From a virus (taxonomy: Duplodnaviria; Caudoviricetes), in IMG/VR virus record IMGVR_UViG_3300016665_000118, positions 1-32,633 of that record: 32,633 nucleotides of DNA, one strand, 5' to 3'. The notes under the pieces are model-generated. The model was not told the origin of the DNA. It worked only from the letters and a program-made list of their open reading frames with translations, and searched no databases. The stretch's first letter is position 1, and every line of letters starts with the position of its first letter. The position numbers and the translations under genes are program-made. Below are positions 1 to 32,633 of the stretch, piece by piece.

Positions 1-316
1 CACAAGCGTAGACACGGCAGACCTTTCGGCACTCTGCGACACAACCAAGAAAATGCAGGTAACTAAGGCATCTGGTTCCCTTGAGATTGAACTTCTCGTA
101 GATGGAACGGTACAGGCTGATGGTTCCCCTGTCTTCTTTGGCAAGGAAGGCTACTACTGCCAAGTTGTCATCACTCCAGGCGCACTGACTGCAAAGACCT
201 TTGTCGGTATTGTTACCGCTACTGGAATCAGCATCAGCAACGGTGAGGCAGTAACCGAGACGGCTACAATCACACTTGGTGCTAACGGCGTTACTACTGC
301 TTGGACTTCCGCATAA
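1..316 (+). CDS. Major tail protein, 3' part (continues from 32497-32633 across the circular junction; 150 aa total)
   Basis: The frame from ATG 32497 continues through TC|C into position 2 and ATG 53 with no stop. It lies between the tail terminator and the tail chaperone. Confidence 0.85.
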   Translation, partial: TSVDTADLSALCDTTKKMQVTKASGSLEIELLVDGTVQADGSPVFFGKEGYYCQVVITPGALTAKTFVGIVTATGISISNGEAVTETATITLGANGVTTAWTSA

Positions 317-708
317 TGGGTATCAAAGCCATCAAGGCGATTGAAGCAGAAGTAGACCATGGAATCCTTGAAGTAGACCTAAGCCCTTGGGCTGGTGAAG
401 GAGCAACGGTGAAGTTTCGGCAGCCTAAAGCCGCCGATTACTTCCCAGACTCCGCAGAGTTGATGAAGCTCAGGATTTCATATGCTGACATGGCTCCAAA
501 CCTTTTGGTCAACTGCCTTATTATCGGTCGGTGTTATATACCTGACATTGATGATCCGCAGGATGTAGCGTTTATTCGGACATTGTTGGACTTGAGCCGC
601 CATAACACGCAAGCGTTCTACGCTATCTATTGGGCGTTTATCTACAAGTACATCAATGTGTCGGTTGCCGATGAGGTAAAAGACGCAAAAAACGAATCGA
701 CGGTGTAG
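316..708 (+). CDS. Tail assembly chaperone (lambda gpG-like)
   Basis: TAATG overlap with the tail protein stop; upstream of the tape measure gene; slippery A AAA AAC near its end. Confidence 0.8.
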   Translation: MGIKAIKAIEAEVDHGILEVDLSPWAGEGATVKFRQPKAADYFPDSAELMKLRISYADMAPNLLVNCLIIGRCYIPDIDDPQDVAFIRTLLDLSRHNTQAFYAIYWAFIYKYINVSVADEVKDAKNESTV

Positions 709-863
709 GCTCGGTTATTGCTTATTACTGCATAAAGTACCTGCACCGTCATCCGTCCGAGGTAGACCTAACGCTGGAACAAATCTGGGAAGTTGCTGTG
801 ATTGCTCAGGATTTAGAGAAGTACGAAATCGAACTGGCTAAAGCCACAAGGGGCACATTGTGA
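687..863 (+). CDS. Tail assembly chaperone -1 frameshift extension (gpGT-like): RIDGVGSVIAYYCIKYLHRHPSEVDLTLEQIWEV...GTL
   Basis: Heptamer A AAA AAC at 687-693 is in the correct phase; the -1 frame is open for 56 codons to TGA 861-863, overlapping the tape measure GTG. Confidence 0.85.
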   Translation, partial: KKRIDGVGSVIAYYCIKYLHRHPSEVDLTLEQIWEVAVIAQDLEKYEIELAKATRGTL

Positions 864-2446
864 CAGTAGCACAACTCAATGTAAAGCTCGGCGTTGATGG
901 TATAGGGCAGGTCAAATCTGCCCTATCTCAAACTAAAGTTGCACTACAACAAACAGCCGCAGCCGCAACATCCGTAGGGACAGCACTTGGTGGTGTTGTA
1001 ATTGCTGGTGGCGTTGCCGGTTTTGGGATGCTTGGTAAATCTGCATTTGATGCAGCTGTGTCTTTTGAATCACTGAACACACGCTTAACTGCTATTACTG
1101 GCAGTGGTGCAAAAGCCGCTAATATCCTTGATATGGTTCGCAAAGTTGCAGGGCCATCACCTTTTACCTTTAGCCAGCTTGCTAATCTTGCTGTAGGTCT
1201 CGAATCTATAGGTCTTGAAACAAACGCCTTACTACCTCGCCTTGCTAACTTAGGTGCAGCCTTTGGTGCTGATGAAGAGCATCTAAAATCATTGTTGAAT
1301 ATGGTTGGCAAGTTTAAGGTTGGACAGTTGCCCGATGCAGAACAGATGGCTATGTTTGGTATGAGCCGTAGCCAGTTTGCTAAAGAAGGCATCAAGATGG
1401 ATGCTGGTGGTGGTCTCGAACCTGGGCAAGAACTAAAGGTATTTGAGACTTTTATAAAAATCATTGACACCAAATACAGTGGTATGCTCAACGCCCTTGC
1501 AAATACAACTGAAACAAAGTTGGCTTCACTTGCTGATCAATGGGAAAGTGGTCTGCGGGTTATAGGTCAAAAGATGATAACCATCTTGACCCCGTACATC
1601 AAGTACACCACCGACTTCTTAGGTCGCATGATTAACAGTGGTGTGTTGGCAGATCTTACGGAAAAGTTCTTTGGCCCTATGACGGATTTCACCAAGGGAT
1701 TTACCGATGGCAATGTACAAGCCAGTGTTGATAAATTACTTGCTTCTATTCTAGCTGTAGCGGCATCAATCCCTGACATCCTTTCCGAGACATTCAAGAA
1801 CCTCGGAACATTGATGCAAAACATTTTTGACAACATCAATGCTAACTTTAGCCGTATGGATCCGATTCGTACGGCCCAAGGACACAAGCTTATTGATGAT
1901 GCCAAAGTGTCATACCTATATGGTCGAATGACCAAAGAACAACTTGATGCTTTTCGCACTCGTATAGAACACGAATACGGTTTTTCAGCTACAGGCAACA
2001 TCATGGAGGGTGTTGACTTTGGCAAGCCGTTTGCTAATGCGAAGACCTTCATGGAAGAAATACTTGGCAAGATGCAAGGTACAAAAGCGCAGGAAGGCGG
2101 CGGTGTACCAGAAGCATTTGGGCCGTACTTCAAACCCGGAGAAGAACCTGGTAATGCTGGTGCTGGTTCATCAACCGCCGAAAAAACAGACGGTATATTA
2201 CGCACCATTGCAAAGAATACAGGCGTTAGTGCAGATGCACTGACTCTACGACGGCAAACACTTGGCGGTGGCCCGATAGGACAACTTGGCTTGACTGCAG
2301 CAGAAGTTGGTGCAGCTGGTCGCACCGTTGGTACATTCGGTAATGGTCTTATTCCTGCTGGGACTGACCTTGAAAGAGCCGTAAGACGTACCATACGGGA
2401 CGAGGGACGCAGGAACGGCGTACCGGGCTACATGAGGCGGTTCTAA
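860..2446 (+). CDS. Tape measure protein (528 aa)
   Basis: Ala/Gly-rich helical protein after the chaperones; tape-measure-like segment FESLNTRLTAITGS...SPFTFSQLAN. Confidence 0.85.
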   Translation: MTVAQLNVKLGVDGIGQVKSALSQTKVALQQTAAAATSVGTALGGVVIAGGVAGFGMLGKSAFDAAVSFESLNTRLTAITGSGAKAANILDMVRKVAGPSPFTFSQLANLAVGLESIGLETNALLPRLANLGAAFGADEEHLKSLLNMVGKFKVGQLPDAEQMAMFGMSRSQFAKEGIKMDAGGGLEPGQELKVFETFIKIIDTKYSGMLNALANTTETKLASLADQWESGLRVIGQKMITILTPYIKYTTDFLGRMINSGVLADLTEKFFGPMTDFTKGFTDGNVQASVDKLLASILAVAASIPDILSETFKNLGTLMQNIFDNINANFSRMDPIRTAQGHKLIDDAKVSYLYGRMTKEQLDAFRTRIEHEYGFSATGNIMEGVDFGKPFANAKTFMEEILGKMQGTKAQEGGGVPEAFGPYFKPGEEPGNAGAGSSTAEKTDGILRTIAKNTGVSADALTLRRQTLGGGPIGQLGLTAAEVGAAGRTVGTFGNGLIPAGTDLERAVRRTIRDEGRRNGVPGYMRRF

Positions 2447-4662
2447 TGGCTACTACGCATCCACTGTTGGTTGAGTTTGATGTACCAGAGCCACGCCCCC
2501 AGAAGGGGCGTTTGGCTGTTGCAGGCGATGGAACTACATGGGATATGTATTACTCGTCCAATGTATGGCAAGACCCTGCAACACTAACAGTGATGCTTGC
2601 TCCGCTTCCTGTTACGACAGCATGGGCAACCACGTACAGTGGTAACTACGCGCGGTTTCAGAAGACAGACTACACGCTAACCACAGCGGCTAAGTGGAAA
2701 AACATCCAGATCAAAGCATCCGGAGATTACTACCTTCAATCTTTGGACGTTACCGAACGGGCAACGCTTACGACGGCATGGGCGGCTAACACGGGAGCGT
2801 ACATTTCCATGTATGTTCCAGGATTGAAGGATTCCGATAAAAGCATCATCCTCAAGTGTGGCTGGGGCGTTGGGTCGGCTGGAAGCGTGGAAGTTTGGTT
2901 CGCCGCTAACGGGCAGGCATTGGTCTACAAGTCTGGTGTACTGGTTGGCTCATACGATCGTGGTGATTCAAACGTTGCGCCAAACGTGGGGACACAAAGC
3001 CCTAAAAGCCAACGTTCAGACTTTGTGAGCTTTATGATTATCCCCGGCAGACGCAGGGAGATTATCGTTACCAGTTCAAACGGTACTAACTTTGCTCACG
3101 TCTTTGATGACCTAAACCCGCTCATTGCAAATACCATCTTGCCTAACGCTCAGTTTTCATGGCTGGTTCCATCAGGTCAAGCAACGGTGCAGGTGTCTCG
3201 TGTCTTCTACGAAACGTCAGGGTATGTGCTAACGCCTATTAAGCAGTTTAGATACGCTCCTCCGACAGGTGCGACTTTTAGCAACTTTACATCTGTTGAG
3301 ATTATGGGTAATGGCACGTTTGGATACACGCCATCAGTAGTCAAGACTGATGGGACAACGTACACGCCTAACGGTGTCATAAGTCAGGTCAGAGGCAAGG
3401 TTGCTTTTACTGGTGCAGGCACTGGCTCAAACGGCATCCTATCGGTTGACCTTTATTACGATCCGGAACTTACCGCTACTTACGATGGCACGGTTGACGT
3501 TACCGAATACATCAAGACTCTAAGCCTATCGGTGGATGAGCAAGGCAAGACTACCTGTGACATATCGGCCATTGCGAAGCAGATCGTAGATGCTGGCGTG
3601 GAACAGCCACAGGTGACCAGTGACAGAACCATTCGCATTGCACTTGGTGATGGTGGTTCTCCTGCAACCTACATAGACCTTTTCCGAGGGACGCTTGAGC
3701 CACCTAAGATTGAGTACTTAGACAGGGATACAACCTATCAATGGGCAACATACCGCTGGAATGGTGTAGACCGTAGCCGTGACTTTGACCTTGCTTGGAT
3801 AGTTGAATGCGTACCTTATGACGGTATCTTAGCCATCAATGCCATCATTGACCTAATGCTAATTGCTGGTTACGATGCCAACATCTACTATTACGGAGAT
3901 CAACCACTCCTTGACTTGCCATATACAACAAACATTTCTAAAGGACAGTACACACTAGCTCCTGATTATGGCGATACGGTTGGTTCGTATCTTGAAAAGA
4001 TAAAGCAGGACTACTACGCCACATGGATCACAGGATGGATTCCTGATACGTCTGGTTATGTTTACAGATGGCTCGATGTAGCGTCAGCGTCAACTACGCC
4101 AGCTATGAACCTTTATCAAAGTACGGCAGCGGCAGCGGCGGCAGGTGTGCCAGTAGACTTGCAACCTAAGCGTGTGATACGCAAACTGTCCAGCTATTAC
4201 GAGCCACCGGAATGTACACAGGTTACTGTCATTGGTCAAGACCCGAACACCGGTATCTGGATACCTTATACGCAGATTGATGGTGCTGCGGAGATTGCAG
4301 ACACTCCACCAGCAAGCCGTCCAAGGAACTGGCGTGGAAGACCTGTGCCTTTCCAGTATCGTGACCCAAGCCTAACAACGGCAGATGCAGTGCAGACAGC
4401 GGCACAGATTCTGTATAGCAGGCTTACACCGGGGCGTACGATGATTGAGTGGGAATCGGATCTATTGATTCTAAGCGGTAACAATCGCCCATTATGGCTC
4501 GGTGATGTCATTCAGCTCTATCAGCCTGATGGTGTTACAGCGCAAGGTGTCTATCGAATCATTGCCATACCGTCAATCGAGTTTGAACAGGAGAATGTGG
4601 CAGGCAGGAGTACTCTGTTCAATGTTCGCCGGGCTGTCTACCGTGCAGTGGATGTTTCCTAA
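2446..4662 (+). CDS. Minor tail / tail tip protein (738 aa)
   Basis: Directly after the tape measure gene, TAATG coupled; beta-rich N half and hub-like C half (LWLGDVI motif). Confidence 0.65.
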   Translation: MATTHPLLVEFDVPEPRPQKGRLAVAGDGTTWDMYYSSNVWQDPATLTVMLAPLPVTTAWATTYSGNYARFQKTDYTLTTAAKWKNIQIKASGDYYLQSLDVTERATLTTAWAANTGAYISMYVPGLKDSDKSIILKCGWGVGSAGSVEVWFAANGQALVYKSGVLVGSYDRGDSNVAPNVGTQSPKSQRSDFVSFMIIPGRRREIIVTSSNGTNFAHVFDDLNPLIANTILPNAQFSWLVPSGQATVQVSRVFYETSGYVLTPIKQFRYAPPTGATFSNFTSVEIMGNGTFGYTPSVVKTDGTTYTPNGVISQVRGKVAFTGAGTGSNGILSVDLYYDPELTATYDGTVDVTEYIKTLSLSVDEQGKTTCDISAIAKQIVDAGVEQPQVTSDRTIRIALGDGGSPATYIDLFRGTLEPPKIEYLDRDTTYQWATYRWNGVDRSRDFDLAWIVECVPYDGILAINAIIDLMLIAGYDANIYYYGDQPLLDLPYTTNISKGQYTLAPDYGDTVGSYLEKIKQDYYATWITGWIPDTSGYVYRWLDVASASTTPAMNLYQSTAAAAAAGVPVDLQPKRVIRKLSSYYEPPECTQVTVIGQDPNTGIWIPYTQIDGAAEIADTPPASRPRNWRGRPVPFQYRDPSLTTADAVQTAAQILYSRLTPGRTMIEWESDLLILSGNNRPLWLGDVIQLYQPDGVTAQGVYRIIAIPSIEFEQENVAGRSTLFNVRRAVYRAVDVS

Positions 4663-7595
4663 TGCCTTACCTTGACGGCACACGAACTGCCACGCTCACG
4701 ATGTCGCATACCCAGAACGTACAGGTACGCATCTGGAACCCTTACGCTACTCAGCCTCTCGAACCAGACTACGATACACATTACACAAACTTTACCTTTG
4801 GTGGGCATCTTGGCTTTTCCGGTAGTCTTGCCATTGCCACTAACGTGGTTGCACCTTCTCCAGGTTCTGCATGGTCTTGGGAACTCAGGGCAAATATCAC
4901 GGTAAACAACGGACACGGTTCTACAAACTCGTCCTATGTCGTTTTGTCATCCGGTAGTGAAACCGGAGCCACCACGTACAAAGATGTAAGCGTAACTTGT
5001 GCAGGTGATTTCTCCGCATCGGTTGGAGTGGATAAGCTTTGGGATATTGCTGAGGATTCGTTTTCCTCTACTAGCGCACCAACACGGTTCCCAAGCCTAA
5101 CTGGCTACACATGGTACGAAAAGACCACATCGGGCTCTACAGCGGCTTGTAGCCTATCTGCTGGCGGTGGTTCGGTTAGTGTGTCAGCTGCGGCAACATC
5201 AAGACGAAACGCAGACTATACGGCTACGCTTTCAGCCTATGGTTTTTCCTCCGGTGATGTACGCCATGACTTTGCAGTAAGCCTTGTCAAGGTAAACACG
5301 GTGGCTGTGCATGACATCACACACGCTCACACTTTCCACAACCAATCAGCAACAGAATGGAGCCTAAGCGTACTAGGCGAGACCGATGCTTTTGGGGTTG
5401 TTAGTACGGCATCAGCGACAATTAGCACATCATCCTGTCTCGATCGCAATGTTGTTATTGCTGGAAGAATCAGAGCATGGGAGGGAGCGTATCCCGATGC
5501 TCTCAATGTGGTTGTTACTGGCTACGACGGTGGAACCCGCACCGTTGGTTCATCCAGTGGCAGTTATGGTGCGTCAGATACCTTTGTAAACTACAGCACC
5601 ACCACGGTACTAACCGACCCGACGTACGGAAGCGACACGCTCACAACATCAGCAAATGACGTACCAACGTGGATATCTGCCGAACTATCTGGAAGCGGCC
5701 TAACGACCAACGGAGACTCAAGCACCGACAACCGGGTTCTATTCCGTGGCTTTCGTTTCAATGGCTGGTCTATCGCTGAGACCAACAACAGAAGTATCAG
5801 CGGTACAGGTAACGACCGACTATATGCACCATGGGAAGGGATGTCAGGCTATAGATACCTAGACATTCAAATCAAAGCACAAAGCGGCATAAACCAGACC
5901 GGTTACATCGAACTGACCGATTATCACGGCAATACAAAAAGATGGCAGGTTGTGGCTCCTACGACCTCCTACAGCACGGTTACGCTTGACCTTTGTTCTC
6001 CTGATATCCACAGCCTCGGAGCTTTGCCAGCGACCGATGACAAAGACAACCCGTACCCACGAAAGAACACGGCATCCAGCAGCTACGCAGGAAGCGAGTC
6101 TGTAGATTCGGCATACTGGGGTGTTACATCCTGCCAGCGGTTACGGGTATCCAGCGGATTTATTGACATCGGTACAACCACACTGAAGTACACGAACACG
6201 GATTCTACTTACGTCCCAGATTCTTTCACCGCTCAGTTTCAGCGCATCACACCTGCCATCGTTGCAGAGGTAGACACAACCACCTACTACTACGGGCGCA
6301 GATTCTGGCAACAGGATAGAGATGGACGCACGGAAGAAGAATCAGATGTCTGGTGGCAGATGACCGTGGGCGGTGAAACTGGAGTCACGTCATATAGTGT
6401 TGACCCTGTGACAATCAGCGAGCTGGCAGGACAAATCAACGCCTCCGATGATTCGATTGTTAGGCATCCCGGCTGGACTGCGACCAACTCTGTAGCCTAT
6501 CCGTCTGGTAGCACTTGTACCGTAAGCCAACCGCCTCTAAGGGATTGTTTCCTGAATGGCGTTACTGGTTACTCAACATGGTTGTATGGTGGTGGTATCC
6601 TTGCCACGCCTAACGCCACAAGCGGGACAGACTTTGCGTACGGGCATCAGATAGCACAAGGAACCATTACCGCACAGACGCTCTTTGATCGCATCAATGG
6701 CAACTTCCCACCTGACCTGTACGACCCGTTTGATGTCAACGGCGGTACAGATGCTGCGCTCTATCTGCCTGCTGGTTCTTTACTCCGTGGCATCGCACAT
6801 GGTGCAGTCTTGGATGATGTAGGAGACCCTGCAACTACAGGTACGGTTGACCTAGAGCTTGCAAGCACAGGAGCAAACCGAGGCACAGATTCAACGCTTG
6901 ATGCTGAGGGACGATATTACACGTCCACTCCCTGGGGACTCGGTGAGAGCAACCACGATGCCATCAGCGGTAGCAACAATATAGGCATAGACCCGCTTCA
7001 CACTAGCCACAGATTCCGTTGTTGGTTCCGTACATTGACAGCGGCAGGTGGTTGTCTGTCGGTTGACGTAGCCCCTAACCAGCGGCTTTGTTATGCCAAT
7101 GTGGAAACCCATACCGTGGTGCTTCACTTTGCCGATGGCCCTAACGCCACCAACTTTGTAAGCGTCACAACGCCTATTACAGAGGTTGACTGCGTGGCTA
7201 TCGCATATGACCCAACCAGCCAAAGCGGTAGGCTTTACATCCTCGTTGAGAAACAATCAGGTGGTGGGATTGACTCGTATTACACCGACGATGAAGGAGC
7301 GACAGTATCAGTGGCTACAGTAGTAAGTGCAACAGGCACACACGTCAGCGTTGCCATCAATCCGATGGGCAAACGTATAGTTGCCTTCCGTGGTACTGGT
7401 AACGACCTTCACCGTGTTATCTACGATCCGCAGGGCAACATCATCACGGCATCGAGTGCAGTGGTCGCAAGCGGTGTGAACAATGACCAGACCGCTATAT
7501 CGTGGAGGCTTGGTAACTGGTATCTGTACTACCACGACACATCAGCAGGTATCACGCAGCTGGTCAGTGTGGATGATGGGGAAACATTCGCCTAA
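4662..7595 (+). CDS. Large tail protein, probable receptor-binding/tail tip component (977 aa)
   Basis: Ser/Thr/Gly-rich beta protein, last gene of the tail module; C-terminal SVDDGETF resembles a BNR/Asp-box. Confidence 0.6.
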   Translation: MPYLDGTRTATLTMSHTQNVQVRIWNPYATQPLEPDYDTHYTNFTFGGHLGFSGSLAIATNVVAPSPGSAWSWELRANITVNNGHGSTNSSYVVLSSGSETGATTYKDVSVTCAGDFSASVGVDKLWDIAEDSFSSTSAPTRFPSLTGYTWYEKTTSGSTAACSLSAGGGSVSVSAAATSRRNADYTATLSAYGFSSGDVRHDFAVSLVKVNTVAVHDITHAHTFHNQSATEWSLSVLGETDAFGVVSTASATISTSSCLDRNVVIAGRIRAWEGAYPDALNVVVTGYDGGTRTVGSSSGSYGASDTFVNYSTTTVLTDPTYGSDTLTTSANDVPTWISAELSGSGLTTNGDSSTDNRVLFRGFRFNGWSIAETNNRSISGTGNDRLYAPWEGMSGYRYLDIQIKAQSGINQTGYIELTDYHGNTKRWQVVAPTTSYSTVTLDLCSPDIHSLGALPATDDKDNPYPRKNTASSSYAGSESVDSAYWGVTSCQRLRVSSGFIDIGTTTLKYTNTDSTYVPDSFTAQFQRITPAIVAEVDTTTYYYGRRFWQQDRDGRTEEESDVWWQMTVGGETGVTSYSVDPVTISELAGQINASDDSIVRHPGWTATNSVAYPSGSTCTVSQPPLRDCFLNGVTGYSTWLYGGGILATPNATSGTDFAYGHQIAQGTITAQTLFDRINGNFPPDLYDPFDVNGGTDAALYLPAGSLLRGIAHGAVLDDVGDPATTGTVDLELASTGANRGTDSTLDAEGRYYTSTPWGLGESNHDAISGSNNIGIDPLHTSHRFRCWFRTLTAAGGCLSVDVAPNQRLCYANVETHTVVLHFADGPNATNFVSVTTPITEVDCVAIAYDPTSQSGRLYILVEKQSGGGIDSYYTDDEGATVSVATVVSATGTHVSVAINPMGKRIVAFRGTGNDLHRVIYDPQGNIITASSAVVASGVNNDQTAISWRLGNWYLYYHDTSAGITQLVSVDDGETFA

Positions 7596-7667
7596 GGAAA
7601 AAGAGGCGGTGGGCGGCGAAGATGCAGTTGGGAGACCGCCCACCTAGTCAGGGAGATAAGGACTGAC
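7596..7667 (-). ncRNA. Candidate two-hairpin small RNA with anti-RBS loops
   Basis: Minus-strand TG-A-TATATT (7682-7674), 6 nt, then GUCAG-UCCUUAUCUCC-CUGAC, GGUGGGCGG-loop-CCGCCCACC and CUUUUU. Confidence 0.55.
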
Positions 7668-7684
7668 AAAAGGAATATATCACT

Positions 7685-8221
7685 ATGAGTAGACCTATCG
7701 CTTTACGTGCAGCCAAAGAGGCTATAGATAACGTCGGTGTGCAGGAAGTTGGAGATAACAGGGGCAAGGCTGTTGAGATCTATCAAGCCTCAACAATCCC
7801 ACCTGTTCCACCCGGTAGCCCTTGGTGTGCTGCCTTTGTCGTGTACCGCCTACGGAATGCCGCTCATGACCTAGCCCTTGAGATACCAGCAGACTGGCCA
7901 CGCTCGGCTTACTGTCCCGATCATGGCAACTGGGCACGAAGAACAAAGAACTGGGTTCCGGTCAAGGATGCTGAAGCAGACCCTTCAAAGGTCAGGATTG
8001 GTGACCTCATTTGCTTTTGGTTTGCTCCGCTGAACAGGCTTGCCCACATCGGCATCGTGACGGGTGTTTATCCTTGGGGTGTCAAGACCGTTGAAGGTAA
8101 CACGTCCCCAGAGATGGATGATGAGGACGGCGTAGAGCGTAACGGGGATGGCGTTTACCGCAAAGCCAGAGCATGGCGAGAGCTTGGCAGTAACGGTGGC
8201 TTTATAGCGATTGACTGGTAG
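7685..8221 (+). CDS. CHAP-domain endolysin/amidase
   Basis: PWCAAFV, HIGIV and TVEGNT motifs typical of CHAP domains. Confidence 0.8.
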   Translation: MSRPIALRAAKEAIDNVGVQEVGDNRGKAVEIYQASTIPPVPPGSPWCAAFVVYRLRNAAHDLALEIPADWPRSAYCPDHGNWARRTKNWVPVKDAEADPSKVRIGDLICFWFAPLNRLAHIGIVTGVYPWGVKTVEGNTSPEMDDEDGVERNGDGVYRKARAWRELGSNGGFIAIDW

Positions 8222-8295
8222 GTTCCATTTTGGAACTACCCACTAACTCTTTCCATTTTGGATAAGGTTGAACTTGTAAGAAATCCTTACAAGTT
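8217..8295. repeat. Cluster of short palindromes
   Basis: GTTCCA-TTT-TGGAAC (8222-8236); TTCCATTTTGGA twice (8223, 8251); AACTTGTAAG-N5-CTTACAAGTT (8271-8295). Confidence 0.7.
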
Positions 8296-8311
8296 GACAT
8301 ACATAAACATA

Positions 8312-8343
8312 CAAAAAGACCCAGTTGTTTAGACCGGGTCTTT
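8312..8343 (-). terminator. Intrinsic terminator of the leftward operon (possibly bidirectional)
   Basis: Minus strand reads AAAGACCCGGT-ctaaaca-ACTGGGTCTTTTT. Confidence 0.7.
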
Positions 8344-8400
8344 CTGTCGCTTACCAAGCACCATTTGTGTTGTTTTGTTTTCCCTTGCGGGTGATAGATT

Positions 8401-8970
8401 CTACCCTATTGTTTTGATTGTTACTGCCTGCGTTTCCTCATGCACAACGAACCCTGCCTTCTTTGCATCTGCTGGATGCTCTAGCATGGCTGCCTTGATA
8501 GGCTCAGGCAGTTGGCTTACAAGGATGGATTCTTTCAGTTTGATGGCTGCCGGGCAGTTCTTCTTTGCCCACTCCAAAGCCGTCTCCTCAGCCTCTACAG
8601 CGACCTTAGGAGCTATGGTTCTAAAGCCAACCGTGCCATAGGGGCAAGTCCATGTTTTGGAGCGTAGCGTCCCATCAGCCTTACGTGGCAACTGGCTCAT
8701 TGCGTATTCTGCTAGTTGGCTGTTGTACCGATGCTCCAGCCATTCAAGCCGTGCTTGATGCTTGCCGACGAGTTTCCTGAAGTTCTCTACAATGGCATCC
8801 ATTTTGGCTTTCTCTGCCATGATGTTTGCCTCGATGTCCATACGCTTACGCATCACCAGGAGTGCGAGGTCTTCCGGGCTTTCATCACCCTTGATCCAAC
8901 CGGATGCAGGGCCGGCATACTCGCCCGTTTCTACGTCCCACAGTTCGCCGTCAATCACATCGAATCCCAT
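8401..8970 (-). CDS. Mu Gam-like / Gp157-like DNA end-protection protein
   Basis: Coiled coil followed by KTWTCPYGTVGFR...ALEWAK; in an operon with Erf. Confidence 0.7.
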   Translation of the reverse strand: MGFDVIDGELWDVETGEYAGPASGWIKGDESPEDLALLVMRKRMDIEANIMAEKAKMDAIVENFRKLVGKHQARLEWLEHRYNSQLAEYAMSQLPRKADGTLRSKTWTCPYGTVGFRTIAPKVAVEAEETALEWAKKNCPAAIKLKESILVSQLPEPIKAAMLEHPADAKKAGFVVHEETQAVTIKTIG

Positions 8971-9194
8971 CACTTACCTCCTATCAACTGCTCTGGTGTA
9001 CCTTTGTGCCAATACACATCCTCATACCGATATTCAAAGCAGACCGCATCAAGGTTTTTACCTGCTGGCTTGACCCAGTATCCACGGTCATGCATCGTGA
9101 CAAGCTTGTGGTTTGCGTACTTACCATCGGTGTATGTCATGCCGTACTGCATGGCCCTCTTGAGCAGAAATGCTGCCTCTTCTTTCGTTATCAT
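8970..9194 (-). CDS. Hypothetical protein (MITKEEAAFLLKRAM...)
   Basis: ORF with coupled stop/start junctions on both sides. Confidence 0.65.
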   Translation of the reverse strand: MITKEEAAFLLKRAMQYGMTYTDGKYANHKLVTMHDRGYWVKPAGKNLDAVCFEYRYEDVYWHKGTPEQLIGGK

Positions 9195-9241
9195 AGAACC
9201 ACCTGCCAATCGTCATGCTCTTCCAGTAATTCCTTAACCAT
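9191..9241 (-). CDS. 16-aa mini-ORF MVKELLEEHDDWQVVL (possible gene remnant or coupling peptide)
   Basis: ATG 9241 preceded by AAAGGT; its TGA overlaps the next ATG; it resembles the DDWEVVE end of 9958-10176. Confidence 0.35.
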   Translation of the reverse strand: MVKELLEEHDDWQVVL

Positions 9242-9283
9242 ATTTGGACCTTTTTTATTTGCGGGTCGTCTTCCTCAATCTTG

Positions 9284-9961
9284 TCACCGGTTGATTTCAG
9301 ATGAGTAGTACTTGCCTTTATGCGTCCACACGTAGTCACCTAGCGTCCTTGATACAACTATGGCGTTATCACTCAAAATGAACTTCTGCTTCGCAAATGA
9401 CTCATCCATAGAACCTATGGCGTGTGCTTGCTCAATATCGTTCACTATACAGACAACACTTTCGGATGCGGTGACTTTCACCTTGTTGTCATTACAACTG
9501 ATAATGCTTTGACCCTTGGCTACAACAACGCACGCATTTGGACTGACCAAAACATTCCCGTGAACCTGCAACTTAGAACCAGTAGACTTCACGGTCACTG
9601 ATTCATGTGCTTCTACAGTAGAGCTCACACAATTGACAATTGTTTGACACGTTGCGAAGACTTTAGAATCTTTCGCAAATACAGTTCCACTACAAGCTGT
9701 AATTGTGCAGTCAGTTGCATTAAGGATGATGTTGGTGTTCTCGTCAATATATATCTCTGACTTATATGCTGTGATAGTCCCAGAACTTCCGCTGTCACAA
9801 TTAATTGCAGCATTCTCAGCACTTAGGTTTATTGCAGGGCTTGCACGTACTATGTAGCCTGTATCTTTGACAACTTTGGCTCCTTCGTAGTCAGATCCTG
9901 TCACGCCAGCCTTCAACATGGCACGCTTAAGCAACCACGCTGCTTTTTCTTTCTTTATCAT
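9284..9961 (-). CDS. Hypothetical protein with beta-solenoid-like repeats
   Basis: Repeats such as STVEAHES, SKVFATCQ, VKVTASES; ATGA-coupled start with GGAGG RBS. Confidence 0.65.
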   Translation of the reverse strand: MIKKEKAAWLLKRAMLKAGVTGSDYEGAKVVKDTGYIVRASPAINLSAENAAINCDSGSSGTITAYKSEIYIDENTNIILNATDCTITACSGTVFAKDSKVFATCQTIVNCVSSTVEAHESVTVKSTGSKLQVHGNVLVSPNACVVVAKGQSIISCNDNKVKVTASESVVCIVNDIEQAHAIGSMDESFAKQKFILSDNAIVVSRTLGDYVWTHKGKYYSSEINR

Positions 9962-10176
9962 TCCACTACCTCCCAATCATCTCTAACCTTCTGCGCTTGC
10001 TTGTCGTATAGATCCATTACAGGTGGGCAGTAGGTGTACCGATTACCTGATGTTAGATGCACAACAAGATGGTCTTCACCGATGGCTGAGAGTCTGATTA
10101 CTTTGCCAGACTCCCAAGCCTTACGCCTTATAGCCATACCCTCAAAGAGCCGAGGGTAAACCTGTGCGAATGTCAT
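9958..10176 (-). CDS. DUF2829/Tad2-like small protein
   Basis: Pattern MTFxQ...GxxIRRKAW...DL...DDWEVV. Confidence 0.6.
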   Translation of the reverse strand: MTFAQVYPRLFEGMAIRRKAWESGKVIRLSAIGEDHLVVHLTSGNRYTYCPPVMDLYDKQAQKVRDDWEVVE

Positions 10177-10658
10177 CGTGATAACGGCCTTGCGGTTGCT
10201 GGTCTTACTGGCTCATCAATAACAATGTTGCCGTGTGAGCCTCTACGATAGCCATCCTGAGGCGTTACCGCTCCGTTAGCGTCATCATCCTCATCTGCTG
10301 ATATAGCGAGCAGAGCGGACACAGAATATCTGCGACCATAAGTAAGAGCTGAACCAAGACCGTGAGCATCTGGTTTTGTTACCGGGATGGTTACCGTGGT
10401 TGCGATCCATTCACCGGAGGTGTGGATGATTCGTGACTCTACGGTTACAGCCTGCATGGTCTCAGGTTGTTGGCTGCCCTGCGTAAGCATCAAGCCGTTT
10501 GATGTCAGGATAGGGCGCAATGTGTCCAAGATGCTGTCAAGTGTTACATACTTAGATCTAAAGGCTGGGTTCTTGCCTTCCTTGATGATGCCCTGCATCT
10601 GGCTTTGTGCCTTGATGAGGGCTGGGGCGATTGCCCCAATGGTTTCCGATGTTGTCAT
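10173..10658 (-). CDS. erf: Erf-family single-strand annealing protein
   Basis: ALIKAQ..KEGKNPAFRSKYVTLDSI..HTSGEWI..GSALTYGRRYSVSALLAI..DDDAN. Confidence 0.9.
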   Translation of the reverse strand: MTTSETIGAIAPALIKAQSQMQGIIKEGKNPAFRSKYVTLDSILDTLRPILTSNGLMLTQGSQQPETMQAVTVESRIIHTSGEWIATTVTIPVTKPDAHGLGSALTYGRRYSVSALLAISADEDDDANGAVTPQDGYRRGSHGNIVIDEPVRPATARPLSR

Positions 10659-10708
10659 TACTTATCTCCGACCTTTTTGTTGATGCCACCAAAATGGTTG
10701 CTTGGTTC

Positions 10709-10736
10709 ATTATATGTCAAAAGAATATAATGTCAA
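10709..10736 (-). promoter_or_regulatory. Consensus sigma70 promoter for the leftward operon
   Basis: Minus-strand TTGACA (10736-10731), 16 bp, TATAAT (10714-10709). Confidence 0.8.
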
Positions 10737-10752
10737 ACACTTGACACTAGAT

Positions 10753-10777
10753 TATATAGTTGTGGTATATAGTTGAC
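10753..10777 (+). promoter_or_regulatory. Operator-like palindrome overlapping an extended -10 for a leaderless HTH gene
   Basis: TATATAG-TTGTG-GTATATA (10753-10771); TGTGG-TATATA followed by 6 nt and ATG 10778. Confidence 0.55.
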
Positions 10778-10999
10778 ATGATTCGAGGACTAAGCCAGCA
10801 ACAGCTGGCCAAAAAGATTGGTGCAACACAGCCGCAGGTATCCGACTGGATGACCGGGAAGAAGACACCAAACGCCGGTAACCTTACCAAGCTCGCTGAA
10901 GCCATGGACATGGCAGAGGAAGACTTGGCACGGTTGCTCACTATTCGTCGTAAGAGCCGGACTAAACCGACCGAACAACCAGAAACATTCAAGAACTAA
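10778..10999 (+). CDS. Xre/Cro-family HTH transcriptional regulator
   Basis: GLSQQQLAKKIGATQPQVSDWMTGKKTP...LTKLAEAM; located at a divergent promoter region. Confidence 0.9.
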   Translation: MIRGLSQQQLAKKIGATQPQVSDWMTGKKTPNAGNLTKLAEAMDMAEEDLARLLTIRRKSRTKPTEQPETFKN

Positions 11000-11021
11000 A
11001 AGGTAATAGGGAGACAAGGCA

Positions 11022-11330
11022 ATGAAGCGTTGTAATGATTGTGCGGATCGTGTAGTGGATACAGATGCAATCTGTACTGGTTGCCGTATGGCAGAGTGGC
11101 GAGATCAGCAGGAGCAGGCACGGCAGGCACGGGAAAAGGCTTATGCATTGGAAGCTCATCGGGCTGCATACCTGAGCCGCAAGAAGATGATTCGGGACAG
11201 CATCAAAGCTGGTGTTATCACTGCGATTGGCTTCCTGCTTTTCTTGGCATTGTTCCAAGCAACGAAGGATGCCATGCGGTACGAGTGGGAAACCAAGCCA
11301 GCACTGCTCAGAGCGCAGGGTGTTAGATGA
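11022..11330 (+). CDS. Hypothetical protein with CxxC...CxxC and one hydrophobic helix
   Basis: RBS GGGAG; CNDC and CTGC motifs; VITAIGFLLFLALF. Confidence 0.7.
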   Translation: MKRCNDCADRVVDTDAICTGCRMAEWRDQQEQARQAREKAYALEAHRAAYLSRKKMIRDSIKAGVITAIGFLLFLALFQATKDAMRYEWETKPALLRAQGVR

Positions 11331-12319
11331 GTAACTACACATTACTGCAAGGGCATTGTCTGGAAGTACTCCGGACATTGCCCAAAGAATCTGTACAAAC
11401 CTGCGTTACATCGCCTCCTTATTTTGGCTTACGTGATTACGGATGCGATGGGCAGATTGGACTAGAGTCTACACCTGATGCTTTTGTCGCTTCATTGGTT
11501 GATGTGTTTGCTGAAGTGCATCGTGTTTTGAAGTCAGACGGTACGCTTTGGCTCAACCTTGGTGATAGTTATGCTGCCCAGCGTGGCGGTACTTCTATGC
11601 CAGCGGAAACTTTAGCGGGTGGTGTTGGTGGTAAAGGTGACAAGGCTGCACACCGTGGACATGATGGAGCAGCTGGACACGCTCACCGAAACGCCACCAA
11701 TATAGGGCTAAAGCACAAAGACCTTATCGGCATCCCTTGGCGTGTTGCGTTTGCTCTCCAGCAGTACGGCTGGTATCTACGACAAGACATCATTTGGCAC
11801 AAGCCAAACCCGATGCCAGAATCAGTAACCGACCGATGCACCAAGGCACACGAATACATCTTTTTGTTGAGTAAATCACAAAAGTATTTTTACGACATCG
11901 ATGCTATAAGGGAGCCTCATTTACACGCAAGTGACCCAAGGAACGATGGTAAACGGCATACATATTCAGACCATGCTAAACATAATCAAGTTGACCCAGT
12001 GCGGCAAAGGACAAAAACAGACTGTGTGTCATTTCATCCTAACGGACGCAACAAGAGAAGCGTTTGGACTGTTACTACAAAGCCATTCAAGGGCGCACAC
12101 TTTGCCGTGTATCCAACAGAGTTGATACGTCCTTGTATTCTTGCTGGTAGCCGCCCCGGTGACACCGTACTTGACCCATTCAACGGAAGCGGCACAACTG
12201 GTTTTGTGTCAATGGAAGAACGGCGCAAGTACATCGGTATTGATATCAACGACGAGTACTTAGCCATTGCAGAGGCTCGCATCAAATCGGCTCAAGTTCA
12301 AGAGCAGATGGATTTCTAG
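11327..12319 (+). CDS. Site-specific DNA methyltransferase (N4/N6 family, beta class)
   Basis: TSPPY catalytic motif N-terminal; VLDPFNGSGTTG SAM-binding motif C-terminal. Confidence 0.92.
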   Translation: MSNYTLLQGHCLEVLRTLPKESVQTCVTSPPYFGLRDYGCDGQIGLESTPDAFVASLVDVFAEVHRVLKSDGTLWLNLGDSYAAQRGGTSMPAETLAGGVGGKGDKAAHRGHDGAAGHAHRNATNIGLKHKDLIGIPWRVAFALQQYGWYLRQDIIWHKPNPMPESVTDRCTKAHEYIFLLSKSQKYFYDIDAIREPHLHASDPRNDGKRHTYSDHAKHNQVDPVRQRTKTDCVSFHPNGRNKRSVWTVTTKPFKGAHFAVYPTELIRPCILAGSRPGDTVLDPFNGSGTTGFVSMEERRKYIGIDINDEYLAIAEARIKSAQVQEQMDF

Positions 12320-13140
12320 TGCAGGTAAGGCCAAGCATAATACGGCAGACGCTCCGAAGTCTATCCAAGGCTCCGGAGCGTTTACTGTTGCCAGAGGAGA
12401 TGGTTCTTCTGCATCGTGGCTGGTCTTCTGGCATCTATGCCGACGAGTGCCTTGATGCCATGATCCGCCATAACTTTGCCTTCATTCGTGAAGTGTGCAA
12501 GGTCATCAAGCACAAGGAACACTTTGTGGATGCCTGCCAGTACTGCGTTGAGGGCTTGATTCGTGCAATCGAAAAATGGGAACCAGAGCGTGGGTTGAGG
12601 TTTTCCACTTACGCACATCCTTGGATTTACCAGAAGCTCAGACGCTATCAATCTAACCAGTACAGAACCATCCGGATTGCTGAACACGCTCTCGTAAAAT
12701 GGCACAAACTCAAACGGCATTACGTCATCCTGGAACTCGAACTAAAGCGACCACCGACAGATGCAGAACTGTCCGAGCGTAGCGGGATGAGCCTTGAAAC
12801 TATCGACATCTGCCGTACCGCAGCAGGTATTGAGCCAGTAAGCATGGACACCCCGGTTCAAGGTTCTGAGCTGGTCTTAGGCGACACTGCCGTATTCGGT
12901 AGCACACAATCAGCCGAGGATGAATATCTATCCGAGATTGAAGAAGGAAGCCTGACCGAAGCACTCAGCAAGATGGACGATGAAACTCGGCAGATGCTCG
13001 TGTTGCACTATGGCTTAGATGGACGTGTACCACAGACGATACACATGGTGGCCAGTCGTTACCGTATGCCGCCTGTAGTGGTCAAGCAGAGGCTGACAGA
13101 GGCACTGCAAAGATTGAGAGAGACCTATGAAGCATCTTGA
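12319..13140 (+). CDS. Sigma70-family RNA polymerase sigma factor
   Basis: Region 2 GLIRAIEKWEPERGLRFSTYAHPWI; RTIRI; region 3 PTDAELS..VSMDTP; region 4-like C-terminus. Confidence 0.88.
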   Translation: MQVRPSIIRQTLRSLSKAPERLLLPEEMVLLHRGWSSGIYADECLDAMIRHNFAFIREVCKVIKHKEHFVDACQYCVEGLIRAIEKWEPERGLRFSTYAHPWIYQKLRRYQSNQYRTIRIAEHALVKWHKLKRHYVILELELKRPPTDAELSERSGMSLETIDICRTAAGIEPVSMDTPVQGSELVLGDTAVFGSTQSAEDEYLSEIEEGSLTEALSKMDDETRQMLVLHYGLDGRVPQTIHMVASRYRMPPVVVKQRLTEALQRLRETYEAS

Positions 13141-13486
13141 AGACCGGGAGCAGATAGCCCTGATTACTTGGATACGTTTGATGGAGTCTAAGCATCCTGA
13201 GCTTGCCACGATCTACCACTGCCCGAATGGCGGACATCGTGACATTCGTACAGCTGCAAAGTTTAAGGCAATGGGTGTGAAGGCGGGTGTCTGGGACATC
13301 TTCCTCCCTGCTCCGTTACCCGGTCTTTACATCGAGATGAAGGCAGGTAAGGGCAGGTTAACACCGGGACAGGTTGCATTCAGGGAAGCCTTGCAACCCT
13401 ACGGGTACAAGTTCATAGTGGCGTACTCTTGGCATGAAGCAGCACAGGCAATCGCCGAACACGTTGGTTTTACTTTCGATGTATGA
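13127..13486 (+). CDS. VRR-NUC family nuclease
   Basis: HCPNGG, GVKAGVWDI, LYIEMKAGKGRLTPGQ. Confidence 0.88.
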   Translation: MKHLEDREQIALITWIRLMESKHPELATIYHCPNGGHRDIRTAAKFKAMGVKAGVWDIFLPAPLPGLYIEMKAGKGRLTPGQVAFREALQPYGYKFIVAYSWHEAAQAIAEHVGFTFDV

Positions 13487-13492
13487 TGCTTT

Positions 13493-13575
13493 GTTGGTAC
13501 ACCAGCTGCTTATGATGGTTGCCTCGTAAGCATCGCAACCCGTCCAGTTATCCTCTACTGGGCGGGTTTGCTTTT
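13493..13575 (+). ncRNA. Candidate three-hairpin RNA ending in an intrinsic terminator
   Basis: TATGAT at 13482-13487; hairpins 13493-13506, 13507-13532, 13537-13568, each with one U-G pair valid only on +; then TGCTTTT. Confidence 0.45.
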
Positions 13576-13589
13576 GATGTATAGATAAT

Positions 13590-13616
13590 AAAAAAGGCCT
13601 CCCGAAGGAGGCCTTT
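13590..13616 (-). terminator. Intrinsic terminator of moron 1
   Basis: Minus strand AAAGGCCTCC-TTCG-GGAGGCCTTTTTT. Confidence 0.85.
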
Positions 13617-13629
13617 GACTTTGTTGGCT

Positions 13630-13815
13630 TTATGCAAGTCTGCAGATGAGCGATGCTTCATTCGCTGCAGTAACAACTTGCTGAAAGTTGTCAGCAGGGA
13701 TTGTAAAGCTGACTGCTCCAGCTCCGAGTTTTTCAGCAAGCCACATTTTGGCATTGTCGCTAACTGCGGTAACGGTGATTTCGCCATTGGCGATGGTGGT
13801 GTAGGTGAGATCCAT
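13630..13815 (-). CDS. Small hypothetical protein (61 aa), moron 1
   Basis: AAGGAG RBS; has its own promoter and terminator. Confidence 0.75.
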   Translation of the reverse strand: MDLTYTTIANGEITVTAVSDNAKMWLAEKLGAGAVSFTIPADNFQQVVTAANEASLICRLA

Positions 13816-13875
13816 TTCTGGTCTCCTTTCTGCCGAAGCGTCGGCTGCGAAGTTTCTAGTGCTTTCCACACACTG

Positions 13876-13904
13876 AATATACACTCTAAGTATATATATG
13901 TCAA
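13876..13904 (-). promoter_or_regulatory. Sigma70 promoter with embedded operator-like palindrome
   Basis: TTGACA-17-TATATT; 23 bp identical to 22146-22168. Confidence 0.8.
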
Positions 13905-14034
13905 GAAAAAAGACACAAAAGATTCTGATGTATAATGTTTGTAACCTTTCCTGTGGTTAGGACTTAGTCCACCCCTCGGAGTAGCTACCGAGGGGCAGTC
14001 CACGGAAGGGAATACACAGGAAAATGGTGACTCC

Positions 14035-14901
14035 ATGGCTATACCAGCCACGGATGCCGGGATGGCTATTGCCTTCCTTAGGCATCTATTCAAGCCGTAC
14101 TCTGACGGTTTCATTGAGATTCGACCACTCTCTAAGGTCAAACCCCACGCTAACCGAACCACCTACAGGTTGCCACACTGCCTCAAAGGTGATGAAGGGC
14201 AAGCCCTGACTCAGCACATTATGAGCCTTGCCATGCGTGGCTATGATGTCTATGTTGGTGTCTGTCCAAGGGTTGCCCCTGAAGGGCCGGGGCGTAAGCT
14301 CGGCAAGGATGCCATTGAGCAGGTTGGAGCAATGTGGGTAGACCTAGATGCCAAAGTACCGGGCAGTTCTGAAGCCCTACTAAATAACTGCGACATTGTT
14401 GTATCTACCGGTAACGGGTGGCACGGCTACAAGGTAGCACCAAGCCCTGCAAGAGTATCAAGCACAAGAGACAGGACAGCGATAGAAGCCAAGGTGCGGA
14501 GCTTTGCGAACAGCATCCTAACCGGAACCGATAACGTATCAAACGTAGATCGCATCTTGCGAGTTCCAGGAACGCTGAACTGGAAGGATGTTGATAACCC
14601 TAAGCCCGTGGTTTTACTCAAGGGTGGCGGCATAAAACCAACCTACAAGGAATCCTTGATTGTTCGACACCTCGGCGATGCTCGGTTGGACGCTCTGCTG
14701 GCTTCCGCAAAGCAGGGACAGTTAGGACGTGCAGAGCCACGCATCCGTCATGCAAGCGGTAGGATAACCGACCTGCTGGATGTTTTCTTTTTAGAAGCCG
14801 AGGAAGCCTGTGTGGCGTTTGAAAAAGACGAACGCTGGGAATACCGTTTGAATATTGTCCGTGCTGACCTGCCGGAGATTTTGGAGTATTACTTTGACTG
14901 A
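14035..14901 (+). CDS. DNA primase (RepB'/AEP-like)
   Basis: DVYVGV, WVDLD, VSTGNGWHGY, DRILRVPGTLNWK. Confidence 0.8.
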   Translation: MAIPATDAGMAIAFLRHLFKPYSDGFIEIRPLSKVKPHANRTTYRLPHCLKGDEGQALTQHIMSLAMRGYDVYVGVCPRVAPEGPGRKLGKDAIEQVGAMWVDLDAKVPGSSEALLNNCDIVVSTGNGWHGYKVAPSPARVSSTRDRTAIEAKVRSFANSILTGTDNVSNVDRILRVPGTLNWKDVDNPKPVVLLKGGGIKPTYKESLIVRHLGDARLDALLASAKQGQLGRAEPRIRHASGRITDLLDVFFLEAEEACVAFEKDERWEYRLNIVRADLPEILEYYFD

Positions 14902-16234
14902 TGATTTCTGGGATATCCCGATTATTCCTGACCCTAAGCCTGAGCGGAAGCACGGGAACAACAGCAACTATTCCGATGATGGAACGCTTGCTAAACTTAG
15001 GATGAGACATCCTGAAGGTGGAGGCCCTTACGGTGGTAGGGACAATGCGCTAACTGCTTGTGTTGGTTACATGAGATCCACACGAACTCACATTGACTTT
15101 GCCATGCCTGCAATTCTTGACTGGAACAAGCGGCTATGTGATCCACCACTTGAAGATTATCAAGTATATGAAAAGGTCGGAAGGGCTTGGGCAGAGTGGA
15201 AAGATTCCGACCTACCACCTCTAACACCTGCCATGCTGCGGGAGCAACTATCAGCACCGGTAGAAGAAGAAGACCCTATCCAATGGATGACATGGGCAGA
15301 CATCAAAGCCAAGGTAGCAGAGCTTGGGCCACTACGGTGGATTGTGCCAGACATGATTATGAACCGGGGGCTTACTTTTATCAGTGCAACATCTGGAGGT
15401 GGTAAGTCGTGGGCAGCTCTTGACCTACTGCGGGCAACAATGAACGGTGGAATGTGGCTGGGTTCTTTAGAGTGCATGAAAGCCAACGTCATGTACATTG
15501 ACGAAGAGATGGGATGTCAGGTGTTCTTTGACCGTGCTGATCAGTTAGGTATGGCTCCTGAGAACATCATTTATTCTGACCACCAGCGCATCAAGCTTGA
15601 AAATCCGAAGCATATGGCTTCTATCCTGCGGAAGATAAAAGACCTCAAGATTGATATCGTGATTGTAGATACGCTTGTTCGTGTTCACGGGCTTGACGAG
15701 AACAGCAATACCGAGATGGCTCGCTTGTACGGCTTGTTCTGCCAGATGAAGGATTGCGGAGCCGCCATCGTTGTTTTGCATCACAATCGAAAGTCCGGAA
15801 GCGAAAGCGGTATTGGACACGAACAGATGCGTGGTGCTGGTGACATTGTTAGCCAAGCAGACACGGTGTTCTCGATTTCACACAAGTCAGAGAACGATAC
15901 CTATACGATGGTCGTAACCAAGAACAGGCACTGGAGGCACAAGGAACGACAACCTGCCGTCTCTTGGACTATCGGGCCACAGGATGGCCGTTTGTGCCTC
16001 ATACACGCCGAACCTGAGGGTTTTGCAGCTAGGACGGGGCAATCTACCACTGATGCCATTCTTGCGTGTGTAGAGGCAAATCCGGGCATTGGTAAGAACA
16101 TCATTCATGCCAAGGTCGGAGGCAGGAAAGAAACCGTTCTGAATGCCATTGATGAACTAGTGCGGGAGAATCTTTTACACGCTGAGGCATCCTTGCGTGG
16201 TGGCTTCCGATACACCAAGAAAGGAGCCATTTGA
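14894..16234 (+). CDS. Replicative helicase: PriCT-like domain plus RepA-type AAA ATPase
   Basis: GGRDNAL..WN..CDPPL; Walker A ATSGGGKS; YIDEE; IVIVDTL; LHHNRK. TTG start after GGAG. Confidence 0.85.
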   Translation: MTDDFWDIPIIPDPKPERKHGNNSNYSDDGTLAKLRMRHPEGGGPYGGRDNALTACVGYMRSTRTHIDFAMPAILDWNKRLCDPPLEDYQVYEKVGRAWAEWKDSDLPPLTPAMLREQLSAPVEEEDPIQWMTWADIKAKVAELGPLRWIVPDMIMNRGLTFISATSGGGKSWAALDLLRATMNGGMWLGSLECMKANVMYIDEEMGCQVFFDRADQLGMAPENIIYSDHQRIKLENPKHMASILRKIKDLKIDIVIVDTLVRVHGLDENSNTEMARLYGLFCQMKDCGAAIVVLHHNRKSGSESGIGHEQMRGAGDIVSQADTVFSISHKSENDTYTMVVTKNRHWRHKERQPAVSWTIGPQDGRLCLIHAEPEGFAARTGQSTTDAILACVEANPGIGKNIIHAKVGGRKETVLNAIDELVRENLLHAEASLRGGFRYTKKGAI

Positions 16235-16441
16235 CCGGTTCCCAACGACTGGTTCCCTATATATAAGGAACTTAACTCTATTTTGGTTCCCCCAGTTTGG
16301 TTCCCCCAGACCCCCTCCGAACTGGGATGCCCCGAAAGGTGGGCATTCCCATACCAGACCAGTGAGGAGGGGTAGGGGAAAAGTATTTGTTTATATGACC
16401 GGTCAGGTTCCTCCGCTAAAGCGGGAACCAGAACCGGTCAA
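16233..16441. other. Candidate replication origin
   Basis: Non-coding gap after the helicase with five GGTTCC copies, an inverted GGAACC, GC hairpins and short AT patches. Confidence 0.45.
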
Positions 16442-16458
16442 GATGAAAGGTGGCTTGT

Positions 16459-16839
16459 ATGGCTCTTGAGATTTGGGATTGGGATACGTTCAAACGCAAA
16501 GCGCAGGAAGACGAGCTGTTGAACGGAGAGAAGTATCGTTACCAGTTTGATATTGCTAAAGCCTGGTTGAAATCAGGTGGTCGAGTGACGATGCATAGAT
16601 GGGCAATGCGCCGGGACTTTGAAACACACTTGATTCAAAAAGGAAAGAACATCATCTTGGTTGAGTGCGATGGTGAACGTCAAGTCTGGTGTACGTTGGA
16701 TCAGCTGCGGAACGATGACTTCATGTTGATTCCAAACAACCATGTAATCGGGGAGTTCAATGAATACCCTGCCTTCATGTATCAGGCTGATAAGTACGAA
16801 CAACCCATACGCAGAAGCAAGGTTGTAGTACAGCACTAA
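16459..16839 (+). CDS. Hypothetical protein with a divergent DUF2829/Tad2-like core
   Basis: FDIAKAWLKSGGRVTMHRW...WCTLDQLRNDDFMLI. Confidence 0.5.
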   Translation: MALEIWDWDTFKRKAQEDELLNGEKYRYQFDIAKAWLKSGGRVTMHRWAMRRDFETHLIQKGKNIILVECDGERQVWCTLDQLRNDDFMLIPNNHVIGEFNEYPAFMYQADKYEQPIRRSKVVVQH

Positions 16840-16848
16840 AAATAAAGT

Positions 16849-16878
16849 TTGACAGTTGATATCCTTAGGGTATATATT
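16849..16878 (+). promoter_or_regulatory. Sigma70 promoter with operator-like palindrome, upstream of SSB
   Basis: TTGACA-18-TATATT; 18/23 match to the moron promoter motif. Confidence 0.75.
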
Positions 16879-16989
16879 CTGTGTGTCGGTGATGGATGTG
16901 AAAATGCCCGCAAGGGTGAGCCCAGTGGTTCCGGTAAAGACCTTTCCATCATCGACATACTAGAGATCCAGTGGATCAAAGGAGAAACG

Positions 16990-17475
16990 ATGGGATTTTT
17001 TGCACAACACGGGAAGTTCTCGGAAGGCAGCGGAAAAAAGTACAGCGTGGCAGAGGCAGGCATCTATGCCTGTGCGCTGATCGATTGCGAAGCAACGCAG
17101 GGGAAGTCATTCGACAACCCAGACGTAATGGAGCCTAACTTTAAGTGGATTTTCGAGACCACTGAGGTAGGTGATGAAGACGGCCAGCCGTTCCGCTTTG
17201 TCCAGTTCACAAAGACCTTTTACGGTAACGAGCGGGCAAAGCTCACAATCCTGCTGGATGGCATGGTTGGACGTATGACCAGCCAGCAGTTTGCATCCCT
17301 TGACATTGAAGCCCTCAAGGCCAAGCAATGGCAGGTAGTGGTTGGAACCCGGCAGAAGATGAACGGTGAACTGACCAACATCATCGAGACCGTGAAGCCT
17401 GTCAAGGTTGCAGCTACAAAGCCACTAAAAAAAGTGGTGCAGGAAGATATCACCGACCCGTTTGAAGATGCATAG
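16990..17475 (+). CDS. Probable single-stranded DNA-binding protein
   Basis: AAGGAG RBS; OB-fold-like beta pattern; acidic aromatic tail EDITDPFEDA; replication module. Confidence 0.6.
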   Translation: MGFFAQHGKFSEGSGKKYSVAEAGIYACALIDCEATQGKSFDNPDVMEPNFKWIFETTEVGDEDGQPFRFVQFTKTFYGNERAKLTILLDGMVGRMTSQQFASLDIEALKAKQWQVVVGTRQKMNGELTNIIETVKPVKVAATKPLKKVVQEDITDPFEDA

Positions 17476-17535
17476 TAACGGGTAACTTGAAAAGGACAGG
17501 GGCTAACGCTCCTGTCCACCTTGGGAGATAAGAAC

Positions 17536-17871
17536 ATGAAACAAACTAACCAATCACTCGTTGAAGCCATCAAAGAGATGGCACAGCACACCATCAACAC
17601 ACAGCGTGACCCTTTTGCAGTTATCGACTGCCCGCTACAGATTCAGGTATCCAGCGACCATAGCGAGATTCATATGACCAAGGGTGAGCTACACTTGATG
17701 GTAGCCCTCAATGGCGATGATGCTGGTATCTATGACTGCAACTCCATGGGCTATGCCGTCCAGAATCCTTACTGGATTGGTTCACTGAGGCCAGCTGATG
17801 TGATTGCAGACATCTGGGCAGTAGCCTACGAAATTGACAAGATGATGTCAGTACAGGTGCAGTTGGTATGA
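17536..17871 (+). CDS. Hypothetical protein
   Basis: GGGAG RBS; ATGA overlap with the next gene. Confidence 0.7.
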   Translation: MKQTNQSLVEAIKEMAQHTINTQRDPFAVIDCPLQIQVSSDHSEIHMTKGELHLMVALNGDDAGIYDCNSMGYAVQNPYWIGSLRPADVIADIWAVAYEIDKMMSVQVQLV

Positions 17872-18104
17872 ACGAACACTACCGAACAACACAGATACAA
17901 GCCATCGATGTTATTCAGGATTGGGGTTTAAACTTTGCCTTAGGTAACGTTGTTAAGTATCTGCAACGTTGCCCTCATAAAGGCAAGTCGCGTGAAGATG
18001 CCATTAAGGCTCTCTGGTATTTAGCATTTGAAGTAACGGGCGATGGCAAATACGCAGATCGAGTAATCAAAGAAGTGGATGAAATAAATGCCACGACCAA
18101 GTGA
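17868..18104 (+). CDS. DUF3310-family protein
   Basis: HY..IQAIDVI..LNFALGNVVKYL.R..K..EDAIKALWYL. Confidence 0.85.
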   Translation: MNEHYRTTQIQAIDVIQDWGLNFALGNVVKYLQRCPHKGKSREDAIKALWYLAFEVTGDGKYADRVIKEVDEINATTK

Positions 18105-18498
18105 GAGCGTTGCCTATGGCATCGCAAAACGAAAGTTATTGCTGGAACGCTGGGATGAGCTGGTAGCAATGGGGATGCCACAAGCGCAGGCATCCAAAGA
18201 GATTGGTTACAACTACTCCACGGTAAAGGTTTGGCTTGCTAACCGACAGGTTGAGCAGTTGAAAGAAGAAGATGCCAAGCGACTAACAATGGCTGGTGGT
18301 TCCTTCTCGGCTGCCCTTGAACGCCTGAGAGCGGGACAGGCGGTAAGGCGGCACGGAGCTTCTTGGTTCCTTGAGTTGGTTGATGGCAAGATATGCCTGT
18401 ATCTGATTGATGGTGCAGGTAATCGCAGGTACAGCCGGGTGGCATCATTCGGATCCGCTGATGTACTTGCTACCGACTGGGAGATATACCAACCATGA
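18088..18498 (+). CDS. HTH domain fused to a DUF2829/Tad2-like domain
   Basis: GMPQAQASKEIGYNYSTVKVWL, then SFSAALERLRAGQAVRR...DVLATDWEI. Confidence 0.65.
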   Translation: MPRPSESVAYGIAKRKLLLERWDELVAMGMPQAQASKEIGYNYSTVKVWLANRQVEQLKEEDAKRLTMAGGSFSAALERLRAGQAVRRHGASWFLELVDGKICLYLIDGAGNRRYSRVASFGSADVLATDWEIYQP

Positions 18499-18769
18499 CA
18501 GGATTAGAAGCATTCATAGCTTGCACAGAAGGTCAACGAGTTAGAAGAACTAAATGGCAAACCGGTATTTATTGCGTGGCTGCTGCATCTTCAAACTATC
18601 ACCGCATCAGGATTGCACTTGACAAAATTAGTTTTTCATTCATCTTGACTCATGATCATGAAGACTTCGATTCCTGCTTTGATAAAGAGACAGGCAGGCC
18701 TACACAACTTTGCCAAGTAAATGCAGGAGACTTTATGTATAACGACTGGGAGATATACCAACCATGACA
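18474..18769 (+). repeat. 27-bp exact direct repeat flanking one gene
   Basis: CGACTGGGAGATATACCAACCATGACA at 18474-18500 and 18743-18769. Confidence 0.95.
18495..18767 (+). CDS. DUF2829/Tad2-like protein
   Basis: MTGLEA....EGQRVRRTKW...DFMYNDWEI. Confidence 0.6.
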   Translation: MTGLEAFIACTEGQRVRRTKWQTGIYCVAAASSNYHRIRIALDKISFSFILTHDHEDFDSCFDKETGRPTQLCQVNAGDFMYNDWEIYQP

Positions 18770-19150
18770 TTTGCCAATGTTCTGTTTACTCATTACTTGG
18801 CTGACTTTGTTCATCAGTCTCGTGAGATTGCCACGACGAAGTCAAGTAATAACATCGCACTCCTTACGCACGTTGGCATTTACGGCAGCGTGTTTGCAAT
18901 CGCCTCAATTTTGGATATTACGGTCTTCAGTGTTTTATGGGATAACTGGAAAACCCCGTCGGTTGGGCGACACATTGCATTCATTATCATAAATGTCGTC
19001 CTGCACTTTGTAACCGACTATTTCACAAGCAGGGCAAGCACACAAGCTTATAAGGCTGGTGACCTTTATCGCTTCTGGTGCATCATTGGGTTTGACCAGA
19101 TGTTGCACACAACGACCTTGTACTACTTGTGGAAAGGGTTGATGGTATGA
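18764..19150 (+). CDS. DUF3307-family membrane protein
   Basis: HYLADFVHQ, HVGIY, HFVTD, GFDQMLH with hydrophobic helices. Confidence 0.8.
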   Translation: MTFANVLFTHYLADFVHQSREIATTKSSNNIALLTHVGIYGSVFAIASILDITVFSVLWDNWKTPSVGRHIAFIIINVVLHFVTDYFTSRASTQAYKAGDLYRFWCIIGFDQMLHTTTLYYLWKGLMV

Positions 19151-19776
19151 CAAAGCTTATCTGGATTACACCGGAAGCGGAGAAGGTCATCGGATACTGC
19201 GCAAGGGTAAGCAACCCAAAGAACCAAGATAACCCTGATGTTGCTAAGCTTCTGTCCTACTGCATCAAGCATGGGCACTGGTCTATCTTTGAGATGGCCA
19301 GTATGTGCGTTGGAATCAAAACAACCCGTGCTATTGCTCCGCAGATTCTTAGGCATCGGTCATTCTCTTTTCAAGAGTTTAGCCAAAGGTATGCACAGGT
19401 TCCTACAGAGCCTATTCTTGGCGATATGCGGCTTGCAGGTACAACCAACCGACAATCATCCCAACCATTGCCAGAATGGAAAGAGTTGGATGAAAACCTA
19501 CAGGATGCTATTGATCGGGCATCGCTTGCAGTAGAGGGTTCTTACTACGCTTACAACAGGCTAATCGATGCTGGCATTGCTGCGGAGACGGCAAGAATGG
19601 TGCTACCTCTTTGCACACCAACCACAATGTATATGTCTGGCACGATACGGTCTTGGATCCATTACGTGCAGCTACGAACGCAGGAAGACACACAACTAGA
19701 ACACAGACAGATTGTAGAGTCCATCAAGGCTTTGATGGTTGAGCATCTGCCAATAACGATGGGAGTAATAGGATGA
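19147..19776 (+). CDS. thyX: FAD-dependent thymidylate synthase
   Basis: CARVS, HGHWSIFE, QILRHRSFSFQEFSQRY, ARMVLP. Confidence 0.95.
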   Translation: MTKLIWITPEAEKVIGYCARVSNPKNQDNPDVAKLLSYCIKHGHWSIFEMASMCVGIKTTRAIAPQILRHRSFSFQEFSQRYAQVPTEPILGDMRLAGTTNRQSSQPLPEWKELDENLQDAIDRASLAVEGSYYAYNRLIDAGIAAETARMVLPLCTPTTMYMSGTIRSWIHYVQLRTQEDTQLEHRQIVESIKALMVEHLPITMGVIG

Positions 19777-20018
19777 AGTACAACCAGGCAATAGATGCAT
19801 TGCTTGCTGAGAAGCCAATACGGCGGGCTTTCTGGCCTGAAGGGCTACACTTTCGCTTTAGTGAACTTTGGGACACATTCAGCGTTGCAGAGGGTACAGA
19901 GGTAAAGGAAAACAATAGTGTTATCTGGCTTACTGCTGGTGACCTGTTCGCCGATGACTGGATGATCGGTAAGTACAACCCGATTACCGGGGAACCGATA
20001 TGGGAGGAATCCAAATGA
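19773..20018 (+). CDS. DUF2829/Tad2-like protein
   Basis: MKYNQAIDALLAEKPIRRAFW...WLTAGDLFADDWMI. Confidence 0.65.
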   Translation: MKYNQAIDALLAEKPIRRAFWPEGLHFRFSELWDTFSVAEGTEVKENNSVIWLTAGDLFADDWMIGKYNPITGEPIWEESK

Positions 20019-20221
20019 TACTTTTTGCACTCGGTGTCCTGCTTGGTGCTGGATGCTTGGCGGTATATAACGAGATGAACACACGTTGGCTATACAAAGA
20101 CGTGAAGCGCAGAGCGAAACAACAAGGCATCACAGACAATCAAATGAGGGATGCCCTAATCTGGGCAACCAAGGAAGAAATAGAGGCTAACCTAAATGGC
20201 AGCACAACCCGGAGCAGGTAG
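20015..20221 (+). CDS. Small membrane-anchored hypothetical protein
   Basis: GGAGG RBS, ATGA overlap, hydrophobic N-terminus. Confidence 0.6.
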   Translation: MILFALGVLLGAGCLAVYNEMNTRWLYKDVKRRAKQQGITDNQMRDALIWATKEEIEANLNGSTTRSR

Positions 20222-20561
20222 ACCCACCAAGTACACAGAACAGACTGTAAGCAAGCTTCTGGAGGCTCTGAGGAACGGTAACACTCGCAGGGCTTCCTGT
20301 GCTGTCGCAGGTATTGACCAAAGCACACTCGCTAACTGGCTCAAGGAATATTCAGATTTCTCCAAGGCTATAGAAAAAGCCGAGGGGGAAGCCGAGGCAA
20401 AGATGGTTTCTGTCATCAAGTTGGCATCTGATACCACATGGCAGGCGGCGGCATGGTGGCTTGAACGCAAGCACAAGGCAGAGTGGTCAAGCAGGGTAGA
20501 ACAGACAGGGGCAGATGGTAGCCCTGTCAAGGTAATCGTGGAGTACGCTGATAAGCCATGA
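20196..20561 (+). CDS. terS: Terminase small subunit
   Basis: GRPTKY, HTH, WQAAAWWLERK; upstream of TerL. Confidence 0.75.
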   Translation: MAAQPGAGRPTKYTEQTVSKLLEALRNGNTRRASCAVAGIDQSTLANWLKEYSDFSKAIEKAEGEAEAKMVSVIKLASDTTWQAAAWWLERKHKAEWSSRVEQTGADGSPVKVIVEYADKP

Positions 20562-20956
20562 CAGACATTAGGTTTCACGGAGTCAAGCCGACAAGGGCTA
20601 CAAAGCATTCTGCCGGATACGATCTACGCTCACAGCTTGACATCATAATTCCTGCTGGTGCTACCGTCGGCATTGACACAGGTACACTTGCCATCTTCCC
20701 GCCACATCTCTGCGCTATGGTCTGCTCTAGGTCTGGTCTTGCATTGCGTGGTCTTGCTGTTGCTAACGCTCCAGGAATCATCGATGCTGACTACGCAGAC
20801 ACCATCAAGGTGCTACTGCACAACCGTACCCAAGGTGATTGGGTGATTGAGAAGGGCGAGCGTATCGCACAGGTTGTCTTTGTTCAGTACTTCACCGGGG
20901 ATGATGTACCGCTAGAAGACCGTGTCGGCGGGTTAGGTAGTACTGGTATTGCCTGA
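20558..20956 (+). CDS. dut: Trimeric dUTPase
   Basis: SAGYDL, RSGLA, GIIDADY, GERIAQ, RVGGLGSTG. Confidence 0.95.
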   Translation: MTDIRFHGVKPTRATKHSAGYDLRSQLDIIIPAGATVGIDTGTLAIFPPHLCAMVCSRSGLALRGLAVANAPGIIDADYADTIKVLLHNRTQGDWVIEKGERIAQVVFVQYFTGDDVPLEDRVGGLGSTGIA

Positions 20957-22121
20957 TATTCGGCTGGTGCTGCCACGTCCTCACGATGCACAGCAGGTGA
21001 TACTACGGGAAGCCAAGCGGTACAACGTGCTGGCCTGTGGGAGACGCTTTGGTAAGACAACACTAGGCGGGAATCTGCTATCCGATCCGGTACTCAAAGA
21101 CGGTCTACCCTGCGCATGGTTTGCGCCTACCTACCGCCTGCTGGAGGAAGCGTACAACGATCACAAAAGGATTTACGCTCCCGTCATTAGGCGAGCTGTG
21201 CAGACACCTGCTCCACGCATTGAACTTATCACCGGTGCTGCGATTGACTACTGGACGCTTGATGACCCGTCAACCGTTGCCCGTGGTCGTAAGTACAAGC
21301 GTGTCATCATCGACGAGGCCGCAATGGCAAGACATCTGGAGCAAGCTTGGACGGAAGCAATCAGACCGACGCTCACCGATTACAAGGGCGATGCTTTCTT
21401 TCTTAGCACACCCAAGGGTTCAAACTACTTCAAAAGCCTACACGCCATGGCTGGTGTGGACCCTGACTGGATGGCGTGGCAGATGCCTACCACCGCTAAT
21501 CCGTGGATAGATCCTGAAGAAGTATCCAAGGCGGGAGAATCCTTGCCATCGATAGCCTTCAGGCAGGAGTATTTGGCGGAGTTCGTGGATGCAGCTGGAG
21601 CCAGAATCAAGCGGGAGTGGCTACGCTTTGGCGATGCTCCTGAAGGCTTGCCGGTCTACCTTGGTGTTGACCTTGCTATCTCGACAAAGGCGGAGGCAGA
21701 CTACACTGCCGTGGTTGCTCTGAGCCGTGCAGAGGATGGCACGATCTACGTGCTAGATGTCAACCGTACCCGTGCAGACTTTGCCAGCGTCCTGCGCTTC
21801 ATTGAAGCCATGGCCGATAAGTGGAAACCGACCATGATCGGCATCGAGCAGGTGCAGTATCAGGCGGCTGTTGTGCAAGAGCTCATGAGGCGGACGAAAC
21901 TGCCGATTCGGGGGATACGTCCAGACCGTGACAAGATAACCCGCTTTGGTCCTCTTGAAGCCCGGTACGAGCAAGGGCAGGTTGTACACGTTGAAGGGTT
22001 GCCACCTTACTGGCAGGATGAGTTGCTGTCCTTCCCGGTTGGTAGGCATGATGACGTTGTTGATGCTATGGCGTACGCTTGGCAGGTCATCGGACAGCGT
22101 AAGGGTTGGGGAGCAGTCTAA
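20949..22121 (+). CDS. terL: Terminase large subunit
   Basis: GRRFGKT, IIDEAA, STPKG, GVDLA and HDDVVDA motifs. Confidence 0.93.
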   Translation: MPDIRLVLPRPHDAQQVILREAKRYNVLACGRRFGKTTLGGNLLSDPVLKDGLPCAWFAPTYRLLEEAYNDHKRIYAPVIRRAVQTPAPRIELITGAAIDYWTLDDPSTVARGRKYKRVIIDEAAMARHLEQAWTEAIRPTLTDYKGDAFFLSTPKGSNYFKSLHAMAGVDPDWMAWQMPTTANPWIDPEEVSKAGESLPSIAFRQEYLAEFVDAAGARIKREWLRFGDAPEGLPVYLGVDLAISTKAEADYTAVVALSRAEDGTIYVLDVNRTRADFASVLRFIEAMADKWKPTMIGIEQVQYQAAVVQELMRRTKLPIRGIRPDRDKITRFGPLEARYEQGQVVHVEGLPPYWQDELLSFPVGRHDDVVDAMAYAWQVIGQRKGWGAV

Positions 22122-22139
22122 AAATATTCTCTTATATCC

Positions 22140-22168
22140 TTGCCGTATATATACTTAGAGTGTATATT
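22140..22168 (+). promoter_or_regulatory. Sigma70 promoter with operator-like palindrome (moron 2)
   Basis: TTGCCG-17-TATATT; 23 bp identical to 13898-13876. Confidence 0.75.
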
Positions 22169-22197
22169 ATTGACATCAAGCAGGGAGATAGAAAGAT

Positions 22198-22440
22198 ATG
22201 GAACTAAAGAATGCAAACGAAGAGATTTGCCAAGTGTTGGTAGAAGATGGCGTGATTGTTGATGAAGCACCGGTTGGTACTTGGCAATGTGCTGGTGAAT
22301 GGGCAGAGTCACTGATTAAGATGAACGCATTTGAAGATACCGGTTGGTATTACAAAGGATCTAGCGAAGATGGAAAGATTAAAACCTACATTATAAGTGG
22401 TGACGCATATCGCTACGAGATGTTAACGTTGGGCCTGTAA
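22198..22440 (+). CDS. Small acidic hypothetical protein (80 aa), moron 2
   Basis: Own promoter, GGGAG RBS and terminator, between terL and portal; visibly AT-richer. Confidence 0.75.
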   Translation: MELKNANEEICQVLVEDGVIVDEAPVGTWQCAGEWAESLIKMNAFEDTGWYYKGSSEDGKIKTYIISGDAYRYEMLTLGL

Positions 22441-22456
22441 ATTTCAGAACGACAAC

Positions 22457-22484
22457 GAGCCCCCTTTCGGGGGCTTTTTTGTTT
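22457..22484 (+). terminator. Intrinsic terminator
   Basis: AGCCCCC-TTTC-GGGGGCT-TTTTTGTTT. Confidence 0.88.
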
Positions 22485-22485
22485 C

Positions 22486-22496
22486 TGTGGGATACT
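22486..22496 (+). promoter_or_regulatory. Late promoter motif TGTGGGATACT (portal, leaderless)
   Basis: Exact 11-mer, 6 nt before ATG 22503. Confidence 0.7.
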
Positions 22497-22502
22497 AGGC
22501 AC

Positions 22503-24233
22503 ATGGGTATCTTTGACCGCTTCCTTGGTAATAAAGCCGTAGCAAACCCGACACAGGCACTACCGCTGCCATTGTCCCAGTCCCGTGACATCTACCTAAC
22601 CGGGTATGGCTCTGGTCAGCTGCAAACACTCTTGCGCCGTGCGCTTCCTGGCTCATCCAAAGACTGGGCACGAGTAGCAGGTGACCTAGGGCTAAATGGC
22701 ATCGTTGCATCTGCCATCGACTGGTACATCAGGAACTTTCCACAAGCCACGCCGAAGTACTACCGACCCGTAGATAGCCAGCAAGCCGAGCCTGTTGAAG
22801 ACCATCCGGTAATCGCTCTCATGGCACAACCTGATCCGATGGTTATGGGTAGCCTGTTCTGGGGCTGGGTTATTCAAGACTACAAGCTTTTCGGCAATAC
22901 TTACCTCCGCAAGATTCGATCTACAACCCGTGGTGTGGTTACTGCTTTGCAGTTCCTTCCGCAGGACATGGTGCGACCTGTCGGTAACGGTATCAACCCT
23001 TTGACGCATTATGTGTACACCACGGATGGTCGCTCTTTTGACATCCCTGTATCAGACATCATCCATATCCGGTACGGCAGAGACCCAAGCGATATCAGGC
23101 TTGGACGAAGCCCGGTAACGGCTGTACTGCGTGAGATTGCAACCGACAACACTGCATCCAGTACGGCCTATGGTTTGCTTGCAAACGGTGCTATGCCTAG
23201 CCTTATCGTAGGGCCTGATGCCAAAGACCAGACCGTAGACATCAGCATGGACGATGCACGGCAGGTCAAGCGACAACTGCATGAAGACCTAACCGGGGAT
23301 GGTTCTGGAGGCATCGTGGTTATGACCGGAGCCTACAAGATGGACAGGGTATCCTTGACCCCGTCTGAGCTTGCCTTGGATTCTGTCCGGCGTGTACCTG
23401 AGGAGCGTATCTGCTCTGCCCTTGGTATCAACCCAATGGTCTTGGGGCTTGGTGCTGGTCTTGAGCGTAGCACCTACAGCAACTACGAGCGAGCCCAGCA
23501 AGCAGCGTGGGAGGATGGCATGGTGCCGCTTCTGCGTGTTCTTGCTGATGCCGTTACCGCTGACCTCCTGCCAGAGTACCCAGAGACCCAAGAAGGTGAC
23601 TTTGTACAGTATGACCTTGAGCAGGTCAGGGCGTTGGCTGATGACCTAGCAGCAGAGGCAGACCGTGCCGAGAAACTGTACAAGGCGGGCATCATTGACC
23701 GTGCGGAAGCAAAGCGCATCGCAGGTCTTGAAGCCGTGCCAGAGGATGAAGGGCAGCTACACCCGCAAGCAATCCCGGTACAGACCACAGATGCTCCTGT
23801 CCCTGCGATCCGCTCATTCGAGATGAAGTACAGGCCGAATGCATCCATGAAGGAAGCGGCACAACGTGCGCTCGACTGGAAGGCTGAAGGCTTTGATGGT
23901 GGGACACGGGTAGGGCTTGCAAGGGCAAACCAGATTGTCAATGGTGAGCAACTTTCCGAAGACACCATCCTGCGGATGTACTCCTTCTTTTCACGGCATG
24001 AAGTCGATAAGCAGGCGGAAGGCTTCAACGCTGGTGAAGATGGCTTTCCATCTGCCGGGCGTGTAGCTTGGGACTTATGGGGCGGTGATGCTGGCTTCCG
24101 CTGGGCAACCGCAAAGCGCAACCAGATCATGGGTGATGAAGGCAAGAGCCTTGATTGTTGCACTCCGGGGGTAGTGTACAAGAGCCACCCTTTTTACGGG
24201 TACGAGCTGATGGAGGCTCATACAAGCGAGTAG
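22503..24233 (+). CDS. HK97-type portal protein with an extra C-terminal domain
   Basis: LFGNTY, DIIHIR..GRSP, NGAMPS, ICSALGINP..LG, TYSNYE motifs; after terL. Confidence 0.9.
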   Translation: MGIFDRFLGNKAVANPTQALPLPLSQSRDIYLTGYGSGQLQTLLRRALPGSSKDWARVAGDLGLNGIVASAIDWYIRNFPQATPKYYRPVDSQQAEPVEDHPVIALMAQPDPMVMGSLFWGWVIQDYKLFGNTYLRKIRSTTRGVVTALQFLPQDMVRPVGNGINPLTHYVYTTDGRSFDIPVSDIIHIRYGRDPSDIRLGRSPVTAVLREIATDNTASSTAYGLLANGAMPSLIVGPDAKDQTVDISMDDARQVKRQLHEDLTGDGSGGIVVMTGAYKMDRVSLTPSELALDSVRRVPEERICSALGINPMVLGLGAGLERSTYSNYERAQQAAWEDGMVPLLRVLADAVTADLLPEYPETQEGDFVQYDLEQVRALADDLAAEADRAEKLYKAGIIDRAEAKRIAGLEAVPEDEGQLHPQAIPVQTTDAPVPAIRSFEMKYRPNASMKEAAQRALDWKAEGFDGGTRVGLARANQIVNGEQLSEDTILRMYSFFSRHEVDKQAEGFNAGEDGFPSAGRVAWDLWGGDAGFRWATAKRNQIMGDEGKSLDCCTPGVVYKSHPFYGYELMEAHTSE

Positions 24234-25273
24234 ACGATGGTACAGGCAGAATCTATGCCGCCAGCCAGAAGTTCCGCAACGATTTACTGGAGCGTGAAGG
24301 CGTAGCCATATCCCGGATGCAACGAGCGTACAAAGCCGCTACCGCTGCATCTATCGCAGAACTTGAAGCACTAGAGGAACGCATCGCAGAGCGTGAGGCA
24401 AACGGGGAAGACCCATCAGACACTATCCTTTGGATGCGTCAGCGCATCATCGACAATATAGAAGAGTTAGGCAGGAACCTACAAGCGTTTGCAATCGAGG
24501 GGGCAACCATTACAGCAGATGGACAACTCGAATCAGCCATCCTTGCGAATGAGGCAAGCGTCGGCTTGGTTGAAACGGCGGCTGGTCGTAAACCGTCTAA
24601 CGTCTCCCTCGGCACAAGCTGGACAGCCTTGCCAGACGAACAGCTCCAAGCCTTTGTCGGTTTTTCGGGTGATGGAAGCCCTCTGGGTGTCCTATTTGAA
24701 ACCATACCGCAGGTGACTACGGATGCCATGCAGATGGCACTTGTACAAGGCATCAGCCTAGGTGAAGGGCCACGGACAGTAGCAAGGCGGGTAAGACGTG
24801 CAGCTGATATCGGTAGGCAACGAGCGGAGACAATAGCGCGTACCGAGATGATCCGAAGTGCCCGTGAAGCACAACGGCAACTGTATACGCAAAACCCGGC
24901 GGTGCAAGGATACAGACGGCAAGCGACCCAAGATAGCCGGGTATGTCTGGCGTGTTTGGCTTTGTCTGGCACACTGCAAGCAACAGATGAAATCATGCCA
25001 AGCCATCCTAACTGTAGATGCGTCATGGTTCCGGTAACGATGTCATGGGCAGAGATTACCGGGGATAGTAGCATCCCGGATACCAGACCAGTGGTAGCAA
25101 CACCTGAGCGCATCCTCGCTGGTTTATCTGAGTCTGACAAACTGGCCATCATGGGGCCTGCAAGATACCAGATGTACAAAGACGGCAAACCGCTTGCTGA
25201 TTTCGTGCAGGTAGTACCTAATCAGGATTGGGGGCCTAACACGCGTGTACGGCCTCTACGTGAGCTTATATAG
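24188..25273 (+). CDS. MuF / SPP1 gp7-like head morphogenesis protein (start uncertain; possibly entered by -1 frameshift from the portal)
   Basis: RAETIARTE, DSRVCLAC..L.G, HPNCRC; no convincing RBS plus start; slippery C CCT TTT at 24188-24194. Confidence 0.85.
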   Translation, partial: PFLRVRADGGSYKRVDDGTGRIYAASQKFRNDLLEREGVAISRMQRAYKAATAASIAELEALEERIAEREANGEDPSDTILWMRQRIIDNIEELGRNLQAFAIEGATITADGQLESAILANEASVGLVETAAGRKPSNVSLGTSWTALPDEQLQAFVGFSGDGSPLGVLFETIPQVTTDAMQMALVQGISLGEGPRTVARRVRRAADIGRQRAETIARTEMIRSAREAQRQLYTQNPAVQGYRRQATQDSRVCLACLALSGTLQATDEIMPSHPNCRCVMVPVTMSWAEITGDSSIPDTRPVVATPERILAGLSESDKLAIMGPARYQMYKDGKPLADFVQVVPNQDWGPNTRVRPLRELI

Positions 25274-25277
25274 GGTG

Positions 25278-25288
25278 TGTGGGATACT
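25278..25288 (+). promoter_or_regulatory. Late promoter motif TGTGGGATACT (protease/capsid, leaderless)
   Basis: Exact 11-mer, 6 nt before ATG 25295. Confidence 0.7.
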
Positions 25289-25294
25289 TACGCC

Positions 25295-26248
25295 ATGGAC
25301 GTGCTGACATCTACAGTAGACGGAATCAAGAGCGATAGGCTCGGTTATGTCAAAGGTTATCTTGTGCGCTTTGGTGATACCAAGGCAACCGACCTTGAGG
25401 GTGACTACTTCACCAAGGCAACCGACTACGGCTTCCCGCTCGAAGAGGGTAAGCGTGTCCCGCTCAACGTTTACTATCATCACGGCATGGATCAGATGGT
25501 AGGCAAGAAGTCTATCGGTACAGGCTACATCAAGATGACCGATGAGGGACTCTGGTACGAGGCTCAGTTAGACTTGGCTGATGAATACGGCAAGATGGTT
25601 GCGAAGCTCTGCAAGCAAGGCAAGATGGGCTTTTCATCTGGTGCTGCCGCTCATATGGTTGAGCGCAAAAGCATGGGTGGTGCATCCGAAATCATCCGCT
25701 GGCCTATCGCAGAGGCATCGATTACCCCGACCCCTGCTGAGTTCCGTAACAGCGTAAAAAGCCTTGAGGAGTATTACGGCATGGGCGAAATGGATGACAT
25801 GGAAGAAGAGATGATGCCTGAGCCAATGCCAGAGCAATCCCCTGAAGAATACGCCGCAGAACTGTTCAAGTTGGCGGAGGCTGACCTAATCCATGAAGGC
25901 ATGGAAGCGTATTACGAAGCCATGTCCGAAGGTATCGGGATGGTTGCAGATGCCAGCATGGCAGAAGCAATCATCAATGAGTTTGCTAACCGTGCAAAGC
26001 AGCTATACGCCATGCACGGTGCTAAGTGTATCCAGCCCGCATCTCTGCGGGGTGTAGAGCGTCGGCTGCGGGATGCAGTCGGTCTATCACGGTCAAGCGC
26101 AAAGCGTTTGGCTCCAGTAGTCTGGGAATCTCTGCGGGATGCAGACCAGCCTGATGAGCAGCCGTCCATCGTAGTCGAGGCGAAAGCCCATGATGATGAC
26201 GAGCGGGCAGAACTGCTTGCACGTCTGGAGTTGCTAACACAACTATGA
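25295..26248 (+). CDS. Prohead protease with acidic scaffold-like C-terminus
   Basis: VKGYLVRF..DLEGD, YYHH, GFSSG, EASITPTPA. Confidence 0.85.
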   Translation: MDVLTSTVDGIKSDRLGYVKGYLVRFGDTKATDLEGDYFTKATDYGFPLEEGKRVPLNVYYHHGMDQMVGKKSIGTGYIKMTDEGLWYEAQLDLADEYGKMVAKLCKQGKMGFSSGAAAHMVERKSMGGASEIIRWPIAEASITPTPAEFRNSVKSLEEYYGMGEMDDMEEEMMPEPMPEQSPEEYAAELFKLAEADLIHEGMEAYYEAMSEGIGMVADASMAEAIINEFANRAKQLYAMHGAKCIQPASLRGVERRLRDAVGLSRSSAKRLAPVVWESLRDADQPDEQPSIVVEAKAHDDDERAELLARLELLTQL

Positions 26249-27543
26249 ATATCGAAACATTGACAGCCAAGCGAGAAGGCATCCTTGCCACAGCTCGTGA
26301 GTTGGCATCCGGAAATGGTGACCTTACACAGGTCAAGTCGCTTATGGCAGAAGCCAAAGACATCGAAGAGCGCATTGAGACCATCAAGTCCCTCGGCGTA
26401 ACCGCTCCTGTCGTTACACCTGCGGTAGATGCAAAACCATGGAAGGGCGGCATCAACGTACAGCGCAACCCATTCCAGGGTGATGCTGATGAGCGTAACC
26501 TCAAGGCGTACACCTTTGGACAGTTTGCACGTCACTTGGCTGGTGTCAAGTCTGCTACAAAGTGGCTCCAGAACAACGGCCACCTGAAGTCACAGACCGA
26601 AGGTACGGACAGTGCTGGTGGTTACACGGTTCCAAACATCGTTTCATCGGATCTCATCTGGCTCCGTGAAATGTACGGTGTTGCTCGCCGCAACAGTCGC
26701 ATCTACCCGATGTCCTCGGACACGCTCTTGGTTCCTTCCGCTACTGCATCCACAACCGTGTACTATGCATCGGAAGCAACAGCAATCACGGCATCCGACA
26801 TCACCTTTGGTCAGGTATCGCTCGCAGCTAAGAAGCTTGCAGTCCTCACGATTGCATCCAAAGAACTTGGCGAAGATACGGTCATTGACCTCGGTGCTGC
26901 TCTTGCCCGTGACATGGCATATGCCATTGCTAAGGAAGAGGACAACGCTGCATTCAATGGTGATGGAACAAGCACCTACGGAAGCATCACGGGTATCCTT
27001 CAGGCTGTCTACGGCTTGAACGCCACAAAGGCTAACATCGCTGGTGTTGTTGTTGGTGCTAACCTCTCCGGTGCTGCATTCTCCAACTTCACGCTGCAGA
27101 ACTTTCAGAGCTGTGTCGCAAAGCTTCCAACCTACGCAGACAATGCTAAGTGGTATATGCACAAAGACCTGTTCTTCAACGGCGTTGCAGACAAGTTGAT
27201 TGCACTCGGTGGAAACGCTATCCTCGACATTCAGAACGCATACACCTCTGCGCCTACGCTCTTTGGTTATCCAATCGAGTGGGTTCAGAATATGCCTAAG
27301 ACACCTGCTGCAACCACTCCTGTGGCTGTCCTTGGTGACCTCAGCAAGGGTGTTGCATTCGGTGACCGCCGAAGCATGACCATTGAGGTTAGCGACCAAG
27401 TCAAGTTCGTTGAGGACGCTTTGACATACAAGGCTACTGAGCGTTTCGCATTCAACGCACACGACGTTGGAAACGTATCCGGTACGGCTTCTGCCCGTGT
27501 CCCTGGTTCGCTCATCGTTCTCGCAACCGGCACAGCTTCCTAA
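26245..27543 (+). CDS. HK97-fold major capsid protein
   Basis: N-terminal coiled-coil delta domain, AGGYTVP, DNAAFNGDG, TLFGYP, VLGDLS. Confidence 0.93.
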   Translation: MNIETLTAKREGILATARELASGNGDLTQVKSLMAEAKDIEERIETIKSLGVTAPVVTPAVDAKPWKGGINVQRNPFQGDADERNLKAYTFGQFARHLAGVKSATKWLQNNGHLKSQTEGTDSAGGYTVPNIVSSDLIWLREMYGVARRNSRIYPMSSDTLLVPSATASTTVYYASEATAITASDITFGQVSLAAKKLAVLTIASKELGEDTVIDLGAALARDMAYAIAKEEDNAAFNGDGTSTYGSITGILQAVYGLNATKANIAGVVVGANLSGAAFSNFTLQNFQSCVAKLPTYADNAKWYMHKDLFFNGVADKLIALGGNAILDIQNAYTSAPTLFGYPIEWVQNMPKTPAATTPVAVLGDLSKGVAFGDRRSMTIEVSDQVKFVEDALTYKATERFAFNAHDVGNVSGTASARVPGSLIVLATGTAS

Positions 27544-27562
27544 GCGTAGCCGCAACTCAATC

Positions 27563-27598
27563 AAGCCCTCGGCAGACGTGCCGGGGGCTTTTGTTTTT
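27563..27598 (+). terminator. Intrinsic terminator after the capsid gene
   Basis: AAGCCCTCGGCA-GACG-TGCCGGGGGCTT-TTGTTTTT. Confidence 0.85.
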
Positions 27599-27615
27599 AC
27601 TGCGTGGAATTGCCG

Positions 27616-27626
27616 TGTGGGATACT
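27616..27626 (+). promoter_or_regulatory. Late promoter motif TGTGGGATACT (neck operon, leaderless)
   Basis: Exact 11-mer, 6 nt before ATG 27633. Confidence 0.7.
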
Positions 27627-27632
27627 AACCGC

Positions 27633-28130
27633 ATGATGACCAGAGCCGAGGCAATCGCACAAGTATCCTTATTTGTGGCTGCTCAAAGTTACCCGCAGAT
27701 GTCAACTACAGACATCGGCTCCATCTTGGATTCCTTTTCACGCTTCACCACGTGGACAGCAGCGACCACTTACGCTGTCGGTGACCGTGTAGTGCCTACA
27801 ACGCCTAACGGTAGGGTATACGAGTGCAGGGTTGCTGGTACGTCTGGTGCTTCCGAGCCTGAGTTCCCTGCCTATCCTCCATATCAATACAAAGGCTGGG
27901 AGATTGATGACGGCTCATCGGATCCTACGCTTACATGGGTAGACCAAGGGCCAATCAATGTCGAACGCTACGATGTTAGGACAGCAACCCGGCAGGCATG
28001 GCTTATCAAAGCATCCAGAGTAGCGGCAGACATCGATGCCAAGGAAGGCAACAGCGATGTCAAGCTCTCGCAACTTATGCAGCACTGCTTGACCATGGCT
28101 GACAGATACAGACCGGTGGCTTTCGCATGA
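27633..28130 (+). CDS. Head-tail adaptor with an inserted CBM5/12-like module
   Basis: First gene after the capsid; helical ends flank WTAATTYAVGDRV..GRVYEC..GTSG..EP. Confidence 0.6.
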   Translation: MMTRAEAIAQVSLFVAAQSYPQMSTTDIGSILDSFSRFTTWTAATTYAVGDRVVPTTPNGRVYECRVAGTSGASEPEFPAYPPYQYKGWEIDDGSSDPTLTWVDQGPINVERYDVRTATRQAWLIKASRVAADIDAKEGNSDVKLSQLMQHCLTMADRYRPVAFA

Positions 28131-28492
28131 GCCCCATCCTTCGCCAAACAATACAGGCAGGCATGGTGCGTAACCTTTGCCAAGACCGTGTAGAGATTCA
28201 CCGCTTCACGCTTACCGAGGATGGGCGTGGTGGTGCTACTGAGACATGGCGCAAGGTAGCAGAGTACAACGCCCGTGTGACCAACCAATCAGACACGGAA
28301 TCAATCGTTGGTGGAGCGATAGCACCATCAGCGCAATGGACACTTATAGTGGCCGTTGCAGCTGATGTTATGCCACAAGACCGGGTGTATCTGATAGGTG
28401 ATGATTCCCGCTACTGGGATGTTATCGGTACAGACTTTGGGCAGACAGAATTATTGGTACAGCACTGTGGACTAGTGGAGCGGACATCATGA
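28127..28492 (+). CDS. Head closure protein (SPP1 gp16-like)
   Basis: DRVEIHR..EDGRGG..ETW, DVMPQDRV; position in the neck module. Confidence 0.75.
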   Translation: MSPILRQTIQAGMVRNLCQDRVEIHRFTLTEDGRGGATETWRKVAEYNARVTNQSDTESIVGGAIAPSAQWTLIVAVAADVMPQDRVYLIGDDSRYWDVIGTDFGQTELLVQHCGLVERTS

Positions 28493-28698
28493 GCGAGTGG
28501 GTACAAGTAGGCGTGGCAATCGCTGTGCCGGTGGTTGCGGCGATTGCAGGCCTCTACAAGATGCTCTGGGATATCAAATCAGATATACGCATCTTGGTGC
28601 ATGATGCGAAGCAGACAGAGCGTGACCTACTCGGAATCAAGCGGCAACTGGAAAACATCAATCAAAGAGTAACAGCACTGGAGGCACGTAGAGCATGA
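28489..28698 (+). CDS. Small TM plus coiled-coil protein (holin-like or lysis accessory)
   Basis: One N-terminal hydrophobic helix, then RVTALE coiled coil. Confidence 0.5.
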   Translation: MSEWVQVGVAIAVPVVAAIAGLYKMLWDIKSDIRILVHDAKQTERDLLGIKRQLENINQRVTALEARRA

Positions 28699-28946
28699 GC
28701 GGAATATCTTTTGGACGGTTGGCGGTTGTTGTCTTGATCGCCTTTGTGGCTTCCTTTGCAACCGTGTTCGGTGATGGTGTTCGCACGGCTGAAGCCAAGG
28801 ATGTTGCCGAGCTTGGAGCGGTGATGGCACTGTACGGGTCGAAGGCTGTTGCGGCTGGTCTCTCTGCTGCGATGAGTGCCGCATTGGGATTTCTGACGAT
28901 CCCTTTCAAAGGTGTGCAGGCGAACAGCCTGAAGGTGGGCAAATGA
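28695..28946 (+). CDS. Holin-like membrane protein
   Basis: Two hydrophobic helices and a basic C-terminus. Confidence 0.5.
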   Translation: MSGISFGRLAVVVLIAFVASFATVFGDGVRTAEAKDVAELGAVMALYGSKAVAAGLSAAMSAALGFLTIPFKGVQANSLKVGK

Positions 28947-29170
28947 ACCTCCAAAATTTTAGGATTGAGAAGGAACCTGCACCTTCTACAGACTGGCGTG
29001 TCTTTGGTGACATCGAGGATGACAACGGGAATATCCTTGGCACGTTTGGGCAGGATGGAACGAGCGTCAATATCTGGTGGGTTCAGCAGGATGAGCAGTT
29101 TCAGTATGGGATTGTGCAACAGTTTGCGGTGATTATGGCACAGCAGATAGTAGCGGGGACAGCTGAATAA
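28943..29170 (+). CDS. Hypothetical protein
   Basis: Coupled ORF within the structural operon. Confidence 0.65.
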   Translation: MNLQNFRIEKEPAPSTDWRVFGDIEDDNGNILGTFGQDGTSVNIWWVQQDEQFQYGIVQQFAVIMAQQIVAGTAE

Positions 29171-31248
29171 TGGCTACTTATTATGTTAGAACTGATGGAA
29201 GTGACAGCAATGCTGGAACAGGTCCTGCAACGAATCAGGCGTGGCAGACAATAACAAAGGCAGTAGGTGCAACGGGAATAGGTGTAGGTGACACACTTTA
29301 CATTGCTCCTGGTGTATATCGTGGCAACTTTACAGCTGCATTTTCTAACCCAGCGAATGAGTCACAACGAGTTAGTATTCTAGGAAATCCAACAGCGTCA
29401 CAATTTAGTGGTGTAAATGCTGGTGCAGTTATCCTGACAAATTACACGAGTAATACAACATCAAATACTGGTACTGTTTTGATTTGTAATAAAGACTTTA
29501 CAACAATCAGTGACATTTCTTTTTGTAACTTCCAGCCGGGTGCGCCTCCATACTATATGTGTTTAGAGGCACAAAATAACTCGCTGATTCTTGAGCGGTG
29601 TTTATTTTGGCAAGCTTCATCAAACTTGACAAAATATGTCACGAGTTTGATTGTTCCTCCGGGAGGTATTGGCCCAACAGTTAGGAGATGCGTTTTTATA
29701 AATGGCCCATTGGCAGTCTCAGCAGCGACTCATACTGGTGCATGGAATAGCCAGACTCGTTTACAGGATTGTTTAGTTTTAAATAACAACTCAAATACTA
29801 TAAACTCGAACGATGGAATAAATTTATATTCAGCAACTTCTGGTCAATTTGGTGGAATACAAATAACAAACTGTACGGTATCTGCAGCCAATGGTATACA
29901 CGTCATTTCAAGCTCAAACTCATTATCTACTGCTTTTCCATCCTATATTCAAAACTGCTACATTGAAGCAAACTTAATCGGCATAAAATCAGACCCAACC
30001 TCAACGAGCACTTTGTTCCAAACGTACAACATCATCAATGCGCCGACATCTGTGCAGAATGTTTCTAACAGTGGGACAACTGTAACCAATGCTCTTAACC
30101 CAATAAACGCAGGAATAAGTAAGATTCAAGGCTGGGGAGATTATCCTTTTGCTAGTCCATTGTCTACTATTCAGTCGGCTATAAATGCTGGTATCAACAC
30201 ATACAGTCCAGCGGCTGATATGTTTGGTACAACGTGGCTTACTCCATCGACTCCAACGATTGGAGCAGTAGAGTTTCAAAGTTACACGCCTACAGGTACG
30301 TATCTCCCGACCGAGCGCAACGCCAGCACAATCACAATCGCTCCCGGCTCAACGTCACAATCCATTGAACTGTATCTTGGTGCAACAGGCCTCACAGCCT
30401 CCACGTCAGGTCTCTCAGCTCGCTACAACCGCACACGCACAGCCTCTGTATCTATCCCGCTGGTAGCCCGTACAATCGCACAGGCGTGGACTTCTGGTGG
30501 CTTTGCTGAGGTAGACGCTACCAATATGCCGGGGATTTATAGGCTAGACGTACCCGATGCTGCACTGGCTGTAGGTGCTGACGATGTCACTGTTGTGGTG
30601 CGTGGTGCATCTGGTACTAACGGTGCGGTGATGACGGTGAAGCTAAGCAGTGGTGGCTTGACGGAAGCACAAACGGCCTCGGCGGTCTGGGGTGCAAGCC
30701 CTGGTCCATATACCGATGCGACAACAATGGGTGGTGTTGTTAATCAGACAGATACACTGGCTAACGACATCGATACTAACGTGAATCAAATACCAATCCT
30801 TGTATGGGATGAGTTGAGATCAAGCCACACGACGGCAGGGACATTCGGGCAGTACGTCAATGCCGAACTGGTTACCCCGGTAACATCTGCCGCTCTGGTA
30901 CGCATGGGGCCTTATGAGGTCAAGGCTGATGGGCTTGGTGCATCGGATCCGCTTGACATCCAGAAGGGCGCACAGCATGGCGTAGATATCCAGTGTGTAG
31001 ATGGCAACGGCAATGGCATTGACATCACAAGCGCAACGGTAACCGCTAAGGTTTACAACTCTGGTGGTTCTCTGGTTGATACTTACTCTTGTACGGCAAC
31101 CTATGCAGCTGATGGACGGGCAATGTTTACCATTGACACGACGGTAACGAATACTGCTGGAACCTATACGGCAACAATTACACGCACAACGGGTGCAAAC
31201 GATACGCAGGTCTTTGGCCCACTCCGCATCTATGTGAGGGATATCTAA
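29170..31248 (+). CDS. Virion appendage protein with an N-terminal pectin-lyase-like beta-helix
   Basis: TYYVRTDGSDSNAGT...AWQTITKA...GDTLYIAPGVY beta-helix cap; Asn-rich repeats; BppU-like C-terminal domain. Confidence 0.65.
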   Translation: MATYYVRTDGSDSNAGTGPATNQAWQTITKAVGATGIGVGDTLYIAPGVYRGNFTAAFSNPANESQRVSILGNPTASQFSGVNAGAVILTNYTSNTTSNTGTVLICNKDFTTISDISFCNFQPGAPPYYMCLEAQNNSLILERCLFWQASSNLTKYVTSLIVPPGGIGPTVRRCVFINGPLAVSAATHTGAWNSQTRLQDCLVLNNNSNTINSNDGINLYSATSGQFGGIQITNCTVSAANGIHVISSSNSLSTAFPSYIQNCYIEANLIGIKSDPTSTSTLFQTYNIINAPTSVQNVSNSGTTVTNALNPINAGISKIQGWGDYPFASPLSTIQSAINAGINTYSPAADMFGTTWLTPSTPTIGAVEFQSYTPTGTYLPTERNASTITIAPGSTSQSIELYLGATGLTASTSGLSARYNRTRTASVSIPLVARTIAQAWTSGGFAEVDATNMPGIYRLDVPDAALAVGADDVTVVVRGASGTNGAVMTVKLSSGGLTEAQTASAVWGASPGPYTDATTMGGVVNQTDTLANDIDTNVNQIPILVWDELRSSHTTAGTFGQYVNAELVTPVTSAALVRMGPYEVKADGLGASDPLDIQKGAQHGVDIQCVDGNGNGIDITSATVTAKVYNSGGSLVDTYSCTATYAADGRAMFTIDTTVTNTAGTYTATITRTTGANDTQVFGPLRIYVRDI

Positions 31249-31601
31249 TGGCAATAATCTTTGAGCTTACGGAAGACCCTCAGCAGGTCGTGCAGGTCTC
31301 CGCATGGGTCGGAGACTGGCACTCCTACGTAATACGCCTTGTAGACGAGCTTGGAAGCCCTGTGGATATTACCACGGGTACTCTTGGTGCTACCTTCACC
31401 GACATTGCTACCGGAGCGGCTTATTCGTTCGGTGGTGGCTCGGTGACACTAACCAAGCAGTACAGCGCACAAGGCATCCTGAGCATTCTAAACCCTGCTG
31501 CATATCCTACAGCCGCTAACATCAGGGTAACGATATCGTTCACGGTTGGCTCGGATGTGAGACGATTCGGGCCACTTGAAATCGAGGTATTGGCTCCGTG
31601 A
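31248..31601 (+). CDS. Small structural protein (BppU-like Ig fold)
   Basis: VIRLVDELGSPVDIT...FGPL resembles the C-terminal domain of the preceding gene (IQCVDGNGNGIDIT...FGPL). Confidence 0.5.
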   Translation: MAIIFELTEDPQQVVQVSAWVGDWHSYVIRLVDELGSPVDITTGTLGATFTDIATGAAYSFGGGSVTLTKQYSAQGILSILNPAAYPTAANIRVTISFTVGSDVRRFGPLEIEVLAP

Positions 31602-32008
31602 GTACACAAGTAAGTTTGAAAACTGTTTCCATTGACCATTACATAAACAATCTAGACAAGGTCACTAAGATTGTCGGTAAAGCTGCGGCAGATGTTGAAG
31701 CCAACGCAAAGAACAGTATTACCAAAAGTGGTGGACGCTATCGCAAGTACGGTAACCACTGGTCAAGCCGTCCCGGCAAAGCACCAAACAACGATACTGG
31801 AAACCTTGCAGGAAGCATCATGCATCAGATGAAGTCCAGAACTTCAGCTGTTGTTTATGTTGTTGCAAAGTATGCCGTACCTCTAGAGTTTGGTTGGACA
31901 AGCAATGGCGGTAATACAGTGCCACCAAGACCGTTCCTGAACCCAGCATTGGAGAAGGTCAAACCAGCATTTGTCAAAGCACTTACAAAAGTACTAAAGG
32001 GTAAATAA
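31598..32008 (+). CDS. HK97 gp10-like tail completion protein
   Basis: DTGNLAGSI, YAVPLEFG, PRPFLNPA. Confidence 0.85.
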   Translation: MSTQVSLKTVSIDHYINNLDKVTKIVGKAAADVEANAKNSITKSGGRYRKYGNHWSSRPGKAPNNDTGNLAGSIMHQMKSRTSAVVYVVAKYAVPLEFGWTSNGGNTVPPRPFLNPALEKVKPAFVKALTKVLKGK

Positions 32009-32487
32009 TGGCATACGAACCAGCCGTCATAGAGCAATGGATTTACGAGACCCTAAGCGGTGATGCTACGCTTTCTGGTCTGCTTGCCGTTGATAACAAA
32101 CCTGATGGTTATCAGATGGGCATCTATAACACCGTTGCTCCTCAACTCGACCCGATCAGCAGGAAGCCTGTACAAGTGCCTTACGTGGTGTTCAGTCGTG
32201 ATGGTTCAGGCAGTGATGATGAAGACACGCTATGCGGTGGCAGGGCTTTCACGTACCCAAACTATAGAATCACGGTGTGGGATACTGAAAGTGGTGCGAT
32301 AAGCATGAGCAGGATACAAACTATCATGTCTCGCATAGACACACTTTTGGATAATCAAACGGTAACCAGTACAACTCCAAGGCTATATGTACGACGGGTT
32401 TCAACGGATCAAACCTTTGCTTTATCTGATGGTGGTCGGACGGATTACGGGGTGACAGCGGTCTATCGCTGCCTCACACAGCAGTAG
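32008..32487 (+). CDS. Tail terminator protein
   Basis: IYETLSGDATL, PYVVFS, ITVW; precedes the major tail protein. Confidence 0.75.
   Translation: MAYEPAVIEQWIYETLSGDATLSGLLAVDNKPDGYQMGIYNTVAPQLDPISRKPVQVPYVVFSRDGSGSDDEDTLCGGRAFTYPNYRITVWDTESGAISMSRIQTIMSRIDTLLDNQTVTSTTPRLYVRRVSTDQTFALSDGGRTDYGVTAVYRCLTQQ
32276..32286 (+). promoter_or_regulatory. Late promoter motif TGTGGGATACT (intragenic, about 210 nt before the major tail gene)
   Basis: Fourth exact copy, on the same strand. Confidence 0.5.
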
Positions 32488-32496
32488 GAGTAGACA

Positions 32497-32633
32497 ATGG
32501 CATTTACAAAATCGTTCGGTCTGGTCGGTGAGAACTGTACCGTGACCATTGCATTCGGTGGTTTCCAAGATGGTGCGCCATCGGCATTTACCGCTAACAC
32601 CTATACTTGTTTGGCTCGTTCGGTGCGTACATC
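32497..32633 (+). CDS. Major tail protein, 5' part (joins 1-316)
   Basis: AGGAG RBS, ATG 32497, open to the window end and in frame with the window start. Confidence 0.85.
   Translation, partial: MAFTKSFGLVGENCTVTIAFGGFQDGAPSAFTANTYTCLARSVRT

Follow-up and report, generated by a model that had tools for sequence, protein, structure and literature searches.

A freshwater phage carries, downstream of a tail gene that stops at 7595 and ahead of a CHAP endolysin gene that starts at 7685, a short element whose minus strand reads like a small transcription unit. The window, i.e., the whole stretch of DNA analyzed (32,633 nt), is a complete virus record (32.6 kb) of a tailed phage with profile matches to capsid, portal, terminase, its own sigma-70 factor, Erf, Gam, ThyX and several Tad2-like proteins. 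This family of freshwater phages is distant from named phages: none matched window 5500-10500 at the DNA level, and the capsid and terminase matches are remote (best 24% and 36% among the matches listed). Searches for a host through sigma homologues and cluster names gave none, and the atlas returned HTH families only. No integrase or clear partition system was found in 46 window ORFs and 72 family representatives (ParB-like matches fell on a methylase only), and the sole regulator of the HTH type found in the protein scans was a small Cro-like protein. The initial annotation proposed a minus-strand small RNA that silences early genes by pairing with their ribosome-binding sites (RBSs). The feature is real and conserved, and, judged from its sequence, we regard it as probably a trans-acting anti-RBS small RNA that would repress non-structural genes through a co-evolving target code.

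All sequences quoted in the initial annotation were found at their positions, and the parts of the putative unit are collected in Table 1. The predicted 72-nt RNA folds as two hairpins with open loops (z -4.9; 0/200 shuffles), and hairpin 2 is likely a terminator stem that also presents a second anti-SD loop. No -35 box was found upstream of the predicted -10 box. An Rfam search of the window (E up to 1) assigned no family to the element and gave two unrelated terminator-like matches elsewhere, and the same search on five clade B and C loci returned one tRNA and nothing else. Expression data from nine runs (shares <=0.25) consist of contigs only and are silent on strand or ends; the RNA libraries X6 and X7 contain relatives, at a depth that is blind to strand, ends and level and with DNA carry-over possible.

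Table 1. Positions of the predicted small RNA, its flanking genes and its candidate target sites in the window.
Feature	Position	Strand	Remarks
Tail/structural gene bounding the element	4662..7595	+	Synteny conserved; no PHROG or Pfam family
Endolysin, CHAP domain	7685..8221	+	Leader is the exact complement of the predicted RNA
Predicted extended -10 promoter TGATATATT (TGA-TATATT)	7674..7682	-	Overlaps spacer of lysin RBS; followed by 6 nt
Predicted 72-nt small RNA, putative +1 at G7667	7596..7667	-	From fold; conserved in relatives
Hairpin 1, GTCAG[TCCTTATCTCC]CTGAC	7647..7667	-	11-nt loop UCCUUAUCUCC, the main seed
Hairpin 2, GGTGGGCGG...CCGCCCACC	7608..7644	-	9-bp stem, variable C-rich loop
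Pyrimidine/U tail, T-rich	7596..7607	-	TTTT in 24/46 relatives
Predicted wobble target AGGAGGTAAG, before Gam-like gene	8973..8982	-	GGGAGATAAG in orthologues of some relatives
Predicted target, erf RBS GGAGATAAG	10661..10669	-	Rank 3 of 44
Predicted imperfect target AGGGAGACAAGG, before gene 11022	11008..11019	+	GGAGATAA in many orthologues
Weak predicted target GGAGACC, before small gene at 13815	13820..13826	-	7 nt only; loop 2 and its stem
Predicted target, RBS GGGAGATAAG of gene 17536	17523..17532	+	Rank 1 of 44
Predicted target GGGAGATA, before Tad2-like gene 18495	18479..18486	+	
Predicted target GGGAGATA, before DUF3307 gene	18748..18755	+	
Predicted target, RBS CAGGGAGATA of gene 22198	22181..22190	+	Rank 5 of 44
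Late-type leaderless promoter TGTGGGATACT of portal	22486..22496	+	Also 25278-25288 and 27616-27626; genes without seed match

The complete minus-strand unit, made up of a -10 box, a 6-nt spacer, hairpins whose loops are C/U-rich and a pyrimidine tail, was recovered at 46/48 clade A lysin loci, the two exceptions being one truncated locus and one from another phage; many of the loci are near-copies, so such locus tallies are not independent. A scan with a degenerate pattern gave 49 matches, three of which, beyond the lysin set, are chance matches. In 46/46 clade A loci exactly 6 nt, which come in seven variants, separate TATA[T/C]T from GTC, and within loop 1 TTATCTCCC is unchanged in 20/20 aligned variants. 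Stem 1 is GTCAG/CTGAC in 8 of the 46 loci and GTCG/CGAC in 38, and in the stem 2 alignment 98.9% of cells are paired, with double changes at three pairs (0/500 shuffles as high). The U tract described in the initial annotation is less constant than implied (TTTT <=14 nt from the stem in 24/46), but at least nine pyrimidines per 12 nt occur in 46/46. Clade B was found via a binned contig, and its lysins are ~56% identical. The second lysin search yielded 80 loci (61 clade B, 2 clade C, 1 clade A and 16 other phages), and the 16 loci with related lysins from other phages are without the unit. All 61 clade B loci carry TATA[C/A]T exactly 6 nt (five spacer variants) before GTCCAA, a C/U-rich seed, a 10-bp stem and, on the antisense strand, 7-8 T within 9 nt after the stem. 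The predicted antisense terminator is clean in clade B and weaker in clade A. An own promoter and an intrinsic terminator, as in 6C/Rsa-type sRNAs, are thus indicated by sequence conservation only.

Further afield, L377 and L392 combine an A-type seed with another scaffold and a clean U-tract terminator, and a metagenome scan inspected by eye added the boxes TATAGT and TATCCT. No unit was seen by eye at the tail junctions of L393, L395, L426 and L439-L441. In clade F (L378, L400, L425, L429) the unit is present and its loops read CCCC; support is thin, with two starts checked per locus. Hairpins whose loops are CCCC or ACCUCCC, together with a -10 box and a 6-nt spacer, are present in the distant relatives L378, L400, L425, L429 and L434, in four of which the next gene is not a lysin.

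The target sites listed in the initial annotation are all present in the window, including the GGAGACC of its moron gene at 13826 (minus strand). Loop 1 pairs over at least 8 bases with 5/44 called window starts, a level that shuffled loops reached in 2/2000 trials, or in 19/2000 when the CTCC core was kept. When the 44 starts were ranked with accessibility, the top eight were all non-structural (p 0.013), and the orthologues of the top-ranked gene match at >=7 bases in 12/12 cases. The leaderless late operon heads that had been described were confirmed, as the portal, protease and decoration genes sit behind TGTGGGATACT-N6-ATG. Loop-2 matches outside the SD (TGCAGTTGG before DUF3310) were rejected, as they occur in the window only. 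Three features of these regions were observed in passing. The RBS of gene 17536 (window 17505-17532) is preceded in most orthologues by its own complement (CCTCCCAAC...TTGGGAG), forming a cis hairpin over the site. Identical 22-nt junctions ending in ATG (GACTGGGAGATATACCAACCATG at 18476 and 18745; window 18476-18497 and 18745-18766) lead into two different genes, and the same junction precedes thyX in relatives, which suggests cassette shuffling. A fourth TGTGGGATACT lies at 32276-32286, inside the gene at 32008 and without an ATG 6 nt downstream.

Targets were then surveyed in the longer records (19 of 36 in clade A, and all 20 from clades B and C), with genes called by a codon model blind to the RBS; the start counts are lower bounds because some short genes were missed (e.g., the B1 'MDIK' gene), and families 44 and 45 (opposite strand, behind the lysin) were classed as non-structural and 31 as structural by reassignment after the first tally. 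A Watson-Crick helix of at least 8 with the own seed was found at 117/494 non-structural versus 0/338 structural starts in clade A, or 31/94 versus 0/20 when counted by family (Fisher p 0.0015). The corresponding values were 8/135 versus 0/125 in B1, 11/102 versus 0/81 in B2, 3/63 versus 0/54 in B3 and 6/42 versus 0/29 in C, where the eight B1 matches belong to one family (helicase) and the TAG of their motif is the primase stop codon. In clade A, 107/117 matched starts have no upstream stop codon in the start window. GGGAGATA is the top 8-mer of the non-structural start windows (23 families); 21 copies lie in the element, 88 before an ATG-opened ORF and 11 elsewhere, so that outside the element it precedes such an ORF in 88/99 cases (20 records; reversed control 0/5). 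Structural genes are leaderless or have a non-matching SD (e.g., the major tail gene). The accessibility ranking of a B2 genome likewise placed non-structural starts at the top (the first 6 of 36), and the clade A helicase and primase have no seed match. As in 6C/Rsa RNAs, an unpaired C-rich loop is therefore complementary to the RBSs of several mRNAs. The suggestion that targets are mostly promoter-proximal did not hold: a host-type promoter pattern <=140 nt away accompanies only 27/117 matched starts, an enrichment over the 19/377 unmatched ones.

Covariation of loop and RBS in related phages, the check put forward in the initial annotation, was found across lineages. The seeds are CUUAUCUCCC (A), CCUAGUCC (B1), CCUAAUCCUC (B2, B3), ACCUCCUG (C) and UCCUUCC (D, L364), and the RBS motifs follow them by lineage as GGGAGATAA, GGACTAGG, AGGATTAGG, CAGGAGG and GGAAGGA. 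Foreign seeds performed far worse, with the B seeds matching 0-3/494 clade A starts and the A seed matching 1/135 in B1, 0/102 in B2, 4/63 in B3 and 2/42 in C. In one gene family, the sites are of the GGAGATAA type in clade A members, and clade B members carry AGGATTAGG. At the helicase gene, the RBS is GACTAGG in 19/19 CCUAGUCC (B1) loci, GAGGATTAG in 9/9 B2 loci and CAGGAGGTTG in 2/2 clade C genomes; monophyly of the CCUAGUCC group is rejected in the tree of helicase coding sequences (p-AU 1.5e-7), so the link between seed and RBS, the latter outside the aligned part, survives recombination. In clade D, GGAAGGA stands at helicase, primase and erf, i.e., at 3/11 homology-confirmed starts, versus 3/494 in A and 5/102 in B2. 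B1 genomes, whose seed has a G, contain both GGACTAGG (13) and GGATTAGG (4) sites, and B2 genomes, whose seed has an A, contain 0 and 17, respectively, an asymmetry expected from G-U pairing. The clade B terminator loop ACCCC matches sites of the AGGGG type at primase and at two further genes, and these sites are rare in clade A.

The fit is uneven. In B3 it is poor, the seed matching one RBS (GGATTAGG) and the A-type GGGAGATA standing at four starts, so GGGAGATA is also an ordinary RBS within the family. The 'MDIK' gene has a mismatch in its B2 orthologue (GGAATAGG) and no match in its B3 orthologue, and the clade C seed adds little because it is close to the ordinary anti-SD. Plain duplex energy is unspecific and did not separate own from foreign RNA in B1-B3; the window RNA scores -11.7 and -11.2 on two B2 genome starts. 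Within clade A, no covariation was detected between loop 2 and its targets (14 versus 13.2 permuted; 2272/5000), and only some four or five of the lineage changes are independent. The objection that GGAGATAAG is merely the usual RBS of the host is nevertheless weakened, both by the 0/338 structural 8-base matches and by the sister lineages, whose own motifs match their own RNA.

Taken as a prediction, a minus-strand sRNA pairing with non-structural RBSs is supported by the -10 box and its spacing, the clade B antisense terminator and the covariation. Since loop and sites change jointly across lineages, the RNA likely lowers translation of that gene set by pairing. RNA pairing over the GGA core near an ATG is expected to block ribosome loading, and the predicted helices would cover this core 4-12 nt upstream of the ATG and would repress rather than activate. 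Replication, recombination and anti-defence proteins would be damped, while leaderless and non-matching structural genes would escape. The RNA, complementary to the lysin leader (Table 1), may also delay lysin synthesis in cis. The timing proposed in the initial annotation, an early-to-late switch, is unproven because the promoter looks host/early-type: the -10 box of the RNA (TATA[T/C/A/G]T) looks like the host-type promoter that serves the HTH gene. This box is similar across clades and the late promoters are not (portal promoters GATACT in A, CACAAT in B and CATAAT in C), so the RNA probably depends on a sigma factor of the host and would serve as a brake of rising strength that is not strictly late. 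It would be made by the main sigma factor of the host from early infection and accumulate over time. An early-to-late hand-over is the likeliest purpose, with chances that we put at about even.

The same mechanism could serve another end. The RNA may be real and pair as predicted, with immunity or a carrier state as its purpose, such that a resident phage silences its own early genes or those of incoming kin and changes of seed define exclusion groups. This account, which overlaps with a non-structural brake because the mechanism is shared and the purpose differs, draws on the host/early-type promoter, on seeds and sites that are clade-specific and on the precedent of c4 for heteroimmunity between P1 and P7 (PMC12197685). 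We consider it unlikely, given that the scanned proteins include no integrase or clear partition system and only the small Cro-like HTH protein.

Alternatively, the motif could be read by a protein, as a binding or cleavage site on mRNA (CsrA-like or RegB-like), with the element a plus-strand lysin leader or decoy and a shift in specificity explaining the covariation. T4 RegB cuts GGAG in early mRNAs (PMC1702504), and the plus strand of the element folds as well (z -3.8) with GGA in its loops, so the strand is not decided by folding alone; by eye, 38/46 loci would allow stem 1 one more G-U pair if it forms on the plus strand. This leaves unexplained the antisense -10 box at fixed spacing, the antisense U tract, and the G-U asymmetry between B1 and B2 sites. 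The box is kept where the lysin start moves 3 nt and also where the lysin SD is lost (L235), and both alignments have G-U pairs valid on the antisense strand only (one in A4, three in A5). Between lineages the motif shifts from GGAG to GGAC, GGAU and GGAA, and no RegB or CsrA family match was found among the scanned proteins. CsrA/Rsm recognition calls for loops of the mRNA strand that carry A(N)GGA; loop 1 fits this motif at 8/46 clade A loci and not at the 38 GTCGGGAG loci, and clade B has AGGA. A protein reader is improbable.

We give a low probability to there being no regulator at all, in which case a lineage-favourite RBS would have spread by module shuffling and the lysin leader would be a relic copy inside a terminator. 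The repeated junctions, the use of GGGAGATA in B3 and the few independent changes speak for such a history; it does not account for a loop that is invariant amid varying flanks with no start codon behind it, survives a change of scaffold and follows the RBS in four or more lineages. Stoperators of cluster A phages are DNA sites at which a bound phage repressor blocks elongation, and that the sites here are operators of this type for the HTH protein, with hairpins that merely terminate leftward early transcription, is very improbable: the sites are asymmetric and co-oriented with transcription and an HTH gene is present, but they span 7-10 nt only and sit at SD distance from an ATG (88/99), the element of clades A, C and D exposes the motif as an unpaired loop, and the window has a terminator already (8347-8311).

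For the anti-RBS small RNA favored here, the closest known relatives are bacterial. The Rsa RNAs of S. aureus and LhrC of Listeria are reportedly C-rich-loop sRNAs with a UCCC mechanism. The 6C sRNA of M. tuberculosis also carries C-rich loops (PMC6486639). Like these, the window RNA would be a small two-hairpin RNA whose C-rich single-stranded loops are predicted to bind G-rich sites of many mRNAs; unlike them, it is phage-encoded, aimed at the genes of the phage itself, matched by no Rfam family and equipped with a seed that changes together with the RBS. Among phages, Sar of P22 is said to be a precedent for antisense RNA. The c4 antisense RNA of P1/P7 has loops that pair near an RBS and block translation, and it controls an antirepressor mRNA in a temperate immunity region (PMC12197685). 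Predicted pairing of phage RNA loops near the RBS and a specificity that differs between related phages through loop and target changes are common to both, whereas here the targets are many and unrelated (31/94 clade A non-structural families) and no integrase or antirepressor match was found. The endoribonuclease RegB of T4 recognizes a GGAG-centred signal and shuts down early phage mRNAs as a class (PMC1702504). A GGAG-centred signal also marks a class of phage mRNAs here, but RegB is a protein nuclease without a match in these phages, and the motif is lineage-specific, with GGAC, GGAT and GGAA in clades B/D. Known class-wide shut-off of early phage mRNAs is the work of proteins (T4 RegB), and the phage antisense RNAs in the literature covered hit one or a few genes. 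In that literature (mainly open-access, supplements aside), we found no description of a phage RNA that recognizes, among the genes of its own phage, an RBS set particular to the lineage. The initial statement that no genome-wide RBS code like this is known needs qualifying in that precedents exist which are protein-based (T4 RegB) or orphan (the sequences of cluster K described below). If confirmed, an evolving RBS code that belongs to one phage RNA would represent a novel means of defining a regulon, and the natural seed/RBS pairs are ready compensatory alleles for reporters and possible orthogonal translation switches.

Cluster K mycobacteriophages have Start-Associated Sequences (SAS), an asymmetric repeat at the RBS of non-structural genes with an unknown partner, and the cited sections of the SAS papers describe no RNA partner (PMC3203893, PMC11373665, PMC12699233). 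Four K1 phages have one SAS in reverse orientation, and whether the partner is an RNA or a protein was left open (PMC3203893). Like SAS, the motifs described here are asymmetric repeats at non-structural RBSs whose conservation goes beyond 16S pairing (assuming the usual CCUCC core); unlike them, SAS has a 13-bp consensus, GGGATAGGAGCCC, which is unrelated to the lineage motifs given above. The lone reverse SAS is intergenic (L475:33683-33695 in Adephagia, L476:34871-34883 in Anaya), and on the transcribed strand of both phages CTCCTATCC forms the unpaired tip of a long hairpin, which follows a second strong hairpin. This region has matches in 169 mycobacteriophage records. Nine records were folded, and the 9-mer was fully unpaired in 4/4 Anayavirus (L475, L476, L477, L483) despite stem changes; Hammy, Unicorn and Bryler have a variant C-rich sequence at the loop position, and the Keshuvirus records Keshu and TBond007 have no C-rich loop at the equivalent place. 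No Rfam family matched this hairpin. As a lead from sequence, its loop may be an anti-SAS RNA. This would give the SAS puzzle, unsolved since 2011, a direct hypothesis that can be tested in phages already in culture and with stranded RNA-seq available. More tentatively, and with some doubt on our part, a lineage-specific RBS barcode read by one co-evolving phage sRNA might silence whole non-structural regulons as a general, overlooked layer of timing or kin exclusion, with cluster K SAS, read by the anti-SAS hairpin near the right genome end, as its cultured example.

Several other features of these genomes were recorded. Four weak matches to Tad2-like (Thoeris anti-defence) domains fall at window 9958-10176, 18088-18767 and 19773-20018. 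A relative (L135:5611-8563; G014) has GTP cyclohydrolase, QueE-like and tRNA-ribosyltransferase-like genes, likely a deazaguanine DNA-modification module, and one clade B3 record has a tRNA gene directly after the lysin (L237:6160-6244). A GTDB scan located a contig of this phage family (L057/L185, G034:C30) inside a MAG titled 'uncultured archaeon', where it was probably mis-binned. Finally, arrays of short AAG-N5-CTT palindromes (e.g., AACTTGTAAG-AAATC-CTTACAAGTT) are neighbors of the lysin gene in clades A to D (window 8268-8297, L185:11116-11190 and the L243 and L364 junctions). Their number varies, as does the side of the gene on which they lie, and they are possible operators or an origin.

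Follow-up and report, generated by a model that had tools for sequence, protein, structure and literature searches.

A programmed −1 ribosomal frameshift at the sequence C CCT TTT very probably joins a MuF domain to some of the portal subunits made by this phage. The stretch of DNA analyzed (the window) is an entire virus record of 32.6 kb (32,633 nucleotides), and the public runs that match it best are freshwater and estuary metagenomes. Its head module is arranged in the order terminase, portal (22503–24233), MuF (in the −1 frame, extending to 25273), prohead protease, and HK97-type capsid. The features discussed below are as follows.

22486..22496, + strand: promoter-like TGTGGGATACT, likely the start of a leaderless transcript, 6 nt 5′ of the portal ATG
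22503..24233, + strand: HK97-type portal gene, 0-frame product of 576 aa and 63 kDa (PF04860 at residues 68–406, E 1e-52)
23832..24113, + strand: extra domain of ∼95 aa at the portal C-terminus (residues 444–537), function unassigned (phrog_2859, E 1e-32)
24160..24177, + strand: upstream hairpin with a stem of 5 bp (GCACT / AGTGT) and a loop of 8 nt; its 3′ end is 11 nt from the slip site
24167..24172, + strand: Shine–Dalgarno (SD)-like GGGGGT, contained in the hairpin loop; a second phage group has GGAGGT or GAGGT there
24179..24181, + strand: −1-frame codon three before the slip site, CAA in the window and a stop codon in 55/166 junctions, which bounds the shift window on its 5′ side
24188..24194, + strand: putative slippery heptamer C CCT TTT (Pro–Phe tandem slip)
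24194..25273, + strand: MuF (SPP1 gp7-like) frame entered after the slip, 359 aa (PF04233, E 4e-15)
24200..24223, + strand: downstream stem-loop, a weak candidate stimulator (−9.2 kcal/mol, z −1.3)
24317..24319, + strand: first in-frame MuF ATG, the start chosen by most gene callers; located mid-helix, with neither an SD sequence nor a promoter element

The TGTGGGATACT element lies 5–6 nt before the ATG of the portal, protease, and head-completion genes in both the window (22486–22496, 25278–25288, and 27616–27626) and its relatives, and is likely a late promoter that gives leaderless mRNAs. Another copy, the fourth, is located near 32277 and is not followed by an ATG at 5–6 nt. Just before the portal promoter element, at 22456–22482, a terminator-like hairpin followed by a T run can be seen by eye. 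Elsewhere in the window, a repeated element, TGGGAGATA(TACCAACC), is found at 18478–18494 and 18747–18763, immediately 5′ of the ATGs at 18495 and 18764, and a related copy is present at 17522. The phrog_2859 domain sits between the portal core and the slip site. Its Atlas matches are hypothetical viral clusters only, and stand-alone viral proteins of 100–120 aa resemble it.

Conservation of the probable slip site

A preliminary description of this locus had proposed a correctly phased X XXY YYZ heptamer near the end of the portal gene, with MuF as the −1 frame, and both observations hold. The portal frame reads CAC CCT TTT TAC at 24186–24197, with CCT located 14 codons before the portal stop (TAG, 24231–24233). 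The −1 frame is open from 24155 to 25273, and its PF04233 match exceeds the curated cut-off, as expected for a MuF / SPP1 gp7 family gene lying directly 3′ of the portal gene. The motif by itself is not rare, since another phased heptamer occurs in the same portal gene at 22997. It is the conservation of the heptamer, not its mere presence, that exceeds chance.

Relatives of the window were collected in two scans, which gave 152 loci with some contigs included twice. When the genes were located by tblastn, independent of the motif, MuF was found in the −1 frame in all 147 sequences carrying both genes (window included), and the same slippery site was present in each. Three loci that lack the motif end at or before the slip site. 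The sequence CACCCTTTTTACGG is identical in all 117 distinct 230-nt junctions; mean nucleotide identity among close relatives is 77–79%. A second phage group, whose MuF is ∼50% identical to that of the first, retains the site as C CCT TTT or C CCT TTC. Thus the conservation that the preliminary description had asked for is observed for the heptamer (166/166 junctions, TTT or TTC) as well as for the overlap phase. Codon counts among these 166 distinct junctions, which represent two phage groups only and are not independent of each other, are CAC 166, CCT 166, TTT 160 with TTC 6, and TAC 166. The pattern that retrieved them allowed synonymous changes but demanded the peptide HPFY, so relatives with an altered HPFY are seen in the tblastn-based comparisons only.

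The conservation of the site surpasses what the protein would need, as judged from the scarcity of synonymous changes. In comparisons of 100 and 112 sequences, a single codon was kept at amino-acid-invariant columns for 7 of the 12 portal codons that lead up to the slip, against 11/388 in the bulk of portal, 9/210 in the bulk of MuF, and 1/38 for bulk Pro codons. The −1 frame is also open from the site into a conserved protein. Both properties are expected of a −1 frameshift signal. Part of the nucleotide conservation is explained by constraint on the protein, which acts on both frames around the site (0 frame, HP[FY]YG; −1 frame, P[FY]LRV). This dual constraint leaves entry into the −1 frame unexplained. 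Motifs of the form H_HH.U_UU.Y, to which both C CCT TTT and C CCT TTC belong, are among the most efficient −1 motifs in Escherichia coli (Sharma et al. 2014; PMC4066793), although the rules for E. coli may not be those of the host.

In the proposed mechanism, a fraction of the ribosomes on the portal mRNA would slip back one base at C CCU UUU (24188–24194). Both tRNAs would slip in tandem, with tRNA-Pro moving from CCU to CCC and tRNA-Phe from UUU or UUC to UUU, and the slipped ribosomes would continue into MuF. The predicted transframe product (...VYKSHPF-LRVRAD...), made beside the 576-aa portal, is 923 aa and 101 kDa by computation, close to the ∼920-aa portal–MuF protein originally suggested. 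This reading withstood every comparative test run.

Origin of the MuF N-terminus

The earlier impression that MuF lacks a convincing start of its own is borne out. The anti-SD pairing of its first in-frame ATG (24317) is −2.6, tied with that of TTG 24155 as the weakest among 31 window positions scored. The TGTGGGATACT promoter element is missing near the MuF start in 171/171 junctions. In a structure model of MuF (mean pLDDT 88.8), the first helix spans residues 2–55, from 24239 on, and ATG 24317 corresponds to residue 28, inside this helix. A Foldseek search with the model returned no similar solved structure at E up to 0.001. The helix is present in fused and stand-alone homologues as well. 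Moreover, MuF codons 14–41, all of which are 5′ of ATG 24317, include 20 invariant residues and none with a fixed codon, a pattern that points to protein-level selection well upstream of this ATG.

The boundary at which this selection begins is sharp. In the −1 frame, codons −2 and −1 before the slip site vary freely among the 166 junctions, and from the site onward the frame encodes L (166/166), R (166/166), and then V, I, L, or M (164/166). The heptamer is the exact point at which selection passes from one frame (0) to the other (−1). Given the −1-frame stop three codons 5′ of the site in a third of the junctions, TTG 24155 is ruled out as a start. No ATG, GTG, or TTG codon is found between the upstream stop and codon +30 in 74 of the 166 junctions.

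These observations bear on the possibility that MuF is made separately from ATG 24317 (or TTG 24155) and that the overlap with portal is incidental. ATG 24317 is favored by gene callers and is invariant in 112/112 close relatives, but the same invariance is expected from protein conservation because Met has one codon. In the second group the corresponding position is often not ATG. A protein begun at 24317 would have only half of the first helix, a structure that stand-alone homologues retain and on which purifying selection acts. As far as the sequences allow a test, a start at ATG 24317 is not upheld, and separate initiation is very unlikely.

Re-initiation or coupling at a nonstandard codon near the portal stop, for instance the Ile codon at 24251 (a weak start at most) or the Val codon at +4, four codons past the slip site, is about equally improbable. 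Such codons are available, as one or more of seven possible start codons precede codon +22 in every one of the 166 junctions, and some stand-alone homologues (P0071) begin with a Met that aligns to the Ile of the peptide IYAA. The +4 codon is GTG or ATG in 15/166 junctions, all from the second group; however, it is GTA in 136/166. The Ile 24251 position varies as ATC, ATA, ATT, CTC, and GTT, as would be expected of an amino acid. Re-initiation would also not account for the invariance of the heptamer, for its loss from own-start relatives, or for the conservation of LRV in the −1 frame.

The relatives that do not carry the slippery site serve as natural controls. Where MuF has its own ATG, the site is missing in 12/12 distinct junctions. 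In four of these loci (three distinct junctions) the portal stop overlaps the MuF start as TAATG, and MuF begins MYYGK(P/T)YLRVK, with non-slippery codons. This N-terminus matches the transframe PFLRV, and therefore the predicted fusion would retain the whole MuF N-terminus. A quick tree of 52 MuF rows places the TAATG group with both frameshifting groups (support 99) and nearer to the second (93), which suggests, as a lead only, that the TAATG group lost the frameshift. The own-start MuF sequence of its four loci (L154–L157), M-YYG-K-PYLRV, resembles both reading frames of the slip site (FYG in the 0 frame and PFLRV in the −1 frame), as would be seen if loss of the frameshift had involved a duplication of this site. 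In another locus (L297), the portal tail HPYYGYEL is kept with CCG, and MuF starts at an ATG of its own. The TAATG group and L297 thereby also show that the protein is constrained in both frames.

More distant relatives were also sorted by the arrangement of the two genes. Among 74 distant loci, 16 belong to the close group, 38 have no portal match with the queries used and are unclassified, 10 are in-frame fusions, and 10 have separate genes. In 9 of the 10 separate-gene junctions, MuF has its own ATG and a phased heptamer is missing. Single-chain portal–MuF proteins of 807–920 aa with both Pfam domains make up 9 of 91 longer homologues, and phrog_2662 is a single-ORF family of this kind. The tenth separate-gene locus, from an Armatimonadales bin (L299), has a −1 overlap with A AAA AAG and no ATG nearby. 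This locus and another distant one (L392), in which the upstream gene is only a putative portal, have MuF in the −1 frame and a run of nine A residues where the two genes meet, a different slippery site for the pair.

The searches differed in reach. An alignment scan of viral contigs recovered close relatives only. Of 117 loci from a metagenome pattern scan, 7 were portal/MuF loci, and these all belonged to the second group. When genomes were first scanned with the MuF protein, none of the 67 candidate stretches proved to be a relative; in a second scan, 61/67 loci had no upstream portal match and hence were unclassified. The nearest MuF relatives in cellular genomes are only 37–38% identical. 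The top six include three from Armatimonadota bins, and the best is on a contig binned with an archaeon. No close MuF was found in cultured phages (50 records, of which the 25 listed are 25–38% identical and none covers 80%). In many relatives (P0002–P0069), MuF carries a further C-terminal part of ∼300 aa or an intein (PF14890), and the C-terminal extension ends in a phrog_33618 match in the six scanned. The window MuF is the short form.

Slippage by RNA polymerase could yield the same fusion from the same overlap, with one base added at the T5 run so that a fraction of mRNAs encode portal and MuF in frame. Programmed transcriptional slippage uses a run of about 8–9 or more A or T residues. 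The run here is 5 T, or 3 T where the site reads C CCT TTC (6 of the 166 junctions), so this route is unlikely, and we judge it slightly less probable than either of the initiation models. Furthermore, what is conserved is the X XXY YYZ pattern, in phase with the codons. Contigs of two RNA-labelled runs showed no insertion there; these contigs have small shares, drop rare variants, and are blind to expression and to rare slippage. Finally, an assembly error, or a pseudogene in which a fused gene was broken by an indel in the T run, can be dismissed despite the occurrence of in-frame fusions in the family: The phase is shared by 147/147 loci from many samples, both genes are intact and under selection, and the homopolymer indel that the preliminary description had warned of is not seen in two gap-free contigs from two studies, one of which possibly derives from the window's own sample.

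RNA elements flanking the probable slip site

The preliminary description noted GGGGGT about 15 nt upstream of the heptamer, and this sequence is indeed located 15 nt before it, at 24167–24172. A hairpin absent from that description encloses it, with GGGGGT in the loop. Its stem is paired in 215/215 cells representing 43 distinct sequences, compared with 10–64% for slid controls, and three of the five pairs change on both sides. Two of these double changes separate the two phage groups and one also varies inside the first group, so independent covariation events are few.

The predicted anti-SD pairing of the loop (−9.2 to −12.5) equals or exceeds that of the gene starts scored in the window (best −9.3), and an SD-like sequence occupies one fixed place in 163/163 relatives, a count made without a chance control. 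For SD-like stimulators, spacings of 9–14 nt (PMC5009743) and 6–17 nt (PMC4066793) are given, such that the 15 nt found here is outside the first range and at the limit of the second. The SD-like loop likely stimulates the slip: The sequence would pair with 16S rRNA once the ribosome opens its hairpin, and together with the weak 3′ stem it may stimulate or tune frameshifting. In some minimum-energy folds, GGGGGT pairs with CACCC across the slip site, and the bases involved are nearly invariant. Refolding of a 5′ hairpin is a known form of attenuation, and it is possible that the hairpin attenuates in this way instead.

Downstream of the heptamer, the proposed stem GTACGAGC-N8-GCTCATAC is present 5 nt after the site with one mismatch, but is not more stable than shuffled sequences. 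Folded alone, the window junction shows nothing beyond shuffles (z −1.3 to 0). A stimulatory structure would be expected to begin 4–10 nt past a bacterial slip site. Among relatives the stem has a mean z of −2.1 over 76 variants, and it is more stable than the local background in 117/163 and not in the other 46. Most close relatives form a stem of 6–7 bp beginning 6–9 nt after the site, with hairpins overall located 5–9 nt downstream, and one pair changes on both sides (C-G in 21 and A-U in 11 of 41). The downstream stem is a weak, variable element, and the window version is among the weaker ones. An Rfam search of 23900–24500 gave no matches at E up to 1.

Relation to known systems and implications

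No described frameshift at this gene pair was known to the preliminary description, and our literature search likewise found none for portal–MuF; supplementary cluster tables (PMC3711429, PMC4066793, PMC10885494) or subscription journals may hold one. Neither PMC10885494 nor PMC3711429 uses the word "portal" in its main text, and the first two-thirds or so of PMC5009743 is likewise free of it. PMC10885494 has one mention of MuF-like genes, which stand there among predicted sites scored as false positives and are related to toxin fusions.

A close parallel in organization is the −1 frameshift of the tail assembly chaperone genes G/GT, found in lambda and in most long-tailed phages (PMC5009743), with SPP1 17.5/17.5* as a further example (PMC6316719). 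In both systems a phased X XXY YYZ heptamer lies late in a morphogenesis gene and the second ORF has no start of its own. G/GT gives a short and a long product in a set ratio, and a short and a long product are predicted here. In contrast to G/GT, the present pair belongs to the head module, comprises portal and MuF, would yield a virion component rather than a chaperone, and has a different heptamer and an upstream hairpin with an SD-like loop. The pair sits between terminase and prohead protease and not before the tape measure, and is not a G/GT tail chaperone pair. The junction would work like G/GT without being a member of that class. The arrangement of upstream SD-like sequence, heptamer, and downstream stem-loop is shared with the dnaX and IS911/IS3-family signals (PMC5009743, PMC4066793). 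It differs from dnaX and IS911 in that the SD-like sequence is farther away (15 nt) and inside a covarying hairpin, the heptamer is C CCU UUY rather than A AAA AAG, and the 3′ stem is weak.

Other phages provide precedents for the predicted product. Microbacterium phages of subclusters EA3, EA5, and EA8 and of cluster EB encode single-ORF portal–MuF fusions (PMC7302621), which, like phrog_2662, have the same two domains in the same order in one chain. These single-ORF proteins place MuF on every portal subunit, whereas fusion in the window phage requires a change of frame. Frameshift extensions of capsid or major-tail proteins occur in T3, T7, A2, and Listeria phages (PMC5009743). As predicted here, a minority of subunits in a virion oligomer carries a C-terminal extension, but those extensions are mostly outward-facing Ig-like domains on the capsid or tail, as opposed to MuF on the portal. 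Binding to portal and DNA and presence in few copies per virion are traits of the MuF / SPP1 gp7 family (PMC6316719, PMC4493119). In SPP1, portal-bound gp7 aids infection, and one to three copies of it per capsid are reported (PMC6316719, PMC5576092, PMC4493119). In both SPP1 and the window phage, the MuF gene is directly 3′ of the portal gene and MuF is tied to the portal. However, SPP1 gp7 is a separate portal-binding protein, and the consulted text of these three papers describes no frameshift for it.

If fusion subunits co-assemble into the portal ring, MuF would be delivered inside the head, with a copy number set by the rate of slipping and not by binding as for SPP1 gp7. In a ring of 12 subunits, a slip rate near 10–20% would give one to three copies of MuF, and the fusion could then be a minority product that sets stoichiometry. 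A low fusion ratio is not required across the family because in-frame fused relatives exist. From the fully fused relatives it follows either that different ratios are workable or that the fusion is cleaved at a later stage.

A broader reading, which we consider possible if somewhat doubtful, is that portal–MuF represents a second widespread recoding pair of tailed phages beside G/GT, and that in the present group the caged SD-like loop, a 5′ element without a published description, tunes the slip and may form a switch. The family might then alternate between separate coupled genes, a −1 frameshift, and in-frame fusion. Equally tentative is the idea that the hairpin switch responds to MuF itself and so sets the number of MuF copies per ring.

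The usual view is that the portal ring is uniform and that MuF is a minor protein made separately. If the frameshift is real, it would make the ring mixed and offer a direct route for loading MuF into the head in a set number. The number of MuF copies needed per virion would be testable through single-letter changes. MuF genes in this abundant freshwater group would be annotated about 40 residues short, and the real portal–MuF product would be missing from protein databases. Where MuF carries the C-terminal part of ∼300 aa or the intein, the slip would govern the dose of this cargo entering the head.
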